Part shown: one piece after another, positions 1-64,000 of the stretch | Position numbering within the stretch: the first letter of the stretch is position 1 | Layout: the number at the start of each line of letters is the position of its first letter | DNA from: Lophium mytilinum | Lineage: Eukaryota | Assembly (NCBI GenBank): GCA_010093605.1 | Contig: MU004188.1 | Location: forward strand, 437,673-501,672 | Length of the DNA: 64,000 nt | Direction of reading: 5' to 3' | Made by a program: the position numbers and the translations under genes | Notes under the pieces: generated by a model | What the model saw: only the letters and a program-made list of their open reading frames with translations | What the model was told of the DNA's origin: nothing | Database searches by the model: none

Positions 1-153
1 ACAGGCGACGGCGGTGATCTGCTTTCTCTTGTGCGGTTTCTGCTTGGAGGCGGCGCGGGCCTCGGTCTGCTTCCACGACCCGGATCTGCTTCCCCTGGCG
101 GGCTCTGGCGGGGCTGGCAGAATTGGGCTGTCGGCGAGGCTGCGGTAGCTCAT
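1..153 (-). CDS. 5' end of a probable Zn(II)2Cys6 transcription factor, running off the left edge
   Basis: ATG at 153 in CCACCATG context. The frame is open to position 1: MSYRSLADSPILPAPPE...KPHKRKQITAVAC. A basic patch followed by AC is the usual lead-in to the first Cys of a fungal binuclear cluster; only that first Cys is in the window. Confidence 0.6.
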   Translation of the reverse strand, partial: MSYRSLADSPILPAPPEPARGSRSGSWKQTEARAASKQKPHKRKQITAVAC

Positions 154-3100
154 GGTGGCCGGACTGGAGCAGCGCCAGGGTCAGAGAGGGGAGTGGTGGT
201 AACAAAACGGGCGGCGTGCTCCAGGTTTGACGAGCGCAGAATTGGGAATCGGGCAGTGTTGCACAAGAGTTGGTCGCGGCGGGGCGATTGTTGAAGTGAG
301 TGTCCCCAACAAGGCGGTTCGTTGAGGTAGAAAACGTGGCGGCGACGATGTTGATACTCGACACAAGCCGTAGGCACACACATACTCGGAATCAGAGCGG
401 ACCAACAGTGTAACGGGCCGGCGTCTTTGCGGGTCTGTCTGCGGGTCTGCAGGCACGCTCTAGGGAGCCCTCTGGGTGCTAGACGGCGGGCGAGGGCAGC
501 GGGGGGTTGCAAGCGCATAGTGGGAGCTGCGCGTGTGCTGGGCATATATGCGCTCTGGGCTGGGGCGAGGCGGAGAGCCTGCGGACGGCACCGTAGGTAC
601 CTAGGTAGGTGGCTCAGGCAGGTGGCATGCTGGGGGAAAGGAGGAGGTGCCCAGGTGGCGGCTCGACACAGGCCGGGCTGTATTATTTTGCGTCCGTCTA
701 GGTACGTCGTTGTCGCGGCCGAGGAGCATCGCACTGACACTGGCAGACTGGCAGGTAAGCTCCCTGACCTCCTACGACTGCCGGCGATGCAATATTTGCA
801 ATTCTCGATTTCGCCGTCGTCCACGCCGGCCCTGTGTCCGTCGCCGCCGAAGTCCCCGTCTGTCTCCAGGCCTTTCTGATATCACTGTGCCGCCTTAATG
901 GTCCCCTGCCCCCCTTCGCCTTGCACACCCACCCAGGCGCCCTGTCCGCGCTCTCATTCCTTAAGCTGTTTGCCGTTAGCCGGGGCTAGGTTGACGCAAG
1001 CTCCGCACCAATGAAGGGCCATAGTGGTGCGCTCCAAGTCCTCCACCCGCATCTTCTACGTCCGCCCCGACACCGCGCCGGGATGAAGCTCCTGCCCAGC
1101 CCGTATCAAAGCTCCCTCGGGAACCCAGCAGTGACGACAGCCGTTCTTATAGCGCGCCCGCAGCCCGCTGTCACTGGTTCGGCGTCGAATGCCGCACCTA
1201 TCTAGCCACACTGACACCCTGTCCAGCCCCTAGCACACACACCATCCGCGGGATATACACATTCTGACGCTCGCTCCCGCCTAGTTGCACTAGCATACAA
1301 GTACTCGTACGCCCCATTATCCCAGCGCCTCTGTCTCGAATTTCGTCGTGTTGCCTTGCACGCATACAGGAAGTAAGAAGCATTTGCTCATGACTAGACC
1401 TCTTCTCTCCTCTTTCTCGGAGTTGGCCCGACCCCAATCCCCCTCGTCGCAAGAGTCCACCGTCCTTCTACCTTGCGTCGAATCTTCCGCGGAAATCTGC
1501 TGTGCTGCTTAGGCGGAATGAACACAATGATGAGCAGCGGCCGTCGGTTTCGCCCATCATTCCACCTCTTTATCTCGGAGTACGCCCGAGCCCAATCATT
1601 CCGATGCCCTCCTCCGCCGTCTGCAACCTGTAAGCCGAGATCCATCGGGCATTGGGGTGCCTTTGATCCTGTGTGACAAGTCACACGCCGCGATACCCTG
1701 AGGCTCCCGCCGCGCGCCAAATATCTCGGCCTGGTTCTGGTTTGGGTTCGTGTACCCTGGAGTGCCAGGGGAGCGGTCCACCGACATCACTACTTGACGG
1801 GAGTGGGCAAGAAAAGGTGCAGATCCAACCGCCGTCCCCTTTGCCACCGCAATTGTAGCTGCATCCGGCTCTTTTGCGACACCAAGGGTGCGCCTGACAA
1901 TCGAGCTGCATGGATACTGCACTTCGTCGATGGAAAGGGGAGGTCGATATGAGCAATCGATTCACGCCTAGATTCACGGGCCGTTGATGAACTGCCATCT
2001 CAGCCCATCTGTCGGAATCTCGGCATGGCTATCCCTTCTCACGCCTTGCATCGTCAAGCCTCGTGTTTCTCCGCACCACTCCACCATCAAGCCCAGCCGT
2101 CACCGTACAGGATCCGCCGTCGATGTCGATCTTCTTGGAGAGCGTGGGGTAAAAGCCTTGCGAAGCACAAAGGGTGGGGTAGTAGCATGATACCTGGACG
2201 CGTGGATCTGAAACTAATCAGAAGAAGAGCAAGTAACAAGGGCTCAATCCTCCCAGCATTTAGGCCCGACACGAGGTATGCCAGCAGCTGATTTGTGCAT
2301 AGGCTAGCAAGTAATCCAACGACTTCTCATTCGGGTCATGTCATTCTCAGTCCACGACCTTCAGAAACCACCGAACAATTGCTGGATCCAGAGCCTATCT
2401 ACCCCTCATATTCCGTCTAGGCCCGTACGACCACGCCATCCATCACTCTTTTAAAACCCAAACCCCCATCCAGGTAGCTTATCGTACCTCTTTTAGTCGC
2501 CTTCTCCAATCATTCATCCGCCTTACGCATATCGGCTAAACTCTCCCGCTGCCCTGTTCCATACACTTATCCAGGAAGCCCTCCGAATCCAAGTCCTGGA
2601 CCTGCAGCTATACCAAACAGCTACCGCAGCACTAGACCACGCGGGTGAGACTCGTTATGCCGCATTCGCGTGTATGGATCTCGATTCCCGAAGCCACCCA
2701 CGATAGCCGCGCATAGACATGCGTCAGCATCGGCGCGTGCCGAGGGATCTCTGCGCGAAGTTCCAGAACCCCCTCCCTAGCTGCAGGAACATACCGGTGC
2801 ATACTCTCGAGACGAGGTTGCCAAAAAGCTGAGAGTAAGAAAGGGCCAGGCCACATGCTCGGAGTGAAGCCGGCGTCCCTCTAGTCCTTGGAACATGACT
2901 CGGTTCTTCGACGGCAGTTCGATTAATTGACGCTCAGTCGAACTGACGATTCGATGGTAGGCTTCAGGTATACAATTACAGCGCTGGTGAGAACTGGTTA
3001 TGGTGACAAACTCCCAACATGCCCAGACGTGGTTGGGCCCAGCACGTTGTCGTCACTGGTCGCTTATAAGCTTCACGAACTTGTCCCCGCAAGAAGCCAT

Positions 3101-5010
3101 GCGAATCAGAAAGTGGATGCCGCGTTCACCGGAAAGTCATAAGCCGTGGCTCCCGCGTTGATGCGTTCGGGATCGACGATGGAGCTAGCAGTCTAGAACA
3201 ACCGCCCTACCAAGCTGCCAAGTTCAAAACATCTAGTTCTTAACTTAGAAACTCATTTAGTGCCAGCTCTTCCCGAAAGAGCGTTCTACCCTGTCCCCCC
3301 CTGACGAAGCGTTGGGGCTCGTCTAGACTCGGGGTAATCGCGTGACTAAACTCGACCGAGTTATGAGTATACTGTAAGATCAAAGCGGTAGGAAAATACT
3401 AGAATCTACGACTATCTATAGATTAGAATCATATACGTATTACCCTCTACTTAAATATAACCATTAAACCATTAATCATCTCGAAGCCTGTGCTAACCTC
3501 AATTGATCATGTCAGTGTTGTTCGCGAATCAATCGGCCCCTTAATCACGTGATCTAATTCATCGTCGGGCTTCTCAGTCTTTTAACGCTGATTTTTATTC
3601 TCTAAAAATAAGAGACTTGAGTGTTATGTCCCCAACGCACAGCTTATATACACACATACATCTCTACGTCTTTCTGAGTCCCGTTCAAATAAGCGGTGCT
3701 TGCAGGGTGCTTCACAAACCCTGGTACCTTTCTTGCATCTGCCGCCCGCAATTCAGCTCACAGATGCATTCTGCCTTCCACACTTCTGGGCAGGATAGGT
3801 GAGGTCTGCTAAATGTCGTTCGTGAACGGTCGACATTTGAAGCGCTTCGCCTTCTACACTACGAAAACCACGCGCTAAGCGCTACTACTGCGTCACAGCG
3901 AGGCACGCGAAATGTCGACCATCGGCTGTGGACATCAGAGCGCTCTGCCTTTAACACTTTTCGTGTGCATATCATGCAAGACCTACTCTTTTGAGCACCA
4001 AACACCATTATTAGCTCAAAAGCCGAATCGCGCACCCACCAAACCACCCTACCCCCAGTATTGCCAGGCCTCTACGAAATGAAATGTCGTTGCCTCCACC
4101 ACCGACATCCGCGCCTCCGCGCTCCACACCCGCGCCCGAGGCACACAGCCAAGACCTACCGCTTCCATCCAACCATACCTAAGCCCCAGCTCTCCACCAA
4201 TCTCCCGCACCCGCCACAGCAACTACTCCATCAACCATCAGAGCGCTCTGCCCTCCACACTTCCCTTCTACAATAAAGAGCAGAGCCAAGACCTACCTCT
4301 TCCATCCCATACTCCCTTCTTTCACGCGACCCGGATTTCCGAAAAGGGCCCGCGACGGCCGCGAGAGGTGCGCGACGCTGATCTGGCTTCCACACTCCAG
4401 CGCGCGCCCCCAGCGTGCGGGTGTGGGTGCCAAGAGTTACTTTGTTGGTTTTCGTGTGGCGCGCGCGGGATGGGACGGATGCGGACGCGAGAACGGGATG
4501 GGAGTGGGGTAGAGCGGATGGGGGATGGCGTGGGGTGCGTGTGTGGGGTGGCACGTGATGGGGGTGGTGGCGTTTTCTTGATATAAAGGGTTGGGGAGGG
4601 GGAGGAGGTGGGTAGGTTTGGAGCGAGATTGATGAGGGCACAGGTGGGGAAAGGAGAGTTGAGTAGACGGAAGAGGGGGTGGTTGGAGTAGAACTAAAGA
4701 GGGCTTTGGGGTTTAGGTGGTCTATATACGGAAAGTATTCGGCGACTTTTAGGTGGTTAATTGTAGAGCGGAGTGCTTGTGATTATTGGATTGATAGATA
4801 CTAGTAGGTGAGCAACTCTTTTCGCCTTGTGCCAATGCGAGTATGTATATGTAAGTCAATCGAAGCCCATTTGGCATCTTACCCATTCCTATATATTGGT
4901 TCCTGCTGATATTCATGCGTATTTATAGGCCTACTTTACATAGACATACCTGCTTCCATATTGACTAAGATGGTACATAGATTTCAGCTTCAATCTAGAT
5001 TATTGATTTA

Positions 5011-5613
5011 CTAAGCCAATTCTTCATCGTCATCTGAATAAGCGAAGCAGCTAACCGACTCACCTTCGGGCTCCAGGTCATCATCAGCCTCATATCCAGA
5101 CTCCAGGTCGTCAAACTCATCTGTAGGATCTAGACAATTGGACTTATCTCCAGCATCGAGGCCCTCAGATGCTTCTCCGAGCGTGGTCTTGTTATGTTCC
5201 TCTTCAAGCCCAGGGTCTCTATCAGTCTTGGGTAGCATGGCGCCAGGGACTGGGATGATGGTCCTGCTTTCATCTTGATCGGCATTGCGTTTAAATGCAT
5301 CTTGCATTTCGGCGTCCGATGCTTCTTCCATTTACTCATCATTCTCAAGGCCGCAGCATTTCATCCCATTCAGGAAGCCGGGCATATCATTACCATCTTC
5401 AACAAAGCCCTCTTTGTTGCGCACGTCAGCTGACTTCATGAGTTTAGCATATATAAAGTTCCTAGTTTTGCCAAGCAGACTACCGAAGAACGGTCTCTGA
5501 TTGAAATCCATGCTTGGAGCTATGGAAGTCGTGGAGTCGTCTTCCACCCTTGAAATTTTCGACTTCTTTGAGATATTCTCAAGTTCGGACTCCAGTGGAC
5601 GCTTAAGTGCCAT
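5011..5613 (-). pseudogene. Decayed, internally deleted paralog of the adjacent F-box-like/chromodomain gene
   Basis: ORFs 5332..5760 and 5011..5331 share a frame and are separated by one TAA (5332-5334). Matching segments with the 6006..7784 protein: KRPLE..SKK vs KRPAE..SKK, RPFFGSLLGKTRNFIY vs NPFLLALSGETRNQIY, LDPTDEF vs LDPTEEF. No chromodomain. Confidence 0.6.
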
Positions 5614-6005
5614 CGCCACGGAATTGCTGATATGGATGCAGAGGAGTTGAAGATGTCGGGGTGAAGGTGTAGGACGTGCTTTTTGCACAGTGAACCCTCT
5701 AGGGTGAGTGCCGGCAGAAATGGTGGGTGTTGAGTAGAGCGGATGTGAGTTGAAAAGCACGCTGGAGAAATTCCGAGGCTACATATTAACAGCGATTGCA
5801 GTCGGACACCACGCTTTCACATACCGGCCAGTGCGCTATCACGAGGGGCACGACACGACGTCTATGACAGTTGGTAGCTGATACGGACGACCCTACATAA
5901 TTCTTACCTCAATACAACAATATCCTCTTTCCATCAAAAAATCATCCTCCACGGGACGACAACTCGTCACGCAGAGCCAGTATATGAAGCAGCCATAGCG
6001 GCAGC

Positions 6006-7784
6006 TTACACTACTCCTCCTCGTACACGGCCGGCCTCGAATTTGGCCACGATGTCCGGTACGTCCTCTCGTAGCTGCTTGACAGGTTCCTGCGATGTCT
6101 CGTCGTAGCCCTTCCATTTCACCTCGTACTTGTCTCCTCCCTTTGTCTTTATGCGGCGCAAAATCTTGTCCACTATCCATTTCTCGATCCCTTCCTCAAT
6201 GATTGGTGGTGGTGGAGTGTGAGAGTCAGACGACTCCTCGGAATCAGACTCTTCAGCTTCGGAATAGTGAGATTCTTCGGGACCAAGATCTACATCTTTA
6301 GGACACTTGAACTCTTCCGTAGGATCAAGATCTTCGTCTTCGGAATAGTCAGACTCCTCAAAAGAAGAAAAATCTTCATCTTCTTCTGTCCCTTCTTCCG
6401 CAGAGCCTGGCACCTCGTCGTGCCCCATTTCCCAGAGTTCGTAATCAAGTTCCCCATCGTCCTTCCTCGTGTCTTCAAGATGGCCCATCCAGCGGATCAC
6501 AACTTTGCAAGTCGGCGGAAAACGATCTCGGAGAAATTGACGAACGGCTTCCAATATCTTCTTGGGTCGATCGCCACTAAGCGCGAACTTCATGAACCGC
6601 AAGTCCCGCCCTTCGTGCGGAGGCGGCAGCACTTCAAACATATTGTGGCTATATTTCGTACTATCCTTCCGATTCATTTCCGATCTAAAGTTGATCTGGA
6701 GATAGCGTAGATGCTCCAGATTCTTCAGTCTCAGGAGGTCATACATTCCCGGAACGCTCAACTCCTTGCCGCGCAAGAGGAAGTCTTTCAGTGCGGGTTG
6801 CTCTGCGGCGAACATGTCCGTGAAGCTAAGCACCAATCTAAGCTGTTCCAACCTCTCGCATTCCTCGAGCAGTTGCAGTGAATGGATGAGCCGCTGCCCG
6901 GATAATGTCATGCGAGTGTTCCAGTCGAGTATACAGCCATTCTCTGTAAGGGGGATATCGGCATAATGACCATGGAGGATAAGGCGCTTCATGACCATTC
7001 GAGCTTCTAGTCCCGCAGCCTCTAAGAACCGGATCCATTGCAAATAGGCATGCTCAACATTTTCCTCATCAACGTGCACCCAGAACTCATTGTTTGCGTA
7101 AAAGAACGTGCGAGCTTCGTGGGAGATTTGGGGAACCCCAACCTGCATGATGTCCTTCAGGTTATCAACGCATTCGGCCCCTTCGGAACCGTTACTGAAG
7201 TCGAAGAGCATCATGAAGGTTTCTCCTTCGTCCCTCAGGTCATCATCTTCAGGCCTGAAATAGGAGATTGTGGTACCGCCTTCTTCGAGCGGTTCATGCC
7301 ACACTTGTGGGTCGGGCCGGGAGGCGAGTGAGTTCCAAAACGCTCGATCGGCCGCTGTTGCAGAGTCGTCGAGCAGTGGTATTGGCGGCAGCGGCAGGGA
7401 GCCGTTGTATGGGCCAACATCTAATTCTGATGCTAGCAGGAAGCTCTCGGAGTCGTTGTTGGCGAAGTCGACCTCGAGCTGGCAATTACCCTTGAGAAGC
7501 TCCCCGTAGATTTGGTTGCGAGTCTCCCCGGATAGGGCTAAAAGAAAGGGATTGCGAACAATATGTATACTCGTAGTCCCAAGAGTCGTTGCCTCGGTTG
7601 TAGTTTCAGGAGTCATCGCTTTGGCTGCAGTGTCCGGCTCCGAACGACGCAGTTTCTTGGATTGATGCTCGGAGTCAATGTTCACGGTGTCTGGTTCTGG
7701 CTCTGCTGGTCGCTTTGGTAGCGGCGCCGCAGATGAGGTGGACGCGGAGGCCCGGCGATTGTGAGAACGTGTAAGTGGTGCCAT
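6006..7784 (-). CDS. F-box-like protein with acidic linker and C-terminal chromodomain (592 aa)
   Basis: Intronless ORF with an N-terminal basic NLS-like region, an F-box-like helix (FLLALSGETRNQIYGELL) and an E/D/S-rich tract. C-terminus WIVDKILRRIKTKGGDKYEVKWKGYDETSQEPVKQLREDVPDIVAKFE matches the chromodomain pattern. Confidence 0.85.
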   Translation of the reverse strand: MAPLTRSHNRRASASTSSAAPLPKRPAEPEPDTVNIDSEHQSKKLRRSEPDTAAKAMTPETTTEATTLGTTSIHIVRNPFLLALSGETRNQIYGELLKGNCQLEVDFANNDSESFLLASELDVGPYNGSLPLPPIPLLDDSATAADRAFWNSLASRPDPQVWHEPLEEGGTTISYFRPEDDDLRDEGETFMMLFDFSNGSEGAECVDNLKDIMQVGVPQISHEARTFFYANNEFWVHVDEENVEHAYLQWIRFLEAAGLEARMVMKRLILHGHYADIPLTENGCILDWNTRMTLSGQRLIHSLQLLEECERLEQLRLVLSFTDMFAAEQPALKDFLLRGKELSVPGMYDLLRLKNLEHLRYLQINFRSEMNRKDSTKYSHNMFEVLPPPHEGRDLRFMKFALSGDRPKKILEAVRQFLRDRFPPTCKVVIRWMGHLEDTRKDDGELDYELWEMGHDEVPGSAEEGTEEDEDFSSFEESDYSEDEDLDPTEEFKCPKDVDLGPEESHYSEAEESDSEESSDSHTPPPPIIEEGIEKWIVDKILRRIKTKGGDKYEVKWKGYDETSQEPVKQLREDVPDIVAKFEAGRVRGGVV

Positions 7785-8124
7785 GTTTGTGGTGGGTAGT
7801 GTGGATATGAGAAGCGCAATCTTCCGAGGATTCTAATATATATATTTTCCTGAATCTGGCAAGTGAACGTGCTTTCGTTTCACCGGTAGCGTACTGTAGC
7901 AGGACACGCCGTAATAACCGTTATGACTGTCTTATAATTCACCGTACGATTTCACAGTACGTCACACTTCGAGCTAGTCTAAAGGCTTACACGGTTTTCT
8001 TTAGCGAAGTAAAGGTGGAGGTCGAACAGTGTTGGCCTTGTAATCTGCTATGCTAGAGGTTCGTGAGATTTCGTATAATGATGGAGAGATGGTTAGCTAC
8101 ATAGCGGCGTACTGGTTCATACTG

Positions 8125-8200
8125 AAGAACCAAGAGAACAAAGGAACAAAGAAACAAAGAACCAAATAGAACCAGAAACCGAAGAGAACAAAAGAACAGG
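8125..8200. repeat. Degenerate purine-rich ~8-mer (GAACAAAG-like) tandem repeat
   Basis: gaagaaccaagagaacaaaggaacaaagaaacaaagaaccaaatagaaccagaaaccgaagagaacaaaagaacagg. Confidence 0.6.
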
Positions 8201-8502
8201 ATTATGCAGACAATCATGAACGTGTAGCCTAGACACTTTAAGCTTCATAGAATAGAAAGAAATAACCTTTCTATCAGATTTTACTGCTGTCGGGCAGCCG
8301 ACGGACTGACTTATAAGCTCAGATCATTATTGGCCAGGTTACATCACACGCCTTAGGAGGCGTTATAAGGAAAAGAGGATTGTTTTATGTTCTGACTCCT
8401 AGGCAAGGCCGAGGTAAGTTCTGAGAGGATCTTCTCTTACCATCCGCGGTGTCCCAAAGTATGTACATACTTTTTAATATGTTGCTATCTGAAGTTGGGA
8501 AC

Positions 8503-10431
8503 TTATTTCACCCGTTCTCCGATACTTGAGTCCTTTACCATAGCGGCATCGAGTGTTTCGGAGAAGATGTATTTCCTCCTGAAACAAACATGGCTAAACG
8601 CCAGAAGCCCACAAGCCGACCACCGTATATAGCTCACGCTTCGAAAGTGGTGTTGGCCGGCAAGATAAAGGTAGGCGAAAGCTTGCAGGAACTTTGGAAG
8701 CAGAAGCTCAACCGGAATTTGCCTCGCGGATCCCACAGTTTCAGGAGTTGCTAGATGCCTGCCCATCAAGCTTTCCCCCTCTTCGTCATGACTACGTCAA
8801 GTCAGAATAGCTGGTATGCAACAATCTTTAAAGCGCAAACTTACTTATGCTCTGGGAACCATCGCAACTAGGAATCAGTTGACTCAGCCAAACGCGTCAG
8901 ATCCCAGTGCTCGTCTCCCGAGTATTCCAGGTTAGCATCCGCCGTACTTGCTTGAAGAACGTTTAGCTCCCGAGAATACGAGTGACTCTTCACAGGGTTC
9001 CAGATAGCATGTTTCTTTGAGATGAGATCCTCGGATACCACGTACTCGCTTTTGAAGAAGCAGTCCTTGGAGAAGCGGGGCCGGTCTCCCACATTCAGAG
9101 TGATCATTACACTACGGAGGTTGCTCCTCTTACGATTTCTCATCCGGCTCATTATGACCTCAAAGATCATCCAGACAGCGTCAAACCCGGGGACTCCTTT
9201 TAGCTCCAGCTGATGTAGCTTGTCGTGGCCAGAAACATCAACCCATCTGCAACTTTGGAGGTTGATAGTCAAGTTCCGGAGATCAGGCATCTGGAATACA
9301 TGATTGAGCACGTTCACCCAATATGCGAAAAGGTAGTGCTTTGCGTTCGGTTCTTCATCCTCGTTTGTGCAGCGCACTGTCGCGTATTTCGTGAGATGTT
9401 GCGGGTCAAAATTGTCGATGTAGTTGTAGCAACGAGGTTTGCTATTCTGAGGTATCAAGGGCAACGTGAAGAAGAAATACATTTCGAACACTTGAATCTT
9501 GGAGAGCTGATAGCTGTTTAGCGGAAGGGTCCTGTGAAGGTTCTTGAGGGGAAATGTGAGGTTGGATGGCTCCCACCATGTGAACCTGTTGCAAGCGTAG
9601 AGCATTTCTCTAGCTTCGAGCCTGACTTGTTTAGTGACACGCAGAAGACTCCAATCCCTACCGGCGGCCTTGTAGAGAATTCTCCGTTCGTTATCATCCT
9701 CATCCTCATCATCCTTATAAGTGGGATAGAGGCTCACATATATCTCGCACGAGCTCATGACTGGAGCGTATATCTTGTCGCGTAGCTCTCGAGGCAGACT
9801 CAAGAAATTCGTTTCCATGCCGGTGACGAGGCTGCGATGAACTTTGGCTTCCGAGACTTCTACCTCGCCCACAAGCTGTTTGAGCTTCATGGCGAAGGCT
9901 TTCCGGTCCTTGATGGTCCCGGGTTTGAGGGAACGAATCGCCATATTGCGCGCCTCGGTCAGCAAGTCGATGAGCTGCCATTGATCCTCCGTGCCTTCAC
10001 TCCGATCGTAGCTGTCAGAGATCTGTTTACTGTTAGTGCTGTAATGATTGTGTACCGTCACACTCGCATACTGTTCTTCCACCGCTTGTAGTGTCTCATT
10101 TATTTCAGATGCCCGGGCCAGACGGATGTCTCGCCTTTTGAGTCACTAGTGAGTTGTTTGGGCTGCCCCGAACAGCGACAGAGGACTTTATACGGGCTTG
10201 GGAGTGTGCTCCGTTGCCCCTCTTCTGAAATAACATGAGACACCACAAGCGGCGGCAAGGAAGCGTGCGGAGCTCTACGACAGAGCATTGTATTCAGGAC
10301 GGATATAGGCTTACATCTTCCATCAGATTGGGTGGGGCCGCTGAACTGGTGACTTCATTTTTGTGACCGTTGTCGTCGGACGAGGACGAGATCTCGCTGT
10401 AGCGACGTCGCTTGGTGGACGGCTCATCCAT
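8503..10431 (-). CDS. F-box-like family A paralog 1, with an in-frame TAG at 8868-8870 (truncated allele or pseudogene)
   Basis: Main ORF 8868..10082 carries ETNFLSLPRELRDKIY. Probable first exon starts at ATG 10431 (MDEPSTKRRR...) with a GTAAGC donor; the 5' exon structure is unresolved. A downstream 53-nt intron (8844-8792) joins in frame to ORF 8503..8769. Confidence 0.7.
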
Positions 10432-10945
10432 ATCCCCGACCAGTGGCACCGGGTTGTTCCTCCTAGGGAGAAGGCGGAAAAGCTGCTGAGTGAAGGATGG
10501 GCTCCGTGTTCTGATTTCTGTGGTTGAAAGGAGATGATTGAAAGTGATACTAGGCCCGCTTGGGTGAAGAGCAAGCTCGCTGTGGAATAGGCAGCAGTAA
10601 AGCACAGCCCTTTCATGGTCACAAAGAGTGACATCGCTTCACTTGGCAAACTCGGCCCGGGACTTATATATCCGATGTTTAAGAAGCAATGATGGCATTC
10701 GGGGAATTGATTGGAAAAGGGGAAGAAGAAAAGAGAAATACTACCCCATTCTCGCTCCACACTAAGGGTAAAACCCTTAGGAATGTTGGAATGTAAAGCC
10801 TCAAACGACATCAGATGAGACAAACCCATCTGTAGTCTATATCATATCAGATCAATCAACCTCCTCCTAAGCGAGGATATAGGTTTCCGTATTTCAACAG
10901 GGAACTCCCAACTGACTGCTGCCATTGTAAATGAATTCCTTATTT

Positions 10946-12409
10946 TTAATAAAATAATGATGGCTTGACTTTCGCATACAATAAGAAAGTCAGCCGGCGA
11001 CGAAACGCAAGACGGCAATTGAGTTCTATATGCTCGAAGAACTCAGCGCGCTCCTGTTCACCCTCTGGTGCCTTCACAGGGACATCATATACACAATCAT
11101 ACTGGCAGTCCGCGCCACGCACAGGGAAGGGTTCGTTGATCCACCAGAAACCATCCGATTCAATCAGGTTCGAGCAACTCCATTCGTCATCAGCTGAGTA
11201 CTGCAAGTCACAATCCGCCGTGCTTGCTCTGAACTCGTCGATTCCGCTGAACTCGTCGGGCCCCCTGCTTGTTGGGCTCCATAACCCACGCGCCGTGGTA
11301 AGGACGTCGAAAGCGCATCTCATATCTTCTCCAGTATTCGCAAAATCATCCCCCACGCCCGAAGCCGTGACCACTATATTTCCTAAAGCGGACTTCTTTC
11401 TGTCCCGCATTCGAGTCATCAAGGCCTGTGCTGCTAAGAACTGGCCACCGAACTTGGGGACAAGGATTCCGGCATCATAAAGCGAGTCGTTTCGAAGAGC
11501 ATGACACCTATGTCGCGACCAGCTGCAATGCTGGAATCCGATGAACAGCTCCCGCAGAGCAGGCATCTTGAACACATGATCCAGCTTATTCACCCAGACG
11601 GCGAAAAGCCACAGATGCTGGTTCAACACGAGGCCTTTCGGCGTGGCGCATGCTCGGGCGTACTTTGCTCTACTCTGGGGAACCACGGCTTTGAGGTATC
11701 CCAGCTCAGTAGGGTCCTTTCGCCAGTATGAGATGTCGCCGCTAACTCCGAGTTGGAGTTCGTCATCGCTGGAGAGATTGATCTCAAGCAGCCTGATCAT
11801 GTCGAAAGCAGGGGTTGCGAGCGTTCGGTGAAAGTTGCGTAGTGAGAGCATATCATCGACTCGCCGCGGTGAGCGGGTCATATCCCATGTGCCCTCTGGG
11901 AACCGAGAATCTGCGAGCGGTATGTTGAAACCGTTGTGTTTGTAGAGATACTCTTCCGCTTCGTGTCTGACTTGTTTGCTGACACGTAGAAGATTTAATT
12001 CAACACCTGTCTCCTGACGGACACGTGATATGTCAAATGGAAAGAGACGTCTCTTTGACACCGGGATCTCATGCTCCTCGGCCGGAATCCAATGACTTTG
12101 TTCGCTTGAGAGCAGCACCGTGGCGTAGATTTGATCTCGTATTTCGCGGGGAAGACTTAAGAACGTTGTCTTAAGCCCTGAAACCATTGCATCATGCACT
12201 TTCGACTCCAGAACGATGATCTCACCTAGAAGCTGTCTAAGCTTCATCGCATCAGCTTTAGGGTATTTGAGGGCGTCAGGATTTAGGGCACGAATGGCTA
12301 AGCTGCGCGCCTGCGTGAGAAGATTTACGAGCTGCTGATTTTCTTCGGGTCCTCCATTTCCAAAGTCGCTATCCGAGACCTGTGTGTGAAATGTGGGTAC
12401 TGGTGACAT
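10946..12409 (-). CDS. F-box-like family A paralog 2 (487 aa)
   Basis: KTTFLSLPREIRDQIY. Shares QQLVNLLTQAR..., KLRQLLGEI, LLRVSKQVRHEA, WVNKLDHVFKMPAL, RMRDRKKS and ASTADCDLQYSAD with its neighbours. Confidence 0.85.
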   Translation of the reverse strand: MSPVPTFHTQVSDSDFGNGGPEENQQLVNLLTQARSLAIRALNPDALKYPKADAMKLRQLLGEIIVLESKVHDAMVSGLKTTFLSLPREIRDQIYATVLLSSEQSHWIPAEEHEIPVSKRRLFPFDISRVRQETGVELNLLRVSKQVRHEAEEYLYKHNGFNIPLADSRFPEGTWDMTRSPRRVDDMLSLRNFHRTLATPAFDMIRLLEINLSSDDELQLGVSGDISYWRKDPTELGYLKAVVPQSRAKYARACATPKGLVLNQHLWLFAVWVNKLDHVFKMPALRELFIGFQHCSWSRHRCHALRNDSLYDAGILVPKFGGQFLAAQALMTRMRDRKKSALGNIVVTASGVGDDFANTGEDMRCAFDVLTTARGLWSPTSRGPDEFSGIDEFRASTADCDLQYSADDEWSCSNLIESDGFWWINEPFPVRGADCQYDCVYDVPVKAPEGEQERAEFFEHIELNCRLAFRRRLTFLLYAKVKPSLFY

Positions 12410-13012
12410 CCTGTTCTTCTATTGAGTATCGTGCGTTCTTATTTCCAATCTTGCGGTTGTGGTGGTGGCGGTGAACTTTACATTAGGTATGCGTTGAAGC
12501 CTAGAGGTTACGACGTCTTGTCTCAGAACCGCTTACTAATACACCCAAATGCAGTAAAAGGTTGCTGGGCTTATAATACCTGAACACATGTAGATATCTA
12601 GCAGATGAGAAGAAGTAGGAGTCTACAGCAATGGCCTCCAGACATTTTTACCCAGCAAGGGACGTTCACCAGCCTAGAAAACTTAAAGCCCTTAAAGTAC
12701 CTGTAGCGTATTAATTGCGACGAAAAGCTCTTTGACTTGGAGCTTAGCTATGCAAGATCATGGACCCTTCTAAAATTAAGTAGATTGAAGTCGATCTTGC
12801 AATACTTGCTATGAGTGCAAGAAGCATAACTGGTTGAGGTGATTCTTGGAGTAGAACGCTTATCTGATAGAAAGTGCCAAATACACCCAAGTAAGATGTT
12901 TTATTGAGTTGATGATTGATACCTTGAGTAGTCCCAAACTGAGTACTCGGCTTCGAGAAGACCAGTGCGGGTTGTGTCCGTTTCTGTTGTTAGAGACCAT
13001 AACACCGAGAAT

Positions 13013-14641
13013 CTAGCCCCCATCCCCACCTGTTCCGCACGACACATCATTGACGGGAATAGCCGTCCCACTTCCAGAAAGTCCTTCTGATTCTGTGAGA
13101 TCCGAGTGACCCCAGTTCTCGTCAGCCGAATAGTTCAAGTCGCAATTCTCCGTAGTTGCCTCGAGCGGCATATCGATGCGCCGTCTTTCTGTCCACAGTC
13201 CAGGCATCTCGGATAAGTCGACCCTGCTGACACCAACCCGGATGCAGCCGAGGCCACTCTTCTTTCGATCTCTCATTCGACTCAAAATAATCTGCGTGGC
13301 TGCTCTCAAGGGATCGGGCTTAGGAGCTTCATGCGGCTTACCGATCCAACCACATACGCAGTACATATCGATGTCCAGATGTTTGAGAGCTGGCATCTTG
13401 AAAACATGATCGAGCTTGTTCACCCAAGTCGTGAAAAGCCAGAGATTGTTGTCCAAAACGGTACCATCAGGAGAACGGCATATGTGCGAATACTTAGTCA
13501 GGTAATGAGGATCGATCTTTTTGAGGTAGTTCAGTTCGGCAGATTTGAGATCCTCCGGATCCTCGGGGGCCTCCGCGTACCATCTAGGGTCGTCCGGTGA
13601 GCCGAGATGTATCTGCAAGCTTCGAATGTTGGCGAAAGCAGATGACGATAAGCTCAAATGAAACATTCCAAGCGTGCAACCGTCGTAGAACTCTCCGAAT
13701 TGCCGGTTCGGAAACGAGAAGTTGTTGTACTTGTAGAAGGTTTCTTCCGCTTCGAGTTTGACTTGTCGACTGGTACGTAGAAGGTTCATCACAATGCCTT
13801 CTCCCTCGAGTAGCTCCGAGCCATCGAACGGTACCAAGCCTCCTTCCTGTGCTTTCAACATAGCCAATCTCTCAGGGCCGATGCGATCGAACTCGATCAC
13901 TGGCTGCTCACTATCACTAACCGCGACTAGTGATAGTTTGTAGATCTCGTCTCGGATCTCACGGGGAAAACTGAAGAAAGTCGTTTCGTGGCCCGCGACT
14001 ACAATGTCGTGAACTTTTGGTTCCAGCATGCCAATTTCACCAAGAAGCTGTCTGAACCTCATGGCGTCCGCCTTCCGGTCCTCACTGGCCTCGTGTTCAA
14101 GGAAAGAGAAAGCCATGTCGCGTACCAGCGTGGTGAGTTCGACGAGTCGTTGTTGATCAGCCATATCTACATGGGCAGACGTGTTGACATTGCTGCTTGA
14201 GTCCTTGTATTCGTTAGGCATCTGAAATCAAGGTCCGAGCATGTTCCAACTTACAGCAGTAGCCTTGTACTGAGTGATCTCCCTCACTCCCGGCGGTGCT
14301 GTTGAGATTGTGTCTGGGTCTACCGACTGCATGGCCTCCCCGTCTACGATTGCACGATCGTTGATGTCGGACTCAGTATAGGTCCCACCGAAGCAAGGGC
14401 GCTTATTTGATGGTGCTGCTTTTCTTCCCGCTTCCGTCGCGACGGCACCCAGTCCAGTGCTAGGCGAGATTGATGGTAGCGGCGTTGATGTCCTTGGCTT
14501 GCGTTTTGACGGCGGCTGCGTAGTGTTGTAGCGCTGCTCATGTGGGGTACCGCAAATGTGTGTGTCCTTGCGAGGTACTTCCTCCAGGTTTGCATCGTGC
14601 GGCGCGTTCGCCATGCTGCCTCCAGCGCCAAAGCTTGCCAT
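13013..14641 (-). CDS. F-box-like family A paralog 3 (main ORF 13013..14221 plus probable 5' exon from 14641)
   Basis: ETTFFSFPREIRDEIY plus the same family motifs. ORF 14228..14641 is in the same frame, separated by TGA TTT CAG. A phase-0 intron ending at 14222 would remove the stop. Confidence 0.8.
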
Positions 14642-15043
14642 TGTTGGTGTTCATGGAAGGTGGTTCGCTCAAATGCCGGTAGTTAGGCACCAGATTTAGT
14701 CGCCTAGGTGACGGCCATGCAGGTGAGATGCGGTGAAACAGGAAATCTTGGCCGCCAAGACAAGCACAACGGTTGATTCCCGATCAATCGATTTTCTCGT
14801 TCATTTGCAGCACGACTACCTTTTTGCACCTAACTCTATAACCACACATCGTACTAAAGAAACGATACTGGGATTGGGTTTGGCTAGGTAAAGGGGATTA
14901 ACGAGGAAGTTCTGAAACTACCAATCCGCTCAGCCATTCGATAGAGGTGGGTCGACAAGCTAAACTAAGGAAGAGGCATAGGTTTCTTACGCATAACAAG
15001 ATACCGCACTCACATTTCATCTCTATGTAGCTGCATCTCGAGG

Positions 15044-16786
15044 CTAACTATCTTTCAGATCGAGCTTGAACCCACCGACACACCCCCTCTGAAATAAACC
15101 CTCCGGATCGTACTCCCGACTCACCTGCCGCAGAAACTCCCAATTCTCCTTACCATAGCCTTCGAACGGCTTCTGCCACTCCGCGCAGTAATTGAGATAC
15201 CGGAAGGGATGGCCCGTTCCGTTAGCAGCCGCAACAGCCTCGATCTGCTCGATAGTGCGACGCGTCGTCGTCTTCACTAACTCGTCATCCGGGCTTTCGT
15301 CCCAGTTGACGGTGAAGCTCACGATAACAAGCGGGTCGTTGGTGTCGTGCAGGCCCATGGGATTTGGGTCACCCAAGCGCACCCACTCCGGGAGGATCGG
15401 CTGCAGGACGAGCGTCCAAACCAGGCCCTTGATCTTGGCACGACGGAGCGGCACAATGGCATCACAGTAGGCGGCATGCGCGGCGGTAACAGTGGCTGGG
15501 TCGTTCTTAATGGTCGTGGTGGCGAAGACCTGGCGTCTACCGGGTGGATTGAGAGTATTCATCTCGTCGGTCGCACTGGTCAGGGTGCGGATCTTGCAGG
15601 TGCTCCAGAAGCGCCAGAAATATGAAAAGGGTGAGGTCTTCCAGTACACGGGCCATTTCTTCTCGTTCTCGGGGAGCTTGGTGTATACAAGATTGACGGA
15701 GATGATCTTCAACCCGAGTGCTTGGATGTAGGAGAAACAGGCAAGAGGACCGGTGGCATGATTGTCGGGTCTGGTATTGGCATCACCCGAGCTCGCTCTC
15801 TCCACGCCTTCGTGGAAGGCGGCCAGGACTTTGCCAGATTGGAATGAGGGCATGTAGAGAAAGCCACTCCAGATCTTGGTGGACGGGAAGCTACGGGCTG
15901 TAAACCGGGTAACAATACCGAAGTTATTAGAGCCGCCTTTAAGAGCGCGCCAGAGACCGTTGTTTTCCAATGCTGAGGCTGTGGCGACAATGCCGGATGC
16001 GAGAACGATTTCGTAGCTAATGATGTTGGAGCAGACAAGTCCAACGCGTGGGGAAAAGAAAGAGAGGCCACCTGTTTTGCGATCTAGGTTAGTAATTCGG
16101 CATTGTCAGTATATTGATAGAGACTTACCTCCTAGAGCCAAGCCACCCACTCCAACAGCAGAATTCCTACCACCAGCAACCGCAAGACCTCTCTCGTCCA
16201 AGACCTTGGAAACATTCATCCACTTGGCCCCACCACCAATGATGACGCTCGACCCATCCTCGGACGGAGTCACCTCACAAAAAAGACTGAGATCGATTAC
16301 GACACCACCCTTGATGCTTGCAGCACCAGGGATCGGAGAGTGGCCGCCACCGCGGATAGCAAACAGCCTTAGCGTTGCTTCATCGTTAGACTGGCTTCGA
16401 AGCTCTGCATACTCTTGCTTGAGGATAGTGACGGCCGTGGAGAGCTCCTGGACGTTGCGGGGTCGGACAACGCATGCTGGGATCACTTCGCACTCCTGCT
16501 GAGCCCAGTAGGAGTTCATTGATTGCCTGAAGGCGGTAGCATCGTGAGGGGAGATGACACTGTCGGGCAGTGCCGCTGCGAGGCGTTTGACAAACATCGA
16601 AGGCTCCAGAGAATTGCTCGTGAGGTCAAGATCGGGTTTTTTCGCAACTTCGAGCCCTAAGCTTAGCCATACACGGCGGAGAACGAGAGTGGAGAGGGTG
16701 AGGAGGAGAGCGGTGATAGTATAAGCGGAGAGAGATTGGAATTCCATGATGGGTGGTGCTACAACGAAGCTAGAATTAGGTGGCAT
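15044..16786 (-). CDS. FAD-linked oxidoreductase (VAO/BBE-like, PCMH-type FAD binding), 2 exons
   Basis: FAIRGGGHS covalent-FAD motif, VGVGGLALGGG, LKGGSNNFGIVT, and C-terminal YLNY...YDPEGLF. Intron 16128-16072 (GTAAGT...CTAAC...CAG). Confidence 0.9.
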
Positions 16787-17591
16787 GTACCACTCCTACC
16801 TAAAGTCAGGAGCTGACTCAGCTAGCGCCACGCTAACTTCAACCTCTTCTGTCGTTTTAAGTGAACGAATCGGAAGAGCAAGAGATGCTAATTTGCAAGA
16901 TGCCGGCATGCCACTGTAATGGAACAAGGAATTAGCCTTGCGAGAACAATTCACAGGCCTGCTACCAAAGCCGAAGGACTGGGAGGATTCACAGTCTGTT
17001 GAGAAAGAGAGTGGGTAGGAATCATAAGCACGATGTCTTGATAGAGTAAGCGGAAGAACATCGGACCGACGGACTAGTCACTTCCAGCAAGAAATATGGA
17101 ATGGTTGAGGTTGCTATGAACTCGATAATTACTCAACTGAGAGTCTGATATCTGGTTTCATAGCGAGATGAGTCGTGGGGTCTTCCTTTCGAGCAAATTG
17201 CCCTCGATTCCGGTGTCTTTTTGCTTCAACTCTCACCTCACTTTAAGCCCGAAACACCTGAATGATGCAGTGACCATGCTTGCTCCTTTTTTCGCAGGCG
17301 GATTTTGCCCTACGACACAGATTTTGGCGAAGGTCTGGAAAAGAAGCTACCTACCTGTGCAGGGTGGATATTTGCTTTGCTTTTGCCAGCCACCTGCAGC
17401 AATGATAACAGTAATAATTGCCAACTTGGAGCTTCGGCAACATCTATCTTTCTTCCCATATGCTGCGGTCGGTGATCACCCGTTCCAGCCCGATCGAGCA
17501 GTCAGGAGGTAGTAATGAGATTACCAGCTATACCTTTTTTGGTATCCACATGTTGTTTTGATACAACCGTTCACGCTCCAAAGACGTCCCG

Positions 17592-18047
17592 TCATAGAAA
17601 CACGCCGTCTTCTTCTTGAGCCGCAGGGCCCTGGTTTCGCTCTTGGACTCCAGCAGCAGCGCCAGCACTCCGGTTGCTACTTGCGCTCTCTGGTTCGCGA
17701 GCACTGGCAGTCCCATTACTCGGAACCTCTCCCTGCGCTATATCCTCCTTCTTCGCCGCAGTACCCATTTCCTCATCGTGCCACGGCATTCCCCTGCCCT
17801 CAACCTCTGCCCTTAACAGCAGTATCCTGTGCTCCATGCGCCCCATGACCTCCTCGTTCTCCGCGATAGCCTCTTTGCACACCTCATCTCCCTCGGTCGC
17901 GAAGGGTTGTAGTTCTTTGTTTGAGTGTTGGAGGTGTATGATGGAGTTGCGCAGTTCGGCTGCTTTGCCGTGCAGGCTGGAGAGGGGCAGGTCTTTGAGG
18001 GCGGCGGCGAAGCGGGTTGGAGAGATCGGGGGTGCCGTTGCGGACAT
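17592..18047 (-). CDS. Small coiled-coil hypothetical protein (151 aa)
   Basis: Clean ORF with helical content (FAAALKDLPLSSLHGKAAELRNSIIHL...) and a C-terminal DGVFL. Confidence 0.75.
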   Translation of the reverse strand: MSATAPPISPTRFAAALKDLPLSSLHGKAAELRNSIIHLQHSNKELQPFATEGDEVCKEAIAENEEVMGRMEHRILLLRAEVEGRGMPWHDEEMGTAAKKEDIAQGEVPSNGTASAREPESASSNRSAGAAAGVQERNQGPAAQEEDGVFL

Positions 18048-18332
18048 TTGGGGTGATGTGAAGGGCAGATGGTAGAGTTTATTGTTGTCGCAAAGTCGCT
18101 GGATGGATCTTCGACACAGTATGGAGGTTCAGTGGTTTTTTAGAAGGGTAAAGGTAGAAAGTTAAGTTCACGATGCAGGCACCCGAGGGTGACGTTCGTT
18201 TCGTAAGGCTGAAGATCGAAGCTTTGACGTCTCGGCTCGGCTTGCACCTCCGACTTCACGACTCCAAAAAAATATCACGAGATCCCAACTTCGGCGCGCA
18301 TTCCCGCGTCCTAACATGCCAGCGCCCACGAA

Positions 18333-20455
18333 ATGAACAATGTATTACCGGTAGCAGCACGGCTACCCAGCTCTTGCGCCTCCCTGCGCCCTCTCGCCTC
18401 GACCCCGTTATGGCCATCTACATCTCTCCTCCGTACCGCGCGCCGCAGCTTCGCTGTCCTTCCTCGAGATCGCAGTAGCCCTATACCATACCCTACGCAA
18501 CCATTCCCTCGCATCCAGATACCCCGAAAATGGTCCAATGGCGCCCCAAAATCCTTCAACACCACCCCCGCCCCCGCCCGCAAAGCTCGCTCCCAACCTC
18601 CATCTACCTCCACCCCCAAACCTCGCCCGCCGCCGAAAGCCACATCAGAAGTCGACACCCACACCTGGGATGACTCCCACATCACATCCTCCCTCCCCTC
18701 TGGCCCGCTCCTACCAAAGGCAATAAAGCAACTCTTCCCCACCCTCTCAACCGTCAACGGCAACCGCGTCCTCTCCATCCTCCATACACGGCGCTTAACC
18801 GGCTCCCTCGCCGAGCGGGGGATCGACAACATCGATGAAGCGCTGGACCTCGATCTCTCGGATATCTCGCAAGAGCAGATGATGCGGGCGCTGGAGTATC
18901 TGCGGGCAAGGTTCCCGGTGGATGAGGAAGCGGCGGCGGCGGATTGGGCGGAGGCGGAGGCGGCGAGGATAGAGCGGGAGGTGCTTGCGGAGAGGGGGGT
19001 GAAGTTGGGGTTGTTGAAGAAGGTGGAGTTGGATCCTGAGGTGGAGGAGCAGCAGATTCGGGGAGAGGAGTGGGAGGGGAGACGGTATATTAATGTGAAA
19101 GCGAGGCAGGAGAGGGAGGCGAAGGGAAACGCTGGTGGGCAGGGAACGGAGTATGGGCGGGCGAAGTATGGGAGAAGTATCTTTGAGACTGTGCGAAAGT
19201 CGAATGAGGCGAATTGGGAGGCGGAGAAGGCGGAGAAGGAGAGGGCGAAGGCGAAGGAGGAGGCTAAGATGGTTGCGGAGGGGAGGCACGTGGGACCTAA
19301 GAACTTGGTGCCGGGAAAGAAGTTCTTAGGAGTGGAGATTAGAGGTAGGTCTCATATCTTCGATGTAGTCTGTTTGAAACAAATGCTGATTCTTTTGGTG
19401 CACAGAGAGTGGTGAGAAGTCAGAGTATGTCAAGAAGTACGAGGAGAAGGCTCAGAGGAAATGGAAGAATGAACAGGAGATGGAGCAGAGCTTGACTCTC
19501 GTAAGTCTATCACTGGCTTTCCACAATTTCTTGCTAATCTTGCAAAAAGGCCCAGCGTCTGTGGCCCTCAGCCGCCTTCACCGTAGCTGTCTGCACTCTT
19601 TGCGGCCTCTTTGCAACAAATTACGAGCCTCCTGATAACGCAGTCCGGCTCTTCTCAGACTTCACGCCTGCCCTCGCAACATGCAGTGTCATAGTAGGCA
19701 TCAACCTTGCAGTTTTCGTCGTGTGGAGGATCCCGCGCTTCTGGCCTCTATTGAACAAATACATGGTCTCCACTCCCGCCTACCCAGTTGCGCTAGCAAC
19801 ACTAGGGAATATTTTCAGTCATCAGTCGTTCTCACATTTGCTCCTCAACATAACCTGGCTGATGACGATGGGCGTGTGGTGTAAGTTTGCTCCTTTTCAT
19901 GGCCCCTTTTCCAGTTTTCTTTAGTCACATGCTGCATATATCAAAACACTCCTAGTTTCCATTACTCACGATCCCACAGGCCACGACCTCGTTGGCCGCG
20001 GCGTCTTCCTCAGCACCTACGTTGCTGCAGGTACGTGCGGCTCTCTCGCCTCCCTCACCTTCTTCGTGCTGGCTCGCAACTACAAGTCGGCCTCACTCGG
20101 TGCGTCGGGCGCTCTCAACGGCGTCCTTGCCCTGTTCTGTATCGCGACGACTAGGGACCATGTCAGGATTCCGTTTACGGACATCGAAAGGCCGGTGAAC
20201 CTGAAAATGGTCCTGGCGGCTTTCTTGCTACTAGAGGTGTACAATATGCGCAAAGGGAGAGTGAAGTTGATGGATCATTGGGCGCATTTGGGAGGTGCGG
20301 CGGTGGGCGTCAGTGTGGGAACGACGATGAGATGGCAGGATTTCGTTGCGTGGTTGAAGAGCTGGGTAGGTGGTGGGAAGGGAGACGGGGATGTTGTGTC
20401 GAAGGTTGATGAGGAGGAGCTGGTGGAGGGAAATCAAGAGGAGGGCTCAGTGTAG
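18333..20455 (+). CDS. PCP1: Mitochondrial rhomboid protease (multi-exon)
   Basis: Arg/Ser-rich presequence-like N-terminus, FSHQSFSHLLLN, catalytic GASG and HWAHLGG motifs, and several short GT-AG introns. Confidence 0.85.
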
Positions 20456-20894
20456 GACCATTGCTGTATAGGTTGTTCAGGGGAGAACCCTTGCTGTAAA
20501 TCTTGTATAGGAGGGTGCTGTATAGATACCTGTAGGATATAGACACTCACAAATACCATGATCAGAGGAAGATATTATCTATTCATTAAGAGTTGAAAGC
20601 TCAGATCGTGTTTACTCATATGTCTACCACCAGACCGTAACTCCTCTAAAGCAATTAATTCGCGTACACTTATAGATAGATACGCATCCTCGAGTACTGC
20701 AGAGTTTCAAGTCCAACTAAACACTCAAGAAGTATATACCTACTTCGCACTACCGAAGAAAAAGACCTCGGCATCCCTCCCGATTCGGTTGCCGAAAGCG
20801 CAGCCCGCCCGACGTCGCAGCAGGTCCACCTCAACGGCTGGCATAGGGAATAGTCTGCCAACGCCACAACCCTGAACGCGACTCGGCCTACCCG

Positions 20895-21985
20895 ATGCTG
20901 CCAGTTAGAGCCTGCAGGAATGTCGTCGCTCAGGGCAGATCTCTCTCACCGCTCGCCGCTCGAGCTAGTTTGCTAAAATCCTCACCCGCAACGCATCCCC
21001 GAAGGCCGAACGTTGGAAGACTGCAACAGCGACACCAGAGCAGCGTTAGCAGCATACCAGGTAAGACTTCTACCGGCGAATGTCGGAACTGTGCAAGGGT
21101 GGACATTGGCATTAGCACTGGGGGTATTCATCAAATTGAGCTTACTGTATCATCGCAGAAACTCCGTCGACCTTCCCACCACCACCGCCCTTTCCCCCGC
21201 GCCAGCGACCTGGGATCCTCTGGACACTCTTCAAATACGCCTCCATAACCGTCCTCTGCACCACCGCCGGCTTCGCAATGGCGGCCGCCCCCGCGTACGA
21301 GACGATCCAGGAGATCATCACCCCTCCGACGGACGCGGAAACACTCGAACTATTCACCGCGGATTCAGAAGTCCTCGCAGAGATCGACGAGACGCTGTTC
21401 GCACATCCCCTCGTCAAATCGCTACTCGACGATCCCAAATTCATCGCATCACGCCCACACCTGAAGATCCCGCCGTCTCTGCGGCCACATAACCTTATGG
21501 GCGGAGCACTCATCGGAGAAAACAAGATTGGCGTGCCGCCGCTCACGTTCACCACGGAGGACGGCTCGCGGTTTGTCAGCGTGCAGCATCTCGGCTCTGC
21601 GCTCTGTGGGCACCCTGGAGTTGTGCACGGAGGGTTACTGGGAACGCTGTTGGATGAGGGGCTGGCGAGGTGTTGCTTTCCGGCACTACCGAACAGGGTG
21701 GGCGTGACGGCGAGTCTAAATATCACATATAAGAAGCCATGTATGGCGAACCAATACGTTGTCCTACGAGCTGAAACGACAAAGGTGGAGGGGCGGAAGG
21801 CGTGGGTGACGGGGAGACTGGAGACGCTGGTGGACGAGTCGAAAGGGGAGGTACCGATAGTGTTGACGGAGGCGGAGGCTCTATTCATCGAGCCGAGACA
21901 GGCAGCAGTGAGTGCTCTCGTTTGAGGCGTGAGGAGATGGTGTGCTAATTGGTCGCAGACGATGGCGAGGGTCTACTCGACATGA
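20895..21985 (+). CDS. Hot-dog-fold acyl-CoA thioesterase, probably mitochondrial (3 exons)
   Basis: HLGSALCGHPGVVHGGLLGTLLDEGL PaaI-type motif and a presequence-like N-terminus. Introns near 21061-21158 and 21908-21958; stop TGA at 21983-21985. Confidence 0.85.
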
Positions 21986-22403
21986 GAGAACCAAGCCGGC
22001 CGGGCGGGCTTTTGGAGAATCTTCGTACTATCTATACGAATAACGAGGATATCTAGGTTCTATGGACGTTTGTAACAGCATTTGCATACACAGCCAACCA
22101 CGCGAACGAAAGAGAATGAATCGTCGCAGCATGGAGATACCAACATAGAAGCAACGCGATTTTGCGCGGCCTCCGCGAAAGTTTTGTATAGAGCAATGCT
22201 TCGATGAGACTAGCATTAGACACGGTAATTATAGATTTGCGCTCACGATGTGCATATCTATCTACACCCTGGTTTCTTTAAATATCAAGTGATTTCACGT
22301 CTACCTTAGAAATCCATCCACCTTTCAAAAATTTCTAGAGAGTTCTGAATATAGAAAGAATGCTGTGCCATCGCCGAGAATTGAACCTAGTTCAACAGAC
22401 AGC

Positions 22404-22540
22404 AAAAACTCGGGCCTAAGCCCTACAAAAACCCCTTGGTGCACGCAGGGGATTTGATTAGAGGATTTGAACTGCAGGATCAGCTAGATCCTGTTGTACT
22501 GTCTTACTAATAAGGCAGCACCCGGAGTGGGACTGGCTGC
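22404..22540 (-). ncRNA. Putative Pol III structured RNA, unit 1 (family not recognised)
   Basis: TATATA at ~22556-22562. Hairpins include CAGGATC-5nt-GATCCTG and GGGC-TTAG-GCCC. T5 run at 22404-22408 and B-box GGTTCAATTC at 22378-22387. Confidence 0.6.
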
Positions 22541-22659
22541 CTCGAGTATTTTGACATATATACCTCATGTCAAAGTCGACAAGTGAAGATAATTGGCTCG
22601 AGGAAAAAGCAAAAAGAAAGATGCCAACCCCACGATTCGAACACAGATCTATGAGCGGC

Positions 22660-22800
22660 AAAAAACTCGGGCCGAAGCCCTACAAAAACCCCTGGTACAA
22701 GCAGGAAGTTTTTAGGTTCTAGTTGGGCCGCTGCAGAGAACCTGCAGCGGGCAAATAGAAGACTCACGAATGAGGCAGCCCCCCGAAAGGGACTGGCTGC
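22660..22800 (-). ncRNA. Putative Pol III structured RNA, unit 2
   Basis: TATATATA at ~22815-22822. Hairpins GCAGCC..CCC-TTTC-GGG..GGCTGC, CCGCTGCAG-5nt-CTGCAGCGG, AAAAACTTCCTG..CAGGGGTTTTT and GGGC-TTCG-GCCC. T6 at 22660-22665 and B-box TGTTCGAATC at 22634-22643. Confidence 0.65.
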
Positions 22801-22902
22801 GCCGAATGTTTAGGTATATATACCTACCGTAAGGACAATTTTACAATTGATTAACAACTATAATGAAGGCATGCGATCCACGATTCATGCCCTCTAAAAC
22901 GC

Positions 22903-23002
22903 AGAAGGCTCGGGCCGAAATCCTACAATAACCCCTTGGTACACATAAAGAATCTTCTAGGTCCTAGATAAGTTTCTCAGCGCCTTTACGGGGACTAGGT
23001 GC
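22903..23002 (-). pseudogene. Degenerate unit 3 of the RNA array
   Basis: Retains GTACCAAGGGGTTATTGTAGGATTTCGGCCCGAG. TATA is mutated (TATGTGCA), hairpin 2 is deleted, and the T-run and B-box are disrupted. Confidence 0.55.
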
Positions 23003-23119
23003 GCTAAAATCTAATGCACATACCCACCCACCAAGCATTAAGACTTGATTGATCAATCACCGCCTAAAACAGAAAGAGAGACGTCCACCCTGCGAATCGA
23101 ACCTAGACCCACGAGAGGC

Positions 23120-23255
23120 AAAAAACTCAAGCAGAAGCCTGAGAAAACCCTCAAGCGAGGATTTTTTTAAAATGGTTTGGGAGGTTGCGGGTAATCCGCA
23201 ACCTCAACGACCACAGACTCGTAACCATTGAGCCCGGCCCCGAAGGGCGGTGGCG
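23120..23255 (-). ncRNA. Putative Pol III structured RNA, unit 4
   Basis: TATAAAAA at 23272-23279, 31 nt before GCCC-TTCG-GGGC. A-box-like GGGCTCAATGG at 23225-23235. Hairpins GAGGTTGCGG-5nt-CCGCAACCTC, AAAATCCTC-GCTT-GAGGGTTTT and CTCAGGC-TTCT-GCTTGAG. T6 at 23120-23125 and B-box GGTTCGATTC at 23094-23103. Confidence 0.65.
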
Positions 23256-23519
23256 GCGCTGAATATCTGGGTTTTTATACTTAGTGGTGAGATCAGGTGA
23301 TAGGATCGTTTCTTATTTTACTAAGTACGAATTTCCTTCTCACATAGAAACCGAATCTCGGCTTAAGGTTACAACGATTTGCACTAGCTTGTTACAATAA
23401 CTTACTGGGCAAGATGTCGCTTTTTCAGTTGTCTTCTCACTTCAAATGGTTAGCTAATAGATCTTAATAGACCCTTTTATAAAGCTATTCCTATATCCTG
23501 ATTGATACCTCCCTTAAGG

Positions 23520-23590
23520 AAAATCAAAACGGGCGTGTCTCGCCTACTCCGCCAGCTCATCTTCATCCCGGAGCTACCTGGCAGTATCCC
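23520..23590 (-). pseudogene. C-terminal remnant of a fourth family B gene
   Basis: Translates as R*LRDEDELAE*AR, against MWLREDEVAEWA (B2) and RWVLDDELAEWA (B3). Confidence 0.5.
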
Positions 23591-23649
23591 GATTATCAGC
23601 TGTGCTAGGCCGAAGCATCCGACGCTCGCCCATCTAGCATATAGACTAT

Positions 23650-24747
23650 TAGTGCATAAGGCCCCCTTCGATATAGTGCACCTTCTTCCGGGCCTCGTAG
23701 TCTGCCTCATGCCGTCGTATGTCGATCATGATGCTCTTAGACTACTTCGATATCTCGTCTTCCCTTGCCAAGATCGAGTGCTCCTGAACACCAAAGCAAT
23801 CATCCGCAAGCCTTTTCGTCGGGGCCCTACCTTTCCACCATTCTCCTTCGTCATCTTCTCTATAAGTATTCGGATCCTCTCCCCGAGCATCCTCCAGAGG
23901 AACTTTTGTGGCTTTCCAAGGAAAACACCATAGCTTCACCGCATCCAAAGCCTCGCACTCACGCACGAGCTCTCTGAGTCCGAAGCAAATGGCATCCAGC
24001 ACACCCAGCTTTGTGTAGCAGACGTCGAGAAACGAAGGTGAAGGGTCAAGACCTGTAGACTCGAGTAGTGCTGAGCGAGATAGCGCAGGGAAAGTGTCTG
24101 CTTCGCGAACCTGAAACCATGCCACTTCTTGACGACTACGAGATTGTGACGTTGAGACTCCTTGCGGCCCCGACCGACGTCGGATGTGAGGGTCACGTGG
24201 GTCATGAGGCGGAAGCTAAAGTGGGTCATTAACATGTAAGAGGTGGGCCTAAATAGAAATGATTAGTATGGTCTGTCCCTCGTTGATACTCGCATGGTCA
24301 CTCACCTATTGCTTAGCCTGTCCTCGATTATGACCCTTCTTATCTATTCTGTACTCGCTTAAGTAGGGAGAACATGATGGTCGCACCGTCGCCTTGGTGT
24401 ACTCAATGCTCGTAGTGCTTCGGGTAGTGGCCAAAGGTATGCGAGTGTCACTGATGCACATGCTTGTGATATTGCTCCGGAGTAAGCTGTCATTTTGATC
24501 GCGGTGGGTCATCTTCGGGTTGTCTGCAGAGCCGATATTAATCTAGTGTGAGAGAAATCCACAAATAACAACCCAATCTAAACCGAACGTCGCGACCGCT
24601 TCCCGCATCACCGTTATACATGTGAGTTCAAGGCCAGAATACGCGACCGGCTACGGAAAACCTGAGGTATGAGTAGATGAGTCGTCGGAGTTCGAGAGGA
24701 ATTGCGTCTAAGAGGCTCGGTTGGTGATGCTACTCTGGTTTGGTCAT
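23650..24747 (-). pseudogene. F-box-like family B pseudogene (B1)
   Basis: Starts MTKPE*HHQPSLLDAIPLELRRLIYSYL. Later segments FRLMTHVTLTSDVGR, LSLRYLAQH and AREDEISK*SKSIMIDIRRH fall in different frames; there are stops and frameshifts. Confidence 0.75.
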
Positions 24748-25668
24748 GATTGGGGACAGCTTCAGGGTTGGTGTCAGGGGAGTGAAGTTTTTGAGGCGGT
24801 GGTGGAACGTGATGGGTTAGAGAACATGAGATTTTTTTGCAGAGGCCGAGGGCTCACGCCCATAATCTACTTGGAGTGAAAGCGCCTTGTCTAGTTGACT
24901 GAAACTAGAGGGTTAAATACTAATTTATTCGTCTTCCAGTATTGAATTTGAGAGGACTATCGTGTGGCTGAGTGGCTCGAACTGTAATGCTTCTGAACGT
25001 AGTGTGGCCGCAGAGGTCTGTAACCACCGACTACACGTAGGTCGCGCGTGATCGAGTCGCAAGGGAAGCATGTTATTCTTCTTTTGCTTTTGTTTCTACT
25101 TCTGCTGACTTGTACTGGGTGAATTGGCAGAATGAAAACGTAAGAGCGAGCGCGAATGCTCAGGAGTCAAGCCATTAGTCGCTTGTGTCTCTAGAAAAGG
25201 AACTAGGAGTTGATGGGAAACCACACGCAAAGACGTTCAAGTAGTATTGGAAGCTGTCATCATTCCTCAAGTATCGGGCGTCCCAAAAACTACGACCGAC
25301 AGCGAATCGTTGATAGATAGATATTGAGCGAGCTGAATAGTAGGACGAGCTTACTTTTCACCCCCCATTTCTCTATCCATCGCCCACACCCCATACTTTA
25401 GCTTGAGGTAAGTGTCCTTGCAAGAGGTAGCCCAAGTTCGAATGTGTTTACGAGAATTCAAGTGACAAGGTACGCGAATGAGGTACGAGCAGTGGAAAAT
25501 GGTCTTACCAGCCATAGATAAGCTTAAAGAAGGGGAAGCTACACAGAGAGAAAAGGGTGGCTTACGACGACGAAAAAGAATGACTATGGGTAGGCTCGCC
25601 CTGGAGCTTCCTAGCCTAGCTCATGTATCCCCATCCAAAGTAGTGACCGTTACATCCCACTGTACTCT

Positions 25669-26818
25669 CTATAAACCATAATCCCTCTTGTGATGCCGAA
25701 TATCCAGCATGACATCCATCGCCCACTCCGCTACCTCATCTTCCCTCAACCACATCGGGACCCCCCCGACATCGAGCACCCTCTGGACCGGAACCCCCTT
25801 CAATCCATCCTGAACCCCATACTCATCCACCTCCCACAGCTCCAGCGCCTCTACAGACGCGGCTGTCGGCTTCGGGTCCCAGGCCAGATACTGAAACCTC
25901 AAGGTCTGCAACTTCTCGCACTTTTGCACCAATTCCAGTAGGCTGAACGTAATGGCGTCGAGTCCGCTCATCTTCGTCTTTGTAAGTTTGGTTGCGGATG
26001 GTACAAACGTCAAACATATCAAATTCGGGCAGTGTTGTGCGATGTACCGAATCGAGAGCGCTTGTTTCGCCAAGTCAGTCCGATGCCATTTCTTGGTGAC
26101 GGAGGGAGGGTGCGGGTATCGCTCTCTCGCGCTGCTGCCGATACGGCTCGTGAGCGTGACACGGGTCATGAAGCGAAAGGGGAAAGGGGACAGCCTCATC
26201 GGTTCGCCAGTGACGGACTTCTTGGGTTTCCTGGGGAAATAAGATTGATTAGACTGTTTCCCCGGTCCATTTTCTAGGAGAGACTCACCAAGCTGACTTG
26301 CCCCTGGAAGTCCTCTCACTACTCAGTTGGTAGTTGAACACAACCTCGGCCTTCCGGACAATAAGCGAATACAGGTCCGCGGCGATGAACTTGTTCACAC
26401 ACAGTAACGCTCGCGCTCCCTTCAACGCCTCAAAGTTGTAGAAGAAGAAATGGCCATAGACATGATGGTTTGAATAGGACTCCATCTGGACCTGCAGGGC
26501 ATTTTCCATCGTGACAGCTGTCGGCACTTGTAGCAGAGAATCGCCGGGGTTCTTGAGTGTAATTGTGGTGAGCGTGCTCCATAAACACGTTTCGTATTGA
26601 CTCCTGTGGTTTTTCTCCCACCCTTCTTCGGCGATGATGTGGGCCCAGTGAGAGGGTACGTTGCAGTAAGTTCTCCAAAACGACTCTAGCGACATAGGGC
26701 AAGGTTGAAAGAATCGGCGGGCGACGGGAAGTCCAAGGTACGAGTATATACGCTGGCGAATCTCAAGGGGAAGAAGTTCCAGGCGACTCCATCGATATTC
26801 TGTTGCCTTTTTGGCCAT
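25669..26818 (-). CDS. F-box-like family B gene (B2), 2 exons
   Basis: SRLELLPLEIRQRIYSYL. A 58-nt intron at 26288-26231 (GTGAGT...CTAAT...CAG) joins ORFs 26285..26818 and 25669..26319 in frame. Confidence 0.85.
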
Positions 26819-27521
26819 GTCTAGACTTTGATTGTTGAAAGATGGCCCGTGTCTAAGGCGTTGATCGACAGTGGTAAGTATGTAGTGACGGCAAGTTGCC
26901 CGGTGGCTTGTAGTGTATAATTATAGATTTCTGAAGACTAGTAGAAATACTGAATTCTTCACGCAGATGTATGATCGAAGTATGAAAGTAGGAAGCAACG
27001 CAAGAACGCGAGATGACAGACATCTAACAGGCAGTTGCCTCCAACCCTGGAGGAACTGAAAGCCTTTTGCATAGAACTATTCCGCAGCGTCTAACGGAAA
27101 GCCCGATACTGTTGATGTTACCTTCCGCTAAGGAGAAAGGGGGTTCTCATCCCGGCGACGCTTGTTGGCAGCTGCTGTCCACGCGAATCTCGACGAGTAA
27201 CCAACTCCAGACGCGAGGTAGGCACTGAAGCTAAACTGATTAACCTGATTAGCTGGTATATGCTGTAGAGAAGGGACTGAGGTTTGCAAAGGACTTTGCA
27301 GATGCTGAGAGCCAGCCAATTCCAATTCACTTCCACGCTGCAAATAACACGCAGTCACTCCCAAGTTGCGACCTCGTCATTCACTGAGCTTAACACGTCA
27401 GTCGAAGTACTTAAACCCCAAATAGAGAACGAGATGCCTCATCTTTCTCACACACACCCTCCCCGTCTACCACACCTACCACACCTACCACCATCCAGTC
27501 CATCCTTCCAAATCAACAACC

Positions 27522-28707
27522 ATGCCAAAGAAGCAGACGGTATATCGCCCGAGCCGCCTCGAACTCCTCCCTCTCGAGCTCAGAGAGGAAATTTATTCCC
27601 ACCTGGGCCTCCCAATCCGCCATCGCTACCCTGTGACCTGCCGCAGCTCTGATCGGGATCAAGATTGCGAAGATCCCTTCCACAATGGACATTTCGACCC
27701 TAAGAACGACCGTTTTATCCGGAGCCTCCTCACGTCCATCACTTTCGTCGACCCCGGCAAAGGATGGGAACCCGGCTACGGTTGGGGAAGTGCTGAATTC
27801 GCGCGCGTACTGGAGACTTCGAGCCACGAGCGGTACGAAGACGGCGATACGCTACATTTGTCCGAGTATCGGGCCATCGGTGCCTTGGTCTGCACGAACA
27901 AGTTCATCGCCGCCGACGTGTATACCCTGCTGTTCAGCAAGGTCGAAATGATCTTCAACTTTCAGCTTTCCAACAAGGCGGTGTTCAATTATCATAAGGG
28001 ATGGCCTCGGGGCGACTTCATCCCATGTGAAGGAGAGAAGAAGAATGGACATTACCCGCCGGAGGGGAAGACCCAGGTGTAAGTTGCTCATCGGAATGGC
28101 ACATCTCCACTCCAAAGACCTTAAATACTAATCCGTATCCAGGGTTCCTTACCGGATGCAGCTGAGCCCTTTCCCGTTCTTATTCATGACGCACGTAACT
28201 CTCACAGGCAGCCTTGGCCGCTCATTCCACGAAGAAATCCCACATCCCTACTTGATGTCACGCAGACAGCGCCGGGACAAGTTGGCCAAGAAAGCTCTGT
28301 CCATCCGCTACGTGGCCCAGAATTGTCCGCAGCTGGAGTCTTTGACGCTGTCATTCTCCCATTACGAACGTGACCAGGGGAGGTTGAAGAAGAGCTACTT
28401 CGAAGCCACCCAATTGGCTTTGAGGGAGGTAGCGCGGATGTGTGATTGCCTGAAGACGGTCAAGATCCAGGTTTTTCGAAAGACCACTTCTACTGAGCAT
28501 GGTGTCGTCAGTCTGCTGGATAGGGACGATTACCAGTGGACCGAGAAGCGTTTCAAGACCAAAGGGGTGCCGCGCTGGGTCTTGGACGATGAGCTGGCTG
28601 AATGGGCGAGCGGTGTCCTGACGGAGTTTTGGCGTTATGAAGGGGAAGTGACGGAGCATTACCGCCAAGAACAACTTCGCCAAGCACGGCTTGGTGGATC
28701 TTGGTAG
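27522..28707 (+). CDS. F-box-like family B gene (B3), 2 exons, divergently transcribed from B2
   Basis: SRLELLPLELREEIYSHL. A 64-nt intron at 28079-28142 (GTAAGT...CTAAT...CAG) restores the frame. Shares NKFIAAD, LSPFPF.FMT.VTLT and LSIRY.AQ.CP.L with B2. Confidence 0.85.
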
Positions 28708-29025
28708 AGAAGGACCTAGGTATGGATAGCGGTCTTAGTTCTGTGTTGCATTCCGCTCCTAATTCTCTCTATGTGGTTTCCCTCGTAACATGGGTTGGGT
28801 AGCCAGAGATCCTAACTGTCGAGGCTTACGAGGAATATGAAGGCTCCAATTTGCTTTCAAGTAGCTGAATATACAAATGATCTTCCAATTTTCGCCACTA
28901 ATGTAAATTTGCTGGGGTTACAGCGCGACTATAACGAACAGGAGGGGTTGACAGAGAGCCAGAGTGCTGATCACATGAGTCCTACCATGATACCTAACCT
29001 GCATCGTCCCAACCTGATCTCTGGA

Positions 29026-32000
29026 CTAAGACCGAGAGTCGGTGGTTGCGGAAATGGTCAGGATGTCTTCCAGGACCTTCCTTGGGTCAATTTCGGCGTT
29101 GGCGTCGAGAAACTCACGAGCAATTTGTTCCTAGTAAGTCCATCAGCAAACAAGGCGGTGATTATAACAAGCATCATGGTACTCACTGCATCTTCGAGCT
29201 CTACCATCTCCGTGTCAGGCATCACGGCGCATGCGGCAACGAGATCTTCCCCTTTCGCTGCTAGAAGAATGAGCTCCTCGGCGCGTCTGACCACATCTGG
29301 TGGAACTCCATTCATTGCGGCGCAGCTAGTAAGTAGTTAATATTCGTTGGCGTCTGGAAGGGATCAAGGCGCACCATGTTCCGAAACTCGAAGTACTGCG
29401 CCCTTCGCGGAAACTGTAAGCGTTAGCAACAGAAAGTGAATTCCAGAACCTTCTATTACTTGTACAGGTATGTTATTTGATCGTCGACCTCGGAGGCGCT
29501 GGTGTCGACTCGCACTTCCATGTGACCGAATGCCAAGGACGGACGAGGCTTTAAGAATCCATTTTCGAATATTTCTGGAAAGAAAGTCAGAGTGTAGGTG
29601 GAACACCGTAAGGTTTATTACCATGGAAATGCGTCGCTCCGAGAACCTTCGGGCTTTCTCTACCGAGCCTAAGCAGATACTCCAGGACTCCGCAAGCAAG
29701 GCCAGCGCCATCTGCGATCCGTCAATGATAACCCTTTACTGCCATTCGACCAGAGCTTACCGCTAGACTCCGTGCCTTTTCCAAATTCGTCGATGATGAG
29801 CAGACTGTGTCGAGTAGCTAAACTTAGAGCAAGGGAAATCTGTTGGAGGTCGATCATGAAGGCACTCTGAATCTGGGAATGTTTAGTAGTTGGTTGGCCA
29901 AGGGCAGTGGCATTCGGCTCACCCTGGAGACAGTCTCACGGGTGGACACTCGAGTCAATATCTTGTCCGTGAGCCCAATCTTGGCACTCTCCGCAGGCAC
30001 AAAACTGATACCGTCAGGGTCGCTCATCATACAGGATATTGGGCCCCTACCTTCCAACATGCGCCAAGAATACGATCAACGCCACTTGCTTCAAATAAAC
30101 GCTTTTACCAGAGAAGTTCGGTCCAGTGAGAATGAGTAGGCTTGCCCCATCTCCGCCAGTTGTAGATGGCTGGCCTGAGGCCCTCTGCGGCGCATGCGAG
30201 CTACGATCTGCGGCGGGTTCGAGGCTGTCTTCTCCCATATCGTCGTATCCGGGACCACCAGCGAGGTTAGTGTCGTTCGCAACAAAAGACGGCACCGTAA
30301 GCTCTTGCAGGATATGCCGTCCACCTCTTATCTTGACCACATTATCTTTTGTTAGCTTAGGCCTTACCAGCCTGTACATCTTTGCGCCCTGAGCTAGCGC
30401 CAGGAGACTGTCCAATTTGCCGCAGATATCCGAGGCGACGGTGAGTAGCTCTTCGTACTCGAGTACAAATTGAGCAAGGTCATGACTGATTTCAATCTCC
30501 CTGTCAGAGATGATACCGTGTAGATCGCCGAAATGATCATCCATTTCGCGCATTTCATTGTTCTTGAAGTAAACCTGCTCTTCTGTTGAAAACATCTGCT
30601 CCCATGGGTTCTCAATCCCGCCTTGGTATACGCCTCCGCCGGTAGCATGGTTACGCGGAACTGTAGTAAGGAAGCCAATCTGGGGAAAATAGATGACATT
30701 CAAGGTTTCATGCAGCTCGGCTGGAATACTCTCCGATAATTTGCGGGCCACTTGGCTGAGAAGGGCATCAAGCCCGTCGAATGTGCGTTTCATCTGGTCA
30801 AGCTCTTCGTCCACCCCAGGCATGATGACAGTACGGAGCTCATCTGTCGACCTCTCAAAGTCCACAACTTCGCTGATCTTTCTTCCAACTTGGCTGAAAT
30901 GATAGGGATCGACTTTTTCAAAAATCTTTGCCCGGATTGCAAGCCTTTCTCCGCCTGTCACGTCCTGGAATGTGTCTTTGATCTTCAAAGCGTGATACAC
31001 AAACTACGTTGTGTCAGAGACCTAGGACGTATAAGCCAGTTGTGGAGCCTTACCAGTCTGATTCCTGCCCAAATACTCTTCGCAATGCCGCCTCCTTTGG
31101 CAGGACCTCCGCCGACACCCTTGCGCAAGTTGATCATGATTACTCGGATATTCTTTATAGACTGTAATGATTTAACGAGCATTTCCAGCGGCTCGGCATT
31201 TTCTGGGCGAACGAAAATGCTGATAGTTTCGAGACGCTCATGAATGACATCGAGGTTGAGGCTGGGTCGGAGAAAATATTGCCGTAGTAGGTATTTCCCT
31301 TGTGGCGTTCGGGCGAGATGGTGGAACAACCCATACACAGAAAGACCCTCCTTCGAGCCAGATGAACCTTTCGTTGGGCCTTGATTGTGGGTATGCGGAT
31401 GCGATTCCGATTGCAATATCTGCAAAGACTGCAAAGTATCGGCGTTGATGAACCTAGGAAACGGTAAGTAGTGGCTACCACGTCTAGACTGTCGGACATA
31501 CATGGTATCCCGCAGTGTAAACATCTCAAGTGTAGAGATCCGGAATACGAGATGGGCAGCCTTGTCACCCGGTAGGAACCCAGCTGCTCTTCTTCTCTGG
31601 AGGTATGATATCAGAGCTCCTGCGCAGCCGACCTAGAAGCGTGAGCGACGTTGTTATGTTACTCCGGAGAAAGCACTTACAGTCAGGCGACTCTCCACGT
31701 CGATCCATCCCGACAGCCTCAAAAGCTGCTCATGACGGCCTATAAATCCTCCTCCATCATCAGCCCCCTCTGCCGCTATAACATCTCCTGGGACAATGAA
31801 CGTGACTTGTGGTCCGCCGTCATCGCCAAGTTTGAGGTTTACGAGCTTATTCTTCGCGGCGTCATAGCTGAACTCGGAGGATGGGCGAACTTCGAGTAGG
31901 TATGGGAGGCGAAAAGGATCGTCTGGTCTGTGTCAGCTTGGGAAGGTCGAAAGTTGAAGGTGAAGTCAATGCCTACTTGATCCGTCAATGGATGTCGAGC

Positions 32001-32537
32001 CTCTAGCTTCAGGATCTAATCGATCTATGACAGCATCGTCAGCTCTCGCAGATACGAGGACTACGGTAGGTTCAATGAAAGACTTCACTAGTAAGTAGTC
32101 AGCAGCATGTACTGGAAAGATTGGGCAGCTTTACAAGCATCGACCACGTCAACACCTCCGAGTTTGACATCCTCCATGAAATATAGTTTCTCATCCCTAG
32201 CCACATAGTAGCAACATCCCACAGTCCCTCTTTCTCTGAGATCCACGGCCATCATGACCTCATTTAGAGCATCGGCATCGGGCGGGTCGTTTTCGACATC
32301 ATCGTGAGCGACCTCGGCCTGCTGGTCTTCCAAGGCAGACTCGGCAATTGATTCTGGCTGGGTACTACGATGCGGCGTCTGGATTTGAACTCTTCGCTGG
32401 GCGGGCGTTGCTGAGGATGCCGTTTTCGACGGATTGACGGATGACCTGGAGCCTGACCTGAACCGACCACGCTCTCGCTGTGACGAGGTCTGCGACCGGT
32501 CGACTTTCCGCTTGCCTTTTGGGATCCTGAATGCCAT
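29026..32537 (-). CDS. MSH5: Meiotic MutS homolog 5 (multi-exon)
   Basis: [34 protein letters not shown] and [12 protein letters not shown]. No mismatch-recognition N-terminal motif seen; many short introns. Confidence 0.9.
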
Positions 32538-32947
32538 TTTTGCGTGAGGAAAGGAGAGAGTGTTGAGGCGGAGGAATGATATTGGGATGGGAAGGCTAAC
32601 GTTGAAAAAGAGTTTAGAGATTGAAGACGCCGAGGCTGACGTCGCGTGGGCATTGCGAAAGCTAAACAGAAGCACACCACCACGTTTGAAATACGAAATA
32701 GATTCTTGTCTTAACACTCATTAGTGGTATGTTTATCATTATGTAGTTATGCACAACCGTTTTGTATGCCTATTGAGCGGAGAGGACTCGTCATGTGGCA
32801 TCTACAACCTTACGCCAGCAATGCAGCTTGAGTACGAAACTAATACAAACCAGTCCTACATGTTATACAAAGCATTTTACAGAGAAAAGAAAAGAACCTA
32901 TGGTTGAGCCATAACTTTAGACAGTCTCGCGGTGTGAGTGCCTAGCC

Positions 32948-35326
32948 TCAGGATGGGACTGGCTGCACCTCTAACGCGGCACCATCGTCCTGTATAGTGA
33001 CCTTTGCAACATCACCCCCTTTGACCTCACCACGGATGATCTTGTCCGCAAGCCCGTTCCCGATTTGCTTCGCGATCAGGCGATTGAGGGGACGGGCGCC
33101 GAACCTGGGGTCGTATCCTCGGTCACAAAGCCATTGCTTCACGTTATCAGATACGTCCAGAGTGATGCGACGATCATCCAGTCGCTGCTGCAACTCTTTC
33201 AATCGAATGTCTACGATGTCACGAAGAGCTGCACGGGAAAGTCTTCGGAAGAGAATAAACTCGTCGATACGATTCAGGAACTCAGGGGGGTATGAGGAGG
33301 CCACAACGTCCATCACAGCTTCCTTGGTCTTTGGAGAAATCTGATCATCATCTTCAGGAGTCTTAGATCTGTGAAGCATGTCTTCGCCAACGATGATGTC
33401 GGCTCCTAAATTCGAAGTCAAGACGATAATTGTGTTCCGGAAATCGATCTTGTGGCCTTGAGAGTCGGTCAAGAAACCCTCGTCGAGGACCTGGAGAAGG
33501 AGCGCCGATATGTCGCGATGAGCTTTTTCGAACTCATCAAACAACAACACTGCGTAAGGCTTTCTTCGAACAGCCTCGGTGAGTTGTCCCGCATCGTCGT
33601 ATCCAACATAGCCTGCAGGACTTCCTATGAGCCTGCTTATCGTGTGTTTTTCCTGGAATTCGCTCATATCAAACCGGACGACGGCTGTTTCGGTGGAGAA
33701 GAGGAAGTTTGCCATTTTCTTGCACAGCTCGGTCTTGCCAACACCAGTCGGGCCCAAGAACATGAAGCTAGCTAGAGGGCGGTTGTCTCCACTGAGTCCT
33801 GCTCGCTGCATACGAACAGCATTGGCGACCGCTGTTAGGGCTTCGTCCTGACCGCGCACGTGCTGTCGAAGAGACTCTTCCATATGGATCAGCTTTTCGA
33901 CCTCGCCTGCCATGAGCTTTGTGACTGGGATGCCAGTCGTTCGGCTCACAACACCAGCGATATCATCTGCGGTGACGGAGTCGTGTATGAGCGTGTCGGA
34001 TGATTTTCCACCAGCGTCGTCCTCGCTTTGCAACTTGCGTTCGAGTTCCGGGATCTGCGAATACCTCAGCTCGCCGGCTCTACCAAAGTTTCCTTCTCGC
34101 TGGGCTTTCTCAAGCTCAAGCTTCGCCTTTTCCAAATTCTCTTGTGCATTCTTGATTTCTTCGATCTCGGCCCGCTCCTTTTCCCACTTGTCCATCAAGG
34201 TCTTGACCTCCTCTTGCTTTGATTTGAGGGTGCTCTCTAGCTTTTCCCGTCTCTCTTTACTAGCTATGTCGGTCTCTTTGCGCAGCGACTCAAGCTCAAT
34301 TTGAATAGTCATAATCTGTCGATCAAGCTCTTGGATTGCATCTGGTTTACTTTCTTGTTGCAAACGGAGCGCACTGGCCGCTTCGTCCACCAGATCGATA
34401 GCTTTGTCTGGAAGGAAGCGATCGGTTATGTAGCGATTACTATATGTCGCAGCAGCGACAAGAGCCCCATCGGTTATTCGCACACCGTGGTGAACTTCGT
34501 ATCGCTCCTTGATGCCTCGAAGAATGGATATCGTATCCGGAACACTCGGCTCGCCGACAATGACAGGCTGAAACCTCCTCGCAAGGGCCACATCTTTCTC
34601 AATCATCCTATATTCGTTGAGCGTAGTAGCACCGCAGCATTGCAGCTCTCCGCGGGAAAGAGCGGGCTTTAGAAGATTGCTGGCATCAATGCTGCCTTCC
34701 GCTTTGCCTAGGCCCAGCAAAATATGTAGCTCATCGACGAAAAGTATAACACCACCCTTCGCATCTTCCACTTCCTTCAACACCTTCTTAAGCCTCTCTT
34801 CAAAGTCTCCTCGAAACTTAGCTCCAGCTATGAGCTGGCCCAGGTCCAACGAGATCACCCGTTTCTCCTTTATAGACTCTGGCACATCGCCCTGCACAAT
34901 TCTTTGCGCGAGACCCTCAAGAATAGCTGTTTTCCCTGTGCCCGCAGCTCCAATCAGAACTGGGTTGTTCTTCGTCCGTCGCGATAGAATCTGTATTGTG
35001 CGGTGTATCTCGGCGGCTCTTCCAATTACGGGATCTAGTTTTCCGTCCCTTGCGCGCGCGGTGAGGTCGACGCCGTATTCTTCTAACGCAGACTTCTCGG
35101 GCTCGCCACCCAAGTCCATTCGATGGGTACCACCTGGGGGTTGCGGTCGACCCCTAGCGTAGAATCGCGCGGCTGTTGTTGGTAACAAACCATTGCTTGA
35201 GAAGATCGGTCTGATCGAGACAGGATGGGTATATAGGGCGGAAGCGCGGGCAGCTTGTAATCTAGAGGTCCTTGGAAGAGGTGTTGAGAGCCGTCTTGCA
35301 GCAACTTGCGCTCTGCTGGACAACAT
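32948..35326 (-). CDS. HSP78: Mitochondrial ClpB-type disaggregase
   Basis: Two AAA+ modules ([16 protein letters not shown]), coiled-coil middle domain, SPAGYVGY pore loop, a presequence, and no Clp N-domain. Confidence 0.95.
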
Positions 35327-35461
35327 GGTTATGGCGTGCAGTTAGCAGAGTAGGCGGGGAGTCACAGAAACTGGCGCTTTGGCAAGAGGACCATGACTTT
35401 TATAGCCTTCAATGGGCAACGTGATCTATACAAACCTCCAGTCAGTCGATGGCTCGAGTCT

Positions 35462-35476
35462 TTTCGAGGATGTTCT
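35462..35476. promoter_or_regulatory. Candidate heat-shock element for HSP78
   Basis: TTTCG-AGGAT-GTTCT gives alternating nTTCn/nGAAn units with one mismatch, about 60 bp upstream of a TATAAA (- strand, 35398-35403). Confidence 0.45.
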
Positions 35477-35678
35477 ATTTAGTTTACCGGCATAAATTAC
35501 AGCGCTAAGCCCGAGCCGGTTGATGAATACGGAAGCGGGGCCGCTTTGACAGTTTTTCCGTCGGGCGTCGTTCGTGTCCAATTTCGCAACTCAGACTCAC
35601 AATATTTAAACCCCTCCTCCCACCTCCACCACTCTCCATATCTCCCTCAAAGCTCTTACGTATATCAACACCGTCAAG

Positions 35679-36756
35679 ATGGGTTTCACCGACTTCATCT
35701 CCGACGCGGGCCTCACCCGTAAGGCCCCTCGCAAGACTGCTCTGCCTGCCGAACAGTATGACTGATTTATCTCCCAGTGCTCAACAACTGGGTGAAGACC
35801 CGCAGCTACATCGTTGGGTAAGCGCATACCCTAGATCGCATCCCTCCATATGCCTCAATCCCTATTTCCTCCAGCACATCCTGATGAAACACATTGGTCC
35901 GTGTTTAAGAGGCGGCTTAAGACCCCGCCACATGACTACGAAACCAGCACTTGGTGCACCTCTGATCTTTACTATTGCCACAACTCCTCATGCTAGTCTC
36001 AAGAGCCTTATAGGAACCGCTTGTTGACAATAATTTAGCTACGCGCCTACTCAGGCCGACGTCAAAGTCTTCCAGTCTTTCAAGGAGACCCCTGCAGTCG
36101 AAAAGTACCCGTACGCCTACCGCTGGTATAACCACATCGCCACCTTCGAGTCTGAGTTCTCCTCCCTACCCGGCGACCCATCCAAGGCCGCTACTGCGTA
36201 CGGCCCCGAGGTCTCTGAGCTCCCCATCAACCCTGCCAAGGCCCCGGCAGCAGCGGAGGAGGAGGACGATGATGTCGATCTCTTCGGTAGCGATGACGAG
36301 GAGGAGGACGCCGAGGCTGTGAGGATAAGAGAGGAGCGCCTGGCGGAATATAAGAAGAAGAAGGAGGGCAAGACCAAGCCCGCTGCCAAGTCAATCGTCA
36401 CAATGGACGTGAAGCCATGGGGTGAGTTATCCAGGTCACCACGAGGTCAATCCATATACTGATATAATCGCAGACGATGAGACCGACATGAAGGAGCTGG
36501 AGGCACAAGTCCGAGCAATTGAGCAGGATGGTCTCGTGTGGGGTGGCTCGAAGCTCGTTGCTGTTGGCTTCGGTATCAAGAAGCTGCAGATCAACTTGGT
36601 CATCGAGGATGACAAGGTCAGCACGAATGACCTGCAAGAGAAGATCGAGGAGTTCGAGGACTATGTCCAGTCCACCGACATTGTGAGTCACCTCTACCCC
36701 ATGATTAGCTCGATCTATTCTAATTCACATTCCAGGCTGCTATGCAAAAGTTGTAG
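35679..36756 (+). CDS. EFB1: Translation elongation factor 1-beta (5 exons)
   Basis: MGFTDF..., [46 protein letters not shown] and AAMQKL*. Confidence 0.95.
35877..35968 (+). ncRNA. SNR18: Box C/D snoRNA U18/snR18 in EF-1beta intron 2
   Basis: C box TGATGA at 35882-35887. Guide CATTGGTCCGTGTTT is complementary to the conserved LSU rRNA segment AAACACGGACCAA. D box CTGA at 35962-35965. Yeast snR18 is also hosted in the EFB1 intron. Confidence 0.9.
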
Positions 36757-37386
36757 ATCCTCTGGTCTGCTTTTCTTCTCAGCTATACACCCTTTTTGCT
36801 GGTTATGTTGCACCCTCGCAGTCTCTGGCCGACGTGTTCTTGCGCGGTATGAGAGGCTGTCGGGCATGGTTTATGTTTTGGACGGTCATGAGCATGGCAT
36901 GATGAAATAGATACAAAATGGAATCCTTTTGGAAACTTCACTGTTTCCAACTAGATCTTGATGTTACCTCGTACGCTCCATAATTCCAACGTCTACTGAA
37001 GTTCTGCTTTATGACGCCTTGGCTTGCGGTAGGGAAGACATCCCGCAATTACGTAAGCGTTTGAGTTGTGTGGATTTGGTCAGAGCTCACCACCACGACC
37101 TCTCACCACTTTCTCACACGTTCCCCGCATAGACTCGGTGCATCCGGCCTCTACGCTGTCTTCAAAGAGGAACAGGCCACTATATTCTGTTGTAAAACGA
37201 TCTAGCCTACATCCTCTTCCGAATAGACGAAGACTTGCAGGCTAGAAGCTTGTTATCGGAGCACCCCTCAATGGTCTGATCAGTGCAGCCAAGGCCGCTT
37301 CAAAAACCACTGACTTTTCTCTCCTGTCAGACACTCATATGAAATAGCAACCTCTCTTTTTGATCTGTATTTCTACAAGCAGCACG

Positions 37387-38475
37387 ATGAAGCCTCCTGT
37401 GATTAACCCTCCTCTTCTCAACTCCTCTAACCCGTGGTGCACCAGTCTCGAGCAGCTCCGCGAGCTCTACGACTGCCCGTACACAGGCGCCGTCACAACG
37501 AGAACATCCCTCCTCAATGGCTTTCCAAACGATCCTGAAATTCACCAATACACATTCTACAATCCCAGTACCCACGTCGCAGCCGCCGACCCATCTGTCT
37601 CCTCTCCAGACGACACTGGCAGCCTTAATACACTCGGATACAGTCCTCTGCCGCTGTTCACATACCTGGATTTTATAACGCAAATCGCTGAAAGCGCCAG
37701 CTCCTCCACCTCGCCATCTAAATCCAAACCTTTCATCATCTCCGTCACCGGCAGCTCCACCGAAGTCTGCGAGTGCTACCGCCTCATCAGCGCCCATCAA
37801 CGCCTCGTCCACATCCCCCTTGCCATGGAGATCAATCTCTCCTGCCCCAATATCCCCGACAAGCCTCCGCCAGCCTACCACTCGCACCGCCTTGCCGAGT
37901 ACCTCACAACGCTGAAAACCGAGGTCGCGGCGCAGCAATCGCAAAGTGCACATATCCACGTCCCCATCGGGATAAAGACCCCGCCATATACCTACGCAGA
38001 CCAATTCAAACACCTGATATCTGCGCTGTCTGCTGCTGCTTCAGCTGCGCCCGTGGATCAGCCTTGTCCAATCAGCTTCATAACAGCGACGAATACGCTT
38101 GGCTCCTCGCTACTACTTACGCCGACGCTTGAGGCTACTTCTTCGCCTACCTCTACAATTCCAGCTTCACCGACGGGCATCCCGAGAGAGGTATTCCATC
38201 ATACCCTGGCCTCGGCGACTGGCACCGGGATTGGTGGGCTCGCGGGCGCGCCGTTGCATCCCCTAGCGCTGGGGAATGTGTACACAATTAAGGGGCTACT
38301 ATTCCAGCATCCGGAATTGGAAGGGATACAAATAATAGGAGTGGGCGGAGTAGAGGATACGGAGGGGTATAAGAGAATGCGGGCGGTTGGAGCGAGCGCC
38401 GTGGGGGTAGGGACAGCGCTGGGGCGGAAAGGCGTTGGAGTATTTGCGGAGATATTAGGGAAGAAAGAAGGGTAG
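37387..38475 (+). CDS. Class-1 dihydroorotate-dehydrogenase-like FMN enzyme, probably dihydrouracil oxidase
   Basis: EINLSCPN catalytic Cys loop, GIKTPPY, ATNTLG, GGLAGAPLHPLALGNV and IIGVGGV. TTRTS and SLNTLGYS replace the TKS and NSMGLPN of true Ura1-type enzymes. Confidence 0.75.
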   Translation: MKPPVINPPLLNSSNPWCTSLEQLRELYDCPYTGAVTTRTSLLNGFPNDPEIHQYTFYNPSTHVAAADPSVSSPDDTGSLNTLGYSPLPLFTYLDFITQIAESASSSTSPSKSKPFIISVTGSSTEVCECYRLISAHQRLVHIPLAMEINLSCPNIPDKPPPAYHSHRLAEYLTTLKTEVAAQQSQSAHIHVPIGIKTPPYTYADQFKHLISALSAAASAAPVDQPCPISFITATNTLGSSLLLTPTLEATSSPTSTIPASPTGIPREVFHHTLASATGTGIGGLAGAPLHPLALGNVYTIKGLLFQHPELEGIQIIGVGGVEDTEGYKRMRAVGASAVGVGTALGRKGVGVFAEILGKKEG

Positions 38476-39161
38476 TCGATACGACATCGAGTGTGTAGGA
38501 CCACAATTCAGATCTATTCACTTCACATATCACGTGCCGGTGGAGGAACAACCTTTGTCCGACGATAGGATGATGAATTGAATATCCAAAAAGAGATGAT
38601 TGATCCAAGCACAACTAGTTCCCAAGGGCTCCGAGGTAGTGAGTGTCAAGAGAAGCAAAAAAACAACTGGTTTGGTTTGTAGGCAGGTGTTGTTTTTTAA
38701 TGAGTGGACGGACACACTGAGTATCGAACTCGTAACCCTGGACGGCCATCGGCGAACGAAGGACTTTTGTGGAGATTTTTGTTGAACAGGACCCAGCTGA
38801 CCAGCAGACTGTCCCAATCCCAGGGTTAATGCTTGACGGCCAAAAACAAACAGACTATATACCCTCACTCCAGGAGGGGTTCCTATATTTCATTTCAACT
38901 TATTACCACACCGTAGTAATCTCCTTAGCGGCGAACAGGGGAGATTCAATTTCGCACAAACTAACGCACTAGTATTGTACTTGCTCTCCTTTCGACCATT
39001 TTCTTCTTTTGCTTCCTTCCAATCTCCACCCCCCGATATCTTCAAACGAGCGGACGGTGCCCAAAAGCACTACAGATCAAGCGCAACCACCCACCCTATG
39101 CCCTCGTCACCTCCCACCACTCTCTACCCCCCTCTCCCCTGCACATCACATGCATCCCGCT

Positions 39162-39591
39162 CTAACAGTCCCAAGACCACGACCTCACCTTCCCCCCAGA
39201 GCTATACCCAAAGCAGCTCCCCGCCGTCGCACGCGTCGCATCATTCGAGCACTCGCTGTCGCTGTAATACGTGACTGCGCGAGCTGTCAGCCCCTTTCCA
39301 CAACCTCATCGCCCCATCCACGGAGAAAGAGAAAACTTACCAGAGCAACCACTATCGACGTTGAAGACCTCGAAACTGCGGACGTTCGCTATGGATTATG
39401 GTCAGTAGGGGAGAAGGTGGGGATGGGGAAGGGGTAGGCGCACCAAGCTTCTCGCAGTTGACCGAGTGCCCAGTCCACGTCACCTGGTCGCCGGACTTGC
39501 AGCTCGTGCCACTGTAGGAGATTATTTTTGTGGCGGAGGCGGTGGTGGCGAGGAGGGCGAGGAGGGCGCTGGTCAAGGTAGGGACGTGCAT
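39162..39591 (-). CDS. Small secreted 6-Cys protein (3 exons)
   Basis: Signal peptide MHVPTLTSALLALLATTASA. Introns 39443-39389 and 39340-39275 give ...SCKSG...NCEKL...SGCSVTYYSDSEC...GSCFG...VRSWSWDC*. Confidence 0.85.
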
Positions 39592-40785
39592 CGTGGGCTA
39601 GAGGGGCGGTCCGCTTTGAGTTGGAGAGTGCTGGTTTGGATTTGGAGGATTCTGCGTTAGGCTTGCGGATGGCTTTGTGGAGGATGGTGAGAATGGGGCA
39701 GTGGGGAGAGGGTTTATATATGGATAGGCTCGCGGTTTGGAGCTCTTTGCGGGTATGTGAAGGGCGAAGGTGAATTTAGCTGACGAGGATGGATATTGAT
39801 GTTGTCCCTGGGGCTTGCGACTCGAACATGCTTCGTGGTACCCATAATTGGTCTTGGACGGGTTTTCTCCAGGACCAGTCTGCTGGATGTGGCCAATCTA
39901 GCGTTACTGATGGGTGACTGCCCTTTAGAAGATGCCAACGGGCTCCCTCATTCAGTATCGATAGGTGAGTCTCTCTTCCTTACTTGTGGAAGTCGGGTCA
40001 TCAAATTCCCCATTCTGTCAATGGGCATGAGCTCTGGAGATGCAAGTGGAGATCTATTACCTTTGACTTGCTGAAGAGATTATGATGCATGGTCAGCTCC
40101 AAAGGGAAACCTATATCATGGCTATACTATAGGGAGATATAAGCTGAGAATGCATGTATTTGTCGTACGCGGTCTCCATTTCAGACTGCGTGCTTGTCTA
40201 CTTCTGGATTTATCTTGCGGCGCAGAACTTCGGTTAGAGTAGAGGAAAGATCGAGCGGTGAGGGTAGAGTCCAATCGTTGATCTTGTAGCCGAAATAGCC
40301 TACGAGCTTACATTCTACGTAAAGATCCATCCGCGAGGAGTTGCATACCCCGAATCCGACTATAAGTGCGGCTGAGGCGTCGATCTTCGCGGGGGAAAAG
40401 CACCCTGCAGGAGCTGAAGCTTGAATATGGGAAGCCAATTGTTTCCATTCTGGCGGGTCTGCTTACGCACATCCGGAATGAAAATCAATTCAGACGACTA
40501 GTATGGTCGGTTGCGGGATAGTAAGGATGAGAGCGCACCCCACATCTTGACCTTACGCTGTGATGTGTGGCCATCAACTCACAACGAGGCATAAGCAATT
40601 TAGTCTACGGGATTACTCTTCTGCATACCTGCAATCTGGTATACGTGCAATTTGAGAGGAATGTGCATGTGGGTTTCTTTCAAAGCTCTCAGACTTACCT
40701 TCTATAATTAAACCTCCACATACGCAACCCTTTCACATCGCGATAGTAGAGTAATACGAAAGAAGAAAACGTTCACGTGCAAAGG

Positions 40786-43700
40786 TCATGCAATCACCAA
40801 ACCAACAACCGCGCAAGAACCCGCTCCACCGCCCGTCACCTGGTCTGTGACCGCTTTATCCCCACTCTCCAGCGTCCTCGGCCCACTAACAGTATCATTC
40901 GACATGAACAACTTCGCAGACACTGTTCCGTCCTGTGTATTGCTGTATAAGCACACAACCGGGACGTAAACGCTACCGAATGTGTCGACGATAGTAAGAT
41001 AGCGGGGGCCGTCGGCGGTTGTGCTAGAAGGCGGAGCTAGGACGAAAGAACTGGAAGCTGTCAGTAAAGAGGGAAGTAAGGCAAAGGATAAGAGATGATC
41101 ACTCACACTAGCGCAGCAGTTTTAGGCACAGCATTCACAGTTCCAAGCCTCAATCGACTTACACCCATCGCCCTCACTGTATCTGCGTACCCAAATATGA
41201 CCCTTCCAGTGCTGTCGCTGTAGATCAAATCTCCGGCATCGTCTTTTGCGAAGGAGGAAGAGCTCGTGAGTGCTGGATCGCTGGACACATCACTCGAGTA
41301 GAGCGTGTACAGGTTCCCATCTGCAGCAGCGACGATAGTAAAGTTATTCTCTAGAGTGGTAATTTGCACGAACCCAGGGTTCGGCTGGGTGTCGGTTGTA
41401 TTGGTAGAGGGATTGGTTGGAGGAGTTGCCGCACGCGGAATTGCTTGAGGGAACTTAGGTATCCCTTTGATATGAGGCGTAAAGTTCGGGATCACAAGCG
41501 GAGGTGGAATCAAACGAGCTGGGACCGATGGAGACGGCACTGCTGGGGCAGGGTTCGGGGGTGCCCCTAGCCTAGACGACGGATTAGAGAGTCCACAACA
41601 AGAGTGTTCGGAATTCAAACTTACGGGAAGCATTTCTTCCAGAGGTCCTTCTTGAAAGTGCTGATCGGGAACACCTTGTTGCCGATTATGTTTTCCTCCG
41701 CCGATAATTCGTTCTTGAAGCTGACATCGAGACTGATTCCAGGACAAGCAGCATCACCCAGCTGATAGGTGACGCCACCGTTCGTGATCGAAGCGGACCC
41801 GCTGACACCAGCAGCAATTGAGAAACTCGGCTTGTCAATGAGAGCGGCCTGTTTCTTCCAAGTGCCTTTCAGAATATCAATGCCGAAGGCTAGAGCAACC
41901 TTCAGGGAGGCATCGGCAGCAACCTGAATTGAGCCCTTGGCTTCAAGAACAGGTTGGAGGGCTGGAACACCAAGGGTCCCGAGTTTAGAGTTCTCGCGAT
42001 GGATGACATCGACTACGGCATCGATTGCAGGCCAATTGAGTATTCCTCCGGCAAGCACCTGTCCAGAGGCTTGCAGGGTCAAAGAAGAAGCTGCGTCGAC
42101 GGAGAACTCAGGTCCGACGCTGATGATTCCGGGGATAGTGAGCCAAGTCAAGGGTATATCCACCAGTCGTTTTTCGTATAGCGGAATAGTCGAGCTGTAG
42201 CTAGCGTCAATACCGAGTTGGAGAGTGCCTTGAAGAGATCCTTTGACCGCGACGGTCCCCTCCTTGAATCCGTCGGCGACGGAGAATACGAAGTGGCCGT
42301 TCAGAGCTAGCTGCCCACTGGCCCCGCATCCCACGCAATAAACCCCGAAGTGGCTTGCGCCAGACGAGGCTTCATATACTGAGTAGCCGCGAGGGCCCCA
42401 TGGAGTAGCGACAGTGTTTCCTTTGCTCATTGTATCCAGGGAGAACGTGCCAGAAAGGTCCTTTGTAAACGTCGTGAGATGATCCAAAAAGCCTAGATAT
42501 CTTAGCATATGGTCTAGATTTGGAGATCGTTTTCGTACTTCCTGCAGCTTGAATAACGCCGCCGATGGCATGCCCGACCGCTGAAACGGCACCCCCGACC
42601 ACTGCTCCCACGGCGTGACCTATGTTATGTATCTTTGTGACAGTCAATGATTTGGAACACTCCTACTTCAGAATCAGGGTATGACGTACAATTTTAGGCC
42701 AATGGAATCGTTTCTCGAGACCCGACCGACGAAGTAGGTTTGTGCTGTTAGAGTCCCCGGAGATCGCAAGCAGTGTATAATTGGTTGCGCCAGGAAGTGT
42801 CTTATTGAAATCGGACGGATTGTTCAAATTAATCCTCCCAATTCGGTCGTCTAGACGACTATCGAAGCCATGGTCAGGGAACAGATGGCTTGACGAATTC
42901 CCGGGAGGGGGCACGAAATAGCCTCCGGTGGAATTATCTCTAGGCGCGGACATGTTATAGGTATTGATGGGCTCCTTTCCGCTAGGAGAGAAGTTTCCAA
43001 ACTTCACATCAATCGGGGTTTCATGGTGGACTGCTTCGGTAAAGTCAAGGTGCTTGATATTTCCAGTTATTGTCATCGCGCGATCGTCATGGTTGATGCT
43101 AGAGACGAGGAGGTAATGACGGGCTTCTTGCGATTGTCCAGAGGCACAAGTACGACTAGTTGAGATCAACACAAGGCCTTCCGTTTGCTTTGACCAGTCG
43201 GAAACCGCAATGTTAAAGGCTTTCAAGTCGTTAAAAACAACGGTTGCTGTATCCCCTAAGCATGTCGTGGAGGAAACGAAGCTTGTATGCTCTAATTGGA
43301 CTGACGGATACTTCATCTCGGGAACTGAAACGAAGCCAACAGCCACATCGGTGGGTTCTGTCACACAAACTTGTCAGTATTCTATGGAGCATTGTGCCCG
43401 GACAGAAGCCTCACCTTCATGTGGAAGAATGTAGTCCTTGCTTTCGGAGTCCAAGTAGAAAAGGTCAATCGAGATGCGGGCCGTGAGGTGTTTGTGATCA
43501 TTGAGGTCAATATCCCAATGGACTGCGGGACGCAAAAAACTGGTTTCTTGCGGTGGTTGCTGGCTTGCGGTGGTATAGCTTAAGATTTCGACCGTGGTCG
43601 AACTCGAGACTGTCTCGGCGGTGTATTCCGTGGTGCTGGTAGGTAATTGCTCTCCAATATACTGCGCCGGGTTGGTGGGAACTAGCTCCGTAGGAACTAA

Positions 43701-43880
43701 AGCAGGGAAGCCACATGCGGCAGGTGAACCGGCCGTATCGTCATGACCGTTGAGGTAGATGTTGATTACTGCTCGATCGTCTATTTCGAAAGAATTGGGT
43801 GTGTCTAATGGTGCTCCCCTTGAGGACTGCAAGCAAAGTGCTAGCAAGCACGCTACACGAAGGAGAGTCGTATGAAGCAT
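40786..43880 (-). CDS. Large secreted beta-rich protein of unknown function (multi-exon)
   Basis: Signal peptide MLHTTLLRVACLLALCLQSSRGAP. Five consecutive same-strand ORFs are separated by intron-sized gaps with GT/CTRAC/AG. Contains a KR site, VYCVGCGASG and a Pro-rich linker. Confidence 0.8.
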
Positions 43881-45137
43881 GTTGTTAACGAGCGTCTGGA
43901 AACTCAACAAGAGAAGGAAGGTAATCAGGCAAAGGCCAGGGAAAGGACTGAATATGCAACTTGGTGTTTTCTATGCGGATGGACCCGGCTATTATATGTT
44001 GATGTAGGCAAGAAGACATCGGCTCAAAGCAGGGCTTAGGTCTAGTGAAAATGCAAAATACCGCCTCCAGGATGGTACAGCACGGGTCGTTAATTTCCGA
44101 ACACTGCTGAGAGCAGTCAAAATTTTACGACATGAAGCCTTCATTGTAACAACCCCGTATCTCGATTTGGTTGGTCGGTGCACGCTTTGGCCAAATGCGA
44201 GTACGTGTACTCCTAGAGAGGAAGCTGAACATGCCTGAAGAAAGGTAAAATCAATGGGACAATCTCTGTACCTCAAATTGCAATGCATTACTTCCAGATC
44301 GAGTCATTCTACCATCTCAGTCGCAACGGAATGCTCGTTTGAGACTCACCAAGGACTCACGACAAACATCTTGTGAGTATGTCAAGAACGCAAATGTTCC
44401 GGCGAGCTGAGTGACAGATGCCGGCTTTGGTGGAACCATCGGATTCTACCGACTCTTGGCTAACTTGGCCAACACAAAGGGAGGCTATCCAAAAGAATTG
44501 CCGGAAACCAAAGACATAGAACAGGAGAATTCCTATCGATAGGTCTCGAAGCTGCAACTTCAGCACATTTGCGAGACTTTCTAACAGTGTGTCCATTCAT
44601 TGGCCACGGTGCAAAGCGCTTCGAGGGATACTCATAATCTCGACAATAGCCATCTTATTATTTGTTGAACAGTGGAATGGCGAACGGAATCTTACACGCC
44701 AAGAGTCCCGTCGGTGACCGGTGAAGGCCAGGGAATGCGAGGCTGATTCTGAACGTATGTACAACGATCAAAGCTCAGAGCAAGTTTCAGAATGTCAAAT
44801 TCGAGAGCGGTCGGAAGGCCGCTGCGCCCAAACAGAATTCCAGGAGTAGACACCAGTAACGTTGTGAGTCCCGAGAGATGTTACCCAGCTAGCCAAGCTA
44901 TGCCAGCTGTTGCAAGGAAAGGGATGAAGTTGGACGGAGAGATGTGGAGATGGAAGAAAGTATCCCCGCAGCCGAAGGGCTTCAAACCAGGAGTCAGGCC
45001 GGACCAGTCACATTCACAAGCTCGCGTCAACCGTGAGTCACCACGTATTTCGCATCCAAGGTTGATATATATCTACCCACGAGCAATGCCTCTCTGCGCC
45101 TGGGTCATCCCACCGAAGGAGGGACCACCTACTCACA

Positions 45138-45701
45138 ATGGGCTCCATCACAATTCGCAAGACCATCGCCTCCGATCTTCCTCTATTGTCAGCCATCGAA
45201 ACAGCGGCCCATGAACCTTATCGCGCTATCGGCATGGCAGACTTCGCAGAACAGAAACTGCCAACTCTCGAAGAGCTAGAGGCGTATCACGATACGGGAC
45301 ACGCCTGGGTAGCAGCGGTCCCCAAAGACAAGGAGGATGCAGGCACACCAATCGCGTTTGTTCTGGTGTATGTCGTGAACAACGATGGCCTCGGCTGGAA
45401 GAGCGTCTTCATACACGAAATCAGCGTGTCTCCAGAGTATGCCAGGCGAGGAATTGGGAAGACATTGATCGACCACGTCGCTTCTTGGGCACGGCAGAGT
45501 GGGGCGAGGGCGTTGGACCTCGCGACATATGTCAATGTACCTTGGTGCAAACCATACTTCGAGAGACTGGGCTTTCAGGTAGCAGACGAGGAAGAACTGT
45601 TGCTGAATGAATATAGTGGAGTTCGGCGTCTCATTATGTGTGAATGGAATGATGAACTTCTGGGCCGATGGCGTCGGGTGGCAATGCGAAGGCTTCTCTG
45701 A
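45138..45701 (+). CDS. GNAT-family N-acetyltransferase
   Basis: ISVSPEYARRGIGKTLI acetyl-CoA motif A and YFERLGF. Confidence 0.9.
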   Translation: MGSITIRKTIASDLPLLSAIETAAHEPYRAIGMADFAEQKLPTLEELEAYHDTGHAWVAAVPKDKEDAGTPIAFVLVYVVNNDGLGWKSVFIHEISVSPEYARRGIGKTLIDHVASWARQSGARALDLATYVNVPWCKPYFERLGFQVADEEELLLNEYSGVRRLIMCEWNDELLGRWRRVAMRRLL

Positions 45702-46987
45702 ACGCTCGCGGTGACTCGCAATCGAGCGAGGCCCCTCTCCCCTCAAGTGGAAAGATGAGTTGACGACGAATACTTCAAGACATGTTGTCTTCACTTCTTC
45801 AGTCGTTTAATTCCTGGCTTAGGTTCCCAATCATATACCGAGGCTCAACCTTCAAATAGAAAATCATGTTTTCGAGATATCGCATGGCCTGGCTCAAGGT
45901 ATCGACTGCGAGCTACAAGATTTGCATCGACATAGGCATCCCTTCCTGCGTAGGATATTAGATTATAGACGCAAGTGATAGTATACAGCAAAGGCGCCGG
46001 AAGCGCTCTACCTTCAACCTTGAACATGCCAAGGGCTTGAAGAAATGCGCTTGACTGCGAAGTCTAGAGAGTAAACATCCAGCTATAGAACTCCTATAGT
46101 CATGAACCTTATTATGGAGGAACATGCATTGACTGTGATTGATTATCACCACTCAATTGTCACGTGATCGTCGTGGATCCAATGGCACGAAGCCGCTGAC
46201 CTCCTCGTGGGAGACCGTAAAGCTTCCTCACATAGCACAGTCAACTGCATTCATGTTTCAACCAATCGCAACATTGCTAACTACCTGTTTAGGAATGCCC
46301 TTCAATCGGTTGTCTTCGTTTTGTTCGGCTCAGCTGCAGCCTTGGCACACAACGCGGCCTCCAAGGCGTCCAACCTCTCGTGAGCTTATCTCCACATCAG
46401 CAAGCCAATCATCTTGGAATTCTCGATGTGAGGAAACCTTAAAAAAAGGACAGAAATGGTAAAAAAGCAAGAGGAGACGGACCTAGCTATCACCAAAAGT
46501 GTTGTGGTGTCTTGAAATGCAATGCTAGATTTCTAAGCGGGACCGGGAGCCGGGACGCCCACCATCCGGCCCACGTGACGTACCGAGAGCCTGCTTATGG
46601 AACCATCAGCCCGGTTAAAGGCAAAAAAGAGCAAAAGCTTGAAGTTTACCCCACAGTTGGAACGCAAGGCGAGTGACTTGTCTGAGAAAGCGAGTCTCTA
46701 GCCAATGAAGAGCTTTAGCGCCGCGCCGTGATAAGGTGAGACGCATCAAATTGTACCTATCATACGGGAAGAGGTCGAGGAGGCGTTTAAGGCGACCCAC
46801 TGCTCACAAAGCACGGATACGAGGGATTGGTTGCCTGTGAACTTTAAAGGTTTGTGGAACGCTGGCTGAGTATATATCTATTCGAGTAGACCTTGCATTC
46901 CCATAACTACTTTGCACGTTTCAATCATCAATCCAATAGCCGCTTTCCTAATTCATCCTCACTTCTCTACTTTCAATCACCTTCATA

Positions 46988-47608
46988 ATGGCCGCTAAAA
47001 TCGCAATCATCAACACCTCCACGCGGCCCGTCCGCGTCGGACCATCCGTCACTGCGTTTGTGAAAGAACTGCTCGAGAAAGCCGACTCCTCAGCCAACAT
47101 CACCACCGTCGACGTCGCCGACTTCAACCTCCCCGTCTTCGACGAGCCCGTAGCCCCAGCTATGGTCCCCGCCATGGCCCAGTTCACCAAAGACCACAGC
47201 AAAGCCTGGAGCGCCGAGATCGCAAAATACGACGCCTACATCATCGTCGCAAACGAGTACAACTTCGGCATGTCGGGCTCGACCAAGAACGCTATTGACT
47301 TCTTGTACAATGAGTGGATTGGCAAGCCCATCTATATCGTGACGTACGGGATCATGGGAGCTACGAACGCGTCTGAGCAGCTCAAGGCTGTGTTGACTGG
47401 GATGAAATTGAAGGTTGTGGAGACGAGGCCGAATTTGGGGTTCCACGGCGCGCAGGCGGGGCCGGACATGTATGGGGCGATCAAGGGGGAGCTTGGAGAG
47501 GCGTCGAAGAAGGATTGGGAGACTGAGAAGAAGGAGGAGCTAGTCAAGGGGTTTACGGAGTTGAAGGAGTTGCTAGCGTCACCGCCGAAGGCTGAGGCCG
47601 TGGCTTGA
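46988..47608 (+). CDS. NADPH-dependent FMN reductase (flavodoxin-like)
   Basis: NTSTRPVRVG, EYNFGMSGSTKNAIDFL and EWIGKP. Confidence 0.9.
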   Translation: MAAKIAIINTSTRPVRVGPSVTAFVKELLEKADSSANITTVDVADFNLPVFDEPVAPAMVPAMAQFTKDHSKAWSAEIAKYDAYIIVANEYNFGMSGSTKNAIDFLYNEWIGKPIYIVTYGIMGATNASEQLKAVLTGMKLKVVETRPNLGFHGAQAGPDMYGAIKGELGEASKKDWETEKKEELVKGFTELKELLASPPKAEAVA

Positions 47609-47951
47609 GGGACAGCGCAGTTGTGAGTGACTGGTAGCGGAACTAAGAGTAAGGTGTTGAATCTTTCTGGTCGTTTCGTTAGGTTGCAGGCCAACAGGCC
47701 AATGCAGTAGAACCTATTGAAGAAAGCGAGTTATGTGACTTCATTTGAGGGTAGTGCTACTTGTCAGTATTGAGCCACCAAATATTCGATCTCCAAAAGC
47801 GTCCGCAGCGTAACTAACTCGTATTCTAGAAGGCGTACCTCTCTCCTGATTGGTCATTGCGTGTATTTCCTTCGGTCTACTCTCATGGTATCATACCTAT
47901 ATACACTCTCTTGCATCTCCATCCACACATCAACTATTGCTTTCGCATCCC

Positions 47952-48473
47952 CTACAGAAAACACCCCACTCCGCTCCCCACCGCCACCAACCCCATAAAC
48001 GCCAACACCCCCCAGCCCACCTTCCCGTCCGCCCTATACACCGCCACTCCCGCGCCCGTACTCGTCGCACTAGTCTCGAGCTTGGTCGTCACCGTACTCT
48101 CATTCCCCATCGACGTATTATTCCCGTTACAAATGATAAATGCACGGTATGTGTGGTCTTGAATGCAATTGCGCAAATCCCCCACAGTGCGCTCCTGCGC
48201 TAGACAGTATATGCTGCAGCCACCACTGTATTCCTCGATAGGTTGGCCGAGGCAGCAGATTTCGAGAGCAGCGGTGTAATTCGGCGAGTTGTGGATGGCG
48301 CAGGCTGGCCGGTTGTCGGGCATGTTCGCGAGGCCGTCGCCGCACCCACTGCGGTCGGTGGTTGTTGGGTGGATGGAGGAGGAGATGGCGGAGGCGGAGA
48401 GGAGGGTGGGTGGGGAAGAGGTGATTGAGAGAGAGGTGGAGAGGGAGATTAGGAGGGAGGTAATGGAAGTCAT
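47952..48473 (-). CDS. Small Cys-rich, probably secreted or GPI-anchored protein
   Basis: Hydrophobic/Ser-rich N-terminus, 8 Cys (including CC and GCSIYC), a Ser/Thr stalk and a hydrophobic C-terminus. Confidence 0.7.
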   Translation of the reverse strand: MTSITSLLISLSTSLSITSSPPTLLSASAISSSIHPTTTDRSGCGDGLANMPDNRPACAIHNSPNYTAALEICCLGQPIEEYSGGCSIYCLAQERTVGDLRNCIQDHTYRAFIICNGNNTSMGNESTVTTKLETSATSTGAGVAVYRADGKVGWGVLAFMGLVAVGSGVGCFL

Positions 48474-49689
48474 GGTGTTGCGTGTTCGAACGAGTACAGA
48501 ATGTGGTTGTGATTGCGATCGTGTTTATTATCTTGAGATGTAGAATCTTACCCTTGGTGGTGAGTAGAAGCCCTCTACTCATATAGTTGAAGGATGTTCT
48601 TGGCTTCTGAGGCAAGTCTATATTAATCCTGCGGTCGTTCGAGTTTTCCATCTATTAGCGATGCGTATGAGGTGTGCCGAGAAACACGAAGAACAGCCAA
48701 GCACCGGATTCAAGATGGAAACACCTAAACGACTAGAAGTAGTGTCAGCACGATCATTGTTAGGGCTAGGTCGGAAGCGATCCGGCGTGTCGCGGAGTGA
48801 TATGCTGGTCTCCACGGCTTAGCGACTAGCTCAGCCTCGCGATCAGCTGCCGGACCTCCGAGTGTTTCTCCTGACGATACGCTGATGTAACTTCCTGTAA
48901 CTTAAGAGGTAGCTCTTCCTCGAACTCTTGTGAACACTCACAAGGTTTGGTGCGACAAAATTCTACTCAGAAATGCTTTATATCTAGGTGTGTTGTGCAT
49001 TCTGATTGGCGGAGCAGAAAGCGGGCTTGACTATCTTTAACCTCCCCTCCATCTCCGCGTTTAGCTTCCACCCATAACAACATTCCATCGCTCTCTCATC
49101 GCTAGGCGAAACTATATTTCAGAGCCTAAGTTCATTAACACATATTCCCCGCACTCACTTTACAAGCTCGGAAACGTTGCCAAAGGGAGGAGCGTGCATT
49201 GGGCGTGTGAACCTTCCACGACATGCCCATTAGATTGTTCACCCTGAGCACAACGATAGATGTACTACTAAATCCTTCGGGAACGTGGAGATTGACCAAT
49301 GGTCGAGAACGCACGTACAACCGAGTTGAGTTGTATGTACGACCTCAATGCTAGTACGACAGGAACTTGGTCCATCACCAACCAAGCACGCGAGTTATGA
49401 TCATATGTCTACGGTGTTCCCGTTACGCTATCGTTTCAGACCTCTATCGTACAAGAAGACGTGGACAAAAACTGTGCTATCTCTGGAGGCTTATTACCTT
49501 CGTTTCGACTGATGATGGAGGATCTTTTTGGAACAATTTCAAACACCTGAAGTGAAATAAGGTGGATATGGAGCGAAACGATATGGATGAAGGCTAGTAG
49601 CTAATTTGTTGAAAGCCGATGAGAAGGCCGGAAGACAGCTGACTCTTTCCTCAGACAGTCACCATTTTGACCAAATCGATATTGCTCCG

Positions 49690-52600
49690 ATGACCTATCT
49701 TGAAGACAACGGCGGCTTGCCTATCAGCTCTGGCCATCATCTCCGACATCACTCATCCTTGGAAGACGCGACTGAGGATTTCGTGCCCGGAAAACAACCT
49801 CCTACCGACACCTCCGAGTTAGAGGGAGATTCTGATGGCGGAAGCAGGACTAAGCTTAGACCTGATGACATGCTTTTTCCACCGTCGTCTTCTTGCGCAC
49901 GTGAAGGTGCAAAATTCACCCCAGCATCGCATTTGACCAATTAAGCGAAGATTTCGGACACCGTCTGCACATGCTGCTGAATTGGATCCAGTTGAGACAT
50001 CAGGAGCTAACATTCACGCAGGTTCTTCGAGATGTCAGTCTCGCAAACGCATTGCAGAAACCCAAAAGAGCTCGAAATCAGTACTGACAGTCGTCATTGC
50101 GGTCTACTCAACCCTGATGTCGGGCTTTTTTATGCTTCTTGCCCTCCTCCAGCCTCGATATGGCACCCACGTATCCACATATGGAGCCTTGACACCGTCG
50201 ATGGTTGCATTGATAACCGCTGTATTGGCAAAGACCATTGAAGTGTCCTACGTTACTGTTTTCGTCAGTTATCTCGGACAAGTGATTAGCCGCCGCGCAG
50301 TCTTGCAAAGTTCGACATCTGGTTTCACGTTAGCGGATTTAGGGATGAGAAGCTGGCTGATGCAGGTATGAAGTGCTCGTTGTTCAGGTCCGTTCAGATT
50401 AACTGAATTGACAGCCTGGATCACTGATTTCGCATATGGAATGTGTTCGATTCGCAGCACTCTCGACCATGGGTGCTGCTGCAATGTTAGTACTTGCAAT
50501 CACAAGGCCAAACTCTGAAACCTACTAATGATAGAAGCGGCGGAGCATTGGCGTCTGTGTGTATACCGCAATCTCGTTCATTAACGTAGCTTGGAATCTG
50601 ATGTCCGTACGATAGCTACTTTACACTACAGCAGCAAACGTTCTCGTGCAGCCTCAAATAAAAAGTAAGTGGAGGTAGTGTTGTATCTTCTACCCTAAAA
50701 TAATCGCGAGGCCCCTTTAGTTCTAATTCAGTGAGTCTTGTCATAGCACATGTACTCGATAAAGTTCTGGAGGGGTCCGTTCGTACTCCGTTCGCAAACT
50801 CGGAATATATTCGACTGAATTGCAAAATACCCGAAGGCCTTGGACGTTCAAGCGAATCTTTCAGTGATTGCTTAACGGTTCTCCAAACCTCTCAGGGATA
50901 CCATAGCTATCAACGATACCTCGCAGCCTGGAGCGATCTTCTCGGGAACAAAACCATGCCCACGCAGAAGTCTAGGCCAACACTCCCGGCTCAAGCGATG
51001 AGCTTCGCCTCGCTCAACGGTATGTAATTTCTGGCGCGTAGATTTGCAAAGCTAATAACACAACCCTTAGAGAATGTATCCATTATCGCGACCTGGATAT
51101 CTGACACGTACTACGATCAACATTTGCCAGGTCGGGCAAATGGGCTTGCAGTCTCCACAGTTATGCTTGGGATGCCCCACCCTGGAGTACCGCAAGCCGC
51201 TATTGATCCCCGACAAAAGATCGTGCAGCCTCGAGTATGTACCCATTTTCTTCTTAGTCAGAGCACCCTCGAGAGTTTCCAAGCTTCAATAGAGTATAAG
51301 ATCACTTCTCAGTCGCAGTACTACGAATAGCGAATAATTGGTATTAGCCAATGACGACGAACATATGATGGTGCTCTGTACAATGGGGACTAATACTCTT
51401 GCTTTAGGACTTGGGCCAACTGGGATCGTACTCTGTTAGGGCTTCTGTTCCTTCACCGTTCCTCCAAATAACATGCGCTGAAGTCACTGGCGCGGACATT
51501 TCACCTTTAATTTTCGCCACTTGGCCAAGGAGTGCGGAAGAGCACGAAAGTTTCCAATCTGACTTCGGCAACTTCGAATTCAATCCAGACACTGATTGGG
51601 CACAGTTCGCAATAAGCAATAGAACAGTTTTGGGTGACCTGTTCGAATGGGGAATTGACAATGTGCCTCCAGGTGAGTAGAAAGATGTGCTGGGATGAAT
51701 TTATTTCTCCCACTCTGATAGCTGACATATCTAGTGTTCGAGACATGGCCTCGACCTAACCATGCTGCCACAAACTATACCCCGTTTTACTCTGATCGGA
51801 GAACCGTATACATTCTGGGAAACCTTCCAGGGAATGATGATGTAAACAATCTTTCGAGAGGCAACTTCACGCTCTGCTCTTTCAATGCAGGATTATCAGC
51901 TCGGTGCTCTACCCGCTTCAATTGCAGCGCATCAGCATCCACATTAGAAGCGCTATGTGACGATCCGGATGATAAGCTAGCCTACCACGTGTCCTCCAAT
52001 CAAAACTCACCCAAAGAGTATGAGACACCATGGAACTACACAAGAATGTTTGTCGACGTCCTCGATGCCATGTCTCTGAACTCATATGGCGACACCATAT
52101 ATTTAGACTCAGGCAGCAACACTAGCATCGCATCGCTCTTCTTACAGACAGCACACACAACGTCTGAAATGGAGAAGCTGATGTCGCCTGCAGAGGCCCT
52201 GGCTATCATGGCTGGCCATTCCTTGGTCATGGCCTCTGTGGACACTCCTTTCGTAAAGTACTGGAACTACACTCAGATATATAATGGGTCAATTTCACAA
52301 GCGATTCAAGCCAATGGCGTCAGCCAGTGGTTCAACACGTCCGTCACGGCGCAGGAATACGCCTCCGGCGGTGTCTACCCTTACCAGCGTCTCTTCAATA
52401 TCGTCCTCATCTACGTATTCATCACTAATGTACTCATGCTTGTGTACTTTATCCGGAATCCTGGTCGCATTACAGACTTTTCTGATCCGCCGAACCTTTT
52501 CGCTGTGGCAATGAACTCCCCGCCGGGTGAGCGTATTGCGGGTAGCTGCGGTGGGGGACCGGAAGGCGACGAGTATCGAGTCATTTGGAATGTTAATCAA

Positions 52601-52741
52601 CATGAAGGCCATGTCTTTCTGGAAGCCGCAGACCAGTTGCGCGGGGTGATGGGAGCGCGGGCTGACGCGGGGACTCCGGACATGGAGTTGGAGGAAACCA
52701 ATGAGACTGTGAGGAAGAGGAGGCGCTGGTTCCACCCCTAA
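49690..52741 (+). CDS. Multi-pass membrane glycoprotein of unknown function (multi-exon; 5' end uncertain)
   Basis: TM segments (AVLAKTIEVSYVTVFVSYLGQVISRRA), an N-glycosylation-rich luminal region, and a C-terminal TM followed by DFSDPPNLFAVAMNSPP. Unexplained frame change near 49930. Confidence 0.7.
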
Positions 52742-54486
52742 TGGGATCTCAAAGGAAGAAGATGACAAACCCCGGTAGAATGGTGCTAGATTGGCGAACC
52801 GCTGTTAGACATGGGGGGCGCTTGGATCAACGTCATCGTCCCAGAGAAGAGTCAATGAAAACAAGATACGATATATCGTAAGTTCGGAGTTGAGACAGCT
52901 TGTCGGCATCTTCTGACTGCGAATTTTTTTCTGTTACCTCTTGATTTGATGGCGACCGCTTTTCATGGATCAGAGAAGTCCTGGTACTCCATACACACGT
53001 GTAGGCGTACTAACATCTGATAACAATACCCACTACTTCCACTACACATGTAGTCAGCAGACTACACATGTCCTACCACTCCAACACCCAAGCCATGCGT
53101 CAAGCGTCCCGCGTCTTCTCTCCCGTCGGCTTCCACGCACAATGACGACGGAAAAAGCACGGCGTAAAAATAGCTTACCACGACGTCGCGCCGCGATGCC
53201 GGAAGGGGCGGAACTGCCTAATCCTAGCTTCTGGTGTTTCATAGGCTCTAATTCATGGTTCTGAACGTCGTGCTACAGTACCTTCGCTGCCTCTTGACGT
53301 GCCGGATGCCTCTAGGGAATGGTGTAGTTACTTGAAAGGCTCACGCGATGATGTCGTTGTTCGCGGCGTCGGAGCAGCGAGCCGAGTAGAAGGGCCGAGG
53401 AGCTTCTAAGCAGGGGCACGACGGTTTCCACGCGGCCCGCAACGCATTGACTTACGAACGCCATGGCGATGAGGTAGGCTCCGACGAGGCTTCAACGCTT
53501 AATCGTGTCCTGAGTAATGCATGTGAGGGGAGGGGATGGCGTTGTTGAGAGGACACGTTTTATGCGTGCGTGTTTCGTGCGGCGGCGGGTGTGGCGAAGA
53601 TGCATGCGTGTGCAACCACCAGCAGTCGGATTTAGAACTCTAAAACCGCTGGGGCTGGTGGTGGCGGAGGCATATGGAGTAGGACCAAACATAGTGGTGG
53701 AGGGTATCGTGGACGGATGATAGGTGTCAGTGATTGATGATAACTTTGGTAGGCTTGGCAAGTACTCCATCTCTATAACATGTGAGCGTCTCCTATTTCG
53801 GCAACATGAAGAGTCTCGTGATAGTCGAATAGACGAGGCTACAGAGTCATGCATCCCGACCAATACAAACGGTACCAATAACATGGACAAACTCTGCAAA
53901 GCCTACCGGCCTATTTCCATGCGCCTAACCAATCCCACCTGACCGAAAATTCTCCTCGCACGAGACACCGACGCCCCGAAGCACACGCCGCGATCCGCGT
54001 GCCTCGCGCGGCGATCGAGTGGTTCGAGAGCGTTCCACCTCCGTCATCCCTGCGACCAAGAGTGCATCTTAAGGCTAAGTTAAGCCGGGTTCAGGGACCG
54101 CGTCGGCCAGGCGCAGCGATCGACGGTATCGGACCCTGCTTTCGCGCGCGCGGGCCCTGCGTGGCGTTTGACGGCCCCGGAACCCTTAGAGGGGAAGGTT
54201 TAGGCCTGGGGATTCGGGTGGGAAAGGGTTTAAAGACGGTGTCCGGCTCCCAGCGTTCTTGAAGCTTCGAGACCGTTATTGTTGTTGAGGAGCCCCCTTA
54301 AAGCCGAACTATATTCTATATTTGGAGTGTATCCGGCTCTGCATCTACTCCTTTTACATATCCTTGGACTATACCCTGGTTCCTGTTTTGGATATCTGTT
54401 TAAGAGTCACGGTTGCCTCTACATTTCGCCTCTTCGAACTTCGACCCAGTTCTATACTACTTTTCAACTATCATACCAATCTCATA

Positions 54487-56603
54487 GAAGGCGCTCCGAG
54501 CTCGTGCAACGCATAGGCTCGTGCACGCATCACCGAAAATCACGCACAACAGAAAAACGAGGTTTTCCACCACAACAAGACTTTCTATACAACTCTATAA
54601 GCACGGAGTTGAGGTAACTAAACCTGCTCTTTCACTCTATCGTAACCACGTGACCCTCCAGATGCTTAGGGGGCTTCCTAGTCCTCCGTGGCCGGCCCGA
54701 GGCCTCCGGTGCATCAATTTCCTTCTCATCATCTATCACAACAATATGCTGTGTTTTTGAAGCCCTTTTTCTCGGTGCGTATAGCTCGTGAGCTCTACTT
54801 TCACCAAGGAGCTGCTGATTGGCTAGCTTTGTAGCCCTGGCCGCTTTATCTAATATCTCTTTAGCCCTTTTCCTATCACGTGCTAGTTTATCACGAATAT
54901 CCTTCTCTTGACAACGTTGAGAGGCCCGTTGCTAAGTTAACGCCTATTGTTCCTCTTTATATATAGCTTTTTAAAGTTTTGCATCTTCTTTAGCATTAAA
55001 AACCCGTTTCTTCTCTTCTTCTTCTTTCTCACGAAGCTTACGTGCTTGTTTTACCTTATTAGGGCTATAGATTGTAGCAAATCCGTGTTCTTAAAGCGCA
55101 AGCTTCTTAAAAAGGGGCTGTTGCCGTGTTCTCTTCCTTTTCTCCTCCTTTATGCACTTACGGAGCCCCTTATTTGTAAGCTTTACGAGTGCAAGCTCAG
55201 CCTTAATCTCATTTACATAACGTATAAATACACGGTTATTCCGGCTCGGTTACTCTCTCTAAATCCTCTCCTTGGCTTCCTTGAACGTTTCTGCAGCCAA
55301 ATTAGCAGTAGGAAGTTCCTCCTGGATAACTGTGCTCTTTCCTCTTCGTAACTTCTCCAAAACAACCTCAGGATTCAAGGGGTGAATTCCAGTCTTCTTA
55401 AAGCCTGAGGCTATATTCTCTAGCGTCATTGTAAGCGCCCAGGCCGCCCAAAAGAGTTTAAAGAAGTTCCTTTTTGTGAAATAAGTATAGCCCTTATTTT
55501 AAAGGTTGAAGCGGTCTAATTACTAATTGTAATACACGGCAAGAGGGGCAAAGAGAGAGACGTCCAATGGCTGTAGAGAGTGCGTTGAATAAGGTGGAAA
55601 GATAAAGAGGAGGATCCTGTGCTCGATGCAGTACTCAATAAAGCCAGCTGTCACGTGTGAACCGTGCCCATTAATAATCAGCAGCCGCCAGTCTCTTCCT
55701 TGGCGCGCTTTTGCCTTTGTTTCTCTATCAAAAACAGTAGTAAGCCAGCCAAGGCCTATCTCGTAAGAGGTCCAACTAGAAGGTAATAATTTAAAGAAGC
55801 AGGAGTGCTCTTTAGGGTTAAAATCTTAAAGCCATGTATCCTAAATATCACCAGAAACGGCTTAATATATAAGAGTGGGCGAGAGCGCTATTCCGTTGGC
55901 GTAGATAGCTGCTACTACTATAATTCACTCTCTATTTCCATCCTGTACGACGTTCTTAAGTGGCTTATTACTCTTAGCGAAGATCCTAAGCTGTTCAAAT
56001 AGGCAGCTAATTAAAAAGCCCTTTTTATCCATGTTGTATAGATTTTGAGGCTCAACGCCATACTCTTTAATTTTAGCGCTCAAAAGCTTAAAGTAGAGCT
56101 CGTAGTAGTGTTCCAAATTAGCCTTCTTCCGGGCAGAATTAATTGGCTTTAGATAGCCTATATCCAGCTAATCTTTATAGTCCTTACACCAGCTATTCGG
56201 CCAGTGCTTTCCTAGCATTTTTCCCGTGATTTCATAGGCCAATTTTCGTAGTACTTCGTGCGTAGGGGGTATTCCTTTAGCCGAGAGGTAGCCTATATAG
56301 GCTAGAAGTGAAGCCAACTGCCCGGCGTTGAGTACCTTTTGAGCATCATAGCCTTCCTCTTTAGAACAAGTAATACCGCGGTAGCGCCGTGAGAGCGTTA
56401 AAGGATGGATTTTGTACTTCTAAGTAATGGCAGCCACCCCTTTTCCTTTGGCAGCAATAGCCTCCTAAATAGCCTCATCAATTTGAGCCATTTTCCGAGT
56501 GAATTGGACAATTTTTGATGGAGTTATGAATTTTTGAAGATGGTGGTGGTGGCGCTCGGTTCGGTGCACGAGCCTATGCGTTGCACGAGCTCGGAGCGCC
56601 TTC
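54487..56603 (-). mobile_element. Tc1/mariner superfamily pogo/Fot1-like DNA transposon, RIP-inactivated
   Basis: Perfect 40-bp TIRs at 54487-54526 and 56564-56603, with TA on both sides. The transposase from ATG 56491 has an HTH-like start, YNMDKKGF, WRLLIINGHGSH and STHSLQPLDV, plus many TAG/TAA stops; the interior is AT/TpA-rich. Confidence 0.95.
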
Positions 56604-56672
56604 TACCTCTCGTCCTCCTGAGATCACCCTTCACTCATCCATCAATCACACCACAATCACACCACAGCCACA

Positions 56673-56912
56673 ATGGCCTCCCCACCACCTCCAAGATCCA
56701 AGTTCACCGAACTGCTCGACACAACCTCCGCCTCTACCTACAACTCCGCTCTCAACGTCAGCCTCGAAGATATTCTAGCCGAGACCCGTCGCCGCTCTTC
56801 TTCGAGCAGCGCTAGCGACACCAACAGCCCCACAAGTCCAACTGCTCCTACGGCGGCCGAGGCCTCGAAGGGGAGGTTACGGCGGATCAGCCTAATGAGC
56901 AAGCATCGATAA
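56673..56912 (+). CDS. Small Ser/Thr-rich hypothetical protein (79 aa)
   Basis: CACAATGG start context and C-ending codon bias: MASPPPPRSKFTELLD...RRRSSSSS. Confidence 0.55.
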   Translation: MASPPPPRSKFTELLDTTSASTYNSALNVSLEDILAETRRRSSSSSASDTNSPTSPTAPTAAEASKGRLRRISLMSKHR

Positions 56913-57859
56913 AACATACAACCTCGAACCTGAAGCTCTTACAAGCAAACGCGCATACAAGCAGGTGGAGGCGCAGTTTGAATTGCGCTGCTATTGCTGA
57001 AAGTGGAGCATCGGGACTGGACTGCGGAAGACACATACGACGATGAAAACGAGAACCACCTAGTGGAAGGAGTAATGGCATGGCATGGAATGGATTGGAT
57101 GACTGCACGACTTCTGGATACCCAGCGCATATGCAACCGCGCTTGAATACGCGTTTAATGGATAACGAAAGGACTTTGATCGCTTGCGAGCGGACTCGGC
57201 GTCCTTGAGTTTGGGGTTTGGATTACGGATTTTGATCTTCTTCATTGTTGAAATTTAGGGACGGTGCATGGTGTATACATTCATGGACGGTATGGGGTGG
57301 GACAAAAGGAAGAGAAGGCCGAAAAGGATTAGGAAAAGCGATCCCTAGATCGTAGAGTCTATGACTCCTCAGGCGTTGATAATGAAGATTTGCCCTACCT
57401 CTTGCACTCGGTTTCTTTTTGATGAATTTCGTTGATGATGCATGCTTTCTTAGGTGAGGCATGATTGGTCTTGGGCAGTACAGACCGATAGGAGTACTAC
57501 ATACCACTTACCACTTATACGGTTACCATCCAAGATATTTATATTGACTTCGTCTCATCATAATCCATCATGTCTTTTCCATGGAATTTACCTGACCTTT
57601 GAACATCATCCCATGCACGATACCGGGAACCTTAGAAGCTAAATTATCTGGGCGGCAGCTCACACAGAGTTCGCTTGCCCAGAATAGCTAAACATGGTAG
57701 GTGGGTAGGTGTCAAAGAAAGAAGGCTGCTGGAGTGGCTCAACACGGTAAACGATCCTCCATGGGCTCATCATTTATGCGAGTAGAGCACCTACACTGCT
57801 AATTAGCAGGGGACAAATACGAGTTGGCTCCTGCACTGATTGGACAAACCGTCCTGCTA

Positions 57860-58198
57860 TAACCCAGCCTTGCGGCGTCGCGCTGTTTGAGGCGTTCTTG
57901 GAAGAACTCCTTCGTGTAATTATGGAACTGGAAAATTACGGCTCTTCCTAACAATTAGAGCGGTCGTCTTGTTGCGGTAATGGTACGCGTCTAAATGCGG
58001 CTTCGTATTGAGCTTCTTTAAGTCGTCTACCACTCGTGGTGTTCCATTTCTCCGTACAACGAATGCCGGAGAGGCAGCCACTGACGGCTGCCCTAAAGGA
58101 GCTTCCTCGACTCGTGCTTGGGCCGTCAAGGGAGTGGAGAACATTTCTATGGCCTTCTTGTCACGCTCCAAAAATCCGTATGCGGCTACTCTAATCAC
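57860..58198 (-). mobile_element. Ty3/gypsy reverse-transcriptase relic
   Basis: ASPAFVVRRNGTPRVVDDLKKLNTKPHLDAY resembles the gypsy RT N-terminal SP.F.V...G..R.V.D.RKLN....DAYP block. YTKEFFQ follows in another frame. No LTRs seen. Confidence 0.6.
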
Positions 58199-58573
58199 TC
58201 AGAAGCCCGAGAAGAGCGACTACGTACCGCAAAGCAGTTCACGCAAGCCGCAAATAGCTGGGAAGTGGCCATCTCACATCCATGGTCGTCGACACAGCCA
58301 CACATCTTCAACACGCTCGCCAAGTAGAGCATATATATAGAGAACTCTCGGGACTCCGCTACCGTCTTCCCGGAGTACCATTGTAGAACCTCTTCTAATG
58401 CTGACCCCCTCCCCACATCTCCACATCTTATACGAGAGACATGATTGTATAGTAAGCTCAAGCTACCTTCTTCAACACCTATATTTCTATAAAGCCCGCG
58501 GCCAACCCCCAAATGCAAAATCATAAAACCCGTACCACTCTCAACTCTGCAGCAAACAGCCCCGCCCGCAACC

Positions 58574-59147
58574 ATGCTGATCTCCTCCAGTCTCTTCCCC
58601 TTCCTCCTCGCCGCTTGCGCCGCCGCCGCTTTCCCCAAAGGCGACGGCCATCTCGTCCGCGTGCCAGCGGATGGCGAAGACGAGATAGCGTAAGCGCCTT
58701 GGACCCTGATGTTTTTACTCCATACTCACAATTCTTGGCAACGCCTCACCTGTTAAAGCCCGCGACGCCCCTACTACAACTGTCCACGGCTACCTCTACA
58801 CGGGCGACTGTACAGGCGACTACTACATCTGGCGCGATGCCACTGAGGGCTGCTACACGTACGTTGCCTCTGCTCTTTCTTTCTCCCCCTCCATCTCGGA
58901 GTGTATAAATCGACCAACACCCGGCACCCCGCTCACATAAACCAGGTACTGGGCCGACGGTGCGCAGAAGCGAATGTACAGTCTCTACCTCGAGCAGCGC
59001 TGTGAAGTGGAGTTCTATGAAAAGTCAAACTGTGGCGCTGTGAATGACGCGATTTATGTGAATTACATTCCGCGTGAGGAGTGCTTTCCGGGGGGGACGG
59101 GGCAGCTTGAGCAGGGATTTATGAGTTCCTCTGTTGATTGTAGCTAG
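58574..59147 (+). CDS. Small secreted 6-Cys protein (3 exons; intron 1 acceptor apparently mutated)
   Basis: Signal peptide MLISSSLFPFLLAACAAAA, donor GTAAGC at 58690, intron 2 at 58859-58945. Mature part: YTGDCTG...EGCYT...RCEVEFYEKSNC...EECFP...SVDCS*. Confidence 0.7.
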
Positions 59148-59355
59148 GGGCTGGATGCGAGGATGGCTCTGGGGAGGAGAGGGGGCAGTAGCGTGGGCTT
59201 TGAGGGGGCGGTATCGTGGGCTCTGAGCATTCAGTATTCTGGCCGTAGCTTGTCTCTACTTAGGAAGGATTGGTTTTGAAGCTATGCTTTCCTACTCCGC
59301 AAGATTCCGATGAGACAATTCATGCTTCAACTTCCATGCAGTTTTGCTAGTTAGC

Positions 59356-60275
59356 TCAGATCACCCCGAAAGCAACCTCTCGTTTAGCGTAGGACAGCTC
59401 CTCTCGCAGAGCAGACATGGAGCCGAGCATAGTCATCGCTGATGTCTTCATCGCAGTAGCTTGTTTTGCGTACTCGACCTTCCTCGCTTCTTCCGAGTCT
59501 CCGCGGTTGTCCATGGCTTTAAGCATGTCTCGCTCTTTTGTGAGAAGATCCCGACAAAGCATGACAAATCGATGCGAGCCGTCGAGGAAAACCGACCGCG
59601 AGGTGATAGGAAAGAACAGTAATGACACCGCCGTAGAAATTCCGAATCCAGTGAGGTAGCATAACAGCAACTGCTTGCACAGGACCAAGCTTTTGTGCTC
59701 CGAACGCACTTCCGGTCCGTTGGTAATTGCGACAATGGAGTAGATAGTGCAGATCAAGAATGGTATCGTGACTTTTGGCCAGGCAGCTCGTAACGCGCTA
59801 ACGAGCCAAATGACGAAGCAAAGGAAGATGGCATTGACAACTGAGGCGGATGAGTTGTAGCTTCCACGCGATTGCCCAAGGGCTTCGGTGTGTTTTCGAG
59901 CTTGCAGTCCGGAGAAGTGAGAAAGGATGGAGACTGCGGCAGCCAGACACGTCAAGAGCTTTCCTTTGAAGTCAGCTGGTATGTTCGCCTTGTGACTGCA
60001 GGATTATGGATCGGACGTACCGTTGCAAGAGCGATGTTCTGCTGGAACCGAGCTCTTGGCTGGAGATGCAGTGACAGTATGCTCGCGAGTGATATCAGGA
60101 AACCGAAGTTGCCATAAACAGTTGCTACTTTTGGACTCCTATACATCCCGAGTGCAATGGTGGGAGGAAGAGCGCCCTTTACCATGAGAAGGGACACTCG
60201 TCCTGTTAGTCCAATGCGCAGTAGAATGCTCTTGATTGTAGCGTACAACATGATCGCTATCTTCTGAGCCTTCAT
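59356..60275 (-). pseudogene. Truncated FUSC/ArAE-like (ER 6TM N-terminal) membrane protein
   Basis: MVKGALPPTIALGMY...QPRARFQQN and TAVSLLFFPITSR...AKREVAFG, with one intron near 60020-59955. It stops after about 290 aa with no room for the usual C-terminal part. Confidence 0.6.
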
Positions 60276-60661
60276 TTTCGATAATAGAAAGCTTTCTAGA
60301 TCGTAGCAGCTTCAAGAAGGGTGGGCACCAACCTCTCCGCCACTCTAAGGCCATATCTTTACAAATCCGCTCGGCGAAACGCATCCCCTTATAAATCACG
60401 ACCTAGTAATGAAGAAGCGCCTAGACTCATGTCAGTCATCTTGCTATTTGAACTTCATAGTGCTCTTTCTGGACGAGAAACCCACCTGCAGCTCAACACT
60501 AGCGGTGCCCACCTCTCCGCCTTTCGCCTCTCCGTGCCATAGCTCACCACGGTGGCATTGGCAAGGATGTTGACATCCAATGAGAACCATACACAATGAG
60601 CACTTGCATCAGCATCACTATTGTCAGGAAACCCAGAGGGCTAGCCACTCTAACAAAGGAA

Positions 60662-60698
60662 TAGCGGCGGACGCAGTGGAATTTAGCGTCCGCCGCTA
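60662..60698. promoter_or_regulatory. Perfect 13-bp inverted repeat with CGG triplets (candidate Zn2Cys6 site)
   Basis: TAGCGGCGGACGC-N11-GCGTCCGCCGCTA between divergently oriented genes. Confidence 0.45.
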
Positions 60699-60983
60699 AT
60701 GCAAGTTAAGACTAACACGTGACCTGTCATGGCTTCGTAGTCTATCAAACGCGCTGTGTAAGCATTGAGGCAGACAAATCATTCCCAGATGTGAGACAAG
60801 GAGGAGGGCATGATCGAGCCGGAGCGATCATGTCAAGGGATACTCCAAGTATATAAAGCGCAGCTTCTGTCTGTCCGGCAGTCAGCAACTACCAAACACC
60901 AGAACTCGGACTTTACTAAGACACTCGAAATCAGAGCATCCATCACCTTCCTCTTAAAGAATAACAAGTACAAACTCACCACC

Positions 60984-61756
60984 ATGACAACCGACCTCTC
61001 CAAAACCGCCATCCTCCTCATCGACCCCTACAACGACTTCCTGCACCAAGAAGGCAAGCTCTTCCCCCTCCTCGCGGAATCCCTCAAGCACACCGAAACC
61101 GTCTCGCACATCTTCGAGCTTCTCACCGCCGCACGCGCCCACAAGATCCCCATCTACTACGGCCTGCACCAGCCGTCCCGCCCGGGCAACTTCGAAGGCT
61201 GGAAGCACATGATGGCCGTCCATAACAGCCAGAAGGAGGGCAATGCGTTCGAAGAGGGCGCGTTCGGGGGCACTATTTACGAGGGCATGGAACCCAAGCT
61301 GGAGAATGGAGATGTGGTTGTTAGCAAGCATTGGTCGAGCAGGTAGGTTGCGCGTGTGTTGAGCTCGGGAGATGTGTATGCTGATTGGTGCAGTGCGTTC
61401 CAGAACACGGATCTGAACTATCAGCTTCGGCAGAGGGAGATTACGAAGGTTGTGTTGGCGGGGTTGACGACGAATCACTGTGTGGAAGCGACGGCGAGAT
61501 ATGCGTATGATCTGTAAGTGTCACCGGTACGCCTATGGAAGACTTGACTCACTCATTTATTAGCGGATACGAGACGACTTTGTTGTAAGTTTTGAGGACA
61601 TACATTGGAAATATTGTGCATACTGACGCGTTTATCAGATCTGATGCCACCGCAGGCTTTAGCAATGAGTTGAAAACTGCCGCCACAGATTTGATCTGGC
61701 CCCTTTTTGCGTCAAGGGTGATGACCGTCAAGGAATTCGTTGCAACATTGGAATAG
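60984..61756 (+). CDS. Isochorismatase-family cysteine hydrolase (4 exons)
   Basis: LLIDPYNDF (Asp), VSKHWSS (Lys) and AGLTTNHCVEATAR (Cys); three short introns. Confidence 0.9.
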
Positions 61757-61897
61757 ACCAGCTGGAGGAAAGTACGCAGGTTTGCCATAGGAAAGAAAGA
61801 GGGAGAATAGGAGCTTGCTTTTGAAGACTGGGAGGAAAAGTAGTGAATCGTAAACGTTGCGGTTTCGCAGATTCATCTCGCTATGAAGCTTGATTCA

Positions 61898-63676
61898 TCA
61901 CATCATCGTGATATCTCGTGCGTTCAATATTTGCATATACGCCTCTGTCTAGCGTGAGTACACTTACAGGAGCAGGACAAGAGGAGTTCATACCTCCGGC
62001 TTTCCATCTCAGTGACATTAGTCTGAGTTTCTCCTTCATTAGTAGCATGTGCTGCTGCGTCTCGTTGCCATATCGCTCTTCCAGACGGCGATATATCGTG
62101 ATCGCCTGATATGCCCAGAACAGTAAGAATGGAGATGCATCGGATATGTTAACAAGCCGGTCGCCGAACCAAACCCCGGATGCCCAGGTCATTTCGTTGA
62201 CCACTGGCCCTAGAAAGGCCATTTTCATGTCAAATTGCTCCAGGTCGGTTCGTTTCGCCTCCGGATCGTGTAGAGCAATGAGTGCACTGACATGACCTCA
62301 CTTCAGCCCCTATAGCTTGATTCGAATTGAAGCATAGACTTACCTGTAGCAGATACTCGACTGCGCGCAAACAGCAGTCCGCTTAACGGAACCTTCAATG
62401 TATACAAGATTCAAGAGGGCTCGCAGCGTCCTATCAAGTTGCAAGCGCTCCGACTCGCGGAAAGCTTGATCCTCAGATTCAGAGCTTCGTGCTTGGAAAC
62501 GTAGTACACGACCGAGTATGAAAGTCGCTTGAGACATTCTTGCAAGCATACCCATTTCGATGGATGCTGGGGACGATGCGCGGAACGGTTCCCGAATAAT
62601 ATTCTGCAATACTTGTCAGCAATAAAGAATAGAGAGTATCTGTGGGAAGTTCGCACCCCTGATTCGAAAGCCTCATCATCCGCGGGTAGGTAGCTCGAAG
62701 ATGCTGGCTCTTCCGTAGAGAGCATTTGGGTGGGATTGCCGAGCTGCATGGTCCTGAAGATGATGAGTGTTTGAGCAAGGAATAGGGTGCAAAGAACGTG
62801 AAAGAGACGGACCGGTCTAGCATCAGGAGTGCCCACCATGCCCTCTTTTTCTCCTCGGTCTCCAACGCAGCTTCGAGTGAAATAGATAGATCAGTAGTTT
62901 GCAAGCACTGATTTATGCCAATTGCTATACCGAAGCGCGCACATGAGCCGACGGACAAGTATGCTGCGGGATAGATGGCGTGCCCGAGCTCATATATGGT
63001 CAGGAGTATCTTAGCTTGTAGCAACTGAAGCGTTAAAACACCCACGTTTTCGGCCTCAAAGATGGCATTGCGTATGGCCATGTATTCTATTACGGGGCGT
63101 GGTTCCTGAGCTGGGTGCCATAGTAGTAGTCTCATAGCGGAAAGCAACAGAAAGACATCAACGCCTCGCGAAATAAGGGGGTTCAATGAATGTTCATATA
63201 AGCGCTTCTTGGAGATTATGGGCATCCACCAGTGGACTTTCTCCCAATACTGCAAGGCTAGCGAAACGGGATCTCCTACATAGTCGGCGATGATTGGTGG
63301 GACAGTCCAGTTGGGTTTTGGCAGCTGCATGCGGCTCTGTTGGAACACACGATTGTCTAGAAAGTACACAGCTGGGAAAGACTGGTTGCTGTCGGACGCT
63401 GTGAGGAGTGGCTGAGTCGAAGGCCATGCTCTCAAAGTACGGGCCTGCTGTGGACCATCATCATTAGGCGCAAAGATTCTGTATATTTTTGTTAGTTAGG
63501 AGTGAGGTATACTAGACTCAAGTGGCTTACCTAGAGTATTCGCACTCGAGATTCCTAGATGCACAGGCGGAGCATTTGGGTAGACGTTTGTCACAGCTTC
63601 GCTTCCGACGTCGACAGAAGGCACATGCAATTCCCTCTTGAGTCGCGACGGGAGCAGCAGCACCACTTGTCGTCAT
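61898..63676 (-). CDS. Zn(II)2Cys6 transcription factor with fungal-specific TF domain (multi-exon)
   Basis: ACAFCRRRKRSCDKRLPKCSACASRNLECEY, YELGHAIYPAAYLSVGSCAR and EEKKRAWWALLMLDR. Confidence 0.92.
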
Positions 63677-64000
63677 CTCTTTGGTCTTTAAGAGGGTTTG
63701 GTATGTTCAAGAGCATGATATGCACATGAATATGGATGAAGGCTAGCAATACAAAGGGACCAAGCGGCGCTGCATGTGTAGAATGCTAGCGCGTGGCTGA
63801 CAAAGCAAGCAGCACCAATCACTCAGGTCAGCATTCCCTTGCATTTTCCTTCTTCACATCTCGAAGAATGAGTTTGGCATTCACAGTTCGAAGGGCCCGC
63901 CCACGCACCGTTTAGCAGTAGATAATGCTAGAGCGCTTTGCAACCCGTCTCTCAGAACACTACATGAGGCCTATCAGTAGCAAAGCTATGGATAATTCCT

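Follow-up and report, generated by a model that had tools for sequence, protein, structure and literature searches.

A tandem array of candidate tRNA-derived Pol III units with B-boxes beyond the T-run

The Pol III products known from filamentous fungi are few and comprise tRNA, 5S, U6, SRP, and RNase P RNAs and some milRNA precursors. Lineage-specific Pol III RNAs that arose from tRNA or SINE sequence are exemplified by the BC1/BC200-type RNAs, of which BC1 is single-copy and carries its B-box inside the RNA. The snaR genes of African great apes are Pol III small-RNA genes that form tandem arrays and stem from Alu-related sequence. According to the available text of PMC5855946, the promoter of the Saccharomyces cerevisiae SNR6 gene consists of a TATA box, an A block, and a B block that lies downstream of the coding region. 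The available part of PMC3547838 describes Pol III milRNA precursors in Neurospora crassa, among which milR-1 is TATA dependent and milR-4 is transcribed together with tRNA-Ala genes, from which RNase Z frees it. The Helenus TRIM elements, as presented in the available portion of PMC10886601, have two LTRs, which carry an A and a B box in their tRNA-like part and flank a PBS and a PPT, as well as 5-bp target-site duplications, and that portion places them in the Pucciniales and a few Agaricomycetes only.

The DNA analyzed here is a single 64-kb stretch (the window) from a Dothideomycete fungus. On its minus strand, positions 22345 to 23290 hold three intact units and one decayed unit in tandem, 217 to 257 bp apart (Table 1). 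Each intact unit presents the same order of elements, namely, a TATA box, 22 to 25 nt, a 5' hairpin, further hairpins, an A-rich tract, a 33-nt 3' module, a run of five or six T residues, and a B-box (GTTCRAWTC). The original prediction had seen four genes here; the units are as it described them on the minus strand, but they amount to three intact copies and one pseudogene-like copy, and the family extends beyond the array. Judging from the sequence, we think it somewhat better than an even chance that the array consists of three intact genes and a dead copy of a small, lineage-specific, tRNA-derived Pol III gene family.

The units are paralogues. A repeat search placed the four copies of the 33-nt module in one family (22404-22436, 22661-22693, 22904-22936, and 23121-23153), with identities to the reference copy of 100, 97, 79, and 70% and an identity of 97% between units 1 and 2, and CM R1 matched the 3' halves of all four units with E values of 1.8e-22 to 1.8e-29. 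The 27-nt core of the module, allowing at most three mismatches, occurs three times in the window against 0.00 expected. The last T residues of the T5, T6, and T6 runs of units 1, 2, and 4 fall at 22404, 22660, and 23120, and the B-box follows each run at a distance of 17 nt, with no indels (3/3 intact units), just as had been predicted. Because the units are paralogues, the identical offset reflects common descent kept free of indels and not three independent coincidences.

Table 1. Positions in the window of the features of the array
Feature	Position	Strand	Basis or remark
Whole tandem array: units 1, 2, 3 (decayed), and 4	22345..23290	-	Periods of 257, 243, and 217 bp; CM R1 matches
Unit 1 TATA box (TATATAT), 22 nt 5' of hairpin	22556..22562	-	Aligned with TATA of units 2 and 4
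Unit 1 predicted RNA, ~137 nt, from 5' hairpin GCAGCC... to GAG plus T5	22404..22540	-	Fold
Unit 1 tRNA-3'-end-like segment: acceptor-like strand, T-arm with B-box GGTTCAATTC (22378-22387), CGATGGC-A	22366..22403	-	Directly 3' of T-run
Unit 2 TATA box (TATATATA)	22815..22822	-	Aligned with TATA of units 1 and 4
Unit 2 predicted RNA, ~141 nt	22660..22800	-	Fold, z -3.32
Unit 2 tRNA-3'-end-like segment: GCCGCTC, AT, AGAT, T-arm CTGTG-TTCGAAT-CGTGG (B-box 22634-22643), GGTTGGC-A	22622..22659	-	Resembles L044:2871-2899
Most conserved 33-nt 3' module, reference copy: H4 end, U5, GUA, H5 hairpin, GAG, T-run	22661..22693	-	Recurs on other contigs of the organism
Unit 3, decayed copy	22853..23030 (about)	-	Module 79% identical to reference
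Unit 4 TATA box (TATAAAAA)	23272..23279	-	Aligned with TATA of units 1 and 2
Unit 4 predicted RNA, ~135 to 138 nt	23120..23257	-	Fold, z -5.68
Unit 4 tRNA-3'-end-like segment: B-box GGTTCGATTC (23094-23103), GGTGGAC-G; 3/5 T-stem pairs left	23082..23119	-	Sequence, pairing

The signals that surround the predicted RNAs resemble those of a Pol III promoter of the SNR6 type, in which the TATA box stands about 25 to 30 bp before the start. The first T of the TATA box stands 22, 22, and 25 nt before the 5' hairpin, or its acceptor-like GCC, in units 1, 2, and 4, and the start site would lie near that hairpin; for unit 1 it was deduced from the TATA spacing, with a possible error of about 5 nt. In unit 4, a candidate A block (GGGCTCAATGG) is found about 20 nt past the presumed start, and units 1 and 2 carry only a degenerate remnant of it. 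A B block lies past the T-run terminator in all three intact units. The SNR6 layout originally proposed for these units stands with respect to the upstream TATA box, the T-run, and the B-box beyond it; the A-box-like motif is internal, as claimed, but is clear only in unit 4. Compared with SNR6, as that gene is described in the available text of PMC5855946, the elements come in an identical order and would follow an identical logic, with TFIIIC on a B block outside the RNA, but the distance from A to B block is about 132 bp here versus about 200 bp in SNR6. Further differences from SNR6 are that the RNA here is not U6, that the B-box stands 17 nt past the T-run and within an apparent remnant of a tRNA 3' end, and that the family is multicopy and tandem.

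The B-box decamer itself is not enriched in the window, where GGTTCGAWTC with at most one mismatch was found 5 times versus 8.2 expected. A regex joining T5+ to a B-box recovered only the three array sites from the window and seven matches from 482,792 bases of other fungal loci. The nonrandom feature of the B-box is its fixed place past the T-run, not its frequency. Its core, GTTCRAWTC, is intact in all three units, while the T-stem around it keeps 4/5, 5/5 (three of them wobbles), and 3/5 pairs in units 1, 2, and 4; since the B-box is kept while the T-stem decays, the constraint appears to act at the level of DNA. Unit 3, the sole decayed unit, has lost the TATA box (now GGGTATGTG), the T-run (CCTTCT), and the B-box (GCATGAATC) together, and the alignment shows its central hairpin to be deleted. 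This joint loss fits the pattern expected from relaxed selection on an entire transcription unit. The internal T5 noted in units 1 and 2 is real (GGGGTTTTTGTA; unit 4 has only T4 at that place) and stands 21 nt before the final T-run, where it could end the transcript earlier.

None of the known RNA families in Rfam accounts for these units, in agreement with the original prediction, as no match in the whole window reached the gathering score. The sole Rfam matches at E <= 10 in positions 22000-23700, Histone3 (13.1 bits versus 34) and PhotoRC-I (11.6 bits versus 45), were rejected as chance, as were two matches below 9 bits on 22598-22664. A search of the open-access literature, which was not exhaustive, found no published description of such an RNA family. 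The suggestion that the units might be derived from U6 gained no support, and we regard a set of U6-derived paralogues as close to refuted. Stem H4 begins with CCCCUGCG, which we take to resemble the start of the U6 internal stem-loop. The promoter layout, too, is as in SNR6 in the available text of PMC5855946. However, neither U6 (RF00026) nor U6atac gave a covariance match at E <= 10 in 22000-23700, and a U6 core motif regex had no match in the window or in 80 fungal loci. All four units lack the ACAGAGA box, as had been stated, and the AGC triad as well, and the segment past the terminator is like the 3' end of a tRNA, not U6.

This segment resembles the 3' third of a tRNA gene, with a variable loop, a T-arm, an acceptor strand, and a discriminator A, and the 3' end of the units may resemble that of tRNA-His. 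The 5' end of each unit can pair with the strand that follows the T-arm at 7/7, 5/7, and 5/7 positions in units 1, 2, and 4, and these pairs are present in the MFE folds. A D-arm with its A-box is retained by unit 4 alone. Among the 80 fungal loci, CM R1 gave only two matches, one in L073 (E 3.7) and a partial one at L044:2859-2915 (E 0.011), the latter being the only match outside the window with E <1; it is confined to a segment consisting of AGATC, a perfect T-arm, GGTCGGC-A, and T6. No intact tRNA gene was recovered. ARAGORN called no tRNA or tmRNA gene in the window, with or without introns, and Rfam gave no partial tRNA match, either in 22000-23700 at E <= 10 or on 22598-22664. A scan of single deletions, which asked whether removing one insertion would restore a cloverleaf, yielded no ARAGORN call in 36,796 variants of the four units (9,295 + 9,945 + 9,555 + 8,001). 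We infer from the resemblance of parts that the units are tRNA derived, a putative ancestry that no tRNA detector confirmed.

The folds predicted for the intact units share an architecture. Unit 1 folds into a 5' hairpin, a central 7-bp hairpin at 22475-22493, H4, and H5. Unit 2 has a 5' hairpin with a UUCG-type loop, a small hairpin (CUCAUUCGUGAG), a 9-bp central hairpin (22723-22755), an A-tract, H4, a U-tract, H5 (GGGCUUCGGCCC), and GAG plus T6. Unit 4 begins with GCCACC, a hairpin (GCCCUUCGGGGC), and a D-arm-like hairpin that carries the A-box (23225-23235), followed by a 10-bp central hairpin (23181-23205), an A7 tract, H4, H5 (CUCAGGCUUCUGCUUGAG), and T6. The alignment, the folds, and a covariation test agree in supporting the claim that helices are kept despite sequence change. 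The central hairpins consist of 7, 9, and 10 perfect pairs in units 1, 2, and 4, and their sequences are unrelated and cannot be aligned. In the 3' half, 84.2% of cells are paired, compared with 32.9 to 62.7% when the partners are slid, and the covariation score is 0.442, compared with 0.108 to 0.267 with slid partners, the observed values being attained by 6 to 9 of 500 shuffles; these statistics rest on three to four paralogues and test a structure derived from those same sequences. Folding energy is blind to strand, with z scores for units 1, 2, and 4 of -1.48, -3.32, and -5.68 on the minus strand versus -2.62, -4.07, and -3.88 on the plus strand. Sm-class snRNAs have a single-stranded site between two hairpins, with the consensus RAUUUUUGR. 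Units 1 and 2 have GGUUUUUGUA between H4 and H5, with G as its first base, and unit 4 has GGGUUUUCUC there; the U-tract is predicted to be paired with the A-tract.

The variable core of units 1 and 2 could be a spliceosomal intron of about 72 to 76 nt, whose removal would join the conserved 5' hairpin to the conserved 3' module in a mature RNA of about 65 nt. Candidate 5' splice sites (GTAAGA or GTGAGT) occur right after the conserved 5' part of units 1 and 2, CTAAT or CTAAA lies inside the core, and the core ends in AAG or CAG, with the AG directly before the conserved module; similarity to the dispersed copies begins at 22692/22693, which is that AG. The length would be typical of the fungal group, and the neighboring gene has an intron of 51 nt. 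Fungal U3 genes can carry spliceosomal introns. So can fungal U6 genes, according to the available text of PMC5855946. However, unit 4 lacks a GT at the corresponding position, GTGAG doubles as one strand (3') of the small D-arm-homologous hairpin, stem H4 encloses the 3' AG, and no contig shows the core spliced out. The chance of meeting a GTRAGW hexamer in 140 nt is estimated at about 0.1. We consider an intron-containing gene highly improbable.

Termination at the first T-run would leave the tRNA-like segment outside the RNA. It could instead be transcribed, if the first T-run were passed and the tRNA-like minihelix were then cut by RNase P or RNase Z, freeing the upstream RNA with a U-tail. 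The mascRNA element does likewise for MALAT1. In all three intact units, the minihelix begins at the first base past the T-run, and it keeps 75% of acceptor-like and 81% of T-stem cells paired, including changes of G-U to U-G; in 3 + 1 pairs both sides have changed, and the wobble pairs are valid on the minus strand only. Such retained pairing is as compatible with a transcribed element as with a relic. Another T-rich stretch comes after the acceptor-like strand, but these second stretches are weaker (T3 to T5), and a T5 to T6 run placed directly behind a hairpin would be expected to halt most Pol III. In unit 4, the T-stem is down to three of five pairs, and in other copies of the family the B-box lies 6 to 10 nt past the T-run, too close for an acceptor strand to fit between the two. 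A precedent is found in Neurospora, where, in the available part of PMC3547838, RNase Z frees an RNA that is not a tRNA from a tRNA transcript made by Pol III. On this evidence we judge a read-through precursor improbable.

The one RNA-like contig on the array also runs past the T6 of unit 4. It comes from run X3, which is RNA-like in that it contains a spliced contig of the neighboring gene, and it is 405 nt long (depth, 5.1) and covers 22867-23271. It starts 14 to 17 nt upstream of the presumed start of unit 4 and passes through the T6, the B-box, and unit 3. No discrete terminated RNA is shown by this contig, which may represent read-through or DNA carryover. In X3, units 1 and 2 are uncovered apart from module matches that come from other loci.

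If the array is, as we prefer, a set of tRNA-derived Pol III genes, TFIIIC would bind the B-box, the old tRNA T-arm, from its present position beyond the terminator and would also bind the A-box remnant, the old D-arm, which is still intact in unit 4 but has degenerated in the other two intact units. TFIIIB would sit on the TATA box, and Pol III would start about 22 to 26 nt downstream of it, at the 5' hairpin, and terminate on the T5-6 run. This would yield an RNA of about 135 to 141 nt whose 5' hairpin contains the old acceptor 5' strand, whose middle is a central hairpin variable in sequence and always perfect, and whose 3' part consists of an extended H4, in which an A-rich tract pairs with the U-tract, followed by a short 3' hairpin and an oligo-U tail. 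The most conserved part, the 3' module, is probably a protein-binding or stabilizing end.

A bolder version of this scheme, which we put forward tentatively and hold to be rather doubtful, would make the units functional genes of an undescribed fungal RNA class, in which a former tRNA gene has come to encode, under Pol III, a new structured RNA of about 140 nt, with an extragenic B block as all that is left of the T-arm, a triplex at the 3' end, and a hairpin that provides specificity. The 3' module would be a self-protecting end: the A-tract would pair with the first U-tract, H5 would turn the chain so that the terminal oligo-U tail ran alongside the A strand in parallel, and the tail could then occupy the groove in a U.A-U triplex. 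The MALAT1 and PAN RNAs have A-tail clamps, of which the proposed U-tail triplex would be the mirror image. Each paralogue would owe its specificity to its own central hairpin, variable in sequence and always perfect.

With BC1/BC200-type RNAs the units would share a tRNA-derived 5' hairpin, a middle rich in A, a stem-loop at the 3' side, a final U-run, and a TATA-like element upstream; this is an analogy of origin, not membership. The B-box of BC1 is internal and its gene single-copy, and a brain-type function is inapplicable here. The snaR genes are likewise a small, fast-evolving, lineage-restricted Pol III RNA family, but they have an Alu-related origin and no extragenic B-box. Nearer in taxonomy are the Neurospora milRNAs, which in the available part of PMC3547838 are noncanonical hairpin RNAs made by Pol III in a filamentous ascomycete and tied to TATA or tRNA sequence; the hairpins here differ in being 7 to 10 bp, presumably too short for Dicer, and no unit contains an intact tRNA. 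If the preferred reading is true, a multicopy structured-RNA family extends the list of filamentous-fungal Pol III products, and the array offers a second natural case, besides U6, in which a B block acts from past the terminator, as well as a tRNA gene caught converting to the gene of another RNA with its promoter halves kept. The compact TATA/B-box units are candidates for guide RNA expression in fungi that have no characterized U6 promoter. If the units are silent repeats, they are only a curiosity of repeat evolution.

The family is small and dispersed. Other contigs of the source organism contain at least six further copies of the 33-nt module on at least five contigs, two of them 252 nt apart on one contig, and the 30-nt loose ends downstream of the dispersed copies contain GGTTCG-type B-boxes 6 to 18 nt past the T-run. 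Contig matches give a copy number of about 10 to 20, so the hundreds of dispersed copies that the original prediction had associated with a SINE were not seen. A tRNA-derived SINE would have both its A and its B box in the 5' head of the transcript, an A-rich or repeat tail, target-site duplications, and a high copy number; the units differ from it also in having the B-box past the terminator and a T-run at the end. Within the window, CM R1 with filters off found no further copies, and the three extra matches scored only 9.7 to 10.3 bits (E 6 to 9).

A selfish or structural repeat that makes no functional RNA could also be multicopy, tandem, and dispersed. It might be a decaying tRNA-related repeat (a TE fragment or local satellite) or a DNA-only cluster of TFIIIC-binding B-boxes of the "extra TFIIIC site" kind known from yeast work. 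Unit 3 is visibly decaying, and on the plus strand a purine-rich tract precedes TG at each unit. However, neither the units nor the array have terminal inverted repeats or LTR-like pairs at their borders (of the 25 inverted pairs listed, none is placed around a unit), the copies number about 10 to 20 and not hundreds, and conservation is very uneven, the module being 97% identical between units 1 and 2 and the central hairpin defying alignment while all its pairs are kept, which is unlike neutral decay. tRNA-like promoter sequence does occur in short repeated fungal units, inside small nonautonomous LTR elements such as Helenus (available portion of PMC10886601). In Helenus, the A and B boxes stand together inside the tRNA-like part of the LTR; here, the terminator parts the B-box from the head, and no LTR-like direct pair beyond the unit repeat, no PBS after a CA end, no ordered PBS/PPT, and no target-site duplication were seen in the array. 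The available portion of PMC10886601 reports such elements from the Pucciniales and Agaricomycetes, not from Dothideomycetes. A plus-strand arrangement of PPT, short LTR, and PBS was considered and rejected, as the PBS-like TGGTAC/TGGTGC is replaced by a different hairpin in other copies and the supposed LTR is only about 72 nt. We consider the repeat explanation fairly unlikely.

The lack of a homologue in other fungi would also suit a repeat, within the tiny search space of 80 loci and the contig collections. The 3' module pattern had no match in a metagenome contig collection or in a genome contig collection, and blastn of 22332-23300 found nothing similar in the 80 fungal loci that carry the neighboring thioesterase-like gene, an absence that is uninformative on conservation because their 483 kb would be expected to hold less than one copy at about 15 copies per genome. 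In the closest of these loci, L001 and L002, with 72% nucleotide identity in the thioesterase-like gene, the downstream neighbor is a different gene.

Four units lie head to tail on the minus strand at 22345-23290. The original prediction of four units with a promoter-like layout holds for the array itself and for units 1, 2, and 4, but unit 3 is a decayed copy that, on alignment, lacks the central hairpin and retains only degraded forms of the TATA, T-run, and B-box. A repeat search placed a 33-nt module, running from the end of the 3' hairpin H4 through the T-run, at 22404, 22661, 22904, and 23121 (spacings of 257, 243, and 217), with 100, 97, 79, and 70% identity to the reference copy; its 27-nt core occurs three times with three or fewer mismatches, versus 0.00 expected from shuffles. 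Units 1, 2, and 4 share an order of TATA, a gap of 22 to 25 nt, 5' hairpin, small hairpin, and long perfect central hairpin, followed by an A-rich tract, H4, a U-tract, the second 3' hairpin H5, GAG, T5-6, and a B-box. Within the 64-kb window, a T-run with a B-box-like motif no more than 24 nt after it is confined to the three array sites; other fungal DNA totaling 482,792 bases yielded the combination 7 times. The unit 4 TATA region (23269-23279, TATAAAAACCC) is, bar one base, the reverse complement of 22424-22434 and 22681-22691, where the U-tract of the module lies in units 1 and 2; this may be a coincidence.

Features of the array on the minus strand
Feature	Position	Strand	Source
TATA runs of units 1, 2, 4	22556-22562, 22815-22822, 23272-23279	-	sequence
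Terminal T5, T6, T6 of units 1, 2, 4	ends 22404, 22660, 23120	-	sequence
B-box-like motifs of units 1, 2, 4: GGTTCAATTC, TGTTCGAATC, GGTTCGATTC	17 nt past T-run	-	motif search
A-tract, first U-tract, terminal U-run (triplex topologically possible)	22404-22460, 22660-22715, 23120-23170	-	
Splice-site-like motifs of units 1, 2: GTAAGA/GTGAGT, CTAAT/CTAAA, AAG/CAG	22432-22507, 22692-22767	-	

As the units are paralogous, their equal spacing is inherited, and the informative point is which parts were held fixed while the remainder drifted. Units 1 and 2 match at 97% over the 3' module and at 78% over the promoter with the 5' hairpin region, and their central regions are unalignable; nevertheless, units 1, 2, and 4 have perfect central hairpins of 7, 9, and 10 pairs, respectively. 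The strongest constraint falls on the last 33 nt of the predicted RNA. Conservation this uneven speaks against the units being a silent repeat or a DNA array that serves only to bind TFIIIC, an alternative that we consider unlikely. An intron-containing gene yielding an RNA of ~65 nt is a distinctly improbable alternative: in units 1 and 2, splice-site-like motifs coincide exactly with the edges of the variable core, but unit 4 is without them, its GT being missing. When the four 3' halves were aligned, the named structure had 84.2% of its cells paired, versus 32.9 to 62.7% when partners were slid by 1 to 3 columns, and the covariation score is 0.442 versus 0.108 to 0.267 (6 to 9 of 500 shuffles reach the observed values); these figures are suggestive only, since the four sequences are related and the structure was read from the same four. 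Folding energy z scores against shuffles were -1.48, -3.32, and -5.68 for the predicted RNAs of units 1, 2, and 4 and about as good (-2.62, -4.07, and -3.88) for the opposite strand, and the strand was therefore assigned from the TATA, the T-run, the orientation of the B-box, and G-U pairs rather than from energy.

The best reading available from these features is that the units are tRNA-derived Pol III genes for a small structured RNA, which we hold at only slightly better than even. TFIIIC would bind the B-box beyond the terminator, and the TATA is suitably spaced. Transcription by Pol III would begin at the 5' hairpin and end at T5-6, yielding an RNA of ~135 to 141 nt; the internal T5 of units 1 and 2 might end a share of transcripts ~26 nt earlier. 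In units 1, 2, and 4, the core of the B-box is unbroken even though the surrounding T-stem has lost some of its pairs, which points to selection on the DNA motif, i.e., TFIIIC binding. At the 3' end, the A-tract would pair with the first U-tract and the turn at H5 would lay the U-tail parallel to the A strand, a geometry that could conceivably allow a U.A-U triplex; the A-tract of unit 1 is just 3 A long. The combination of TATA, T-run, and a B-box beyond the terminator is the layout of Saccharomyces cerevisiae SNR6, in which a TATA and an A block are accompanied by a B block that lies past the coding region and is essential in vivo (PMC5855946). Neurospora Pol III is described as transcribing noncanonical hairpin RNAs that are TATA dependent or tRNA linked (PMC3547838), so the machinery for such genes is present in filamentous ascomycetes. 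The units resemble known kinds, namely, SNR6-type split promoters and young Pol III RNAs of the BC1 and snaR type, and are not a new category.

The suggested derivation from U6 was not supported: the units match neither the U6 nor the U6atac model and contain neither an ACAGAGA box nor an AGC triad. U6 identity was rejected, and a U6 derivative is highly improbable. The Rfam search proposed with the original prediction gave no credible known family, with zero matches at gathering score over the whole window and just two, both chance-level, around the array at an E value of ≤10. ARAGORN reported no tRNA or tmRNA, and no description of such a family was found in the literature searched. A high-copy SINE was rejected given the small copy number, and the units lack terminal repeats.

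The origin instead appears tRNA-like. R1, a covariance model of the 3' half of the units, was run over 80 fungal loci carrying the thioesterase-like neighbor gene, and its sole match below an E value of 1 was L044:2859-2915 (E = 0.011); a match in L073 (E = 3.7) was attributed to chance. In L044, the aligned stretch is a tRNA-type 3' end consisting of AGATC, a T-arm (perfect 5-bp stem, TTCGAAT loop), GGTCGGC, discriminator A, and T6. The same part order directly follows the T-run in the units (in unit 2, GCCGCTC-AT-AGAT-CTGTG-TTCGAAT-CGTGG-GGTTGGC-A), an end that may be most like that of tRNA-His. The acceptor-type 3' strand has two possible partners: the predicted RNA 5' end (GCCAGTC in units 1 and 2, CCACC in unit 4), with 7/7, 5/7, and 5/7 pairs in units 1, 2, and 4, or the seven bases after the T-run, with 6/7, 6/7, and 5/7. 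This pairing retained after the terminator would suit a read-through precursor cut at a tRNA-like minihelix, an explanation to which we give a small chance. Unit 4 retains a D-arm-like hairpin with GGGCTCAATGG, the counterpart, on alignment, of the small hairpin in units 1 and 2. We infer descent of the units from a tRNA gene in which a new structured body with its own terminator replaced or filled the middle; no tRNA detector confirms this, and ARAGORN found no cloverleaf among 36,796 single-deletion variants of the units. In L044, a fungal metagenome contig, an ATATAA motif, a 5' hairpin, and a 21-nt tandem duplication precede the tRNA-type 3' end (2776-2912, +); neither ARAGORN nor Rfam found a tRNA there, and it may be either a tRNA pseudogene or a further instance of a non-tRNA gene that finishes with the 3' portion of a tRNA. 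With introns allowed, ARAGORN called a "tRNA-Lys" with a 248-nt intron at L079:3269-3615 and L080:3272-3618, probably a false positive within coding sequence.

The 33-nt module was also present on at least 5 further contigs, in at least 6 places, in two DNA runs that contain the window and are probably its source, with two copies 252 nt apart on one contig. The downstream loose ends of these copies have a T-run and then GGTTCG-type B-boxes at 6 to 18 nt, and the upstream ones an A-rich tract and a different hairpin replacing H4; the loose ends being alike, the architecture and not the module alone is common to the copies. Contig depth puts the family on the order of 10 to 20 copies. Exact searches for the module pattern found nothing in the metagenome and prokaryote genome collections, and the 80 loci contained nothing similar to the array; gene order in the two closest differs from that in the window. 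Altogether, the DNA searched is far too little to judge conservation.

Among sequencing runs, none recorded as RNA contained the stretch. One run is RNA-like, as a contig at depth 1317 skips the 51-nt GT..AG intron (21908-21958) of the thioesterase-like gene (21278-22331, +), which is convergent with the array; this contig ends at 22331, ~15 nt short of where unit 1 ends. The same run holds a 405-nt contig (depth 5.1, 22867-23271) that starts 14 to 17 nt upstream of the inferred unit 4 start and crosses T6 and the B-box into unit 3. Read-through, low-level Pol II transcription, or DNA carry-over could each account for this contig, which is evidence neither for nor against a discrete small RNA. 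Elsewhere in the window, an intact Hsp78/ClpB-type mitochondrial chaperone gene (32948-35326, -) is 97% identical to a Mytilinidion resinicola protein, with other best matches in Dothideomycetes, which places the window in that class. Two open reading frames, at 23936-24235 (-) and 25669-26319 (-), have in common the motif MTHVTLTS...KKWH...AKQ.LS.RY.AQH, suggestive of a gene family that has duplicated locally beside the array.

Follow-up and report, generated by a model that had tools for sequence, protein, structure and literature searches.

To our knowledge, few Pol III-type RNAs have been described in filamentous fungi beyond tRNA, 5S, U6, SRP and RNase P/MRP RNAs. Y RNAs and vault RNAs are small families of Pol III paralogues with a freely evolving part between conserved modules, and conserved modules around such a part are likewise known from RUF6 of Plasmodium. 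At the vertebrate MALAT1-mascRNA locus, the 3′ end is formed by RNase P cleavage at a tRNA-like element. Among the promoter elements referred to below, the B box is described by the pattern GGTTCRANTC and the intragenic A block by the consensus TRGCNNAGTGG. RUF6 is treated as a Pol III gene family in PMC9670795. The layout of the Saccharomyces cerevisiae gene SNR6 consists of an upstream TATA box, a terminator and a downstream B block (PMC5855946). Pol III can transcribe microRNA-like RNAs (milRNAs) of Neurospora, some of which have TATA-like promoters or, as in the case of milR-4, a link to tRNA processing (PMC3547838); a background statement on Pol III-made milRNAs in an earlier note on the present locus, made from its letters alone, is thus correct in the light of that source.

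The locus analysed here is located in a 64,000-nucleotide stretch of the Lophium mytilinum genome, which as a whole is referred to as the window. Four head-to-tail units with a spacing of ~200–260 bp occupy positions 22366–23279 on the minus strand, which is the sense strand of the cluster and also the strand of the hairpin letters quoted in the earlier note. A profile built from the four units matches all of them at E-values between 1e-34 and 2e-57 and reveals no fifth unit in the 64-kb window, and Tandem Repeats Finder reported no repeat. The cluster is placed in an intergenic gap downstream of a rhomboid gene and a thioesterase-fold gene. Units 1, 2 and 4 appear intact. Unit 3 (22880..23024, minus strand) is a degenerate copy with alignable remnants of the 5′ hairpin H1 and of the 3′ module, a shortened slot at the place of the second large hairpin (H2), and neither TATA box nor T-run nor B-box. 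We favour with moderate confidence the interpretation, drawn from sequence, that the cluster comprises three intact genes and one decayed gene of a small multicopy structured-RNA family with SNR6-like Pol III signals and an H2 hairpin of conserved shape.

The candidate promoter and terminator signals of the intact units are positioned with little tolerance. TATA boxes were found by pattern match in 3 of 3 intact units, at 22556..22562 in unit 1, 22815..22822 in unit 2 and 23272..23279 in unit 4 (all on the minus strand). Their first T lies exactly 28 nt upstream of a conserved A in each case (22534 in unit 1), which, judged from the usual TATA-to-start distance, is the likely transcription start. 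The distance from the TATA box to H1 is 24 nt in all three units, and that to the B-box is 175, 179 and 176 nt in units 1, 2 and 4, respectively. The last hairpin, H4, is followed by a terminal run of T5, T6 and T6 in the same order, and from this run to the end of the B-box 26 nt are counted in every intact unit. The B-block-like element, ~148–151 nt from the putative +1, is found just past the terminator. The strict B-box pattern is present in units 1 (22378–22387) and 4 (23094–23103), which provide the only two matches on both strands of the 64-kb window, and the B-box-like element of unit 2 (22634–22643) carries one mismatch to it. The best A-block-like matches are located at +18, +18 and +17 and agree with the consensus in 6, 6 and 7 of its 9 specified positions, which is not significant because a score of at least 6 is reached somewhere by 1764 of 2000 shuffled sequences. 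The Lophium units have in common with SNR6 a TATA box situated about 30 nt ahead of the start, a T-run as terminator and the location of the B block beyond the coding region. They differ in that the B block, 26 nt past the terminator, is embedded in a tRNA-like minihelix, that an A block is not demonstrable, and that the units are multicopy and arranged in tandem. Moreover, the RNA of SNR6 is U6, whereas that of the Lophium units is not, as indicated by the lack of an Rfam match.

The predicted RNAs, all encoded on the minus strand, have a length of 131 nt in unit 1 (22404..22534, with the final T5 at 22404–22408), 135 nt in unit 2 (22660..22794, ending in T6 at 22660–22665) and 132 nt in unit 4 (23120..23251, ending in T6 at 23120–23125), the latter being the most diverged paralogue. 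Each is predicted to fold into a row of five local hairpins, termed H1, H1b, H2, H3 and H4, followed by a U tail. H1 constitutes the 5′ end and, in units 2 and 4, carries a UUCG-type loop as its cap, H1b is a mini hairpin, and in H3 an A-run is paired with a U-run beneath a GC-rich top. The deduced 5′ end of the unit 1 RNA might be situated up to about 7 nt further upstream; a longer H1, starting 6–7 nt more upstream, folds well too, so that the 5′ ends given are provisional. Folding of the predicted RNA gave z-scores of −2.7 to −3.2 for unit 2 and −5.6 for unit 4 (0 of 200 shuffles equally good), and the whole-unit folds reached −2.6, −3.2 and −4.5. Between the units, the modules H1, H3 and H4-tail show sequence identities of 0.63–0.88, in contrast to 0.46–0.54 for the spacers upstream of the TATA boxes, which corresponds to the level of shuffled sequences. 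The part with the highest conservation comprises H4, the U tail and the 3′ strand of H3. Pairing is seen in 82% of the 79 cells of the four scaffold helices, compared to 39–62% when the partners are slid by 1–3 columns, and 4 of 27 pairs are changed on both sides, a value equalled by 15 of 500 shuffles. The test comprises three sequences, one of which supplied the structure, and lends modest support to the modelled RNA structure of the scaffold.

The family does not coincide with a named RNA. Rfam 15 yielded no match at the gathering score in the whole window and only chance-level sub-threshold matches (E-values up to 10) when the cluster and units 2 and 4 were searched, and ARAGORN found no tRNA. 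Known small RNAs, i.e. snRNAs including U6, snoRNAs, SRP, RNase P/MRP, 7SK, Y, vault, 5S and tRNA, were rejected as candidates in view of the missing covariance-model match. Searches of open-access literature revealed no description of a matching fungal Pol III RNA or of its motif letters, and the family is not among the 15 fungal motifs of PMC5640933. With Y RNAs, vault RNAs and RUF6 it has in common the organization as a multicopy structured-RNA family with conserved ends and a variable middle. It is distinguished from Y and vault RNAs by the lack of any Rfam sequence or model match and by its row of local hairpins without a closing terminal stem. As far as can be judged from these features, the putative genes are similar to SNR6 in architecture and to the small Pol III paralogue families in family structure, and the family is a member of neither.

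A run of five T residues is found not only at the end but also within the predicted RNA of units 1 and 2 (22427–22431 and 22684–22688, minus strand), on the 3′ side of H3 opposite the A-run with which it is paired, while only T4 is present at the corresponding H3 site of unit 4. Judged from its position, the internal T5 may give rise to a shorter RNA form or participate in a U-A-U triple with the terminal U tail. If T5 acts as a terminator for fungal Pol III, some of the RNA ends behind H3; otherwise unit 1, whose final run is T5 too, must be read through at its end. Against the SNR6-type gene model it has to be held that the internal T5 of units 1 and 2 should stop part of the Pol III transcription and that unit 1 ends in T5 only, and likewise that the A-block score is at shuffled level and that the structure rests on three sequences.

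The most conspicuous component of the units is H2. Its slot comprises 47 nt in unit 1 (22456..22502), 49 nt in unit 2 (22714..22762) and 49 nt in unit 4 (23169..23217), all on the minus strand, and contains a perfect stem of 7, 9 and 10 bp, respectively, each with a 5-nt loop (22475–22493, 22728–22750 and 23181–23205). Separate folding of the slots yields 10, 17 and 15 bp in total at z-scores of −2.8, −5.1 and −6.8. The earlier note had described a perfectly paired hairpin with a 5-nt loop and a sequence unrelated between the units, which extends into an imperfect stem in units 2 and 4; both observations hold, as the perfect stems do reside in homologous slots and the extensions account for the 17 and 15 bp of the latter two. 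When perfect stems of at least 7 bp with loops of 3–8 nt are counted as a class, the 64-kb window contains 23 distinct hairpins, of which the three homologous slots, with 145 bases in total, contain three instead of the expected 0.045 (Poisson P 1.5e-5). The attribute "always paired" in the earlier note is valid for the 3 intact units but not for unit 3, the slot of which folds at a z-score of −0.11 with 81 of 200 shuffles equally good, so that pairing is kept in 3 of 4 units.

The identity of the H2 slots between the units is 0.49–0.55, compared to 0.53 for shuffled sequences, and the slot sequences are therefore unrelated. The term "hypervariable", also used in the earlier note, has nevertheless to be abandoned, because the variability of the slot does not exceed that of the untranscribed spacers, both being at shuffled identity. 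Equal divergence of slot and spacers implies that the slot is free in sequence and that the paralogues are old and saturated. What remains fixed in H2 is its place, its length and its pairing. This combination of fixed length, kept pairing and free sequence fits the alternative that the earlier note had itself offered, namely selection on helix shape only. The H2 pattern thus supports, at the level of sequence comparison, a signature of selection on helix geometry in which the letters are free. The hexamer CTGCAG common to the slots of units 1 and 2 was dismissed, as its occurrence is, by estimate, expected by chance for two 48-nt sequences. Outside the slots, the only other perfect hairpin of the window whose stem reaches 9 bp or more (10 bp, 8-nt loop) is found at 13910–13937, inside an open reading frame at 13013–14221.

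The earlier note had primarily interpreted the slot as exchangeable and guide- or milRNA-like. According to this idea, the scaffold would act as a delivery vehicle and H2 as an exchangeable precursor, cut into small guide RNAs whose specificity differs from paralogue to paralogue. The presence of three different perfect hairpins in one slot of a Pol III-like unit, the Neurospora precedent outlined above and the arm lengths of about 19–22 nt in units 2 and 4 speak in its favour. Beyond that, the cluster resembles the milR-1 and milR-4 loci of Neurospora crassa as an intergenic fungal hairpin locus with TATA-like elements and poly-T runs. However, by description rather than by sequence comparison, the Lophium hairpin differs from the milR loci in being one short arm (10–17 bp) of a larger conserved five-hairpin RNA. 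With 10, 17 and 15 bp the slot helices are short for a Dicer-type precursor and fall below the duplex of about 19–25 nt that characterizes fungal milRNA precursors, and the 10-bp helix of unit 1 precludes a duplex of about 20 nt from that unit. Furthermore, the slot diverges just as the neutral spacers do. None of the six 20-nt arms has a near match, i.e. one with at most 3 mismatches, in the remaining 63 kb, the best match being as good as that of shuffled arms, in a search of low power confined to the window. The prior for any such locus is also lowered by the finding that, of 1727 published fungal milRNA loci, less than half satisfy basic criteria, as stated in PMC9757828. Taken together, short helices, spacer-level divergence and the absence of in-window targets above chance leave the guide reading without support, and we consider it very unlikely.

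The H2 pairs are of Watson-Crick type in 41 of 42 cases compared to 60 of 67 in the other helices, with 1 of 42 and 7 of 67 G-U pairs, respectively; the lower share of G-U pairs in H2 does not reach significance (Fisher P 0.15). Template switching could create or repair perfect stems (PMC8794818, PMC10710096), and since the G-U deficit is not significant the idea is without direct support here. It is a component of the most far-reaching scenario, according to which the about ten genes would be hairpin cassettes with a fixed Pol III-type scaffold, a 3′ end made by the terminator together with an RNase P-cleavable minihelix, and a slot helix that confers specificity, be it as a released small RNA or through recognition by a helix-specific partner, with new specificities arising by template-switch rewriting. 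To this conjecture we attach very little probability.

A free sequence of the slot would also be accounted for if the variable stretch were a spliceosomal intron in a small-RNA gene, as fungal U6 genes can contain introns (PMC5855946). Hexamers similar to 5′ splice sites indeed occur just before the slot in units 1 and 2, and unit 2 offers a CAG ahead of the conserved G-run about 76 nt downstream, which is a usual length of fungal introns. But unit 4 has no GU-type 5′ site at this position and a GAG at the 3′ side, unit 1 has an AAG there, and by eye no good branch-site consensus common to the units is discernible. An intron would, moreover, not need a perfect hairpin of fixed length. We therefore regard the intron as extremely unlikely.

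The family extends beyond the cluster. In the organism's own DNA runs, a 33-nt 3′ core composed of the 3′ strand of H3, H4 and the T-run was recovered from at least five other contigs with 0–7 differences. One contig carries the core twice at a distance of 252 nt, which implies at least one more tandem pair. The number of copies elsewhere in the genome is thereby at least six, and the family totals about ten. One dispersed copy aligns over about 20 nt from the conserved A onwards and has a TATA-like box at the equal upstream distance, while its middle gives no alignment at 80% likeness. The DNA runs may be the source of the window itself and hence give copy number only, not an independent confirmation. 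The 3′ core pattern gave no matches in metagenome contigs, prokaryotic genome contigs and viral contigs; these collections are not where fungal relatives are expected and are uninformative on conservation. In relaxed form the pattern retrieved 2 matches from the metagenome contigs, both in AT-rich bacterial coding sequence and attributable to chance.

These copies bear on the question whether the units might be no working genes at all but a decaying short repeat or SINE-like element, the hairpins of which are DNA palindromes without RNA function. In favour of this, unit 3 is clearly decayed, the family is dispersed, and the H2 stems, being almost purely Watson-Crick, are palindromes in DNA as well. 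Against such a decay, promoter parts that are not transcribed have been kept at exact distances while the spacers were randomised, the slot hairpins persist after complete turnover of their sequence, and the copy number is about ten. The TATA-like box lies outside the transcript and yet travels with the copies, including the dispersed one, as retroposition would not allow; it speaks for gene duplication at the DNA level and against retroposed SINEs. A tRNA-derived SINE in particular was rejected on account of a B-box located after the T-run, the lack of a significant A box and an upstream TATA box kept in the tandem copies and one dispersed copy. The decaying repeat is in our estimation distinctly unlikely, although the finding would shrink to exactly this if the RNA is not expressed.

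The sequence directly behind the T-run deserves separate consideration. Beginning at the first base past this run, each of the three intact units contains a 38-nt segment reminiscent of the acceptor and T-arm of a tRNA, which harbours the B-box or B-box-like element and extends over 22366..22403 in unit 1, 22622..22659 in unit 2 and 23082..23119 in unit 4 (minus strand). When compared with the geometry of a 7-bp acceptor stem, a 6-nt link, a 5-bp T stem, a 7-nt T loop and a discriminator base, 10, 11 and 8 of the 12 stem positions are pairable, respectively, and only 0.17% of all window positions reach a value of 10 or more. Many of these pairs are G-U and count in RNA only. A tRNA gene was rejected, as solely the acceptor and T-arm are present, the D and anticodon arms are missing and ARAGORN reports none. 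In view of its sequence the segment may be a decayed tRNA gene kept as TFIIIC site; by analogy, it may alternatively act as a signal for RNase P/Z, by which read-through transcripts are trimmed back to the U tail.

In the latter case, the T-run would not be the terminator, or not the sole one; Pol II or a read-through Pol III would enter the minihelix, and RNase P would cut on its 5′ side, leaving an end of the type ...UUUUU. This scenario would make use of the pairability given above and of the fact that the segment abuts the T-run in all three units. The further T4–5 runs downstream of the tRNA-like segments, among them two T5 runs 7–18 nt downstream in unit 2, also speak for it, as does the internal T5, which implies read-through of T5 in any case. 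On the other hand, the 40-nt segments fold weakly (z-scores of −2.1, −1.1 and −0.5) without adopting the tRNA-like form, ARAGORN is negative, inspection revealed no pair changed on both sides between the units, and a decaying tRNA gene retained only as TFIIIC site would look identical. Because the free-energy folds do not favour the tRNA-like form, 3′ end formation by RNase P is ranked second, as an unlikely alternative to the SNR6-type unit with a terminating T-run. The corresponding vertebrate locus, MALAT1-mascRNA, is similar in that its mature 3′ end is immediately followed by a tRNA-like structure and has U- and A-rich tracts nearby. It differs from the Lophium element, which amounts to a weak acceptor/T-arm minihelix after a Pol III-type T-run, with a putative cleavage.

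Based on the SNR6-type gene model, we propose the following scenario. The small multicopy family would encode an undescribed structured RNA of about 130–135 nt in a filamentous ascomycete, each gene being, according to its sequence signals, a TATA-dependent Pol III unit of the SNR6 type. The 3′ strand of H3, H4 and the U tail might serve as a sequence-specific protein-binding platform of an RNP, from which H2 would project as a helical arm that is constrained in length (a slot of 47–49 nt) and pairing but not in its letters. In old paralogues every unconstrained base would have been turned over, and it is this age which makes H2 look unrelated between copies and leaves the protein-binding modules still alignable. 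The near-perfect Watson-Crick stems of H2 would be kept by compensatory change and possibly also be remade by template switching in replication. The larger result would accordingly not be the slot but an apparently undescribed multicopy small-RNA gene family that combines SNR6-like Pol III signals with a tRNA-like tail element. If expressed, an RNA of ~130 nt that is multicopy, strongly structured and transcribed from a promoter of its own would represent a new RNP component to be sought. Such a gene would likewise amount to a compact native Pol III cassette, in which TATA box, terminator and B-block are accommodated within less than 260 bp, of possible use for the expression of guide RNAs in such fungi. 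The cluster, finally, provides a clean natural case in which the letters of a helix have been turned over fully, with pairing and length fixed.

Several observations concern the surroundings of the cluster. From a run that is only guessed to be RNA, a contig of 405 nt at a depth of 5 covers 22867–23271 and hence units 3 and 4, and no contig of the same run covers units 1 and 2; the 405-nt contig reaches ~20 nt upstream of the predicted start, its strand is not assignable, and nothing was drawn from it. A contig of high depth (about 1317), also from a run guessed to be RNA, covers 22000–22331 of the window and stops exactly at 22331 beside a T5/A5 run. This contig end, which is about 35 nt away from the tRNA-like segment of unit 1, probably marks the mRNA 3′ end of the thioesterase-fold gene upstream. 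The window further encodes a fungal-specific transcription factor domain, 2EXR/DUF7730 proteins and a ClpB/Hsp78-type chaperone. The chaperone is mitochondrial in type and comprises 792 aa (32948–35326, minus strand), and an exact copy of an H1 12-mer at 32955–32966 was rejected as a further unit, as it resides within this coding sequence and is a chance match. Three adjacent paralogous genes of 358, 487 and 402 aa with common motifs are found at 8868–14221 on the minus strand; their matches to 2EXR/DUF7730 are weak and stay under the Pfam cut-offs. A fourth open reading frame, at 6006–7784, carries a chromo domain at its end.
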